Shown: in pieces, positions 1-64,000 of the stretch | How the letters are laid out: each line of letters starts with the position of its first letter | How positions within the stretch are numbered: position 1 is the stretch's first letter | Assembly: GCA_951406725.2 (NCBI GenBank) | Contig: CATOCA020000001.1 | Coordinates: 4,340,001 to 4,404,000, forward strand | Direction of reading: 5' to 3' | Source: Octopus vulgaris | Lineage: Eukaryota | DNA length: 64,000 nucleotides | Notes under the pieces: generated by a model | What the model was told of the DNA's origin: nothing | Databases searched by the model: none | The model's input: only the letters and a program-made list of their open reading frames with translations | Position numbers and translations under genes: made by a program

Positions 1-940
1 AAATTGGTAGAGGGGGAAAATTCTGAAGTTTGGTGTTTTTTTGTTGGCGCAAGTATCTATGTGTTGGCTAAAAGCTATTTTTCTGTTTTGGGGAATTTTT
101 ATCTGGGATCTGTGCAGGGCCATTCGTTTACGCAAACCATTTTTTGTTTGGCCTATGTACTGCTCTTGACACCCGGAGCAGGTTAGTGAGTATATTAGGT
201 TCTCCGAAGCACATGTGAAGTTGCTTTTCACTGTAAACCGTTGTCCCTGTTTGAAGGAGAACTCAGAACCCTCGATTAGATAGTCGCATATCCCGCAATT
301 GGGTCTTCCACATTTTTTTACTGTCGGCTTCTGTGTTGAAGAGTGAATTCGGGCTTGTGTTAGAAGACTTTTCATGGATCTAGGCTGTCTTTTGCTTTTT
401 ATGATCGTGTGTGTTTGGAGGATTGTGTTCATTCTGTGGTCTTTTTTTAGGAGGGGTATGTTGTGGAGGATGGTGCCGAAGGCTTCGTTATTGAGAGGGT
501 TGTGTGTGGAGATGTATGGTAAGGCTTTTGGTTGTAAGTTTTTCTTTGATTTGGGATGTCTCAGTTCCTTGATGTTAAGTTGAAGGGCACGTTGAATGCA
601 CTTGTCAATAAGTGAAGGTGGATAGTTCCTGGTGATAAGGGTATCTTTTAGTTCTTGTAGTCGTGTGTCTCTGGTGTTTGCGTTAGAGACTATAGTGCAT
701 ATCCTTTTTGCTAGATTGAAGGGGATATTCATCCTGGTGTGTCTGGGGTGGCATGAATTGAATGGAAGATATTGCTTAGAGTCTGTAGGTTTATAGTATA
801 TGTCTGTTTCTATTATATTATTAGCTTTCTTAATGAGGATATCGAGGAAGGGAAGTTGTTGCTGGCTATATTCCATCGTGAATTGGATGTTTACGTCCAG
901 CCCGTTTAAAATTTCCTGGAATTCTATGAGTTTTTCTATA
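1..940 (-). mobile_element. Penelope-like element ORF (RT C-terminus, linker and GIY-YIG endonuclease), 5'-truncated, running off the left window edge
   Basis: Manual minus-strand translation: NIQFTMEYSQQQLPFLDILI...ETDIYYKPTDSKQYLPFNSCHPRH (PLE RT thumb), then KCGRPNCGIC and NLIYSLTCSGCQEQYIGQT (GIY-YIG). Absent from the ORF track because its stop lies outside the window. Confidence 0.93.
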
Positions 941-1678
941 TTTTTATGCCAAAGATACAACCTCGAGACAACGAATAAGTAAAGAAAATCTCTTTATTAT
1001 AAAATACAGGCCACTTCTTAACGGGCCTACGACAAACAATTAATATAGCTCAACTTAAGAATAAAAGAAATATATATACACACACAAATATTACATTCCA
1101 TAGAATCCATTACTAATCGTCCCAAAACAGCTATATCTTCACCCATTCATATTCTCCCTTCTCTGTTTTTTTCTTCTTCTCCCTCTTCTTCTTCTTCTTC
1201 ATCATCATCGTTATCATCATCATCGTCGTCATCGTCATCACCACCATCATCATCGTCATCTTCTCCTTCTCCTTCTTCTTCTTCATCGTCATCATCATCG
1301 GCACCGTCATCATCTTCTTCTTCTTCTTCTACTTCTCCACCTTCTACCCCCACTAATGTCTTTAAGTATAACGCCTACGCAGCGACTACCGGTCGCCACT
1401 GACCAGCCCAGAGTTTCCCACTCCCACCCCCTCAAGAACTCACAACGACCTCGAATACACAAGTGCAAACAAGGGAGTCAGAGAAAGGCAGAATGCCACA
1501 TATATCTGAACACTACTATGGAAGTATTCCTTTAAAAAAACCTTTCTTCTAATTTTTCTAAATTTTTCAAAATTTAATTATTTAATCGTTACAGTTGAAA
1601 AGGTCTCAAAATGACCGAAACCGGTACTGAAAGATTCACTATAAAATCATCTTAGCATTTTCTATTTTTGACTTGTTT

Positions 1679-1690
<12 letters not shown>
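941..1690 (+). mobile_element. Inverted pseudo-LTR (pLTR) of the same Penelope-like element, with a trinucleotide-repeat tract and a minimal hammerhead motif
   Basis: The plus strand from ~942 reads FYAKDTTSRQRISKENLFIIKYRPLLNG*, the GIY-YIG C-terminal continuation of the ORF at the window edge (...IFPLYQF). An inverted pLTR at the 5' junction is typical of PLEs. Ends in (TA)n. Confidence 0.75.
1592..1629 (+). ncRNA. Minimal type I hammerhead ribozyme motif (U3-A8 variant) in the PLE pLTR
   Basis: CAG-TTGAAAA-GGTC(tcaaaat)GACC-GAAA-CCGG-TA-CTG: stem I CAG/CTG, stem II GGTC/GACC, palindromic ACCGGT stem III. Confidence 0.65.
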
Positions 1691-1719
<29 letters not shown>

Positions 1720-2189
1720 ATAGTAGTACAATCATGCACCAATATTTATTGGAAATAGCAGTTGATAGTATACGACGCTTCACTGTTCATATACACTAGC
1801 AAAATGTTATCGGGCGGCGAACATAAAAAATTTCATCTTACGTGTAGGAAGAACATTAAATTAATGTACAACCCAGATGTGAATAATCTAGGACCTAGGT
1901 TTCGAACTTTCCGAATTGCGTTTGTTAACGTAAATTTGATTAGTTCTCATCGGCAAGAGTTATCTGGATAAAATCTCAAATATCGCTACATCAATACCAG
2001 TATATACACGTCTGAAACGCCTGTCCGTTAACAGACTGAGAGCAGTGAAAAAGGTTTCAAAGAAAACATTATGAAACAGTGCAATACAGTAGTATTGCTT
2101 CCCAGTAAAACAAAACACCATCAGGTTAAAGTACAAATAAGATAGTGGTGCAACAATGCACCAATATTTACTGTTTGTTCTAAATTATA

Positions 2190-2390
2190 ACATATATATA
2201 TATACATACATACATACATACATACATACATGCCTATATACATACATGCATACATACATACATACATGCATACATACATACATACATACATATATACATA
2301 CATACATTCATTCATACATACATACATACATACATACATGCATACATACATACATACATACATGCCTATATACATACATACATGCATACA

Positions 2391-2423
<33 letters not shown>

Positions 2424-2424
2424 T

Positions 2425-2456
<32 letters not shown>

Positions 2457-2501
2457 CATGCATACATACATACATACATACATACATACATACATACATA
2501 C
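2190..2501. repeat. (CATA)n microsatellite
   Basis: Direct inspection. Confidence 0.95.
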
Positions 2502-3111
2502 AAGAAGATATTTTTTTAAGTGAGGAAAGGCCGTGCACTGAGTCAATCCCACTCACTAAACAACTGCAGCCATAATCCGAAAAGAAGAACAGGTCAACAT
2601 CATCGGTAACCACTGAGCCGCAGGATTTATGTCGGAGTTATCCCAGTTACCTAAGTTATCTTCTCCTAGAAGGATGCCCTAACAAAGGTTAGGAGTCCTT
2701 CACTCCCAATGGTTTAACCATGCGATCGGGTATTCAGTCCGATTATTTCTGTGTCCCCGCGCATGATACAGCCTTAAGACATTTATTGGATGGCTGTTGA
2801 CATACATAGTCATAGCTTAGTCATAGCAATACCTGATTTGGAACTTGATATTCATATGCTTTAGAAAACAAGTGTTATTGTAGTACACAGCATAAAAATA
2901 TAGTAAATGACGAGGGAACAAGAATTTATGTTATGAACTTAATTAATTACGCACCCGCCCCCACAAACACACACACAAAATTACCAAGATCTTTCGGAGA
3001 GTAGCATTCATCTTTCAAACTCTGTATTTCCTTTCTTACATTTCTTTTTTTTTCTCCATATTTTCGTCAACGGTGATCTTTTCCATATATACAAATGCTT
3101 TGCAAAATGGA

Positions 3112-3343
3112 AGGCGGAGATCTGGCAGAAACGTTAGCACGCCGGACGAAATGCTTAGCGGTATTTCGTCTGCCGTTACGTTCTGAGTTCAAATTCCGTC
3201 GAGGTCGACTTTGCCTTTCATCCTCTCGGAGTCGATAAATTAAGTACCAGTTGCGCACTGGGGTCGATATAATCGACTTAATCCTTTTGTCTGTCTTTGT
3301 TTGTCCCCTCTATGTTTAGCCCCTTGTGGGTAATAAAGAAATA
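3112..3343 (+). mobile_element. tRNA-derived SINE family A (representative copy). Others at ~5090-5320(-), 11430-11845(+), 12140-12372(+), 17545-17955(-), 19333-19561(-), 21585-21810(-), 29475-29700(-), 30810-31215(+), 34445-34935(+), 39342-39635(+), 41808-42208(+), 52075-52293(+)
   Basis: A-box-like TGGCAGAAACG and B-box-like GAGTTCAAATTCC; central GTCGACTTTGCCTTTCATCC...GTCGATAAA..AGTACCAG (resembles the Meta-SINE central domain, from memory); tail GCCCCTTGTGGGTA.TAAAGAAATA; 16-17 bp TSDs (e.g. AAATGCTTTGCAAAATG here). Confidence 0.9.
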
Positions 3344-3544
3344 TATAAATGCTTTGCAAAATGAAATACACTTCATTTCTTCAACTCCGACATAGCTATA
3401 AGGTGATACACAAGCACTCAACTATGAATGCAATGCATCCTACAGCAGAAACAACAGTAAGCTTCTACTGCCTTGCATCATTAGTTTTCTCCTTGCATCC
3501 TACATTCTATTCCCTTTATACAATGCTCGTCTCTTTTGTATGTA

Positions 3545-4823
3545 TTGGGTCTGCAACTAAGTTCCCGCCGTTTTTTTAAATTTTGGGATTTATTGCGTTT
3601 TTAAATTTTGGAATCTATTATTTTCGAGAATGCTATTTTTGAATCATTTTGGAATCTATTTTGCTTTTTTTTTTTCTAGTTAATTTTAGTTAATTTTTGT
3701 TTATTTTCAGATCGTTAATGAAAGACGAGCATTTTCGTCACTTCCTTCTTTTTGCTTTTAATCAAGGCTATAAGGCCGCAAAAGCTGCTCGCGACATTTG
3801 TGCTGAGTATGGAGAGGGTGCCATAGCTGAAAGATGAAAGAACCGCTCGTATGCCAAGTTCAAAGATGGAAATTTTGACCTCAAAGACGCACCTTGTTCT
3901 GGCCGTCCAGTTGAGTTCGATGAAGAGCGATTAAACCAACTTTTGCAGGAAAATTCTCGTCAAACGACAAGGGAACTGGCAGAGAAAATGGAATGCTCCA
4001 CACTGCTATAAAGAAGCATCTTCACTCGATGGGAAAGGTTCAGAAGTATGGGGCATGGGTTCCGCATGCTTTAAGTGACAATAAAAATCAACGAGCCACA
4101 ATCTCCACTGGTTTTCTTGCTCGTCACCACTCAACTCATGGATACAAGCAACGATTTCTTTACCGGATCGTTACTGGCGACGAAAAATGGTGCCTGTACA
4201 TCAATATGAAGCAGCGTAAGGAATGGCTTAGCCCCGGTAAACAAGCGACACCGCGCGTGAAACAAGATCTTCATCCGCGTAAAACGATCTTGTACGTATG
4301 GTGGGACTGGGAAGGGATTATCCATCACGAATTGCTTGAACGGAACCAAACGGTCAACGCGGAACTCTATGTTCAAGAGATGGAACGACTCAACACGGCT
4401 ATTCAAGAGAAAAGACCTAATCGGCAGCATGGAGTTCTTCTGCTGCACGACAACGCCCGCCCTCATATCGCCAATATGACCAAGGAAGTCATTCAAACAC
4501 ATGGCTGTAAAGTGCTGCCACACCCGCCGTACTCTCCTGATTTGGCACAGACGGATTTCCACCTCTTTCGATCTCTTTCAAGTGATATGCGCGGAGTTTC
4601 GTTCAATACTGATGCAGAATTGAGAGCTTGGTTGGATCAATTTTTCGAGTCGAAATCGGATGATTTCTACCAACGAGGTATTGAAAATCTTGTTGAACGT
4701 TGGGAATAAGTTATAAACAACACGGATGGAATATATTATTGAATAATTGGTTGTTATTTTTTATTAAACTTTTTAAAAAATGTAAAATTTTAAAAAACGG
4801 CGAGAACTTAGTTGCCAACCCAA
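3545..4823 (+). mobile_element. Full-length mariner (DD34D-type) DNA transposon with a frameshifted transposase
   Basis: TA TSDs at 3543-44 and 4824-25; TIRs TTGGGTCTGCAACTAAGTTCCCGCCGTTTTT / AAAAACGGCGAGAACTTAGTTGCCAACCCAA; ~1.28 kb. Confidence 0.95.
3718..4709 (+). pseudogene. Mariner transposase, disrupted in the N-terminal HTH region
   Basis: Motifs WVPHAL, IVTGDEKW, LLHDNARPH and HPPYSPDLAQTDFHLF in ORF 3993-4709; the N-terminus is in other frames with a stop. Confidence 0.9.
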
Positions 4824-5629
4824 TACATATAAGACGCAGACACATATCGTGTACCTGTAATTCAAAAGAGCCAACCATGCCATATTCTATTGAAACGCAT
4901 TTTCTTACTGCTCTACTACTTCTTGTTTCTGAACTTGACGGGAAATACTAAAATACGGGCTAGGCTCAATACATTTTGCTTTTGGAAAGAATAGGAAAAG
5001 CAGAAATTTGAAAAGTAATAGGAATTCATTTGTAAAAAATATTTTGGTTGAAGTAAAATATTTTCTTTTTATTCTTCTTGTTTATTCTTATTTCTTTATT
5101 CCCTACACGGGGCTAAACATAGAGAGGACACACAAGGACAGACAAACGGATTAAGTCGATTATATCGACCCCAGTGCGTAACTGGTACTTAATTTATCGA
5201 TCCCGAAAGGATTAAAGGCAAAGACAACCTCGGCGGAATTTGAACTCAGAACGTAACGGCAGACGAAATACGGTTACGCATTTCGCCCGGCGTGCTAACG
5301 TTTCTGCCAGCTCGCCGCCTTTGATAGAAAATTGAAATGTCGAACAACATTGAATAAAGCAGTTAAAAAATATAACCTACCAAGGAACATACAGTAACCA
5401 CTGTGAAATTCGAACCAACTTGTCTGCTGGCTACCTTGTACAAAATAAAGAAAATGTCGTTTGTCAGATTTTTAAATTCTCTCTCTACCCTTCCACCTCT
5501 TACCGCCACTCATTCATCTACTGTTATTTCTGTTTATTGGAAGAGGAAATTTGTAGTTGTGATTGGTTATGTCTATAAATTAGACACACTTCTGTCTCTC
5601 TTGTGAATTCTCATCATTTGCAACACCAC

Positions 5630-7565
5630 ACAGCTGCCAATGCCAGTCTTCATTGAGTGTGTTGGTTAGTTATTTTGTATGTGAAAAATTTGAGAAAAAA
5701 AAACTGTTAAAAAATTGTCAAAAATTGAATCGCGCGAGGCATCTGCCGCTGCGTGTTTGAACCTTTTATAGAAGGTGTGTCGACCCTCTAGTCATGGAGA
5801 CTTACGCGGGGGTCGCCACAACAAAAAGTGACGAGTCTCTTAGAATAAGAGAAGTGTTCTTTAGAGAAGAACAATTGAAGGAATACGAGAAGTTCGTCAA
5901 AAGGGAGGGTGACAGCGTGAAGCTGGTCCCGCCTGTTGAAACAATAGAGGAGAGAAATAACAAGATGATAACGTATAGAACGCAAGATAGAAACACGAGA
6001 AAACTGGTGAGAGTGACGATTGAAGAAATAGAGAAATGTCTGGGGGACATCATGAAAAAAGCGACTTTTGTAGACAGAGGAAAGAAATATGGTACGGTGG
6101 AGGTGAGATGCGCAACAAAGGAAGTGGCGGCCTCATTAGCTTCCACTGTCCTGAAAGCCGAAAATTTCACTATGTGGCCGACGTATAAAGGAAGACGAGG
6201 GGTACGGGTAAGAGTCCCAAAGGTGCCCCCAGAAATTAAAACAGAAATGCTGGTAACAGCCATTATTGGGGCAGCAAAGGAGGAAGTAGAAATAGGGTCA
6301 ATCAAGGAGACGAACGTTGTAAATTGGAAGGGATTCGGAGTAGAGTTGTGGCTGATGGCCACAATGGAAGACATCGAAAGGTTTCCCTTCCAAATAGAAA
6401 TAGAAAACGAGAAAACAATTAGTGTAATAGTGGAGGGCAGAAAACCGAATTGCTACCTGTGCGGATCAAGAGGGCACATAAAAAAGGAATGTCCGCTGTA
6501 TGAATTCACAGCGGAGCAAAAAGAGACACAAAGTGGAGAGAAGGAAAACGAACACGAAGGAAAGAACAGCGAAAACAAGGAAAAGGAAATAACGGAGAAA
6601 CAACAAGAGAAGGGAAGTAACAGCGCACTGAAGGAAAATGAAAACAAAGGGAAGAAGATAGTAGAAAAGGAGCAAAATTCACAGGGTGCAGAAGTAGTGG
6701 AGAAGGAGCTAAGGCAGAAGCAAGAGAAAGAAAAGGAAAGTACATTAAAGGAAAGAGAAAAAGCAGGAAAAGAACAAGAGAAGGAACAGAACCAAGAGAA
6801 AGGAAAAGATGGTATGCAAAAAGGAAAAGAAACAACAGGAAAGGAACATAAGGCACAGGGTAGAGAGACGACAGACAAAGAGCCAAAAAGACAAGAGAAG
6901 GAAAAAGAAAGAAGAGAAAGCAAAAAGAGAGAAAGAGAGAAACCGAGGGAGGAGAAAAAAGAGGAAGTAAGTCCTAAGAGAAAAACTAGAGAAAACGTAG
7001 GTACGAATAGAAAATTCAAATACTATGGAACGTTGATCCATCACAGGCACTGTGAGGAGATGGAAGATTTAATAAACGTAACAAATGGATATACGTGGGT
7101 CAGGATGGGCACCGAATGGAAAGAAACAGGTGCACTCGTCCACGAGAACGACGCTGAGGCGTTCATCGAGGCAGCTGGCAAGAACGTGTCAAAACATATG
7201 AAATGCCGACTTACAAGGTGGCCACGAACGATGGAAATTTACCAAGATTTGGTAGAGATAATGGAGTTTATATAAAAGAAAAGGTATTGTGAAAACTTTA
7301 ATTTGGAAATGATAAAAAGAACTTTAAATTCTGAAAAAAAATGTTGAATTTTGTAAAATTTTTGAAATGTATGTTGAAAATGTGTAAAATGTTTTTATTT
7401 GGAAAATATTGTTGACGTAATAAAAAAAAATGACGAAATGTAACCGCTCGATTTCGGGGATCGAGTGGGCATTACACCACATTGTACAAACTTCATAATT
7501 CATTATTTATTTTCCCGATTGTATTGTCCCCTCTATGTTGGCCCCTTGTGGGTAATAATAAAATA
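5630..7565 (+). mobile_element. ORF1-only non-LTR retroelement, unit 1 of a head-to-tail array
   Basis: Bounded by the 17-bp direct repeat ATCATTTGCAACACCAC (5613, 7566); single ORF; the 3' end matches the SINE A tail. Confidence 0.8.
5794..7275 (+). CDS. L1/Tx1-like ORF1 (gag-like) protein, 493 aa: RRM-like region, CCHC zinc knuckle, K/E-rich linker, unknown C-terminal domain
   Basis: Intact ORF; VIVEGRKPNCYLCGSRGHIKKEC = CX2CX4HX4C; no RT follows. Confidence 0.8.
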   Translation: METYAGVATTKSDESLRIREVFFREEQLKEYEKFVKREGDSVKLVPPVETIEERNNKMITYRTQDRNTRKLVRVTIEEIEKCLGDIMKKATFVDRGKKYGTVEVRCATKEVAASLASTVLKAENFTMWPTYKGRRGVRVRVPKVPPEIKTEMLVTAIIGAAKEEVEIGSIKETNVVNWKGFGVELWLMATMEDIERFPFQIEIENEKTISVIVEGRKPNCYLCGSRGHIKKECPLYEFTAEQKETQSGEKENEHEGKNSENKEKEITEKQQEKGSNSALKENENKGKKIVEKEQNSQGAEVVEKELRQKQEKEKESTLKEREKAGKEQEKEQNQEKGKDGMQKGKETTGKEHKAQGRETTDKEPKRQEKEKERRESKKREREKPREEKKEEVSPKRKTRENVGTNRKFKYYGTLIHHRHCEEMEDLINVTNGYTWVRMGTEWKETGALVHENDAEAFIEAAGKNVSKHMKCRLTRWPRTMEIYQDLVEIMEFI

Positions 7566-7582
7566 ATCATTTGCAACACCAC

Positions 7583-9504
7583 ACAGCTGCCAATGCCAGT
7601 CTTCATTGAGTGTGTTGGTTAGTTATTTTGTATGTGAAAAATTTGAGAAAAAAAACTGTTAAAAATTGTCAAAAAATTGAATCGCGCGAGGCGTTTGCCG
7701 CTGCATGTTTGAACCTTTTATAGAAGGTGTGTTGACCCTCTAGTCATGGAGACTTACGCGGGGGTCGCCACAACAAAAAGTGACGAGTCACTTAGAATAA
7801 AAGAAGTGTTCTTTAGAAAAGAACAATTGAAGGAACACGAGAAGTTCGTCAAAAGGGAGGGTGACAGCGTGAAGCTGGTCCCGCCTGTTGAAACAATAGA
7901 GGAGAGAAATAACAAGATGATAACGTATAGAACGCAAGATAGAAACACGAGAAAACTGGTGAGAGTGACGATTGAAGAAATAGAGAAATGTCTGGGGGAC
8001 ATCATGAAAAAAGCGACTTTTGTAGACAGAGGAAAGAAATATGGTACGGTGGAGGTGAGATGCGCAACAAAGGAAGTGGCGGCCTCATTAGCTTCCACTG
8101 TCCTGAAAGCCGAAAATTTCACTATGTGGCCGACGTATAAAGGAAGACGAGGGGTACGGGTAAGAGTCCCAAAGGTGCCCCCAGAAATTAAAACAGAAAT
8201 GCTGGTAACAGCCATTATTGGGGCAGCAAAGGAGGAAGTAGAAATAGGGTCAATCAAGGAGACGAACGTTGTAAATTGGAAGGGATTCGGAGTAGAGTTG
8301 TGGCTGATGGCCACAATGGAAGACATCGAAAGGTTTCCCTTCCAAATAGAAATAGAAAACGAGAAAACAATTAGTGTAATAGTGGAGGGCAGAAAACCGA
8401 ATTGCTACCTGTGCGGATCAAGAGGGCACATAAAAAGGAATGTCCGCTGTATGAATTCACAGCGGAGCAAAAAGAGACACAAAGTGGAGAGAAGGAAAAC
8501 GAACACGAAGGAAAGAACAGCGAAAACAAGGAAAAGGAAATAACGGAGAAACAACAAGAGAAGGGAAGTAACAGCGCACTGAAGGAAAATGAAAACAAAG
8601 GGAAGAAGATAGTAGAAAAGGAGCAAAATTCACAGGGTGCAGAAGTAGTGGAGAAGGAGCTAAGGCAGAAGCAAGAGAAAGAAAAGGAAAGTACATTAAA
8701 GGAAAGAGAAAAAGCAGGAAAAGAACAAGAGAAGGAACAGAACCAAGAGAAAGGAAAAGATGGTATGCAAAAAGGAAAAGAAACAACAGGAAAGGAACAT
8801 AAGGCACAGGGTAGAGAGACGACAGACAAAGAGCCAAAAAGACAAGAGAAGGAAAAAGAAAGAAGAGAAAGCAAAAAGAGAGAAAGAGAGAAACCGAGGG
8901 AGGAGAAAAAAGAGGAAGTAAGTCCTAAGAGAAAAACTAGAGAAAACGTAGGTACGAATAGAAAATTCAAATACTATGGAACGTTGATCCATCACAGGCA
9001 CTGTGAGGAGATGGAAGATTTAATAAACGTAACAAATGGATATACGTGGGTCAGGATGGGCACCGAATGGAAAGAAACAGGTGCACTCGTCCACGAGAAC
9101 GACGCTGAGGCGTTCATCGAGGCAGCTGGCAAGAACGTGTCAAAACATATGAAATGCCGACTTACAAGGTGGCCACGAACGATGGAAATTTACCAAGATT
9201 TGGTAGAGATAATGGAGTTTATATAAAAGAAAAGGTATTGTGAAAACTTTAATTTGGAAATGATAAAAAGAACTTTAAATTCTGAAAAAAAAATGTTGAA
9301 TTTTGTAAAATTTTTGAAATGTATGTTGAAAATGTGTAAAATGTTTTTATTTGGAAAATATTGTTGACGTAATAAAAAAAAATGACGAAATGTAACCGCT
9401 CGATTTCGGGGATCGAGTGGGCATTACACCACATTATACAAACTTCATAATTCATTATTTATTTTTCCCGATTGTATTGGCCCCTTGTGGGTAATAATAA
9501 AATA
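7583..9504 (+). mobile_element. ORF1-only retroelement, unit 2 (near-identical to unit 1; ORF 7746-9226 broken by a 1-nt deletion in an A-run at ~8431)
   Basis: Direct alignment to unit 1; ORFs 7746-8543 and 8402-9226 together reproduce the 493-aa protein. Confidence 0.85.
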
Positions 9505-9528
9505 ATCATTTGCAACACCACTAACAAT

Positions 9529-11000
9529 CCAGTCTTCATTGAGTGTGTAGTGAGTCATTATATTTTCCTCTGTTATATTCTACTGTGTTTCTGATTGACT
9601 TTGTCTGTATTGTCTGTTGCTGTACAATTATTGTAATCAGCCTTCGTGCGAGGGCTTCGTGTTCCCCCCTCCGTGGGGGAAAAACTATCATTATTGCTGC
9701 ATTTGAGGCTTGCAAAATCAAAAGCTTTTTGTCGCGGTTGTGCTAAAGGCTTGTTAAGCCAGTTTTCGGAGATGGACTCCCCCATCTCCTATTCACCCAT
9801 GTCAAGTGATGCAGGATCACCGGCGGTGTCGCCGAAGAAAAAAGAAACCCCCAGCACCAGCTAGAAAATTTTCTGAAGTAGCTGGAAAGAAAATTTAAAA
9901 AATTAACACTGAAAACCTGCAGAAATACGCAGACTGTTTGATAAAAGAGGGCACAGGAGTAACGGTGGTTACGAATGCCCAAAAGCAAGAAGAGATTGAT
10001 AAAAAAAGAATAATATACAAGACTTTCAACATCACAAGTAAGTCTATACAAAGAATAGAGGAGAAAAAAATAGAAAACTGCCTAAAGCCGATATGGGATA
10101 AGATTACGTACATCAATCGCGGGAAGAAATACGGCACAGTGGAAGTGAGATTTGAAACGGAGGAAGTAGCCAAAAAGCTATCCATGGAACCCATGAAAGC
10201 GGAGAATATTGTTCTCCTCCCCCTGTATAGAGGCAAAAGAACCTTAACAATGGACAATATTCCGCCAGAAGCGGACGCCACATGTCTGGTGGCAGCAGTT
10301 ATGGTAGGCCTGGAGGAAAAAATAAACATCCTCCTGGCCACAGTAGAGGAGGAAGAAAATTGGAAAGGGCAGCGTATAACGATAGCCATCCAGACAGAGA
10401 TACAAACCCTGGAAGAGATTCCGGAGACACTGAAAATCAGTGAGGAGGAAAGAGTCAGTCTTTGTAGAGGGCAGAAAGCCGAGGTGCTTCGGCTGCGGTA
10501 AGAAAGGGCATGTAAGGGCAGAATGCCAACCCAAACCGCAGGAAGCAGCTCAGTCAGGTGGAAGAACAGAAGAGGTGTCACCAGAAGCAGCGCCGGGCGG
10601 CCCAGAAGGGACGGCTGAAGGTGTGTAGGTGACAGAGGCAGCGGAACCGGCGGCGAAGGTAGCGGAGGAAACAAAGAGCGAGGAAACGTAAAATGAGGAG
10701 GGGTGGTCAAAAATCACAAGGAAAAAAAGAAAAACTGAAACCACCCCTCCGAAAGTAAACCAAAAGAAAAAAAGAGTCTTTGGACTCATTTATGGCCATT
10801 AAGGTCTCAAATAATAGACTCGGTAATGTGTTTGCAGCTATGGCCAAGGTAGAAAAAATTGGAAGAAAAAATGATTACATATTGTATAGAACAAGGGGAG
10901 CGACCCCTCATACCCACTCCAAGAAACGTGTTTCAAATTGGCGCACCTTGGCAATTTTTTTTTTTTTACTTTTTAGTTACCTATATTAAGTTTCGTACAT
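9529..11000 (+). pseudogene. Diverged, degraded paralogous ORF1 element (third member of the array)
   Basis: Shares the 5' motif CCAGTCTTCATTGAGTGTG; protein fragments INRGKKYGTVEVRF and VFVEGRKPRCFGCGKKGHVRAEC; several stops and frameshifts. Confidence 0.8.
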
Positions 11001-12617
11001 AATGACATTGTTACTGAAACATGAAATTAATGAATGTAAAGGATTATACATAACGAATTATTTCACGTAATATAAGAAAAATTAGTTTTAAATTGTTTGG
11101 TATGAACCACGGCGCGTTTTTTTTTTATATATATGTTAGCTCTCATTAACTTTAAAACCTTGCTACTCTTAGCATCGGTGAAATTGTAGAAATCAATCGT
11201 GTTTATGTAAAGATAATTACTATTTTGCTTTCTTTGTACAACATTTTGCCCAAGTTGTTGCGCAGTGGAACTGAACCCGAAACCATGTGGTCGCAAAGCT
11301 TCACCACACAGCCGTTACTTTCAAACAGTATTGCTACATCGTTAAATCGCTTTCTACCAGCTTAAATGAGAAATGCATGAAATCCAGGGCTAGAAACTCT
11401 TAAACAGATAATTTTTTTTATCAAAAGAAGGCCGTGATCTGGCAGAAACGTTAGGACGCTGGGCGAAATGCTGAGCGGTATTTCGTCTGCCGCTACGTTC
11501 TGAGTTCAAATTCCGCCGAGGTCGACTTTGCCTTTCATCCTTTCGGGGTCGATTAAATAAGTACCAGTTATGCACTGGGGTCGATATAATCGACTTAATC
11601 TGTTTGTCTGTCCTTGTTTGTTCCTTCTGTGTTTAGCCCCTTGTGGGTAGTAAAGAAATAGGTATTTCGTCTGCCGTTACGTTCTGAGTTCAAATTCCGC
11701 CGAGGTCGACTTTGCCTTTCATCCTTTCGGGGTCGATTAAATAAGTAGCAGTTATATGCACTAGGGTCGATATAATCGACTTAATCCGTTTGTCTGTCCT
11801 TGTTTGTCCTCTGTGTTTAGCCCCTTGTGGGTAGTAAAGAAATAGATAATTTTTTACCAAAAGTTTGCTTAATTCGGTTTCACCTGGGGCTAAACAAAAA
11901 TGACTGAGCTTTATTTAAACATTAAAATGTGTATGTTTTTACGCGATTATTACATTGTTGAGCCCCATATCTTCTTACATGCATGCAATATATTATTTTA
12001 AACTTCTGATATGTTTCGTTTCATTGCTATAAAAAAAGCTATTTACATTTGTCGTAAAATAGTGTGGTTAAATCTATTGATGTTCTAAATTTGACTACAA
12101 CATTTAGGAGGAATGCTAAGCGATATTTTATTTAGCTTGAAGGCGGCGAGCTGGCAGAGTGGTTAGCACGCCGGGCGAAATGCGTAGCCGTATTGCGTCT
12201 GTCGTTACGTTCTGTGTTCAAATTTCGCCGAGGTCGACTTTGCCTTTCATCCTTTTGGTGTCGATAAATTAAGTACCAGTTACGCACTGGAGTCGATATA
12301 ATCGACTTAATCCGTTTGTCTGTCCTTGTTAGTCCTCTCTGTGTTTAGCCCCTTGTGGGTAGTAAAGAAATAGATATTTTATTTAGCCTGCAATAACAAC
12401 GTCCTTTTCTAGTCTTTACAAAGAGTGCTACATCATTTGAAAAGTAACTTTATTATTGGTCGCTTGTTTAAACAGTTTACGAGATATATTATGTATTGAC
12501 ATAGTCTTAATCTCCTTGTTTTCGAATATGAACTAAAATATTACCACAGATCATTTTCTCATAAACTTTCTTACACGACCAGAATATAAATAACAGTTCA
12601 AAAAGAACTAATTATTA

Positions 12618-12781
12618 AGAGTGGTTGTATACTGTCAACTTAACGTGACAGTCCTGTAAGGGAATTACACCACCGCTGTTTAGCCCTCGGAAGCATCGAC
12701 GCTTCCAATCGGCCTTGACACATTTTCTGTGTCCTTATATATTTACGAAGGGGAGACAAACACCCCCAACAGCTAGGCCTG
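12618..12781 (-). mobile_element. Truncated copy of the hammerhead-bearing element at 21240-21534
   Basis: Near-identical to 21240-21403; TTAAGAGT occurs at both ends (12615, 12782). Confidence 0.8.
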
Positions 12782-13472
12782 TTAAGAGTTATCGATTAAA
12801 TAGCTGAGCATTTCAGAGCTTCTTTTGTCGTGAAATCTGATCTTCAAACACATAAGATGTGATAGTTTGCGACAAGGCTAAATTCCACTTCCATTTGAAA
12901 AGAAAAACAAAAATGGCGGTGACTATAAAATATCTGCATATAACGCTACATCACTTTTTCAGCTACATAGGTCTGCTTTCAGCGCTTTCTGAACTGTACT
13001 TTTCGTGTATGATGTTTTCATTATGCCTCCATAATCCGTAGAATTCATTTATCTTTGCACAATTCTGTTTAGTATTATACGTCACGTAAAGTACAGTATA
13101 TTTACAAGTGCATTGAGCGAGATTACCTAAGTGAATGTATATACATATTTGCGACTGAGGTGACAGGCCGAATTAGAGCTATAGCACAATCGATAGATTT
13201 CCGCACAGTTACCACCTCTTTAATTTCACGCGCAAGCTGGCTCAAGTCCAACCAGAAATCTAGTGATACACACTCAGTGTTCTAAAGTGGTAACCACCCA
13301 TGAGACTGTGACTCCAAATTTTTTAATCATACCACTGTCCATGCGCCTATTTAAGGTTTTTCTAGAAATCTTGGAGTCCGACTAATTAATCTGTAGGCAT
13401 ATTTAACAAGTTTTTATGGGTTTGCTTATGGGAAATCTCGTTTCCTAGAGTCATACTGAGCAGACATTCCAG

Positions 13473-13892
13473 GGATCTTTTCAGTTTGAACGGCAGTTTT
13501 TTCTAGCGGTGTCATGAAATTGTCACCCATAATTATGACCCTAGTATCGATCTATTGCATTTCAATCTGTTTTAGGGTTAGTCAAGGTTAGTTATGGGTA
13601 GGAGGAAGGGTATCTTTTTTTTCTTCAGAATTGTAAATATACCCAATCTGTTTCTTAAACGAGGGACATATTCATACGGCACAGAATGTTTTCACCTCAA
13701 GAGATGTCATTGATTGGTTGAAATTACAGAAATTGAAGAGAAAAACAACAAATATCTTACAAACTATAGAATTTTCTCAATAAAGCCAAGAGAAAAAGAT
13801 GTTTTATAAACACATTCTACCAGTATACAAAGTTTAAAATTTTTTAGTTAACTGGAAATTGTTAAAAACTGCCAGTCAAACCGAAAAGATCC
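13473..13892. mobile_element. MITE with GG-initiated TIRs and 8-bp TSD (Merlin-like); partial copies at ~28920-29050 and 58078-58224
   Basis: TIRs GGATCTTTTCAGTTTGAACGGCAGTTTTT / AAAAACTGCCAGTCAAACCGAAAAGATCC; TSD CATTCCAG at 13465-72 and 13893-900. Confidence 0.85.
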
Positions 13893-14993
13893 CATTCCAG
13901 CTGTGATCAGTCCGATTTCTTTTACATTCAAACTATACAATGTGTCCTTTCCTTTACAGGACTTTTGGGTGTCTTTTTAGGATATTTATTTCGAGCAAGT
14001 TGAGCGACCATGAAGATTGCCAATTTGGTACGATTGTCACTTTTGTCTTGATATTGACATCAGCAACACAAGCGACACGGCTGTTTTTCTATTTCGAAAT
14101 GCTTTGTCCGATTAGTTAACATTTTGGTTCGCTCACTTTTATATGTTGTAAGATAAATTTGTGTCTTTTTCAGGAGGATCGAAACATCTGCATCATAGAA
14201 GGTACAGCTGAAACGCCTCACGAGAAATTTAGTTTGGAATTAAAAGTTACACGTATTTGACAAATATATCTATTTGATTCAAACATGCGTTTGGTCATGC
14301 ACGACAGGAAAAAAACCTTGTTGTGTGGTCAAAAAGTATCAGGAAAATTAAAGATTGCGATAACATTCGACTTTATATCGAGCGACATGAGAATAAGCGT
14401 CGAAATCAGACGTCGTTTGAAACGTACTTCTAAAATGGTTACACGCACGCTCGTATATATGCGCGTATATAAGCGAGTAATCGCAGGTATGGATGTGTAC
14501 CAACCAGAGTATATGCACCTATGCTCGCATATTTTCATTCGTTCACGTGTAATTTTAACGAATTGCACCCTTATTTGCATTTATAGGCCCCTGATATATG
14601 AAAACTTAACTGAATATAAATCTATGTATACGGCAGCTCATATGTTTGTAAATCATCTGCATAGGTTAATGAATTTATACCTATTCAGACACTAATCAAG
14701 CTGTTAAACATTAATTTGAATTATAACGAAATTAATGTCAAAAATTCAAAAAAAAAAAAAATGTTTGTTGCAGAAGATTTTCCATTTCATAATCTAAATC
14801 GAAAAACATGAATTTATATACTGACACTCGAAAGCCGAATGCGTTACACTGTGCTTAATTGCTCCAAAATACAAATATGATATAATCAATATAATAAATA
14901 CTTTGAAATATGAGTTGAGGTCGTATTTGTTTCTACCTTACAAATGAACACTTTATTACAATAGATTAAATAAACTTATGCTTATTGAAAGCT

Positions 14994-15197
14994 TCATAAC
15001 AATTTTGTTTTGGCCTGATCGTCTCCAAATTTCATTACTTGCAGTTCACAAGTGTATTTGATAGTACCAGCAAAGCTGATAGTTTCTTTTCCAGTATTAC
15101 TGGAAGACATTATTGGTGAAGAGAACGCACCGCAGCAAATTTTAAGTGAATCAGACGGGTCTGTTTTTGAAACAAATGTCAAAACGAACTTGGATTT
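14994..15197 (-). CDS. Putative terminal coding exon, CUB-domain-like; upstream exons not identified
   Basis: Acceptor TTTTTTAG, then a phase-0 open frame KSKFVLTFVSKTDPSDSLKICCGAFSSPIMSSSNTGKETISFAGTIKYTCELQVMKFGDDQAKTKLL*; AATAAA on the minus strand at 14952-57. The CG...P.MSSSN...ISF pattern recalls CUB. Confidence 0.45.
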   Translation of the reverse strand, partial: KSKFVLTFVSKTDPSDSLKICCGAFSSPIMSSSNTGKETISFAGTIKYTCELQVMKFGDDQAKTKLL

Positions 15198-18176
15198 CTA
15201 AAAAAGGTTAAAACAAACTGTACCAGGATTCAAGGCTGCCAAAGATTGTAGGATCTCCTACTTGGTGAAAATGCCTTAAAAGATCTAAAGATGAAAGCAT
15301 TAGCTGTTTATAATTGTTTTATAGTAATTAAATAAAAATCTGGATGTCACTAGACTACTAATCAAAGTTTGGTTTGCTTCATCTTTCTGCCTAACTTCCA
15401 AAAAAGTGTCAGCTTAGAATCTTGAAAATAACACCTTTTTATAAAATCTGGATAAACTGACAAATAATGTAGCTTTTTTTTTTGCCTCCAAATACAACCG
15501 GCTTGCTTCAACCTACAGACCCGGCGAGGTTGTTGCTATATTCAAAGTTTACATAATTTGATAGAGGCAGGAAGTAAAAAAAAAATAGCCGTTAATGAAT
15601 TTTGTTTGGAGTGAAATCTATCTAGGTTTGCATATTTTCTGAGTTTGGGGGCGCCAATGCAAAATGGTGGAATTGTTAGTCGAGGTACATTAAATTGGAT
15701 AAAATGAAGTAAATGACGAACGTGTAGCGGCGTTTATTTGAATTCCATGTCGAGAAATTTTCTAATCAGGATCTCGTGCAGATGGAACGACGTCGTCTCG
15801 AATATGAAAGTGAGACTGAGCATGCTGAACCAGCATGAAGTTTAGCAACTAAAGGAATACCTATAGCTTTCAATTTTTAACATGAAACTGGCCTTTTCTC
15901 TTTTCTTTTTGCACAAATATACACACACATGTCTCTCAAGCAGGAATTGACGCAGTAGATTGAGTGCAGAACAAAATACCCTGTTCTATTTGTTTTTCTG
16001 CCTTTTTCGAATTCAAATCTCGTCCAGATTAACAGTCACTTTCATCCGGTTCGAGGTCGATGAAATAAAATCCTTGTCCAGAACGGAAGATTGGCGAACA
16101 AGTCGAAGTCGATTTGAACTATTTAGTCCAGCTGTTTGTGTCGAGAACGATCTGTTGTCCGTATTAGCACCCCCACTACTAGGTCTTTAATGATCTTTAG
16201 TGGGGCTCTGCTAAAAACATTTAGATAAAGTCTCCAATTTTGTTAGAAGTTCCTCCTTGACAGACGCCCACTACATGCAAAGGATTTTTGTGTTGCCTTT
16301 TTCGCCCTGACTAAGCAGTAAAAGAAAAGAATTGAGGGGTATGTAATCTAACCTGGAAGCCTGTTGTTACAATGCGCTTAACCGTACAGTTTGGCTTGTT
16401 GCTGGTTTTTTGAGATGCAAGAAAGCTTGAATAACACAATGATCAGAAATGTCAGTAACCAAGGGTAGTCGTTTGTTTCCTAAAAACACATCAGAATTTT
16501 TTTTTCCTACGTTGGGTAATGTTACAACAGCATTTATTGTACTCTGTCCCCTTGGATCTCGTGTTGAAACTGTCTGTGGGTGCAGGACATCCTTTAAAAC
16601 GTACCAAGGCCCATCAATGGTTCATTAACGTGCTACTCCTTGAGTGGGTGTTAAAAATTAAAAACGTACATTTGGAAATAGGTTGCCTGCTTAAGTTTTT
16701 AATATCAGTTCTGACGGAGGGAAACTCATCACGTAAAACTGAAGGTTTTAGTTCGCTTGATACAGCGTAGTATCGAAGGAAAAGGATTCCCTCTATTTTT
16801 GTGCCAGTGTGGATGTGATTTAGGTAAATATGAACACTTTTAAGTCCCACCGAAATCAACTTTACATCTTTCAATAGTTAATAAATTAAGTACGAGTCTT
16901 AAAAAGCTTGTCGACCGAAATGGTTGAGCATCGGACAGAATGTTGGATATTCCTTACGGCTGCGTTCTGAGTTCAAATCTTGCAGTTGCCTAACTGGGTA
17001 GTAGACTGAATCTGTCAGCCGGTTGAACACCTGGTTTCTTGGCTGTCGTTCATGGAACCCAGTTTGTTGCCAATATTTGGGCCATGTTTCTGCATTGAAG
17101 ATAAATTCTTCTCTCTTTTCCATCAACCTTGCTGAGGGATAAAAGCAATTATTATTTCACCACCAACTGTTCGGAGGGATAAAAACAAAACAGCAAGGAA
17201 TAAACGGGACAAATCACCAGCATCATGCTCGTATTTTCCTCAATCCAATTCACTGATATACAAAAATAATAAATCATGAGTCGATAGAATATCAAACAAC
17301 CATTTATTGTATTTGTTTCGCCGCCCAACGATCTCAGTTCCAAACTTTGAAGTCGAAGAAGTCACATACTGAAAAATCTCTCATCTCCATCTCTCTTTCA
17401 TATAATGTGTGTGAGAGAGAGGCAAAGAAAAAAGAACGTTCACATCATGGCACCTACAAATAAATAAATGAACGTTAACTAAACAAACAATAATAAACAA
17501 TACAAAGCCTAAATATTGCAACCAATCACAAATTAGAAATACCCATTTCTTTACTACCCACAAGGGGCTAAACACAGGACAAACGAGGACAGACAAACGG
17601 CTTAAGTCGATTACATCGACCCCAATGCGTAACTAGTACTTTATTTATCGACCCCGAAAGGATGAAAGTCAAAGTCGACTTCGGCGGAATTTGAACTCAG
17701 AACGTAACGGCAGACGAAATACCTATTTCTTTACTACCCACAAGGGGCTAAATACAGAGGGGACAAACAAGGACAGACAAACAGATTAAGTCAATTATGT
17801 CGACCCCAGTGCGTAACTGGTACTTATTTAATCGACCCCAAAAGGATGAAAGGCAAAGTCGACCTCGGCGGAATTTGAACTCAGAACGTAGCGGCAGACG
17901 AAATACGGTTACGCATTTCGCCCGGCGTCCTAACGTTTCTGCCAGCTCGCTGCCTTAAATTAGCAGAAGTACCGTACCCACTTTATAAATAACGACCTAC
18001 AAACTTCTAATTCAGCTGAGTTATTAAAGACTATTTGTAAACGTTATCTTAAGCTTCAAAATTGTAAACTTAACTACACTCACTGAAATATTAGACAAAA
18101 TAAGTCATCGCCAGCGATTTCGTCATGCTTAATATTGTTTACAATATTTTTTCATCTCTCATAAGCAACTACTGCA

Positions 18177-18535
18177 GTGGAGGTGCAATGGCCCAATGGT
18201 TAGGGCAGAGGGCTCACGGTCGGAGGATCGCGGTTTCGATTCCCAGACCGGGCGTTGTGTGTGTTTATTGAGCGGAAACACCCCCGGCAGGGGGGGCACC
18301 CCTGTTGTACTCTTTTGCTCCAACTTCCTCTCGCTCTTTCTTCCTGTTTCTTGTCCCCGACTTCCTTCGCAACCGCTGAGCCTTGATGCGCATTCATCCA
18401 TCCGTCGGGGGTTGACCTGCTTTCTCTTCTGCGGGTCTTACGAATAGCAAAGGAACACGTTTCGAACTTCTCCCACTACAGAGGCGCGATCTTGCGAGCT
18501 CTGGGACGAAGACCGCTTCGCTCAACAAACAAACA
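18177..18535 (+). mobile_element. tRNA-derived SINE family C with (CAAA)n tail; second copy at 22539-22911
   Basis: Head TGGCCCAATGGTTAG...GGTTTCGATTCCC; 14-bp TSD AAGCAACTACTGCA (18163, 18536); the second copy has TSD AAACATCAAC(G/A)GCA (22525, 22912). Confidence 0.88.
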
Positions 18536-19789
18536 AAGCAACTACTGCAAATTCCTATAGAACGATTTTGAGAAATAATGAAAATACTTAATATAAATAA
18601 AATCATTCTTTAAAATTTTGGCACAAAGGCAGCAATCTTGAATGGAGGGGTAAATCGATACACCAACCCTAGCTCTTGACAGATGCATTATGTAACCGAA
18701 GCTAAAAGGAAGAAAGTGAAAGTTGACCAAGGTGGGATTTGAACTTAGAATATAAAGATAAGGAGGAAATGCTGGTAAGCATTTTGTCCGACGTGCGAAC
18801 GATTCTACCAGCACGTTACACCTTTAATTCTTTTAGATAGTGGTGAGTTATTTTATCAATTTCAAAAGGATGTCAGAGACCACGCTTTGATTTGAACACA
18901 GAACGTAAAGTGATGGAAGTAGTGCCACCAAGCATTTTGTCCGATGCGCTAACGACTCTGCCAGTTCGCTGCTTACTCTTTTACTTGTTTCAGTCATTTG
19001 ACTGGCCATGCTGGAGCATTTCTTCTTGTTCTTTACGTCCTTTTGCCTTTCATCCCTTTGAGAGTCGATAAAATAAAGTACCACCGAAGCACTGAGACCG
19101 AATAAATCGATATTTCCCTCCAACCAAAATTGCTGGCTTTGCACCAAAATTTGATTAGCAAAGATGTTATCCTGATGCTTAATAACGACATGTTTCCTGA
19201 TATGCATGAATACATGGGCCATGCCAATCTCTAGGTATTTGCCCTAATGTGGACAAACACTGAGTTACAGGAATTACAACTGGTAAAATATTCATGACGC
19301 ACAATGCAGCGTAACACCGGCAAAGTAATATCTATTTCTTTACTACCCACAAGAGGCTAAACACAGAGGGGACAAACAAGGACAGACAAACGGATTAAGT
19401 CGATTACATTGACCCCAGTGCGTAACTGGTACTTAATTTATCGACCCCGAAAGAATGAAAGGCAAAGTCGACCTCGGCGGAACTTGAACTCAGAACGTAA
19501 CGGCAGACGAAATACGGCTACGCATTTCGCCCGGCGTGCTAACGTTTCTGCCAACTCGCCGCCGGCAAAGTAATATCGTCAGGCTCTATTTACCAAGAAA
19601 GATGTAAGGGATGTAAATACTTGTTAAACACAGGGGACACCATTAAAACTCCGATATCGGGTTTGGAAAAAAAAAAACGATGCATGTAAGCTGTGAGCAA
19701 TGAATACTATTAGCGGCTAGAAATATCCAAAAAGACACTGAAACAGTCTTATTGAATTCAAGAACAGAAGCAAGAACGACAGGGCAGAT

Positions 19790-20160
19790 ATTTATCGTTT
19801 GATAACATTCCTTCCATTTAGTTTTATTTCGAGTATCTTCCTAATTCCTTCTCATGTAATCTTTGGAGACCTTCTCCCTCTTCATTCCACAGTGATCTAA
19901 TGATATCTTGTGCTATCGTTATGTCAGCAAGTTTAATGTTTCAGCTGTTATTCATAATTAAAACTGCCCCCTGGTTTATTCCAAATTACATACCAATATC
20001 CTTGCTAACTATTCTTCATGATTCCAGTATAAAATTTGAGGTTTTTCATGTATAGAATTTCACTCTAGTTTTTAACAAGTTCATAGACATGCCTGAATGT
20101 TCTCGGTATACTTGCCAAAGGAAACAATGCAAAGAAATGGAGCATAAACGAGTCACCCTG
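19790..20160 (-). pseudogene. Degraded R4/Dong-like non-LTR RT fragment (related piece at ~21965-22125)
   Basis: Minus-strand SKDIGM*FGI, and PNAERRNFWSDI...HNMETNWL in the second piece; motifs recalled from RLE-type LINE ORFs. Confidence 0.45.
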
Positions 20161-20595
20161 AAATATTGGCAAGTGTTTTTTTTCCACAACCTTGGGCCGA
20201 CCAAAGCCTTTTGAGTGGATTTGATAGACGGAAAATGAAAGTAGCCCGTCGTGTACGCGTGTGTCACCACCCCTTGACAACCAGTGTGGGTGTGTTTACG
20301 TCCCCGTAACTTAGCAGTTCGGCAAAAGAATTCGACACAATAATTACCATGCTTTAAAAAAAATTACTACTGAGGTCTATTCATTCTTCAAGGCCGGGCC
20401 CCAGCATGGCCGCATTCTTACGACTGAAACAAGTAAAAGATATTTTCACACTTCCTGTTCATAGGATTTACTTCCGTGTTTTAATTCTACTTCCCTCGAT
20501 CTCGTGGCTCTTTCTCAAAAACTTTTTCTCATTGACTTTCAAAGTCCTCAGGTACTCCAAGAATCAATAATGCGGAAAATTATCATATCCTTACT

Positions 20596-20766
20596 GGCGC
20601 AGGAGTGGCTGTGTGGTAAGTAGCTTGCTAACCAACCACACGGTTGCGGGTTCAGTCCCACTGCGTGGCATCTTGGGCAAGTGTCTTCTGCTATAGCCCC
20701 GGGCCGACCAATGCCTTGTGAGTGGATTTGGTAGACTGAAACTGAAAGAAGCCTGTCGTATATATG

Positions 20767-20797
<31 letters not shown>

Positions 20798-20971
20798 TTG
20801 TGTGTCTGTGTTTGTCCCCCTAGCATTGCTTGACAACCGATGCTGGTGTGTTTGCGTCCCCGTCACTTAGCGGTTCGGCAAAAAAGAGACCGATAGAATA
20901 AGTACTAAAAGGTGGTGCTCCAGCATGGCCGCAGTCAAATGACTGAAACAAGAAAGAGTAAAGAGTAAAGA
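20596..20971 (+). mobile_element. tRNA-derived SINE family B (CORE-like centre, internal microsatellite). Others at 33061-33494(-), 35281-36095(+), 36769-38305(+, interrupted), 39285-39735(-, interrupted), plus fragments
   Basis: Head GGCGCAGGAGTGGCTGTGTGGTAAG...GGGTTCAGTCCC; TGGCA(C/T)CTTGGGCAAGTG; tail GGTGCTCCAGCATGGCCGCAGTCAAATGACTGAAACAAG followed by (TAAAGAG)n. Confidence 0.9.
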
Positions 20972-21239
20972 GTGTATCCAACAAACAGCTAAATTCATTC
21001 TTATTCGTACCTCACTTCGTATCAGACTCAAAATATACGGCATATCAGCATTTCTCCCTTGTTCTACTCCTGCATAACTTTTACTCCTCTGCTAATAATT
21101 TCTCCTTCTCCAGAAGCTATACATTACATTTCCTATGAGGCCGCTAAATAACTTTCAGAATAATGGTAAGTATGTAATAGGTCCATAACTACTAAATTCC
21201 CCTTATCTTTTTTTTTTTTTGTCTTTCTGTATAAGTATT

Positions 21240-21534
21240 AGAGTGGTTGTATACTGTCAACTTAACGTGACAGTCCTGTAAGGGAATTACACCACCGCTG
21301 TTTAGCCCTAGGAAGCTTCGACGCTTCCTGTCGGCCTTGACACATTTCCTGTGTCCTTATATATTTACGAAGGGGAGACAAACACCCCTAACAGCTAGGC
21401 CTGCATCTAGAGACATGCATGTTTCTGGGTCTTGCCCATCATCAGTCTAGAGTAGCAGAGGCCTGCTAGCTGAAGATATTTATCTAGACTTCGTAAATAT
21501 ATATATACATATTTTCAGTGAAGTTTTCTGATTT
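21240..21534 (-). mobile_element. ~295-bp non-coding element carrying a hammerhead ribozyme (retrozyme-like or non-autonomous PLE)
   Basis: 12-bp TSD TGTATAAGTATT at 21228-39 and 21535-46; contains a canonical hammerhead; second partial copy at 12618. Confidence 0.8.
21392..21472 (-). ncRNA. Type I hammerhead ribozyme, intact catalytic core
   Basis: Minus strand: TCTAGA-CTGATGA-TGGG(CAAGA)CCCA-GAAA-CATGCATG-TC-TCTAGA. Stem I extends through CTGC/GCAG and CAGCTAG/CTAGCTG. Predicted GUC cleavage between 21412 and 21411. Confidence 0.9.
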
Positions 21535-22968
21535 TGTATAAGTATTGTATTTCTTTTTTGTCAACCATGTTGATTTTAAATACCTATTTCTTTACTACCC
21601 ACAAGGGGCTAAACATGGAGAGGACAAACAAGGACAGACAAACGGATTAAGTCGATTATATCGACCCCAGGGCGTAACTGGTACTTATTTAATTGACCCC
21701 GAAAGGATGAAAGGCAAAGTCGACCTCGGCGAAATTTCAACTCAGAATGTAACGGCAGACGAAATACGGCTAAGCATTAAGCCCGGCGTGCTAACCTTTC
21801 TGCCAGCTCGCTGTCTCACGCCTTATGTTGATTTTAAATACAATCAGTAAGAAACGGTTGTATATACCCGTGCATGCTGATGAGGTTTATAAGACAGAAC
21901 ATCCAATCCGGTTGGATACTTTTTAAGTATCTTTTTCCACTTTCTCTTCCGTAAAATATATATTCTCTTATCTCAATCTGTTTTTCATTTCACTTTTAAA
22001 TTTCCTTAACCAGTTCGTTTCCATATTATGACGAACTTCTTTGCAACAAATATCTGACCAAAAGTTCCTTCTTTCAGCATTCGGTGCGTCATTCTCCTGA
22101 TGTACGTCCTTATTCTTCAGTTTGTGCGCCTGACAACCGGTGCTTCTGCGTTTATGTCCCCGTAACAAAAGAGACCGATAGAATAAGTACCAGACTTTAA
22201 AAAATAAGTACTAGGGTCGATTCTTTCGACTCGATTTCTTGAAGGTGAACCCCAGCATGGCCGTGGTCGAATGACTGGAACAAGTGAAATATAAACGACA
22301 ACTCTTCTAACCAGCCAGTAATTTACCAGTCTTTTTGTGCGTTCTTTGGATCTCGTTTTCGTGTCTCCAGTGCATGAGTGCTGTCTTTCTGTAGAATAAG
22401 AAATTTGTTTCTGATGTTCAAAGAAATCCAGAATTGCCTCCCGCCCACTCACACATACACACACAGACCTTCAAATCATAGGTTTCTTGAATCAGGTTTG
22501 CTAGATCAGGTGTGACTTTGGAATAAACATCAACGGCAGTGGAGGCGCAATGACCCAATGGTTAGGGCAGCGAACTCGCGGTCGGAGGATCGCGGTTTCG
22601 ATTCCCAGACTGGGCGTTATTTGTGTTTATTGAGCGAAAACACCTAAAGCTTCACGAGTCTCCGACAGGGGGTGGTGGTGACCCCTGTTGTACTCTTTCG
22701 CCCCAACTTTCTCTCTCACTCTTTCTTCCTGTTTCTTGTCCCCGACTTCCTACGCAACCACTGAGCCTGGAGGTGCATTCATCCATCCGTCGATGCTCTC
22801 GGTGTCGGGATTGACCTGCTCTCTCTTCTGCGGGTCTTACGAATTGTAAAGAACCACGTTTCGGACTTCTCCCACTACTGGGACGAAGACCGCTTCGCTC
22901 AACAAACAAACAAACATCAACAGCAACAACGTATTAAACAGAAATATTTAATAGTGGGAAAATGACCT

Positions 22969-23162
22969 TTAAAAACAAGTCAGTGTTAGGTTTGGTTGAA
23001 GGCAGTTATTTTCACACATTCCGTTAGCATTTACGATGGATCGGAGCAAAGATTGCAGGGCATTCTTCAGTATAATCTCCAAATGATTGCAATATTCACC
23101 AGATACTTTCAGATTAGTATCACCTCTTCTCGTATCAGAAGTCGATGCTTCCACAGGAAATC
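22969..23162 (-). CDS. Chitin-binding protein gene, exon 3 (terminal; four-cysteine C-terminal region)
   Basis: Acceptor TTTTATTTTATCAG; phase 1 matches the exon-2 donor; reads (G)FPVEASTS...YCNHLEIILKNALQSLLRSIVNANGMCENNCLQPNLTLTCF*. Confidence 0.7.
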
Positions 23163-23335
23163 CTGATAAAATAAAATATAACGAGGATAAGATAAAGTAC
23201 GAGTATATATAGATAAATACATATGCATATATATTATATTTATAATTATTTGAGAGAATATTATTCCTAACTTACGGGGAAAAATTTAATTTAGAAATGC
23301 TAAATCAAATTTCACAAAATATAATATATATTATT

Positions 23336-23620
23336 AAAAATTAGAAAAAGAACCACCTTTTATCAATTCAAAATGAACAATTAAATTACACCATCTAGAA
23401 AATTACATATAATAGAAAAATAAATATTAAAATAATTAAAATGATTAAGTAAAATGCAAAATAATAATAAAAACGTATATATTTGGTTATTTTGCAATTT
23501 ACTTAATCATCGGTATATTATTGTTATTTTAATATTTATTTTTCTATTATATGTAATTTTCTAGATGGTGTAATTTAATTGTTCATTTTGAATTTATAAA
23601 AGGTGTTTTTTCTAATTTTT
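23336..23620. repeat. ~285-bp AT-rich fold-back palindrome
   Basis: AATTCAAAATGAACAATTAAATTACACCATCTAGAAAATTACATATAATAG and its reverse complement flank a short spacer near 23475. Confidence 0.85.
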
Positions 23621-24155
23621 ATATGTATATACTATATTTATATATTATATAATTTTATTATATTATATTATATTATATTGTATTGTATTGTATTGTACTG
23701 TACTGTACTGTACTGTACTGGCTGTGTGGTAAGAAACTTCGTTCCTAACTACATGGTTTCGGGTTCAGTCCCACTGAATGGCACCTTCCGCAGGTGTCTT
23801 CTACTATAGCCTCAGAACAACCAAAGCTGTCTTTCGACACCTGTTGTTATTCCCGTTATTATTTTTATTGTGTAACACTGTCCGTTTTTTTCCGTTCTTG
23901 TTTTTGTATACATTCGCTGCTTTCTTCCAAGGAATCTAATGCTCTTGGCTTAGTTTTTCCTTGGGGCTGGCCAGATTGGAGCAATCTCAAGAATAATCAG
24001 CCGACATTGCGAGGATAATCTGGTTCTTGACTGAAGATAGAAAACTTCGAATGACCCGTCCTTGTTTTCTTTGTATCGTCTTTCTGGATGTTTTGTTGTC
24101 CCCTCTTTGTATCATCTAGTTGTCCGGATGTTTTGCGTTCTTGTCCCATTTTGTA

Positions 24156-24195
<40 letters not shown>

Positions 24196-24233
24196 CGGCG
24201 TACGTACACTTTGTTCTCTCTCTTTCTCTCTGT

Positions 24234-24285
<52 letters not shown>

Positions 24286-24405
24286 TATATATATATATAT
24301 ATCATATATATATATCATATATATATATATCATATATATATATATATCATATATATATATCATATATATATATATATCATATATATATATCATATATATA
24401 TATAT

Positions 24406-24453
<48 letters not shown>

Positions 24454-24640
24454 CACGCACGCACGAACACACACGGTAATTTTGCTCAGTAAGAGCGTAA
24501 TCAAAACATTCTTTATCTCCAATACAAGACGAAATCAACACCTCATATTAAGTATAAATGAGATAAAAGAAATATATTAATATGACTTGATTCAAAATGT
24601 TGTTGTTTCAACATGTAAATGCTGACGTAACATAATATAG

Positions 24641-24886
24641 CTTCAGATTGCATAGTTATTCACCTTGGCTCAAATTGCATAGTTATTCACCTTGGCTCAA
24701 ATTGCATAGTTATTCACCTTGGCTCAAATTGCATAGTTATTCACCTTGGCTCAAATTGCATAGTTATTCACCTTGGATCAGATTACATAGTTATTCATCT
24801 TTGGTCAGATGGCATAGTTATTCACCTTGGATCAAATTTTATAGTTACTCTTCTTGGCTCAGATTGCAAAGTTATTCATTAGAAAT
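24641..24886. repeat. 27-bp minisatellite (ATTGCATAGTTATTCACCTTGGCTCAA), ~9 copies decaying rightwards
   Basis: Direct inspection; produces the LHSYSPWLK pseudo-ORF. Confidence 0.9.
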
Positions 24887-24975
24887 CTAAAATTGTCCAA
24901 TAGATATTGGTTTTAAATAAAGCAGAAAAAATTCTACTTTCATTTGAAAAGAAAAACAAAAATAGCGGTGACTAA

Positions 24976-25265
24976 TCTATATATATAAAACTGAAGTTGT
25001 GTGCTGCCTGTCCCCTACGATTTAGATTCCTAACTACTCCCACATTTTGCGGTGCAGTTTAGCCAAAAGCGGGTAACTTATAGTCGTGATTCATATCGAG
25101 CCCTTCTGGGTTTTAGCGCGCGTCTACGATTTAAAAAAAAATTTACCATAATTTTTTTCCATTTTTAATGCTTTTTTTGCTATTATATAAGGGAAGTAAC
25201 TCTCTAAAAATGCTTATATAGTTATTTCCCTTACAAACCCGAGCAACGCCGGGCGATACTGCTAG
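24976..25265 (+). mobile_element. Non-autonomous Helitron
   Basis: 5' TC, 3' CTAG, subterminal hairpin CCCGAGCAACGCCGGG, inserted between A and T with no TSD; a paralogous empty site lies at ~12925. Confidence 0.88.
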
Positions 25266-25840
25266 TATCTGTATATAACACTACATCACTTTTTCAGCTA
25301 CATAGGTCTGCTTTCAGCGCTTTCTGAACTGTACTTTTCGTGTATGACGTTTTCATTATGCCTCCATAATCCGTAGAATTTATTTATCTTTGCACAATTT
25401 TGTTTAGTATTATACGTCACGTAAAGGATATTATGTTTACAAGTGTATTGAGCAAGATTACCTAAGTGAATGTATATACATATTTGCGACTGAGGTGACA
25501 GGCCGAAAATTTAATTTTCCGGTCACTTTAGAAGTTGCTTTTCATCTTGCTCCATAGACGATCTCCATAGCCTACAAAACTGACGAAAGCTATCTATGCG
25601 TACCTGTGCGTGTGATAGATAAGTACATACATACACACATAACGCATATATACATGCATACCTACATGCATGCATACGTATATGTTATGCATCTCTATGC
25701 CTGCTATTACTTTCACTCCAGTGAAAGTAATAGCCCTGACTGAGAGGGAGTGAGAGAAAGTAATAGAAATGAGAGAGGGGAAGTGGTAAAGAGTGCATCG
25801 TGTATCTTCTGTTTTTCTCCGTCAAAACATTTAAAAAGAC

Positions 25841-26158
25841 TCCGCCGGTTACGACGATGAGGGTTCCAGTTGATACGATCAACGGAACAGCCTGCTCGTA
25901 AAATTAACGTGCAAATGGCTGAGCATTCCACAGACACGTGTACCCTTAACGTAGTTCTCGGGGATAATCAGCGTGACACAGAGAGTGACAAGGCTGACCC
26001 TTTGAAATACAAGTACAACTCATTTTTGCCAGCTGAGTGGACTGGAGCAACGTGAAATAAAGTGTCTTGCTCAAGGACACAACGCGTCGCCGGGAATCGA
26101 ACTCACAACCTTACGATCATGAGCCGAATGCCCTAACCACTAAGCCACGCGCCCTCAC
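25841..26158 (-). mobile_element. tRNA-derived SINE family D (CORE-like)
   Basis: Minus-strand head GTGAGGGCGCGTGGCTTAGTGGTTAG...GAGTTCGATTCCC, then TGTGTCCTTGAGCAAGACACTT. Confidence 0.8.
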
Positions 26159-26499
26159 CCGTCAAAACATATGAATGAGATAAATAACGAAGGAAGGGGG
26201 TGAAAAAAATCGGCATTTCAACTGTTTGATTATATGTGTTTGTGCATGTACAAGGGGAGTATGCGAATGTATGTGAACATTGACAAGGGTATTAATCTTA
26301 TTTAGAATACTCTTGTGTATTTCTCTGTCACAACATATGAATGAGAAAGGAAGGGGTGACAGATAAATAAGGAAGAAGTGACGGCAACAAAGGAATTCAA
26401 TCACTACTACCATCCACAACAAATCGCTTTCAGGGCACTTGACCATTTAACATCCTACTACTGTCATAGCACTCTCGCATTCTTTTTCTTCTTTTTCTT

Positions 26500-26935
26500 T
26501 TTCTTCTTCTTCTCTGCCAAGAATTCATAATGACCTCGAACCCACAAGAGTAAACAAGAGAGACAGAGACAGGCAGAAACAAGGAAAATGCCTATTGTAT
26601 TTGAATACTATGCAAATATTCTTTTAAAAAAACTTTTCTTTTAATTTTTTCCAAAATTTAATTGTTTTCACGCTTACAGTTGAAGAAGTTTCAATGACCG
26701 AAACCGGTACTGTTTTTTATAAAATTATTTTAGCATTTTCTATCTTGACCTTTTTTCCGTATATATATATATAGGGAGAGTTTACGAAAAAGACGAAGAC
26801 AGGTGGTGTACAAAACAAACAGATGTATTAGTATAATGCTCAGGAATAGAAAAAGTCTTTTACGTTTCGAGCCTACGCTCTTATACAGAAAGGGACACAG
26901 AAAAAACAAGGAGAGAAAAAAATGTGTAGTGGCTC
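26500..26935. mobile_element. Two Penelope-like pLTR relics in opposite orientation, each with a degenerate minimal hammerhead (26676-26713 +; 26857-26892 -)
   Basis: The first is homologous to 1445-1690 (ACAG-TTGAAGA...GACC-GAAA-CCGG-TA-CTGT). The second reads CTTT-CTGTATA-A-GAGC(gtag)GCTC-GAAA-CG-TA-AAAG on the minus strand. Both are flanked by (TA)n. Confidence 0.6.
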
Positions 26936-26945
26936 TATACATATA

Positions 26946-27336
26946 TCTTTATATATAAAAGAGAAGTTGTGTGTCTGTCTCCTACGATTTAGATTCCTAA
27001 CTACTCCTACATTTTGCGGTGCAGTTTAACCAAAACCGGGTATCTTATAGTCGTGATTCATATCGAGCCCTTCTGGGTATTAGCGTGCGTCTACGATGAG
27101 TCTACGATTTTAAAAAATTTACCATTTTTTCCATTTTAATGCATTTTTTCGCTATTATATAAGGGAAGTAACTCTCTAAAAATGTCTACGATGAGTCAAC
27201 GATTTAAAAAAAACTTACCATCATTTGTTTTCCATTTTTAATGCATTTTTTTGCTATTTTTTGGCTATAACTCTCTAAAAATGCTTATATAGTTATTTCC
27301 CTTACAAACCCGAGCAACGCCGAGCGATACTGCTAG
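26946..27336 (+). mobile_element. Non-autonomous Helitron, same family as 24976, with an internal duplication
   Basis: TC...CTAG ends, the same hairpin, inserted in (TA)n. Confidence 0.88.
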
Positions 27337-28597
27337 TATATATATATATATATATAACAATTGCAGATGCAGCAAGGAATTTTGTCAGCGAACAGGTCGT
27401 GGTCTGAAAGCAATGAAAATATTTTGGCAAATTAAATTTAAATGTTGAAGCGAATCTAACGGTTTTCGTGTGTTTTTAAATGGCTTATAAACACCTCCCA
27501 CGCTGCAATTGTTTTTATTTCAGCGCACGATCTCAGATCAGGTCACTTGCTATGCAAGTACATCTACATACATACATACACATAGTGAAAGTAATAATAG
27601 TAAAAGAATAAAAGTGAATCTATAACTGTTACTCCGTCGAAGGATTCACTTTTATTCTTCGAGTTTTGAGACGTGATACGGAACCAGTGCCAATGTTGTG
27701 TTTTAATCGAAAAAAGTTACATGTTGACACTCCTGAGGTGTGATAGTATTAGCATGTAAAATTTGGTTTGATTTGGTTGAGCCGTTTCAGAATGAATTGG
27801 GAACAGACAAATATACAAAGGGTTTTATATATATAGATTATATATTTATTATTATTTGGTTGTTATTTTTTACCCTTATACTATATTTTTATTTTTTAAT
27901 ATTTTTTTTTAATTATTGGCATATACATACACAGAATAAATATATATTTCTTAATTTTCTTAGACTAAATCCAATCCATCAACATGTAACCCTTTCTATT
28001 GTACTCTAGCCCTGATAATATTCTTGCCAATATTATTCAAAATGCTATTTTATTCTAATCTTTAGATTTATTTCAATCTTTGAATTTGCAACTATATATT
28101 GGACTGAATTGAAACGTTCGTAGGCTTTATTTGGCAGTATGTTAATAAACTAATTTTATATCTTTACTAACTCTACATTATTCTTCTTTAATCATACTGA
28201 TACACACACACGCGCATACACATACACTCACACACACACACACACACACGAAATGAAATAAGGAATAGAAATAACCCGGAATGACTAACGTTATTTTGTT
28301 AATTTCAGCAACTGTGAAAGACTATTTCAAGCATGTTCCAGTCTTATCAAGATCTCTTCAGTTAATCACTGACTTCTGCAAACTTAACGAGGTAGCAATG
28401 AAGGTGTTCTTAAGTAGATGTGTCCCTACCATCTTTAAAAAAAAGAGAGCGTTAAATCATGTATGGTCATGGCTTCCTTGCTCATAGGGAAAATACGGCT
28501 ACGTCTTTTATTGTAGGTTTATTCGATTAGGACTGACCTAGGGTCAAACAACAAACAAAAACAATAGTAACAACATCAACAACAACCGTTTACTCAC

Positions 28598-28819
28598 CTT
28601 CGGTAGTTCCTGTAGCTCGATTTGTGTTGCAAGTATATTCATTTGAACTTAGACAACTTTGCGCATCGGGATTAAAAAGAAACCCAAGAGGACAAGCCAT
28701 GCGAAGAGGTACGAAGTCGTTGCACCAGATATAGGTCTGACAAGTACTGAGGAGCGGGTCTGCAAAATAACCCTGTGCCACCGGGCACGGTGCTTGACTT
28801 GTGATTGCTGATATCGAAA
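28598..28819 (-). CDS. Chitin-binding protein gene, exon 2: CBM14/peritrophin-A (ChtBD2) domain
   Basis: Acceptor TTTTCATCCTACCAG, donor G|GTGAGT, 222 bp, phase 1-1; CPVAQGYFADPLLSTCQTYIWCNDFVPLRMACPLGFLFNPDAQSCLSSNEYTC has six Cys and the typical aromatic residues. Confidence 0.92.
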
Positions 28820-29854
28820 CTGGTAGGATGAAAATGTAAAAGAAAAATAGTTTTAATCGATTGAGAAAGTTTTTTTTTTTTTGGTTTGTGGTTTCGATTG
28901 AGAGGGAAATAAAAGAAGGGACGGAGTTTTTCTAGCGGTGTCATATGAAATTGTCACCCATAATTATGACCCTAGTATCGATCTATTGCATTTCAATCTG
29001 TTTTAGGGGTAGGGGAAGGGTATCTTTTTTTTCTTCAGAAATGTAAATAAACTTGTTCATGATGGCAGAAACGATTACATATTCTAAGAAACGAGGCGGC
29101 GAGCTGGGCGAGTGGTTAGCCCACCTGACAAAATATTTCGTGGTACAAAATGTTTCGTCCAAATCATTACGTTCTAAGTTCAAATTCCACAAAAAAAAAA
29201 TAGCACAAGTGTGGAACGAAGAGGGAGAGGTTAAGTTCTAGCAGTGTAAGTAATGAAAAAAAAGGAAAAAATAAGGTGTGACCGAGTGGTGTAAGAGGAA
29301 CGAGAGGAATGTGATGGCAAGAATCTTGAGAGCAACGAAAAATCTAACCTAAAAGCTTTATAAAAGAATAGGTTTAAAGAACTGAATTTTTAGGGTGTAA
29401 GCAACAGCAAACGTTTAAAAATGAAGACAAAACATCATTGGATGATGACTAGATCTTTTAAGTGTCAACTATATACCTATTTCTTTACTACCCACAAGGG
29501 GCTAAACACAGTGCGTAACTGGTACTTAATTTATCGATCCCGAAAGGATGAAGGGCAAAGTCGACCTCGGCGGAATTTGAACTCAGAACGTAGCGGCAGA
29601 CGAAATACCTATTTCTTTACTACCCACAAGGGGCTAAACATAGAGAGGACAAACAAGGACAGACATAGGTATTAAGACGATTACATCGACCCCAGTGCAG
29701 ATCTATTTCTAGCATAAGGGTATCCACATAGTGGTTTCCCTCTAATATGTATATAATACAATTTTACTGAACCTTCAGTTTTTGTATATGCTAGACCACT
29801 TGTGTGAAATCGATGTTAATTAAATTAATATCTAATTTCTCACCCTCATTTTAA

Positions 29855-29885
<31 letters not shown>

Positions 29886-30540
29886 TAAAAAAAGGAGATG
29901 TCGAACACGAGTGGTGATATATAAAAAAGGAAATGAAGAAAATGCTGACAAATAATTGAAGTAATTTAAGTAATTTAATTAGGTGAAAGTTCTTTTTAAC
30001 GGTTGCGCATTTGTTATGCTTATCAAAATATAAAAGAGAGATTAGAGTCTGTCTCTTATATGTGAAAAAAAGAGGCTCCAGAGTTGTTTTGGATTTGCTT
30101 GGTTTCGCGCCTAAAATTTTGATTGGTCATTATGAAGGGGTCACGTGAATGTTTGAATGGAAGTTGGTGTTGGGGTAAGAAAAAAGGCTCCAGAGAAGTT
30201 AAAATTTGGCTAGTGTCCCGCCTAAAATTTCTTATTGGCCATAATAAAGAGCCGTAGTACTCCTGCGCCTATATATATGTGTGTGTGTGTGTGTCTGTTA
30301 AAGAAATATTAGGAGTATATATATATATATACATACATACACACAGTATTTTTATCCAAACTTGAACACCGCTTTTTCTTAATATATAAAAAAAATCTGT
30401 ATACCACTTGAAACAATCTTTACGTGTGTATGTGTGTGTGTGTGTGTGTAGTCAAATAGAATATTAAAAATAAGAAATAACAAAGCAAAGACGTACACAT
30501 GGAATACTGGAATACATACATACATACATACATACATACA

Positions 30541-30574
<34 letters not shown>

Positions 30575-31264
30575 CATACTTATGAGTTTGTCTATGTATG
30601 TACACACATGTTTAAATACGACTAGGTATATCTAATATGTTAGATTATGTCGTTTAACATAATAGTGTTGTTGTCGTTCAACTCCAAGTTTCCTCTTGAT
30701 CTAGAAGACAACGAACAAAGAAATCTCAATCATTATCTTCCGTCTTGTTTCCTTGTTTCTTTTGGTAGGTCGGAGGAAGGGGCGGTGTCTCATAATATAG
30801 GGCAACATTAAGGGCGGCGAGCTGGCCAGAAACGTTAGCATGCCGGGCGAAATGCTTAGCGGTATTTCGTCTGTCTTTACGTACTGAATTCAAATTCCGC
30901 CGAGGTCGACTTTGCCTTTCATCCTTTCGGGGTCGATTAACTAAGTACCAGTTACGCACTGGGGTCGATATAATCGACTTAATCCGTTTGTCTGTCCTTG
31001 TTTGTCCTCTCTGTTTAGCCCCTTGTGGGTAGTAAAGAAATAGGTATTTCGTCTGTCTTTACATACTTGAGTTTAAATTCGGCCGAGGTCGACTTTGCCT
31101 TTCATCCTTTCGGGATCGATAAACTAAGTAACAGTTTCGTACTGGGGTCGATCTAATCGACTGGCCCTCCCCTCCCCAAAAATTTCGGGCTTTGTGTCTA
31201 GAGTAGAAAAGAATATAGGGCAGCATTAAACTATCCTTCTTGAAACTTTTAAGATTGTAAAGTA

Positions 31265-31788
31265 CCGTAAATCTTCGATTATAGTCCGCCCTTGAGTATA
31301 ATACGCAGGGGATTTTTAGGGGGCCTATACATCTGAAAAACCTAAACCCTGTGTATAATATGCACCACTTCTCTAACTTGAGTCGTGCGTAATTAAGCCA
31401 GCAGCACCTAGTCAAACAAACACTTCCGCGCATGCGTAATACAATCATGGTGATGTTCTCAACTGTTATATGGGAATGTAAATATGTTTGCGAATTATTT
31501 TTGATAGATGTTATTCTGCGTTCTGAATACTTTTTATTTTAATAAATGTTGCTTACTGCAAGTTATGGATGATTCCTTTATGACTTCCTTGCTTTCAGGC
31601 TTAGCTTAAGGTATTTTCGCGCCCGACATCACAAAATGCGTCTGAATAAACATAACCGGATTGCAAATAAAGACTCGGACATTGCTTAGAAAATATTTTT
31701 CATTTTTAACCTCGTATATAGTACGCAATAAGGATATTGACCTTTAAATTTTGGGAGGAAAATGCGGATTATACTCGAGTATTTACGG
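31265..31788. mobile_element. Tc1/mariner-superfamily (pogo/Tc2-like) MITE; internally deleted copy at 38668-38831
   Basis: TA TSD; TIRs CCGTAAATCTTCGATTATAGTCCGC / GCGGATTATACTCGAGTATTTACGG. Confidence 0.85.
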
Positions 31789-31944
31789 TATGATCTGCGG
31801 AAAATATTTACTATTTCTAGCAGGTGTACACAACTGGTAACTGGAATAAAATGAAAAACAATAGACGCAAGGATTATATTTTTCTATTAGTGAAAGTTGC
31901 ATAGAAAAAGAAAAAAAAACAAGATGAAAATCAAATATACCTAC

Positions 31945-31981
31945 CCAACATAATATTAATAAAAAGAAGAAATTTTACCAT
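31945..31981 (-). CDS. Chitin-binding protein gene, exon 1 (signal peptide)
   Basis: ATG at 31981; MVKFLLFINIML then G|GTAGGT, a phase-1 donor. Splicing to exon 2 gives MVKFLLFINIMLVSISAITSQAPCP, a hydrophobic signal peptide. Total 37+222+194 = 453 nt = 150 aa plus stop. Confidence 0.75.
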
Positions 31982-33491
31982 GATCTGAACTCCGTTATAT
32001 CCTTATGAACTTTATTTTCTCAACTGTGAATCTCATCCGGTAGAAACCGATATTTAAACTGATTCCGGTAATGACATTCTTGTCAAAAGTTCAAAGAGTT
32101 CCACAGTAGATGTTTGTTTGCACCGCTGAGCGATTTATTAGTCAAAGATTACCGTCTTTAGTCGCACACATTCCAGAATTCAAAGTGCAATCCAATAACT
32201 CTGCCATCACGTTTTACATGCCAAATTATTGTGCTAAAAGATTTAGGCCGGCAAATTTATGATGTAACATTGCATGCGAAGTTTAAGAAAAAGGCACGAA
32301 GTTATTAATTTTGCTATATTTTAAATGCATACTTAACCACAAGTCAATAGCTATCGGTAGGAGTAATGTTTGGCGGAATGGAGGTATGTGATCAAGGAAC
32401 GTTTATTTGTTTGTTTAACAGATTTCAAAGAAAACTTATCGATACAGACCACTTTAAAAAAAATTTTTAACGAAAAACTGAGGCCGGTGAAACAGCAACA
32501 AACAGAGTGTATTAGTTTGCCGTTCAAGAAAAATTGAAGAAGTATGTGACGTGTCGAGACTATGCTCTTCTACAAAAATTATTAAGGAGAGAATATTGCG
32601 CGTGCACGCGTGAGTGTGTGTATACACGTACATGTATAGTATACAAAAATAACAATATTTCTTCGTGCAAACTTCAACAGAATACTTAATAAAGATATAT
32701 TCAGTTTTAGAGAGGGGGGTTACGTTCCTAGAGCAACCGCGAATATTGGACGTGGTCCACAAAAATATCAATAATGTCAAGATGTCAAGACATAATGTAA
32801 ATGAATATATATATATATATTGGTACTGTATTATCTGAAACTTTATATTGGTTTATTAATGTCCAATGAAAGTGCACATATATATTGAATATTCTATTGG
32901 ATGATAGGTCATGTTCCTCTAGTTTCCCGCTGGTATTGCCTCCATTGAAATCATAAATTGGAAATTAGCTCAATTAGAGCACTTTAAGTCTAGCCTGTTT
33001 CTGGGTATTGTTAAAGTTAACAATCTCTACTTAAAATTGTATAATTTATATATATATATACTCTCTTTACTCTTTTACTTGTTTCAGTCATTTGACTGCG
33101 GCCATGCTGGAGCACCGCCTTTAGTCGAGCAAATCGACCCCAGGACTTATTCTTTGTAAGCCTAGTACTTATTCTATCGGTTCTTTTGCCGAACCGCTAA
33201 GTTACGGGGACATGAACACACCAGCATCGGTTGTCAAGCGATGTTGGGAGGACAAAGACAGACACACAAACACACACACAAACACACACACATATGTATA
33301 TATATATACATGTATGTATATACATATGCACGACAGGCTTCTTTCAGTTTCCGTCTACCAAATTCATTCACAAGGCTTTGGTCGGCCCGAGGCTATAGTA
33401 GAAGACACTTGCCTAAAGTGCCACGCAGTGGGACTGAACCCGGAACCATGTGGTTGGTAAGCAAGCTACTTACCTCACAGCCACTCCTGCG

Positions 33492-33558
<67 letters not shown>

Positions 33559-33689
33559 ATATTTAATAATAATTTAATAGAAAATAAAGTAAAATGTCCG
33601 GTTACTCATCAATAATGAATTATATTGATTTAAGACGACGATGATGATGATGAAAATAATGAAGGTAATGACTGCAAAATCTAAAGCTC

Positions 33690-34445
33690 TTCAGGTGACG
33701 CCTCTTCTTCATGTGTTTTAGGGAATGTCGCATCTTTGTGCAAAGCTTCCTTGACAGGCTTGAGGAACATTATGACGGGAAGTTGTTGTCATTGTTTCTT
33801 CATGGTGGTGAGGAGAGTTTTATATGTTTGCGTGGCAGCATCGATGGCATCTTTAAATTGGAGAGACCGAACCGTATAGGGATTCCATGCTTCCGCCTTA
33901 TCTTGCAATTCCTTTACTGTCCTTAAAAGGCCGGTTAGACGTTCGATTCTCAGGTCCACCACCACCTCCTCTTCCTCTGGATCTGGCGCTTCGCTGGCAG
34001 ACTTAGTTAATTCCAACAAATCTTCGTCTGTCAGCGTTTCAGAGTGGGCATCGATGAGATTGTTGACCTCATCTTGCGGGATATCATCAAAACATTCACC
34101 TCCAAGTACCTTTGCCAGTTTGGCCGCATTGTTGACAGCCTCGTGCTGAATATCTTCAGGTGAGAAGTCCGCGTAGTCCTGGACACACTCTGTCCACACC
34201 TTCTTCTAGCATGCGATGTGGGTTTCTTTTTTCATGTCTTTAAAAGCAGCATGTATGACTGACAAGTACGTTGCGATCGGGAAGTTACGCCAGTACTCCT
34301 TCAACTTGAAATTCTCGTCCAAATCTATTGCGTCCACAACGTGTTGGAGGGAGTTCCGAGTATAAAGTGCTTTGAAGGAACGGATCACGCCTTGATCCAT
34401 AGGCTGGATGGGGATGCGGTGTTAGCAAGGAGCATCCAGTGAACA
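33690..34445 (-). pseudogene. Pogo/Tigger-like DDE transposase, C-terminal fragment
   Basis: QPMDQGVIRSFKALYTR...EYWRNF and IDAHSETLTDEDLLEL; broken by a stop and truncated by a SINE A multimer. Confidence 0.85.
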
Positions 34446-35434
34446 GGCTGGCAGAAACGTTAGCACGCCGGGCGAAATGCTTAGCGGTATTTCGTCTGTC
34501 GCTACGTTCTGAGTTCAAATTCCGCCGAGGTCGACTTTGCCTTTCATCCTTTCGGGGTCGATTAAATAAGTACCAGTTACGCACTGGGGTCGATATTATC
34601 GACTTAATCCGTTTGTCTGTCCTCGTTTGTCCCCTCTGTGTTTAGCCCCTTCTGGGTAGTAAAGAAATAGGTATTTCGTCTGCCGTTACGTTCTGAGTTC
34701 GAATTCCGCCGAGGTCGACTTTGCCTTTCATCCTTTCGGGATCGATTAAATAAGTACCAGTTACGCACTGGGGTCGATATTATCGACTTAATCCGTTTGT
34801 CTGTCCTCGTTTGTCCCCTCTGTGTTTAGCCCCTTCTGGGTAGTAAAGAAATAGGTATTTCGTCTGCCGCTACGTTCTGAGTTCAAATTCCGCCGAAGTC
34901 GACTTTGCCTTTCATCCTTTCGGGTAGTAAAGAAATATATATAGAGAGAGATAACATCTTGCTTGTGATTACTTGTTGCACCATTGACAGAGGTTTTACA
35001 GTTGATATCAACCATTACTGACCATCACTTGCAGTATAAAATGTAATTATTGAACGAATACTGAAAAAGAGAAAAGAATGTTTAACTATTCTGTTATTCC
35101 ATACTCATATTTTACATTTTATAGATGAATTTTATTCCGAATATATTTTAAATATATATTTTTTTCTCTCTACGCAGAAAAATTAATGTTTTCGTTGATA
35201 AAACGAAGAAATGTCTTAGAATTCTCCGCGAATTTTCTGAGATCCCCACAAAACAGACAGCAACTAATAGGTAAAGAACAGAGTGGCTGTGTGGTAAGTA
35301 GCTTGCTTACCAACCACATGGTTCCGGGTTCAGTCCCACTGTGTGGCACCTTGGGCAAGTGTCTTCTGATATAGCATCGGACCGACCAAAGCCTTGTGAG
35401 TGGATTTGGTAGACGGAAACTGAAAGAAGCCCTC

Positions 35435-35703
<269 letters not shown>

Positions 35704-36443
35704 AATGGCTGTGTGGTAAGAAGTTTGCTTCCCAACCACATGGTTTTGGGTTCAGTCCTACTGAGTGGCATCTTGAGCAAGTGTCTTCTCCTATAGCCTC
35801 AGGCCAACCAAAGCCTTATGAGTGGATTTGGTGGATGAAAACGGAAGGAAGCCCGTCGTATATATATGTGTGTGTGTGTGGTTTCTTTGTGTCTGTGTTT
35901 GTCCCCACCACTGCTTGATAACCGGTGGTGGTGTATGTCCCCATAGCTAGCAGTTTGGCAAAAGACACCGATAAAGTGCCAGGCTTTAAAAAAAGATAAG
36001 TACAGGGGTCAATTCATTGGACTGAAAATTTTTCAAGGCGATGCCCCAGCATGGCCGTAATCTAATTACTGAAACAAGTAAAAGAATAAAAGATAAATAA
36101 TAACGCTGTTGAATTTCTTACTAAAATTATTAATGCTGGGTGGTCAGCTACAAAGCACGTCTCTGCTTGTCTGAATGTCGTCGTAGAGGATTTCCTGTTC
36201 AAAGTGTTATATATATCTTTTACTTGTTGTTTCTTTTATTTTTATATCTTTTTTGTACTTAGAAATGTCTGGACAAATGGTGAGAGAAGTAAATAGGTGC
36301 ATATACGGAGATGTGGACCAGAAGTTCGCTTCGTCGTTAATAAGAATCGGGTTTTATCGTGCAGCGTGGCTCTTTCATTTTCCAGAGATGTAGAGTTTGT
36401 GTGAGTGAGTGTGTATGTGCGCATGTGCATGTGCTTATCCATG

Positions 36444-36498
<55 letters not shown>

Positions 36499-36804
36499 TT
36501 ATCCATGTTTGTGTGCTTGTGTGTGTACGTGTAAATCGATCCTTGAGTTTCACACTTCCCTTTCACTTTTGTCGTTACTTCAGATTAACAAAAATGGAGT
36601 GAAATGTTGAACTTGAGGATCGACTATGCCTGAAAGGCTCTCTGAATAGCATGCCTAACAAACAAATAAAAAATGTACTTTGAAACTTTCTTTTTTAGTA
36701 ATGCTGCCCACCAGATGAGGAACCATGACTCATGTCATCTGCTTCTCGAAAAAGGTTCCCATGCCCATAGGCGCAGGAGTGGCTGTGTGGTAAGTAGCTC
36801 GCTT

Positions 36805-37949
36805 CCCATGAGGCTTTGAGACTTCCCATGATTCTTTGTTGTCGGTGTGCGCATGTGCGATTGTGTTGCACACTGAAGAAGTCATGTCTTTCGTGAAAAA
36901 TTGACCCTATGGACCCAATCAGGAAAAGATCTGGTTTTACCAGATTTTTTAACAATGGCCGGTTCCAAGTAACCGGTGATGGTTGAGGGATGCCCCCCCC
37001 CCCAAGTGTCAACTGTGCCTGGAATCAGTACACATAAGGAAAAACTGTCGCCGGGACCAGGCAAAGGTCCTGGAACAGTTAATCGATGAAGAACTCCCTG
37101 GTCCCCCAACGGAGCCCCCTGCTCCTTCATTGGAGGGAGAGAGGGAGAGAGTCGAGGAGGAGGCAACCCCCTTGAAAAAAGGAACAAAAAGAAGGTGGGC
37201 AATAATGGTTGCCCACCGATGGATCTCGAGGCGGCGTGAAAAAAGGAAAAGAAAAAGAAAAACGGGGCATCACCGGCGGCGGCATGCCTCGAAACCCCTT
37301 TGGTGGGATTGTCACCGGAGGGAGAGAAGATGGAAACCTCGTTGGTACGATGTGTGCCACCGACCGAGGGAGTGGAGGCCCCTCCCGATGCAGGTGTGGA
37401 AAGATATGTGTTCTTCTATCACAGTGGAGGGGCCATTGATAATTATGTGGAAAATATCCTTCAGAGTCGAGATCTAATAGAACCGACTTGCATGGACAGA
37501 CCAGAGTGGCCTCCGCAGGTGGCTGCTCTGCTACAGGAAAAAGAGGATTTATTTCACACACCAGACTCCTTCCCAAAGGAAGATTATAGAATATTTTCTT
37601 GGTACCCCGATTTGCGGATGCAGGAATGCCTGCAGGTCGCAAGAGAATTAATCGGGGACATGAGGTAAGGGGTTCATCGCCTCAATATGTGTCTTATTTG
37701 TGTTTTAAATTGTAATGGACTTCTTAGTCCAAAAATAGTAGAAATATTGCAAATTGTAAGAGGGTTATTACCTCAATATGTGTCTGTTTTTAAAAGAACA
37801 ATGTTTTAGAGAAGCAAAAGTCGGCGGGCGCTTTTCGTCTTCTCCCGTTCTTATACTTGTATCATTATCATTCACCTCATTAATGTCCTTGTCCAGCCCG
37901 CAAGCTACATTACTCTATGTACTGCCTTTATGGCAAATTCGATAAAATA
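36805..37949 (+). mobile_element. Second, distinct ORF1-only retroelement inserted in a SINE B head
   Basis: 13-bp TSD AAGTAGCT(C/T)GCTT at 36792 and 37950; frameshifted ORF with PVMVEG...KCQLCLESVHIRKNC (CCHC); 3' hairpin TGCC(TTTAT)GGCA followed by an A-rich end. Confidence 0.75.
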
Positions 37950-39748
37950 AAGTAGCTTGCTTACCAACCACATGGTTCCTGGTTCAGTCCCACTGCGTGG
38001 CACCTTGGCAAGTGTCTTCTACTATAGCCTCGAGCCGACCAAAGCCTTGTGAGTGGATTGGGTAGACGGAAACTGAAAGAAGCCCGACGTATGTGTGTGT
38101 GTGTGTGTTTGTCCCTCCCACCATTGCTTGACAACCGATGCTGGTGTGTTTACGTCCTGGTAACTTAGCGGTTCGACAAAAGAGACCGATAGAATAAGTA
38201 CTAGGCTTACAAAGAATAAGTCCCGGGGTCGATTTGCTCGACTAAAGGCGGTGCTCCAGCATGGCCGCAGTCAAATGACTGAAACAAGTAAAAGAGTAAA
38301 GAGAGTATGTCCATCCTACCAGCTATTTCTTGATATATAGGAATATACAGAGCCCAATACACCCAGGCAAAGCAATAATTATGCCAAATCCAGAAGACAT
38401 CTGACTGATTGATAAGCAAATGGCAACTGCCTAGCAGCATCGTTGTTATTGTCTGCGTTTCCGGTTCTTAGATCCCGGCAAGTGAGAGTCCACTTAATTT
38501 CAGCAAGAACGTAAAATTAACATGTGAGTTGTTAACCTATGTATCTATGTATATATGTATGATTTAGGAAAGGCATATTCATCATTTTACAAATACGTCA
38601 CAAAATCTGCTTAAAGTTTTTCAAAGTATATTCAATGTTTTACCTTCGTATTTTCTGTGAACTATTGCCGTAAATCCTCAAGTATAGTCCGCCCTTGAGT
38701 ATAATACGCAGGGGATTTTTAGGGGCCTATACATCTGAAAACCCTAAACCTTGTGTATAATACGCACCACTTCTCTTTTGACCTTTAAATTTTTTTGGGG
38801 GGAAATGCGGATTATACTCGAGGATTTACGGTACTTTTTAACAAGTGTTGATATATTGAAGCAAGAAGACAATAAGAATATTTTAATTTTATTTTTTTAA
38901 TTCGTAGCTAATTTATAAATTTGATTCTTTAGGCCAATGCTTGTCTCTACAACGCTTGGAGTCGTCCGTGCCCTTCCTTCGCTTGTTTATTACACATCCT
39001 CCGACTTAAATTTCAATAAGGGGCGGGTAGGGAGCATGGATATAGATGAGGTCTCTAATGTACCTTTAGGATGAAGAGAGCAATTTTTGAAATTTTGTTG
39101 AATATGCTGCTCCTTCAGCGAACTTCCGAACGCGTGAGTGATATGTCTGCAGTGTGTGTTGATAACTTGGTACAATAGTTGGAGACCTCTGGCATATATT
39201 GTGAATACATATTAGAAAAGCATAACCTTTGGAAACTTTCACTTCCTTTTTCTGTTATAAGAGCTTTCGTGTCTCTTGCTTTCCGTCTACCACTCCACTC
39301 ACAAGGCTTTGGTTGACTCGAGGCTATAGTAGAAGACACTTAAGGCGGCGAGCTGGCAGAAACGTTAGCGCGCCGGGCAAAATGCTTAGCGGTATTTCGT
39401 CTGTCGTTACGTTCTGAGTTCAAATTCCGCCGAGGTCGACTTTGCCTTTCATCCTTTCGGGTACGATAAATAAAGTACCAGTTTCGCACTGGGGTCGATG
39501 TAATCGACTTAGCCCCTGTGTAATAAAGAAATAGTATTTCGTCTGTCGTTACGTTCTGAGTTCCGTTGTAATCGACTTAATCCGTTTGTCTGTCCTTGTT
39601 TGTCCCCTCTGTGTTTAGCCCCTTGTAAAGAAATATATAGTAGAAGACACTTGCCTAAAGTGCCACGCAATGGGACTGAACCCGGAACCATGTGGCTGGT
39701 AAGCAAGCTACTTACCACACAGCCACTCCTGCACCAATAAAAAAAGTG

Positions 39749-39810
39749 CTCCCATGCCGGGAATCGAACCCGTACCGCCTGGGTGAGAGCCATGAATCCA
39801 AACTACTATA
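39749..39810 (-). pseudogene. 5'-truncated tRNA-Glu(CTC)-like pseudogene
   Basis: Minus strand ...GGATTCATGGCTCTCACCCAGGCGGTACGGGTTCGATTCCCGGCATGGGAG followed by CACTTTTTTT. The 5' acceptor strand is missing and there is no CCA. Confidence 0.7.
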
Positions 39811-40520
39811 TAAAAATAAATTAGCTTTATTAGAGTATATCAAATTTTGTTTAAGAAAATTTCGCCTTTAATGGTTCTTTCCAGGTTCTAAAAAATTAGG
39901 ATATTCAAGAAGTACGCGCGGGTCGATTTACTATTCATATCTCAAAGTTTTGTTATTGTAGCTATGTTTGAAATGAAGATGACGGTGGCCCATGGGGCAT
40001 AAAGTGTCATGCTGTGTTAAGTGACTTCTCTTTAGATACTGAACTCAGATCCAACCTGGAACAAAAATTAAAAGTACCAGTAATATACTCTGTCGATATG
40101 ACTCCGTTGCAACAACTCCACATCTAACATCAGTACGTGTAATCTTATGTTGTAGTCTATGTTCATTCCAGAAAAGAATCCAGTTGGAAGTTTTTTTCCA
40201 AGGGAAATAACTGTTGTTTATTAATTCAAGGTAGATAGTCTCCCCTGGTAGTTCCTTCGACCCAGCCAACTACCGTTCTATTGTTAACCCTTCTAACATC
40301 TCTGAGGTAATGGAAGCAGCTATTAATAATGATGTTCTCCAACAGTGTGAACCTCTCTTTCCCGCTCTCTCTCTCTCCTTCTCTCTCTCTCTCCGTTAGA
40401 ACTTAGAGTCAGTATAGATGCACTTCTTGTCAGTTACAGCCAGTTCTTTTTTTTACCTGAAAGGATGTAAGATTTTGCTGTCGCCTTCATTTTTCTTCTG
40501 CCAACTTTCTGTGTGTGCGC

Positions 40521-40553
<33 letters not shown>

Positions 40554-40989
40554 AAATACTCCAGTGAAAAATAATTATTACAAAATAAGCAACAACTCAG
40601 AAAAAAAATCTAAGCAAGGTTCAACAAATCGCTTAAAAAATAAAATAAAACGAAATTTTAAAAATTTCAGCAGCCTAAGGAAATGCTACTGCTACAGATG
40701 ATACAATAAACGCAGAATATCGAAAACACGAGCATTGCTTTTCAGTGTAGCCCTAGAAAGCGATATATTCACACTAGGTACATCTTTGATAATAAATCTT
40801 AAGCGGAAAATAAAATAGAATATATTATAATCAAGGGACATTACTCTTTTCTTGAGAGCGTATTTATTTCCCTTGTTGCAAATCTGAAGCGATGACACAC
40901 AGCACGACCGCAACTGCTAAGTGTTACCACCTGGGAAGGTCTTGCAATATTTGACGGAACACTTGCCATGAAGATGAATCTGCAAGCTA

Positions 40990-41069
<80 letters not shown>

Positions 41070-41282
41070 ACATACACACACAAGCATACACGCACATACA
41101 CACACGCACAAACATACACGCACAAACACAAACATACACACAAACACAAACATACACACAAACACAAACATACACACACACAAACACAAACATACACACA
41201 AACACAAACATACACACACAAACACAAACATACACACACACACACACAAACATACACACACACACACAAACATACACACACA

Positions 41283-41341
<59 letters not shown>

Positions 41342-41485
41342 ACACACACACATACACACACACACACACAAACATACACATACAAACATGCACACGCATA
41401 CACATACACGCACAATCCACAGACTTAAATACATACGCTCTCAGACACAAAATCACTGATACAAACGCAGTCACAGAAAAATAAT

Positions 41486-41551
<66 letters not shown>

Positions 41552-42796
41552 TAGTGTGTTTATTTGATCAAATTTAATGATGAGCGAGCAGCTGTTTAAA
41601 ACAAAAATAGATGAGAAGATAAAGATGAGTGGATGAAATGAAGGAACACAATAGCAAAAGCTGTCCAAATTAACCATTCTCGTTCAATATTGAGAACAGC
41701 AACTCTTCCTCTGCCTACCACTCAAGCCATGCATCTGAAACCACACAACTGGCAATATTTTGCCGACCCCCATATGCGTAGTACCCCAGTATTATTGGAT
41801 TACCATAAGGCGGCGAGCTGGCAGGAACGTTAGCACGCCGGCCAAAGTGCCTTGCGGTATTTCGTCCGCCGCTGCGTTCTGAGTTCAAATTCCGCCGAGG
41901 TCGACTTTGCCTTTCATTCTTTCGGGGTCGATAAATTAAGTACTAGTTACGCACTGGAGTCGATATAATCGACTTAATCCGTTTGTCTATCCTTGTTTGT
42001 CCCCTCTGTGTTTAGCCCCTTGGGTGTAGTAAAGAAATAGGTATTTCATCCGCCGCTACGTTCTGAGTTCAAATTCCGCCGAGGTCGACTTTGCCTTTCA
42101 TCCTTTCGGGGTCAATTAAATAAGTACCAGTTACGCACTGGGGTCGATATAATCGACTTAATCAGTTTGTCCTCTCTGTGTTTAGCCCCTTGTGGGTAGT
42201 AAAGAAATAATTATTGGATTACCATGATTCTATTGGTCCGTTCATAGTTCTTGAGGAGGGGACTCTGTGGTGGATGGTCTTGCCGGTTGTCGAAAATCAC
42301 CCTCCTCACCGACAACTAAACTGGTAGAATCACAAGTTCAGTTGTCGGCGACAAAAACATGCAGCGGATTGCACTGATTCTGGGTTAACAACAGGATTCT
42401 CGCGTGACATAATTGCACGTATACAAATGTGTGTGTGTGTGTTTATGTATGTTCTATGTACGTACGTACGTATGTATGTATGTATGTATGTATGTATGTA
42501 TGTATGTATGTATGTATGTATGTGTGTGTATATATATACATGTATGTATGTATTTATGTGTGTATACATATATAAATATATAATACATATGCATATGCAT
42601 GCATATATTATTATGCTATAGACATACTCATATACGCACACACGCACACAAACATACATGCATACGTGTATGCATACATACATACATACATACATACATA
42701 CATACATACATACATACATACATACATACATACATACATACATACATACATACATACATACATACATACATACATGCATGCATACATACATATATT

Positions 42797-43110
42797 ATGG
42801 CTTCCCCCTCGTTATCGCGTATGGCCATTGCACGAAGCTTAACTGTTATTGGTGCTGTGATCGAATGTGACTTTTTAGACCAGCTAAAGATCTACAATGT
42901 CTTGTACAGAATTGGCAGCTAAAACCTTTACCGGTAATAGCCGGTTGTAGTTGCAACTGGGCTTCATGTACCTTTGCATGTCGTTTAAGTCCTCCTCCCG
43001 AATTACACTCTCTTCCACATGCCCGACAGATATGATTAGTATGGTGTGTTACACCACCACCAGTGGCCAGGTTGTCACTCATCTGTCTCGTTTTATGACT
43101 ACGAAGTCTA
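42797..43110 (-). mobile_element. 3' end of an RTE-like LINE (C-terminal C2H2-like fingers and short 3' UTR)
   Basis: HICRACGRECNSGGGLKRHAKVH and FSCQFCTRHCRSLAGLKSHIRSQH*; embedded in (CATA)n. Confidence 0.65.
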
Positions 43111-44926
43111 TTCCTGTATGTATGTATGTATGTATGCATGCATGTATGTGCATATATGAGTATGTCTATAACAATAATATATGCATACATATGCATATAT
43201 ATTATATATTTATATATGTATACACACATAGATACATACATACATGTATATACACACACATACATACATGCATACATACATACATGCATACACACCCATA
43301 CCTACATACATACATGCATACACACCCATACATACATGCATACATACCCATACATGCATGCATACGTACATACATACATGCATGCATGCATACATGCATA
43401 CATACATACATACATACTCACAAACGCATACACATGTCATATGTGTGTATTGAATAAATTTGAATAATTGTGTGTATGTGTGTGTGTGTGCATTTGCGTG
43501 TGTGTTTGTGAGTGTGTGTGCGCGCGCGCGCGACAGAAAGACAGACAGAGAATGAGATTGAAGCATCTACTTTCTAATCCAAAGTAATATAATTGTTTCC
43601 ATATTGTGTTTATGACGTCACAATATCGTTGACGTTTTTTTTTTTTTTTCGTGAGATTTGATTTGAAAACTCTTCAGTCTCTTTCAACCTTTCTCGGTGA
43701 TTAGAGGCTAGGGAATGTGTGCGCCAGAGGGCGTACCCAGACATCTGAAGACTAGGGTGAAGTAACAGACATCTTCAGCTTGCTTTTATGTTTGTGAGGT
43801 TGTTTTATGCACCTTTGAGTTCTTAAGCACCCAATCTAACATGCTGGTTGGTAGCATAACATAGTTACAAGGTTTCCGGTAGCATTCCTGTACCCGGATG
43901 AACTGTTAACCAGGCCATTTCAGGAGAGAAAACCTGGGGGTTCCAACCAGAAACATATACCTCACTCGCAATACATTCCATAATATATTTTATTATAAAT
44001 AGTGAGAAAGTAAAGAATGTGACGTTAAATAATAAAGATGATGGAAACGAAATACTGCTTCCTCAAGTTATAATCATTCGTGTGTCAAGAAAATATACTT
44101 ATAAACATGGTAAGTATTTAAATGAATATAAAAAATATTGTCTGTTGCTATTAAACTGTTTGAAGATCTTTTAAGAGATTTTTTTTTATAGTAAAGCAAA
44201 ATAAATTCTTCATTAGATGTTCGATATTCTGCTTATATCACTATTTTTTGTTCCTTCTCGAGTCATGCCTGGCTCATGAGGGTCGGTTTCCCTCTTTCAT
44301 TGGCGTATAGGTTCCCTACCTGGACAGGATACCGGTCCCTCGCATGTGAGCTGCTAGATGCAGGAGGAAAGTGTAAGAGGAAGTTGTGGTGAAAGAATCA
44401 GCGAAAGTTAACTATTTCATTACCTTCTGCCGGAGCCACGTGGTGCTTATGTGTTTTGCTCATAAACCATAAACACACTGTGGTGTGTGGTGAAGGAGTG
44501 TGACGGATGGGGGAGAGCGGAAGTGGGGCTTGGGGAGAATGAGATGGACTGGGCAACAGGTGGACGTGTTTGCCAATGAGCTTAGAAGACTGGCTAAATT
44601 GGCGGGTTATGAGGGAGTGTAGCGAGTGTGTGCGATTTGAATATAGAGGCACCTACCTTCTCTTCGTGGTGACGGAGATCCTCCCGAGATGGCTGGTCCT
44701 TCCTCACAGCCCCTACCCGAACACTAACGATAGCAGCTGCTAGCCCCAAACCCTTTAGCGACTTCCTCGCACGTCTTGTCACCAGCACAACCCACGTTGG
44801 AAAGGTCAACTTCCGCCCCCTGCGCGCGCTTGACGGCTGACCCCTTCCGCTTGCCCCAGCTTCCGGTCAACGCACCCCGCTGGCTGACGTCCTGCTGCTG
44901 ACGTCATCCCACACGCCACCCTGATC

Positions 44927-47797
44927 TTAAAGATCACAATCTCTCCGCTCCATGTTGTAGTCTACCATCAAACCGGGAGAACGCCTTGCTCGTTGAGATC
45001 TTCTCAAGCTGGGCTCCTCACTCTCCCCCTCTCCCGAATCATCGTCCGTCGAAGTAACAATCCTGCGAAGGTCCAAGACATGTCGTGGTGTGCCATCTAC
45101 GGATACGTTGCTTCTGGAATTGATCGCCGTCACCGTTCCTCTGCTCCATTGAGACGTACAGCGCGCCTTTGGTGGCTTGACCCAGACTTCCTCCCCTATT
45201 TTCACGCGAACGGGTCCCTTCTCTTCCTCGTGACCCTCCGGCGCTTTGCTCGGGTGCCTCCATTCATATTTGAACACAGCTCTCTGCGGCACAGATTCCT
45301 CAGCCTGTCCGGATCGGGGAGACAAGTTGTACCAAAACACTTCTTCAAGCGGCGAAATGTGCCCTCTTTCCGCTATGGCCTTGACTGTCCGATGGTGCCT
45401 CTCCACGATCCCGTTACCGCCCGGCCTATACGCTGCTCTGAACAAGCGTCGCACGTTCCACCGATCAAGCATAACCCTCAATGCTTCCGAACGAAACGCC
45501 GCCCCGTTGTCCATCAGTAGTTCTTCCACGGGACCTCTCTCTAAAAATATCCCGTTCAGGAACTGCACGATCTCGTCAGCAATGCCCGATCTCAACTCCC
45601 TCCAAATGGCCAGCCGGCCCGGCCCACAGTCGACCATGGAGAGGTACATTCGCTGACGGTAGTGTGTCACATCCACAGCTAGCCTTTTCCAGTTCTGCTC
45701 CACGGAAAGGCTTCCCTGTTCATGCCCACACGGAGCAGGGTCGATGGACTGACACCTGTCGCAGCTCCCGACCACCTTCTGGACGCTTCTCCTGGTCACG
45801 TCAGCATCAATCTTTTTTGCCAGATACAGGGTCCTGTCCACACCCAGGTGATGCATAGCGTGCAGTTTCTTCAGTTCAGAGTCATCCAACCGACACGCCG
45901 CAGCTATCCCTTTCCGGGCCTCCTCCGGTTCTTCTAACCACGCCCTTTTCACCCTGGTCAGTACGTCCGCCTTGTTTTTCTCCGAAGACACGAAGACCAC
46001 GTTCAGCTTCAGTCCGAATTCGGCGATCAATTCACCTAGAACTCCTAGACGGCGCTTCACTAACATCTCCGCAGCACCTTTCGTCCGCACTCTCCTGTCA
46101 CCGGTGATCACCGATCCTACCCAGCCAAGCACAGTGGCCGAATCCGTCCGCATTTCAATCGTGCGCAGCCCCCATTTCAAGGCCAAGTTCACCCCTTTCA
46201 GCAGCGCGTCTAATTCGGCGACATTGATGTGGTTGAAATCATCTGCTTTCCGAAGCCAGGCCGCGTCCTCCACCGCAGTGCCTTCGATTGCCAACACCAC
46301 CCCTATCGCTATACTGCTAGCATCACACCAGACGGTCCCGCATTTCGTCTTGGGCACGTACCAGTTCCCCTCACCGGGTCTTCCGCTCTGTCCTCTCTAG
46401 GATCTCCTGCATCATCGCCACCGTCCCTTCTCCCACCTTGTCGCCCCACCTCTCTCCTTCTGCTCGTCTCTTGGTGTAACTACACGCCGTGCGCAGCCAT
46501 CCAGCGATCGGGTAGTGACCGACCAACTTCCCACACACCGAGAACAGCTATCTCCTACTGACGCTGGAACTCAGCTCTGAGATTTCATTTCCTCTCCGGA
46601 ACACCAATTCACCTGATCTATCTCTTCGCAGCTTCAGCCCCAGCGCGGCTCCCCTTCAATCGACTCCGGTGGCTTAGCAACCAGTCCGAACTTCTCCAGA
46701 TGTCTCACTACCTCGTCGGCTGGCACTACAGTTTCGTCCACCAAAATGTCGTCAATGTAGGAGCTGGTGGCCTTCCTAATCTTGCCGTTTTTCCCTAGGA
46801 CGGACCTAAGCACTGCCGCCATGATCTTCGGAGCGGAATTCAGCCCGAAACCCAGCCTGGTTAGACAGTACGTCCGGCCCTTGTACCGCACCAGCTGATA
46901 TCGCCATAGTTTGTCGCACACATGGAGCTGCAAGTCGACAATCGTCGCTGCCTCAGTCGACTGTCTCCACTTACGTAATGCCTCACCACAAACGTCTGTC
47001 GCCTCACCTCCCGTGTGACACGATATGTGCTGGTTTAGCTCCCTGAAGTCCAGCACCGGTCTGACTTTTCCCTTCGTAGGCTGCACCACCGCCATCAGGG
47101 GTAGCACTCCGCCCCGCTACCTCCTCCTTCCAAGGGACAAGGACCCCTTCCTCGATCCACCTCTCCACCTCTCCACCTCGTCTTCAAACCCAACCCTGGC
47201 GTGGCCTTTCAGGGTATGCTGGTAACAGCTCACCCTGTTCTCCAGTGTCGGGGGCTCGTCCTTCCATTTCCACTCTATCGTCCACCGCTGACCATCGAAC
47301 GCCGTCTGGAAGTCTTTGTCCTCGATGGTGTAAGCGGCGCAGTCCCTCGTGGGGCTCTGCTCCCTCTGGCGATCCTGACTCGCAGTGCACGACGCCCCCA
47401 CGCTTCCGAACGTGACCTCATTTCCCACAACACTGACGCCACCGAGGCAGTTGATGGTGTCCATCCCCATCACCACATCAACTCCATTTATCACGCGTTC
47501 GGCCACAATTGCCTGTAGCCTTAGCGTCGCGCCGCGCACCACTATCTCTACCTTGCTGCTGCCTCTGCAACGGATTTCGCTGCCGTCGACCGCCCGGACA
47601 CTACACACCCCGTTCCATTCCTTCGTCACCCTCGAAGTCACCAGGGTGGTCGTACAGCCCGTATCCACAAGGGCCTTGAACGTCTCCCCCTCGGCCTCCA
47701 CGTCAATCAATGGCAGCGTCTCCAATAGCGCCTCTACTCGTTTGAGGGGAAAGTTCGAGAGGCAGCAACTTCCCCGCGGTCGTTTCCCTGGCCGCAA
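44927..47797 (-). pseudogene. pol: pol of element X (protease, RT, RNase H, integrase), frameshifted
   Basis: ALVDTGC; RLGFGLNSAP and SYIDDILV; WCDASSIAIG, INVAELDA, TDSATV; HHLGVDRT..CDRC, VDVTHY, MDNGAAF, NGIVERHHRTVK. Confidence 0.92.
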
Positions 47798-48498
47798 TCA
47801 CGGGCAATATGCCCTGTCTGCCTGCATCGATAGCAAACGGGCCCCGGCTGCGTACAGTCCCGCGCCATGTGCGGTCCCTGGCATCTAAAACATCGTCCTG
47901 AGAACGGCCGCTCTCGTTGCACGGTGTGCTTCTGTACCTCTTTCTCGGGACGTCGTCCATCTTTACGCGCCTCCGTCACCGCCATCGCTATCGCCTTCCG
48001 CCCAGAGTGTCTCGTCAACGCGCGAGCATGAGTTACAAGTTCGCTCAATGGCATCTTTTTGACCCCGGGCAGTCGTTGTAGGTGAATCCCTACATCGTCG
48101 GGGAACCCATTCACGAACGCCAGTCGGGCTGCTCTCTCCAGTTCTTCTCCGGCAAACCCGGCCAGAGTCGCTAGCCTTCAAGCTTCCGATGCAAAATCAT
48201 CCACCTGGCCTCCCGTCCACCTGATTGCACCTAGCTTAGCGAAAGCTGTGTACTCGCATTCCGTGTATGCGTCACACAAGCGCCGCTCTATATTCTCATC
48301 GCAGAGCCGTTCTTCGACATCCATCTCTAGGTAAAGCGACAACGCACTCCCTTCCAAATACAGCGCCATAAGACTCGCCACGTCGCTTATGCCCTGCAGT
48401 CTCGCCACCAGCCTGATTTTCTGAATCCAGGCCACTACATCGCCTTCGCCGTTAAAAGGTCTGACGACGTCACTGGCGATCCTAATTTTTGCAGACAT
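47734..48498 (-). pseudogene. gag: gag of element X with two zinc knuckles (one frameshift at ~48180)
   Basis: PFNGEGDVVAWIQK...LYLEGSALSLY; CFRCQGPHMARDC and CYRCRQTGHIARDC. Confidence 0.88.
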
Positions 48499-48531
48499 CG
48501 TGTTGAAAAAAAATGTGAATGTTTACGAACT

Positions 48532-48543
48532 GCCGATATAGCT
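48532..48543 (-). promoter_or_regulatory. Non-canonical primer-binding site of element X (AGCTATATCGGC)
   Basis: Directly abuts the 5' LTR end (...ACTACA); 11/12 complementary to the tRNA-Phe 5' end GCCGAAATAGCT. Confidence 0.7.
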
Positions 48544-51500
48544 TGTAGTGAGTGTGTGCGATTTGAATATAGAGGCACCTACCTTCTCTTCGTGGTGACG
48601 AAGATCCTCCCGAGATGGCTGGTCCTTCCTCACAGCCCCTACCCGAACACTAACAATAGCAGCTGCTAGCCCCAAACCCTTTAGCGACTTCCTCGCACGT
48701 CTTGTCACCAGCACAACCCACGTTGGAAAGGTCAACTTCAGCCCCCTGCGCACGCTTGACAGCTGACCCCTTCCGCTTGCCCCAGCTTCCGGTCAACGCA
48801 CCCGCTGGCTGACGTCCTGCTGCTGACGTCATCCCACAGGAGAGTCGCTAGAACGGACGATTAGGTTAGCGTTCGTGACCGGCTTTCCCGACATCATGTC
48901 GGTCAAGCTACAGAAGCTCCCGAACGTGCGTTCGATGCCGATGGCCGATATCATGTCGGGGGCACGTGTACTGGTTTCGTGCAGCAGGTTGACGTCGGTA
49001 GCAGCGACTGTAACGTCGAAAAGTGGCCCAGCTAGGAGCAGCGGAGAGGGGCTGAGGAAAGAACGTGTGCGACTATTCATAGGATAGTGTTTCCGGTGCC
49101 AAGGTCCACACATGGTCCGTGACTGCGCGTCGCCCAAGCCTGAGGTGATTTGCAACCGGTGTCGAGAGCCAGGGCATGTAGCCAGCGAGTGTCTGCGGGG
49201 AAACGGACCGCGGGAGACTACTGCGCCGGTAGTCGTCCCTTTGGATTAGTAGCGGCGCGTTTATCATCGCTACCTGTGGTCGACATTCTGGTGAAGGGGA
49301 AGATGTCGCGAGCCCTGGTGGACACGGGCTGTACAACGACCCTGATAACTACGGAAGTGGCATCCACCAGAATGTCGTCAATGTATGAATTGGTGGCCCT
49401 TTTTACTCTGTCCACCTTTCCCAGGATGGCCTTGAGAATTGTTGCCATAATCTTCGGCGCTGAATTCAGCCCGAATCCCAACCTGGTCAGACAGTACGTC
49501 CGGTCCCATACCTGACGAGCTGGTACTTCCATAATTTCTCAGCACATGCACCTGTAGGTATGCCGACTTTAAATCGACAATCGTGGAGGCCCCCGTCGTC
49601 TGCCTCCACTCTCGCAAGGTGTCTCCGCAGACATCCGTGGCCTCACCGCCTGTATGACACGACACGTGGTCATTCAGCTCTCGGAAGTCAAGCACTGGTC
49701 TGACCTTATGCTTTGTGGGCTGTATCACCGCCATCAGTGGCAGGACTCCGCTCTCTTCTTTTTCCCAACGGATCAGTATGCCCTCCTTAATCCACCGCTC
49801 CACCTCCCCCTCGAACTCACTTCTGGCATCTCCTTTTAGAGTATGCTGCTAGCAGCCCACTTTATTCTTTAACATCGGGGCTCTCCCTTCCACTGCCACT
49901 CCACTGTCCACCTCTTGCCATCAATGACGGCCCGAAAATACTGGTCTTCAATGGTGTGCGCCGCATCCTTTTCCTCACGGTTGTCGTCGGTGCACGGTCT
50001 CGCCCTACACGGTTTCCCCGCTAACCCAAACGTTACGCCAGCCTCGTTGACGATGACACCTCCCAAGCGGGTGATTGCATCCATCCCCATCACCACGTCA
50101 ATCTCGTCCACCAAGTGACCAACCACAATTGCTCGCAACGTCAGCTGTAGTCCCTGCACCACAATCTGCGCATCCGTAACCCCTTCGCAGTGCACTTCTC
50201 TTCCGTCGACTGCCCTAACACTGCTTCCTCCACTCCACGGATGTGCTGAGAGAAATGCTTGATGAGTGCAAGGTCAACCGCTTCTTTAGGGCGGCATACC
50301 GGCCAAGTGGAAACGGGGTGGTGGAAAGGCATCATCGTACCATGAAGGCCATGGCAGAGAGGGGTCACATTTCACCAGTCGAGGCCGTGTTTTGGTACAA
50401 TATGTCGCCCAGATCAGGACAGGCTGAGGAGTCGGTGCCACACAGGGCAATATTCAGGTACGAGTGGAGGCATCCGTGTACTACATCAATGCGACCCGGG
50501 GCAGAGGAAGAGCACGCCTTCGTGCAGGTCGGCGAGGAAGTCTGGGTAAAAACCCCAAACGCACGGTGTACATCGCAATGGGGAAAGGGGACAATAACCT
50601 CCGTAAATTCAAAGAATAACATCTCGGTCGATGGTATGCCACGCCACGTTTTGGACATACGGAGGATTGTCCATGCCCCAGAGGATGGGGCCAGCAGCAG
50701 TGGGCAAGACGAAAACAACAGACAGGATGACAGGGTCGGCAGCAACACGTCAGGAACAAGTCCTAGGGTCGCACTGCGACCACAGAGGGAGCGGCACCCT
50801 CCTCCCTGGTTGGCTGATTATGAAACCAGTTTCAGGTGCGGGAGTGAGTGCGGAAGCCGGTTCAGTGATCTGTAGATCAGGGGGGCGTGTGGTGTGTGGT
50901 GAAGGAGTGTGACGGATGGGGGAGAGCGGAAGTGGGGCTTGCAGGGCTTGCAGGGCGCATGCGCCGGAGGAAGCGGAAGTGACAGGCAGAACGCACGTGC
51001 GGCATTGAGGAGTTGCGGCAGACAGGACGAAGGGACCAGACGAGCGAGTTGGCTAAAAGCGATCCATGTTCATCTCCGACGAGGTAAGACCCAATTACAT
51101 TTCCATTCTCCCTTTTTCTGTTGTACTCCTTTCACCGTTCACACTACACACACACATCCCCCGGTCTGAGATTCGAACCCGCCAATTCTCGACCGCGAGT
51201 CCGCTGTTCTAACCACTAGGTTATGTGCCTCCACTATTCCGCTTATACTTACCACTATTGTTGCAATCATAAGAACACATAAAACATTGGTTGCAAATGT
51301 GTGTGTGCGTGTGTGCGTGTGTGTGTGAGAGTGTGTATGGGTGTGTGTGTGTGTTTCTTGTGAGTGTGTATGCGTGCGTGTGTTTTTGTGTTTGATGTGT
51401 GTGCGTGAGCGTGTATGTTTGTTGTGAGTGTGTGTATGTGAGCGTGAGTGTGTGTATGTTTGTTGTGAGTGTGTATGTGTGCGTGTGTGTTTGTTTGATG

Positions 51501-52600
51501 TGTGTGCGTGAGTGTGTATGTTTGTTGTTAGTGTGTGTATGTGTGCGTGAGTGTGTGTATGTTTGTTGTGAGTGTTTGTGTTTGTGCTTGATGTGTGTGC
51601 GTGAGTGTGTATGTCTGTTGTGAGTGTGTGTATGTGTGCGTGAGCGTGTGTATGTTTGTTGTGAGTGTGTATGTGTGCGTGTGTGTTTGTTTGATGTGTG
51701 TGCGTGAGTGTGTATGTTTGTTGTTAGTGTGTGTTTGTGTGTGTGTGTTTGTTGTGTGTGTATGTGTGCGTGTGTGTTTGTGTTTGTGCTTGATGTGTAT
51801 GTGTGTATGTGTGCGTGAGTGTGTGTGTGTTTGTTGTGAGTGTGTATGTGTGCGTGTGTATGTGTGCTTGTGTGTGTGTAGATGTGTGTATCTATTGGTC
51901 TCCTTCAGTCATTCTCTATCTCTCTGTCTTCATCATCCCGCCAGACACGCATTTTGAGTCAATCTACGAACGTGTGTTTGATTGCTGTGTGTGCGTGTAT
52001 GCATGCGCGCTCGCAGGCGCGTTTTTTTTGCGTCTGCTTCTGTGCATGTGCGTAGACTACCAAGATGATGTGCGTGGCAGAAACGTTAGCACGCCGGGCG
52101 AAATGCATATCCGTATTTCGTCTGCCGTTACGTTCTGAGTTTAAATTCCACCGAGGTCGACTTTGCCTTTCATCCTTTCGGGGTCGATAAATTAAGTACC
52201 AGTTACGCACTGGGGTCGATATAATCGACTTAATCCGTTTGTCTGTCTTTGTTTGTCCCCTCTGTGTTTAGCCCCTTATGGGTTGTAAAGAAATGCATAT
52301 ATGTATTATGTAAGCACGTATGTATATGCTTGTATATGTGGTGTGATGGTGAAGGAGTGTGACAGAAGGGGGCGGAAGGGGGGCTTGCAGGTCTTGCAGG
52401 GCGCATGCGCGGGCGGAAGCGGAAGTGACAGACAGAACGCACGTGCGGCAATGACCAGTTGCGCTAGACACGACGAAGACACCGAGAAGACACGACGCGA
52501 GCGAGTTGGCTAAAGGCGATCCGAGTTCATCTTCGGCCAGGTAAGACCCAATTACATTTCCATTCCTTTCCTTGTTCTGTTGTACTCTTTTCATACTACA

Positions 52601-52612
52601 AGCTATTTCGGC
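52601..52612 (+). promoter_or_regulatory. Non-canonical primer-binding site of family Y (AGCTATTTCGGC)
   Basis: Directly abuts the LTR end ...ACTACA; exact reverse complement of GCCGAAATAGCT, nt 1-12 of metazoan cytosolic tRNA-Phe(GAA) as known from human and Drosophila. Confidence 0.75.
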
Positions 52613-53356
52613 AAATAATCACTCGGTTTCGTAAAAAATAAAAATAGAAAATTATGCAGAGTGCTATGGTTTCACGCGAGCCTATAACACCGTTTTGCGG
52701 CGACACCGATGTGGTCGCTTGGTTGAAGAGGGTAAAGTTGGTGGCGAAGCTCCACGGTATAGCTGACCTGGCTAGTTTTATGCCGTTGTATTTGGATGGC
52801 CCGGCCTTGGCGTTATATTTAGAGATGGAGGAGACGGACCAACTCAAGGCAGATAAAGTGGAGATCCGACTTATGGAGGCCTTCGCGGAATGAATATTTG
52901 AAGCGTACGCTCGGCTGGGTAGAATGAGATGGACCGGACAACAGGTGGACGTGTTCGCCGGTGAGCTTAGAAGGTTGGCTAAACTGGCGGGATATGAGGG
53001 AGAGTCGCTAGAACGGACGGTTAGGTTAGCGTTCGTGACCGGCTTTCCCGACATCATGTCGGTCGAGCTACAGAAGCTCCCGAACGTGCGTTCGATGCCG
53101 ATGGCCGATATCATATCGCGGGAACGTGTACTGGTTTCGTGCAGCAGGTTGACGTCGGTAGCAGCGACTGTAACGTCGAAAAGTGGCCCAGCTAGGAGCA
53201 ACGGAGAGGGCTGAGGAAAGAACGCGTGCGATCGTTCAAAGGACAGTGTTTCCGGTGCCAAGGCCCACACATGGTCCGCGACTGCGCGTCGCCCAAGCCT
53301 GAGGTGATTTGCTACCGGTGTCGAGAGCCAGGGCATGTAGCCAGCGAGTGTCTGCG

Positions 53357-53400
53357 GGGAAACGGACCGCGAGAGACTACTGCGCCGGTAGTTGTCCCTT
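53357..53400 (+). promoter_or_regulatory. -1 ribosomal frameshift signal between gag and pol (G GGA AAC plus downstream hairpin)
   Basis: The heptamer is in the gag frame and pol is in the -1 frame; the same heptamer occurs in X (47782-47788, minus) and Y1 (~49198); hairpin GACTAC...GTAGT(C/T). Confidence 0.8.
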
Positions 53401-56400
53401 TGGATTAGTAGCGGCGCGTTTATCATCGTTACCTGTGGTCGACATTCTGGTGAAGGGGAAGATGTCGCGAGCCCTGGTGGACACGGGCTGTACGACGACC
53501 CTGATGACCACAGAAGTGGCAGAGACGTGGAGTGGAGGAAGCAGTGTTAGGGCAGTTGACGGAAGAGAAGTTCATTGCGAAGGGGTTACGGATGCGCAGA
53601 TTGTGGTGCAGGGACTACAGCTGACGTTGCAAGCGATTGTGGTTGGTCACTTGGTGGACGAGATCGACGTGGTGATGGGGATGGAGGCAATCACCCGTTT
53701 GGGAGGTGTCACCGTCAACGAGGCTGGCGTAACGTTTGGGTTAGCGGGGAAGCCATGTAGGGCGAGACCACGCACCGACGACAACCGTGAGGAAAAGGAT
53801 GCGGCGCACACCATTGAAGACCAGGATTTTAGGGCTGTCTTTGATGGCGAGAGGTGGACAGTGGAGTGGCACTGGAAGGGAGAGCCCCGTGTTAAAGAAT
53901 AAAGTGGGCTGCTAGCAGCATACTCTAAAAGGAGATGCCAGAAGTGAGTTCGAGGGGGAGATGGAGCGGTGGATTAAGGAGGGCATACTGATCCCCTGGG
54001 AAAAAGAAGAGAGCGGAGTCCTGCCACTGATGGCGGTGATACAGCCCACAAAGCGTAAGGTCAGGCCAGTGCTCGACTTCCGAGAGCTGAATGACCACGT
54101 GTCGTGTCATACAGGCGGCGAGGCCACGGATGTCTGCGGAGACACCTTGCGAGAGTGGAGGCAGACGACGGGGGCCTCCACGATTGTCGATTTAAAGTCG
54201 GCATACCTTCAGGTGCATGTGGATGAGAAACTACGGAAGTACCAGCTCGGCAGGTATAGGGGCCGGACGTACTGTCTGACCAGGTTGGGATTCGGGCTGA
54301 ATTCAGCGCCGAAGATTATGGCAACAATTCTCAAAGCCATCCTGGGGAAGGTGGACAGAGTAAAAAGGGCCACCAATTCATACATCGACGACATTCTGGT
54401 GGATGAAACCGTGATACCAGCAACGGAGGTCATAGGCCACCTGAAGAGTTTGGGACTGATCGCCAAGCCGCCAGAGGCTATGGAGGGAGGTGCTGCACTG
54501 GGCCTCAAGCTATGGAGGACAAGGCCGGCGCCTTGGTGTTCCGGCGAGGGAATGAGGTCCCTGAACTGGACGCCAGCATGAGTAGACGGGAACTGTTCTC
54601 TGTGTGTGGGAAGCTGGTGGGACACTACCCGATTGCAGGCTGGCTCCGGACAGCATGTAGCTTCATCAAGAGACGAGCCGAAGGAGTGAAGTGGAATGAT
54701 AAAGTGGGGGAGAGGACAATCGACATGATGCAGGAAGTCTTGGTCAGAGTAGGAGCAGAGGACCCGGTGAGGGGCAGCTGGTATGTTCCCAAATCAAGAG
54801 AGCGGGATCGTATGGTGTGACGCCAGTAGCATCGCAATAGGGGTCGTCTTGGAAGTGGGAGGTGTCACGGTGGAAGATGCGGCCTGGCTCAGGAAGATGG
54901 ATGACTGCAATCACATCAACGAGGCGGAGTTGGATGCCGTGCTGAAGGGGGTGAACCTAGCCTTGAAGTGGGGGTTGCACACCATAGAAATCAGGACTGA
55001 TTCAGCCACTGTACTTGGTTGGGCGACAGCAGTCATCACCGATGAGAGGAGGTGCGGACCAAAGGGGCTGCAGAGATGCTGGTAAAGCGTCGATTAGGAA
55101 TACTGCGTGAACTAACCACTGAGTTCAATCTGAAGCTGAGCGTGATCTTTGTGCCTTCCGAGAAGAACAGGGCAGACGTCCTGATTAGGGTAAAGCGAGC
55201 CTGGTTGCAGGTGCCAGAGGATGTCAAGCTGGATGTAGCTACAGTATGCCGTCTGAGCGACTCGGAGTTACGGAGACTGCACACCATACATCACATGGGT
55301 GTGGACAGGACATTGTTCCTGGCCAGAAAAGTTGACTCCGACGTAACAAGACAGAGCGTGCAGAGAGTTGTTAGCAGTTGTGACAGGTGCCAGTCCATCG
55401 ACACTGCTCCGGTCGTGCATGAAGCGGGAAGTATTCCAGTGGACCAGGACTGGAGACGAATGGCGGTGGACATAACACACTACCGGCAGGGGACATACCT
55501 CTCAATAGTTGACTGCGGACCGGAGAGGTTCGCCATATGGAGGGAGGTGAAGTCGGGAACCGCAGAAGAAATTGTGAAAGTGTTGAATGAGATATTCCTG
55601 GAACGAGGCCCCGTGGATGAACTGCTTCTGGACAATGGCACTGCGTTTCGCTCGGATATGCTGAGAGAAATGCTTGATGAGTGGAAGGTCAAACGCTTCT
55701 TCAGGGCGGCATACCGGCCAAGTGGAAACGGGGTGGTGGAAAGGCATCATCGTACCATCAATGCCATGGCAGAGAGGGTCACATTTCACCAGTCGAGGCC
55801 GTGTTTTGGTACAATATGTCGCCCAGATCTGGACAGGCTGAGGAGTCGGTGCCACACAGGGCAATATTCAGGTACGAGTGGAGGCATCCGTGTACTACAT
55901 CAATGCGACCCGGGGCAGAGGAAGAGCACACCTTCGTGCAGGTCGGGGAGGAAGTCTGGGTAAAACCCCCAAACGCACGGTGTACATCGCAATGGGGAAA
56001 GGGGACAATAACCTCCGTAAATTCAAAGAATAATATCTCGGTCGATGGTATGCCACGCCACGTTTTGGACATACGGAGGATTGTCCATGCCCCTGAGGAT
56101 GGGGCCAGCAGCAGTGGGCAAGACGAAAACAACAGACAGGATGACGAGGTCGGCAGCAACACACCAGAAACAAGTCCTAGGGTCGCACTGCGACCACAGA
56201 GGAGCGGCACCCTTCTCCCTGGTTGGCTGATTATGAAACCAGTTTCAGGTGCGGGAGTGAGTGAGGAAGCCGGTTCAGTGATCTATAGATCAGGGGGGCG
56301 TGTGGTTTGATGGTGAAGGAGTGTGACGGTATGGGGGGAGCGGAAGTGGGGCTTGCAGGTCTTGCAGGGCGTATGCGCGGGCGGAAGCGGAAGTGACAGA

Positions 56401-56566
56401 CAGAACGCACGTGCGGCATTGACCAGTTGCGCCTGACACGACGAAGACACCGAGAAGACACAACGCGAGCGAGTTGGCTAAAGGCGATCCGAGTTCATCT
56501 CCGGCCAGGTAAGACCCAATTACATTTCCATTCCTTTCCTTGTTCTGTTCACCATTCATACTACAG

Positions 56567-56599
<33 letters not shown>

Positions 56600-56685
56600 G
56601 TATGTATGTATGTATGTGCGTGTGTGTGTATGTATGTATGTACGCATGAATGTATTTGAGCATGTATGTATTTGCATGTGTGTAT

Positions 56686-57020
56686 GTACGAAGAATTACT
56701 CAAAAGAAACTGGAATTTTGCAATATTATTTTATTCGCTTAGTTTTATGTTTACACTTTTATCGTCTTCAAAGTATTCTCCATTTAAAGAAATGCATTGG
56801 TCCAGGCGCACTTTACACTTTTCGAAACAGTGCTGGAATTCTTGCGAAGCAATGCTTTTTAACGCCTCCGTTGTTTTTTTTTTTACTTCGTCCACGTCTG
56901 CAAAACGTTTACCGTTAAGGACGTTTTTATTTGGATGAACAAAAAAAGAAGTCTCAGGGACGAAGATCGACTGAATGAATAGAGAGGGTGTGTACGCGCG
57001 GTCATGCCATTATTGATCAA
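56686..57020 (-). pseudogene. Mariner transposase C-terminal relic with right end
   Basis: Minus strand DFF...NVLNGKRFADVDEV...SIASQEFQHCFEKCKVRLDQCISLNGEYFEDDK. Confidence 0.75.
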
Positions 57021-57064
57021 AAACTAGAATAAATCAATCAATCAATCGATCATATACATACATA

Positions 57065-57121
<57 letters not shown>

Positions 57122-58009
57122 ATACTTATATATATACGTACATATATATATATACATATATATATACATATATATATACATATATATACATATATATATA
57201 TACATATATATACATATATATATACTTATATATACATATATATATACATACATATATATACATTCTTATATATATATCACATATATATACATACACACAC
57301 ACACATATATATATATACATACACACACACACATATATATACATACACACACACATATATATATATATATACATACACACACACACATATATATACATAC
57401 ACACACATATATATATACATACACACACACATATATATACATACACACACACACATATATATACATACACACACACAAACACACATATATATACATACAC
57501 ACACACATATATATATACATACACACACACATACATATATACATACACACACAAATATATACATACACACATACATACATACACACACACACATATATAT
57601 ACATACATATATATACATTCTTATATATATATCACATATATATACATACACACACACACATATATATATATACATACACACACACACATATATATACATA
57701 CACACACACATATATATATATATATACATCCACACACATATATATACATACACACACATATATATATACATACACACACACATATATATACATACACACA
57801 CACATATATATACAAACACACACACAAACACACATATATATACATACACACACATATATATATACATACACACACACATACATATATACATACACACACA
57901 TATATATACATACACACATACATACATACACACACACACATATATATACATACACAGACACACACACACATATATATATACATAGACACACACATATATA
58001 TATATACAT

Positions 58010-58078
<69 letters not shown>

Positions 58079-58244
58079 CTAGGGTCATAATTATGGGTGA
58101 CTATTTCATATGACACCGCTAGAAAAACTGCCGTTCAAACCGAAAACTGTGGATCTTTTCGGTTTGAACGGCAGTTTTTTCTAGCGGTGTCATATGAAAT
58201 TGTCACCCATAATTATGACCCTAGTATATATATATGTGTGTGTG

Positions 58245-58317
<73 letters not shown>

Positions 58318-58790
58318 CTGTGTATATATGTGTGTGTGTATGTATATATATGTATGTGTGTGTGTGTATGTATATATGTGTGTGTGTGTGTATGTATATA
58401 TGTATGTGTGTGTGTATGTATATGTGTGTGTATGTATATATGTGTGTGTGTGTGTATGTATATATATGTGTGTGTGTGTGTATGTATATATATGTGTGTG
58501 TGTATGTGTATATATGTGTGTGTGTATGTATATATATGTGTGTGTGTATGTATATATATATATGTGTGTGTGTGTATGTATATATATGTGTGTGTGTGTA
58601 TGTATATATATGTGTTTGTGTGTGTATGTATATATATGTGATATATATACAAGTATGTAGATATATGTATTTATATATATATATGTATATATAAGTATAT
58701 ATATATGTATATATATGTATATATATATGTATATATATGTATATATATATGTATATATATATGATTGATTGATTGATTGATTCTAGTTTC
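57021..58790. repeat. Large imperfect inverted repeat centred at ~58150 on a head-to-head MITE end
   Basis: The centre CTAGGGTCATAATTATGGGTG...TTCAAACCGAAAA is mirrored; the outer ends AAACTAGAATAAATCAATC / GATTGATTCTAGTTT are mirrored; CA-rich and TG-rich arms. Confidence 0.85.
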
Positions 58791-60530
58791 AGCTTATGAG
58801 CTGTGGCCATGCTGGGGCACCGCCATTTGGTGTTGCTACTTGGTTTCACTTCATGGAGGCTTTCTAGCAACTGCTATTTGGTGCATGAGAGAGTTCGATG
58901 CAGCTGCCCTCATCTGCCCCTCCTGCCGTGAAGTTGGTTCATCTGGGACACCTGACAGGAAGAGATCCAGCTCCATTTTAAAGACATCTGTATCCACCCC
59001 ATGCAGGTCACTCAGGTTCTTCGGGAGGATATTGAAGAGCTGTGGGCCTCGGAAGCCCAGGCTATCACAGAATCTTGTCCTACATCTTGATGGCAAGTTT
59101 GGAGTCCTAGGCACCACGCAGTGGCGCCCAGTTCTGGCATTTGCGTAACTCTCGATGCCAAAGTTCAGGACACTTCCCTCCAGGATCTTCCAGATGTATA
59201 TTATGGCATATCTTTCCCGCCTACGCTCCAGGGAATATAATTTTAATCTCTTGAGTCTTTCCCAGTAGCTTACATTCTGCATAGAGGCTATCTTCTTCGT
59301 GTAGCTTCGTTGGATCGCCTCAAGTTCTGTGATCAACTTGACACTGGATGGTGACCATAGCTGAGAGCAATAGTCAAAGTGGCTTAGGACAAGTGTCTTC
59401 CAGAGGACCATCATGGTTTCTTGTTCTCTTGTTCTAAAGGTTCTAAGAATCCATCCTGCCAGCCGTCTGCATTTCATTGTCAGTTTAGCAACTTGTACAT
59501 GAAAGGTCGCGTCATCACTCATGTGAATACCCAGGTCACGCACTGATTGTGCCTCTGGGATTGCAATCCCTCCGGGTCCAGTGTATTCCTTGGGTATTGC
59601 ATTCAGTTTTGCATGCTGATAGTATAAAGCTTGAAACTTTTCAGCATTGAACTGCATGCTATTCTTTTCAGCCCACTTGTATATTTCGTCCAGCTCATAT
59701 TGCAGGTGCTTAGTGTCTTCAGGGTTCTGTATTGCCTGTGAAACTTTTGTATCATCTGCATAACTTGTGATTGTGGCTCTCCGCGTGGCTGAGGGCATGT
59801 CTGAGAGGGCCATTATGAACAGTAGTGGTCCCAAAACAGTGCCCTGTGGAACACCGCTCACTATTTGCGTGCTAATGGAAGTGGCCCCATTGGCTACTAC
59901 CACCTGACTTCTATCTTTCAGAAAGTCATGAAGCCATTCTCCCAGTTTTCCAACTATGTTGAGATCACGCAGTTTGTGACATATCATTCCATGATCGACT
60001 TTATCAAAGGCCTTTGCAAAGTCGAGATATATCACTTCCACATTTGAGTGGTTGAGCAGCCGTTTCAGCACCCAGTCATAGTGTTGTAGGAGCTGAGTTA
60101 AACAGCTTCTCCCTGGTCGGAAACCATGTTGGGTGTCGGGCAGCAAGTCATTTTCTTCAAGGAAGGTGATCAGTTTCCTTCTGACTATTCGTTCCATGAC
60201 CTTGCTGATGTGTGAGGTCAGAGAGATAGGTCTGTAGTTCTTGGCCTCCGCTCTGCTACCTCATTTATGAATGGACCTTCCTTCAGTTTTCTAGGAAGTT
60301 TGCCAGCTGCAAGAAAGCTCTGAAAGAGGAACTGCAGTGGTCTTGCTAGGAATCTCTTACATGCTTTTAGGAGGATTGCCAGGAATCAATCGGGACCAGT
60401 AGCTGAGTCTGTTTTAATTTCATCTATAGCCTTTATTACATCGTCTTCCTTTATATCGATGTAAACTATCGTCGCCGCCTCTGATTTTATATCTGCAGTG
60501 GTAAAGAAGTCAGTTGGATTGGTGATTTGG
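58762..60530 (-). mobile_element. 5'-truncated CR1/L2-group LINE (RT and C-terminal domain, ORF 58851-60197), with 3' UTR stem-loop and (AATC)n tail
   Basis: QHGFRPGRSC, YLDFAKAFDKVDH, SGVPQGTVLGPLLF, YADD, YSLERRRERY. Confidence 0.92.
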
Positions 60531-60738
60531 AGATGTATATATACATAGACACGCACACACACAAACACACATATATATACATACACATACACATATATAT
60601 ATATACATACACACACACACGCATATATGCATACACACACACACACATATATATATATACGTACACACACACACACATATATATATATACATACACACAC
60701 ACACATATATATACATACACACACATATATATACATAC

Positions 60739-61037
60739 GCCCTGTGTCATCCATGTTTTTAACCGTTACTGTCTCCAAAAAAGATTTTTCGTTTCATGTT
60801 CGTCTCTGTTGCGTTGCATTCTTTCCTTCTGTGGCTGGCTGATTCAGAGCGGATCTCAGAATTGAACGGCCGAAATCTGCGATGAGGTATCAGTTTCTGA
60901 CTGAAGAATGAAGGCTTTGAATGACCCGTTTGTCTTTTTGTACGTTCCTTCGTGTATTTCACGTTATTTATTTATGTAAAGGTTTATTATATATATATAT
61001 ATATATATATAAATATATATATACATATGTATGTATG

Positions 61038-61069
<32 letters not shown>

Positions 61070-61404
61070 AATGTATATATATGTATATATATATATGTGT
61101 GTATGTATATATATATGTGTGTGTGTATGTATATATATGTGTGTGTGTGTATGTATATATGTATGTGTGTGTGTATGTATATATGTATGTGTGTGTATAT
61201 GTATATATATATGTGTGTGTGTATGTATATATATGTGTGTTTGTGTGTGTATGTATATATATATATGTGTGTGTGTGTAAGTATATATATATGTGTGTTT
61301 GTGTGTGTGTGTATGTTTATATATGTGTGTGTGTATGTATATATATGTGTGTGTGTATGTATATATACATATATATGTTATTATTTATTTATGTAAAGGT
61401 TTAT

Positions 61405-61435
<31 letters not shown>

Positions 61436-64000
61436 GTGCATGTATATATATGTGTGTGTGTTTTTCATGTTCGTCTCTGTTGCGTTGCATTCTTTCCTTC
61501 TGTGGCTTGCTGATTCGGAGCGGATCTCAGAATTGAACGGCCGAAATCTGCGATGAGGTATCAGTTTCTGACTGAAGAATGAAGGCTTTGAATGACCCGT
61601 TTGTCTTTTTGTTCGTCCCTTCGTGTATTTCACGTTCTTTATTTATGTAAAGGTTATGTATGTAAGTATATATATGTGTGTTTGTGTGTGTGTGTTAATG
61701 TATGTATATGTGTGTGTGTATGTATATATATATGTGTGTGTGTGTATAGATGTGTGTGTATGTATATATATATATATATATGTTATTATTTATTTATGTA
61801 AAGGTTTATTATATACATATATATATATATATGTGTGTGTATGTATATCTATATATATATGTTATTATTTATTTATCTAAAGGTTTATTATATACATATA
61901 TATATATATATGTATGTGTGTATGTATATATATGTGTGTGTGTATGTATATATATATATATATATGTTATTATTTATTTATGTAAAGGTTTATTATATAC
62001 AAATATATATATGTATGTGTGTATGTATATATATATGTGTGTGTGTGTATGTATATATATGTGTGTGTGTGTGTTTCATGTTCGTCCCTGTTGCGTTGCA
62101 TTCTTTCCTTCTGTGGCTGGCTGATTGGGAGCAGATCTCAGAATTAAACAGCCGAAATCTGCGATGAGGGATCAGTTTCTGACTGAAGAATGAAGGCTTT
62201 GAATGACCCGTTTATCTTTTTGTTCGTCCCTTCGTGTATTCCACGTTATTTATTTATGTAAAGTTTATTATATATTTCGCAGCGTACGTTCATAATAAAT
62301 TCTTTATGTTTATCATATCAAAACCCCTGCACGATGTCTTTAAACTATTTTCTTTTCTTCGCCATTGCTTCGTTGCCAAATTGTTTTGGCGCCTTTTTCT
62401 CCCAGCCTCTCTGATTCCTTCTCTCCCTCTCTCTCTTGATCACTGCTTCTTCTCTGATTCCTTCTCTCCCTCTCTCACTGTCCTCGGTCACTGCTTCTGT
62501 CCTCGCCTTTTACCCTCCTTGGTACCTTCTCTCTCTTAGCCCTTCCTCTTTCTTACCCTCTTGCGACTTGCTGAATCAGCCATTCTCTTTCCATCGGCCA
62601 CTTGTTCAACATGTGTCTTATCACCGAAAAGGTAATTATTTTTCCACGCTTGCTGATATTGTTTTTTGTGTCTCTCTTTTTGTGTTAAAGCCATAGGGCG
62701 CCTGTGTCATCCATGTTTTTAACCGTTACTGTCTCCAAAAAAGATTTTTCGTTTCATGTTCGTCTCTGTTGCGTTGCATTCTTTCCTTCTGTGGCTGGCT
62801 GATTCGGAGCGGATCTCAGAATTGAACGGCCGAAATCTGCGATGAGGTATCAGTTTCTGACTGAAGAATGAAGGCTTTCAATGACCCGTTTGTCTTTTTG
62901 TTCGTCCCTTCGTATATTTCACGTTATTTATTTATGTAAAGGTTATGTGTGTAAGTATATATATGTGTGTTTGTGTGTGTGTGTGTATGTATATATATGT
63001 GTGTGTGTGTATGTATATATATGTGTGTGTGTGCATGTATATATATGTGTGTGTGTGTATATATGTGTGTGTGTATGTATATATATATATATGTTATTAT
63101 TTATTTATGTAAAGGTTTATTATATACATATATATATATATATGTGTGTGTGTATGTATATATATATATATATATGTTATTATTTATTTATCTAAAGGTT
63201 TATTATATACATATATATATATATGTATGTGTGTATGTATATATATGTGTGTGTGTATGTATATATATATATATATGTTATTATTTATTTATGTAAAGGT
63301 TTATTATATACATATATATATATATGTATGTGTGTATGTATATATATATGTGTGTGTGTGTGTATGTATGTATATATATGTGTGTGTGTGTTTCATGTTC
63401 GTCTCTGTTGCGTTGCATTCTTTCCCTCTGTGGCTGGCTTATTCGGAGCGGATCTCAGAATTAAACAGCCGAAATCTGGGATGAGGGATCAGTTTCTGAC
63501 TGAAGAATGAAGGCTTTGAATGACCCGTTTGTCTTTTTGTTCGTCCCTTCGTGTATTTCACGTTATTTATTTATGTAAAGGTTTATTATATATTTCGCAG
63601 CGTACGTGCATAATAACTTCTTTATGTTTATCATATCAAAACCCTTCCACGATGTCTTTAAACTATTTTCTTTCCTTCGCCATTGCTTCGTTGCCAAATT
63701 GTTTTGGCATCTTTTTCACCCAGCCTCTCTGATTCCTTCTCTCCCTCTCTCTCTTGATCACTGATTCTTCTCTGATTCATTCTCTCCCTCTCTCTCTCAC
63801 GGTCACTGCTTCTGTCCTCGCCTTTTGCCCTCCTTGGTCCCTTCTATCTCTTAGCCCCTTCTCTTTCTTACCCTCTTGCGACTTGCTGCCTCAGCAATTC
63901 TCTTTCCATCGGCCACTTGTTCAACATGTGTCTTATCACCTAAAAGGTTATTATTTTTCCACGCTTGCTGATATTGTTTTTGTGTCTCTCCTTTTGTGTT
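60739..64000. repeat. Composite tandem array: a ~200-bp core repeated five times (~60790, 61460, 62073, 62750, 63390) separated by TA/TG microsatellite, with a higher-order unit restarting at ~62699
   Basis: Direct alignment; segment 62280-62690 recurs at 63597-64000; a diverged relative of the core lies at ~23940-24150. Confidence 0.85.

Follow-up and report, generated by a model that had tools for sequence, protein, structure and literature searches.

A conserved site antisense to the 5' end of tRNA-Phe at the LTR edge of a retrotransposon family from Octopus vulgaris and other invertebrates, and its possible role in priming

The window, i.e., the whole analysed stretch of 64,000 nucleotides of Octopus vulgaris DNA, contains two near-full-length LTR elements, Y on the forward strand (52337-56565) and X on the reverse strand (48838-44618). 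Their features, together with those of a third, rearranged copy, are as follows.

52332-52336 and 56566-56570: target duplication of element Y, 5 bases; the surrounding DNA is microsatellite-rich
52337..52600, +: 5' LTR of element Y with TG...CA ends
52601..52612, +: putative primer-binding site of element Y, 12/12 antisense to tRNA-Phe(GAA) nt 1-12, zero spacer
52654..53405, +: gag of element Y with zinc knuckles, broken copy
53357-53363, +: GGGAAAC in the gag/pol frame overlap of element Y, candidate -1 frameshift site (presumed role)
53432..56202, +: pol of element Y (protease, RT with YIDD, DUF7047, RNase H, integrase), broken copy
56292..56300, +: polypurine tract of element Y
56301..56565, +: 3' LTR of element Y
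48544..48838, -: 5' LTR of element X; the element has a 4-base target duplication and sits within a Y-type copy
48532..48543, -: putative primer-binding site of element X, 11/12
47737..48498, -: gag of element X, broken copy
44957..47797, -: pol of element X (protease, RT, RNase H, integrase), broken copy
44914..44922, -: polypurine tract of element X
44618..44913, -: 3' LTR of element X
48839..51140, +: rearranged Y-type copy split by X, with its left piece at 44479-44617, an inverted pol segment and an LTR at ~50888-51140

The hallmarks of LTR elements are present, namely, paired LTRs with TG...CA ends, a short target duplication, and a polypurine tract. A gag with a zinc knuckle is followed by protease, RT, RNase H, and then integrase, which is a Ty3/gypsy-type layout; according to Pfam matches in other genomic copies, the full order is zinc knuckle, protease, RT, DUF7047, RNase H, integrase. 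The two LTRs are identical in 247 of 268 columns in Y and in 289 of 296 columns in X (48838-48544, partner 44913-44618). The internal regions of X and Y are 69% common over 2.9 kb. A sequence-only reading of the window had described two families with unlike LTRs and a common boundary motif, and this description holds: the LTRs of X and Y agree in just 155 of 325 columns, and AGCTATTTCGGC and AGCTATATCGGC stand behind the respective 5' LTRs.

The composite of X inside the Y-type copy was found again, along with its flanks (window 43670-49223), on another contig (locus L088, 97% over 5.6 kb), and opposed junction sites are clustered 5-9 kb apart on contigs C18, C27, and C28, suggesting that a larger unit including the composite has been multiplied. 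In both LTR types a splice-donor-like site lies 40-65 bases ahead of the LTR end (52539-52602 on the forward strand; ~48585-48542 on the reverse strand), and the stretch after it, pyrimidine-rich in Y, runs to the AG that opens the primer site; a small intron splitting this site in spliced RNA is possible.

Nucleotides 52601-52612 of the forward strand read AGCTATTTCGGC and directly adjoin the 5' LTR end of Y; nucleotides 48543-48532 of the reverse strand, adjoining the 5' LTR end of X, read AGCTATATCGGC, with one change from AGCTATTTCGGC. The former is the exact antisense of nucleotides 1-12 of the tRNA-Phe(GAA) genes of the host. The 5' motif of this tRNA has 94 matches in the host genome against none in the control, and at all 15 motif loci examined tRNA-Phe(GAA) was called, its start coinciding with the first base of the motif in 14 cases and lying one base earlier in one, so that the proposed match to the tRNA-Phe 5' end is borne out in the host itself. 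An 18-base pattern spanning the junction gives 101 matches in the genome and none in the control. Assuming 60 tRNA types and 9 kb of other RNA, a given 12-mer would be antisense to one of the tRNA 5' ends with a chance of ~4e-6, and to tRNAs plus rRNAs at any position with a chance of ~8e-4. The site, real and family-wide, can pair with the tRNA at its 5' end only: nucleotide 12 falls at the LTR edge and G1 furthest from it, and the tRNA-Phe 3' end is unable to pair here. The 12-base duplex has a predicted energy of -23.7 kcal/mol, compared with -16.8 for the acceptor stem of the tRNA (20 C). Apart from the site, element Y and six other copies contain no antisense matches of 10 or more bases to tRNA-Phe, and no second tRNA-Phe site conserved over more than 9 bases was seen elsewhere in the element. 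Pairing of tRNA nucleotides 14-20 with the LTR end is predicted at the window junctions, where it is indistinguishable from the integrase attachment sequence.

The mismatch of X is a private change. Among the 100 junction matches listed, 99 have the perfect 12-mer and the single variant is the window site at 48543; moreover, the duplicate of the X insertion with the same flanks (L088) has 12/12, as do the sister copies. Hence, the GCCGATA isodecoder that had been proposed as the partner of X is needless, and the search for it gave two genome matches and no tRNA calls. Nor did the supposed mimicry of the tRNA 3' strand by TTTCGGCA, which includes one extra A, stand up as support: the base behind the 12-mer is A in only 12 of the 30 copies described below (C in 10, G in five, T in three) and in 16 of 33 relatives, and since this A is unconserved, the mimicry provides no separate evidence.

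Conservation within the host genome was assessed on the best 30 of 150 scored RT matches, chosen without regard to the motif. The site stands at the LTR end in 27 of these copies, 26 times exactly; the other three have no site within the 700 bases scanned, one of them having a site nearer the RT. In 20 longer regions (19 from the RT list and one from the motif list), the site abuts the LTR in 19, with zero to two mismatches. Of the 17 copies with two LTRs, 15 are flanked by a perfect 5-base target duplication; this defines the LTR edge and leaves no spacer before the site. A loose pattern of the site matches the genome 980 times against 201 in the control. Forty such matches were fetched, and gag (45-99% identity) lies behind 12 of 13 perfect sites and three of six one-mismatch (TTT) sites, two of the one-mismatch sites preceding a gag only 45-47% like that of the window. 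We rejected the AGCTATATCGGC-type matches as a second primer class, as none of the 21 fetched non-TT loci has gag behind it and 19 of them represent one unrelated repeat. An abundant gag-less repeat (loci L309-L324, L328, L345-L348) holds an internal 11/12 look-alike of the site.

The family extends well beyond the octopus. At least 845 proteins belong or are close to it (E<=1e-40, 8000 candidates scored); the best named homologue is from Argonauta, the named members come from cephalopods, gastropods, crustaceans, and a sea spider, and a search with longer fused forms added one further named host. Using RNase H and integrase peptides, we collected 78 loci, 75 from metagenomes and three from MAGs, and found no relatives in viral contigs; the relatives from metagenomes share 38-56% pol identity. 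AAGCTAT precedes gag in all 37 of these 78 loci that have a gag start and DNA ahead of it, while the full site pattern occurs in one of 1850 shuffled sequences. Eight of nine gag queries had been read from the ATG behind a site, and hence eight of the 37 loci are not independent; six locus pairs are near-duplicates. With 27 of 30 RT-selected host copies and 37 of 37 readable relatives, the motif proves to be conserved at the LTR boundary, as had been supposed. The element contigs found inside two bacterial MAGs (L171-L173) belong to this animal-type family and are probably contamination.

As for its placement, the RT and RNase H of the family give weak matches or none to the customary gypsy models of Pfam, and DUF7047 is present (53432-56202, family alignment); PF17917 and PF17919 have no match in two pol proteins or among 120 listed homologues. 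Most rows of the alignment have YIDD at the RT active site, with YVDD, YLDD, and FIDD as variants, and what we take to be the four acidic positions of RNase H are kept. The closest solved structures are retroviral (MMTV-type) integrases, the RT resembling retroviral RTs only weakly; the Atlas feature neighbours of pol are mixed. These comparisons suggest that the family may be a separate LTR lineage, for which we found no name. Family motifs are absent from the searchable supplements of surveys of molluscs and annelids, and primer sites are not mentioned in the accessible text of either survey (PMC6238403, PMC8556966).

Troyka elements and Kuafuorterviruses, according to the accessible parts of PMC12440569 and PMC11673190, are likewise compact invertebrate LTR elements with the order PR-RT-RH-IN and a divergent RT. 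Troyka, as far as the text of PMC12440569 is available, ends in CG...CG, makes duplications of 3 bases, and combines [ILV]ADD with a long zinc knuckle, in contrast to TG...CA, 5-base duplications, YIDD, and ordinary knuckles here. Since termini, duplication length, and RT motif all differ, membership in Troyka/Kuafuorterviridae was rejected; the parts of PMC12440569 and PMC11673190 examined do not mention a primer site, and the family peptides are absent from the accessible supplement of the latter.

The distribution of changes within the site is far from uniform. In 33 distinct elements, positions 1-6 are invariant (AGCTAT, 33/33), positions 7 and 8 vary, position 9 is the same in 30, positions 10-12 in 31-32, and position 13 is mixed. 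Thus, conservation begins at the LTR end and ends opposite G1 of the tRNA; the variable positions face nucleotides 4-6, in the acceptor stem, and the constant ones face nucleotides 7-12 and 1-3. This site is not of the standard type complementary to a 3'-CCA end, as had been noted from the window, because it has no TGG and begins with AGCTAT in every one of the 33 elements. The types at positions 7-9 in the 37 loci are TTC (12), CGC (11, including L134 and L135, where a chance match lying upstream was set aside), CAC (five), CCC (three), and CCG (two); the remaining four loci (L141, L142, L145, and L147) deviate outside positions 7-9. Besides the five CAC loci, two end in GCG.

Two of the variants correspond to tRNA starts known from other animals. 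According to Table S1 of PMC7962491, as far as its files are accessible, planarian tRNA-Phe(GAA) genes start with the antisense of CGC, the commonest variant (11 loci; planarians are not known as hosts of CGC-type elements), and planarian tRNA-Lys(TTT) starts with the antisense of the CCG variant (two loci); a TTC-type start is absent from the files of that paper that were searched. The searched supplements of two fluke papers (PMC2770079, PMC4595467) hold no variant tRNA starts. The CAC and CCC starts, sought with a pattern requiring a tRNA-like continuation, matched only phage and bacterial tRNAs of several isotypes. No tRNA genes were found in the 58 relative-bearing loci scanned, and no eukaryote-type variant tRNA-Phe in viral contigs or in the two MAGs that hold element contigs. 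The host genome carries only the TTC type, in elements and in tRNA-Phe genes alike: variant sites are at background (three against two in the control), no tRNA-like start is of the CGC, CAC, or CCC type (0/7 matches), and one tRNA-Lys gene has a CCG-type start, with no CCG-type element seen.

Two elements with the rare CCC type, L098 and L110, both occur in runs X15, X3, and X8, and their mutual distance is about the same as their distance to the window elements; contigs part from L110 one base ahead of the site, which is what a 3' LTR should cause. On the tree (29 rows, two near-duplicates and rows shorter than 200 columns being left out) at least 10 changes of type are required, compared with 14.3 on average over 1000 shuffles; the test of a single origin for the two CCC elements gives no rejection (p-AU 0.32). 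Hence, the variant types appear both to follow kinship and to switch often, and the statement that the site follows the host rather than the lineage is only partly shown, because the variants follow the tree and a single CCC clade is not rejected. The expectation that the site co-varies with tRNA-Phe stands in so far as the variants face nucleotides 4-6 and two of them equal tRNA starts of other animals; a match within the same host is available for the Octopus vulgaris genome alone, the one in which tRNA and site were compared.

Several known priming systems resemble this arrangement in part. LTR elements begin minus-strand synthesis at the site that follows the 5' LTR, and the Tf1 primer is 11 bases long, its cut having reportedly been assigned to RNase H by Levin in 1996. 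In Tf1, Tf2, and Tj1 of the Tf1/sushi group, the outermost 5' segment of an RNA serves as primer, the site directly adjoins the LTR, and a cut is needed (PMC4600332, accessible part), and the same would apply here. Whereas Tf1/sushi elements rely on self-complementarity, the family studied here has no self-complement and no chromodomain match, and a host tRNA would act in trans. An internally cut 5' tRNA fragment, similar to the one proposed below, is used in half-tRNA priming by Drosophila copia, yeast Ty5, the fungal Helenus and Copia families, and some plant Copia elements; the primer tRNAs of copia and Ty5 are cut in the anticodon arm, according to PMC5371799 by RNase P (PMC10886601, PMC5371799, accessible text of both). 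As described there, however, half-tRNA sites pair with the anticodon stem-loop (of iMet, Tyr, Ile, and one more tRNA) and not with nucleotides 1-12 of tRNA-Phe, and reports of this mode are confined to the Copia superfamily with its passengers, whereas here the order is PR-RT-RH-IN, with the integrase not before the RT. Mouse IAP uses a tRNA of the same isotype, tRNA-Phe, by pairing with its 3' 18 bases, and no cut is needed (PMC7472051, accessible part); in contrast, the site studied here lacks TGG, and its partner is the opposite strand of the acceptor stem. The atypical primer site in PMC3286476 is, judging by the available text, an insertion of a tRNA dimer.

Taken together, the position, conservation, and complementarity of the site suggest, with a probability of about 0.75, that a 5'-terminal piece of tRNA-Phe, cut near nucleotide 12, primes minus-strand synthesis, a geometry like that of Tf1 but in trans. 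The site would bind tRNA-Phe by its 5' end, nucleotides 1-12, and the zinc knuckles of Gag would probably aid annealing, because pairing requires the acceptor stem to open, together with most of the D stem. The tRNA would then be cut at or near the duplex edge, releasing a short 5' piece whose 3'-OH would prime minus-strand DNA, the primer ending at nucleotide 12, flush with the LTR, or at nucleotide 10 if the integrase trims the last two bases. If priming does occur, the RNase H of the element is the most likely cutter, by analogy and at slightly better than even odds; cutting by a nuclease of the host, or the shortening of a longer 5' tRNA fragment from the host, would together be nearly as probable. 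The 5' tRNA fragments known from planarians, of 18, 21, 24, and 25-35 bases, are longer than the 12-base piece. We would further guess that the primer may be copied in plus-strand synthesis, so that the site could be retuned to the tRNA of a new host. This copying is the weakest step, as Ty1 and Ty3 do not inherit their sites from the primer (PMC5371799, accessible part). A wider reading, to which we give somewhat less than an even chance, is that of an overlooked widespread invertebrate lineage, possibly outside the described Metaviridae clades, whose RT/RNase H would open the acceptor stem, cut the tRNA after nucleotide 12, prime from it, copy the primer, and thereby retune the site to the tRNA-Phe of the host.

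The same sequence pattern could arise in other ways. The tRNA 5' end might bind the site in order to serve packaging, dimerisation, control of gag translation, or silencing by a 5' fragment, with a protein or de novo initiation as the primer; the gag ATG indeed often lies 0-22 bases behind the site, and accessory pairing in Ty3 involves parts of its tRNA outside the 3' end (PMC5371799, accessible text). This is unlikely, however, as the element offers no other primer site, having neither a TGG start nor another tRNA match of at least 10 bases, the site adjoins the LTR end without a gap in every lineage while the distance to the ATG ranges from 0 to more than 100 bases, and an element would not conserve a target for its own silencing. 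Slightly less likely still is that the tRNA stays intact and a 2'-OH at the edge of the duplex serves the RT as its starting point, giving a branched RNA-DNA molecule as in retrons, where 2'-OH priming is established. Such a start would require no nuclease and fits the sequence pattern equally well, but no LTR-element RT is known to prime from a 2'-OH, Tf1, copia, and Ty5 already provide examples of cut primers, and the run-off copy of a linear 12-base primer would simply explain why conservation stops sharply at G1.

That the 12-mer is a protein-binding or structural signal (an extension of the integrase attachment sequence, a nucleocapsid site, or a splice acceptor) which matches tRNA-Phe by chance seems improbable. 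The invariance of its first six bases, including an AG after a pyrimidine-rich tract, the donor-like sites upstream in both window LTR types, and the 11/12 look-alike that the unrelated gag-less repeat has by chance would agree with such a signal; at the same time, donor-like sites occur in only five of 35 relatives scanned, two variants are independently identical to the 5' ends of actual animal tRNAs, and the chance figure for a tRNA 5' end is the ~4e-6 given above. Self-priming of the Tf1 type, from the element's 5' end, a spliced LTR junction, or a spliced leader, shares the flush geometry and the length of 11-12 bases (PMC4600332, accessible part), and we consider it very improbable overall. 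Its cis forms, direct or built by splicing, are nearly ruled out: the longest complement of the site has 5 bases in the Y LTR, none of 5 is present in the X LTR, the maximum in whole elements is 6, and a complement split by GT-AG is absent from all four LTRs. Moreover, unrelated LTRs bear the same site, and, as against a spliced leader, the host tRNA already fits 12/12. The earlier argument against Tf1/sushi priming from the lack of a self-complement in the Y LTR is thus upheld, and the search of LTR, body, and splice-split complements yielded no better match in the transcript of the element itself.

The sequence-only reading was aware of no description of priming of the kind favoured here, by the 5' end of a tRNA, and we also found none in the searchable literature: no retrotransposon paper with the site was retrieved from full texts, whether by the motif itself or by its variants. 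An earlier remark on the site may exist in sources outside this scope, among them Repbase Reports, figures, bioRxiv supplements, several other supplement files, and most subscription journals. Annotation tools that seek complements of tRNA 3' ends would report no primer site in these elements, which may explain why the pattern escaped notice. The described routes of LTR priming that we found rely on the 3' end of a tRNA, on a half-tRNA produced by cutting in the anticodon arm, or on the 5' terminus of the element itself; a site for the first 12 bases of a tRNA, if true, would be a further route, linking tRNA priming with self-priming of the Tf1 type. It would offer a simple system for testing the old question of whether the element or the host cuts a primer that lacks a ready 3' end, and it predicts 5' tRNA-Phe fragments able to prime or silence elements of the family. 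In a mirrored way, 3' tRNA fragments act on mammalian ERVs (PMC7472051, accessible part).

Some minor observations concern other parts of the genome and of the window. About 45 of the tRNA-Phe 5' motifs form a head-to-tail array with a 200-base period (contig C18:30147732-30157146). In the window itself, three related open frames, one with a zinc knuckle, are stacked among SINE copies at 3924-10713, and a reverse transcriptase frame of the non-LTR (LINE) type lies on the reverse strand at 58851-60260.
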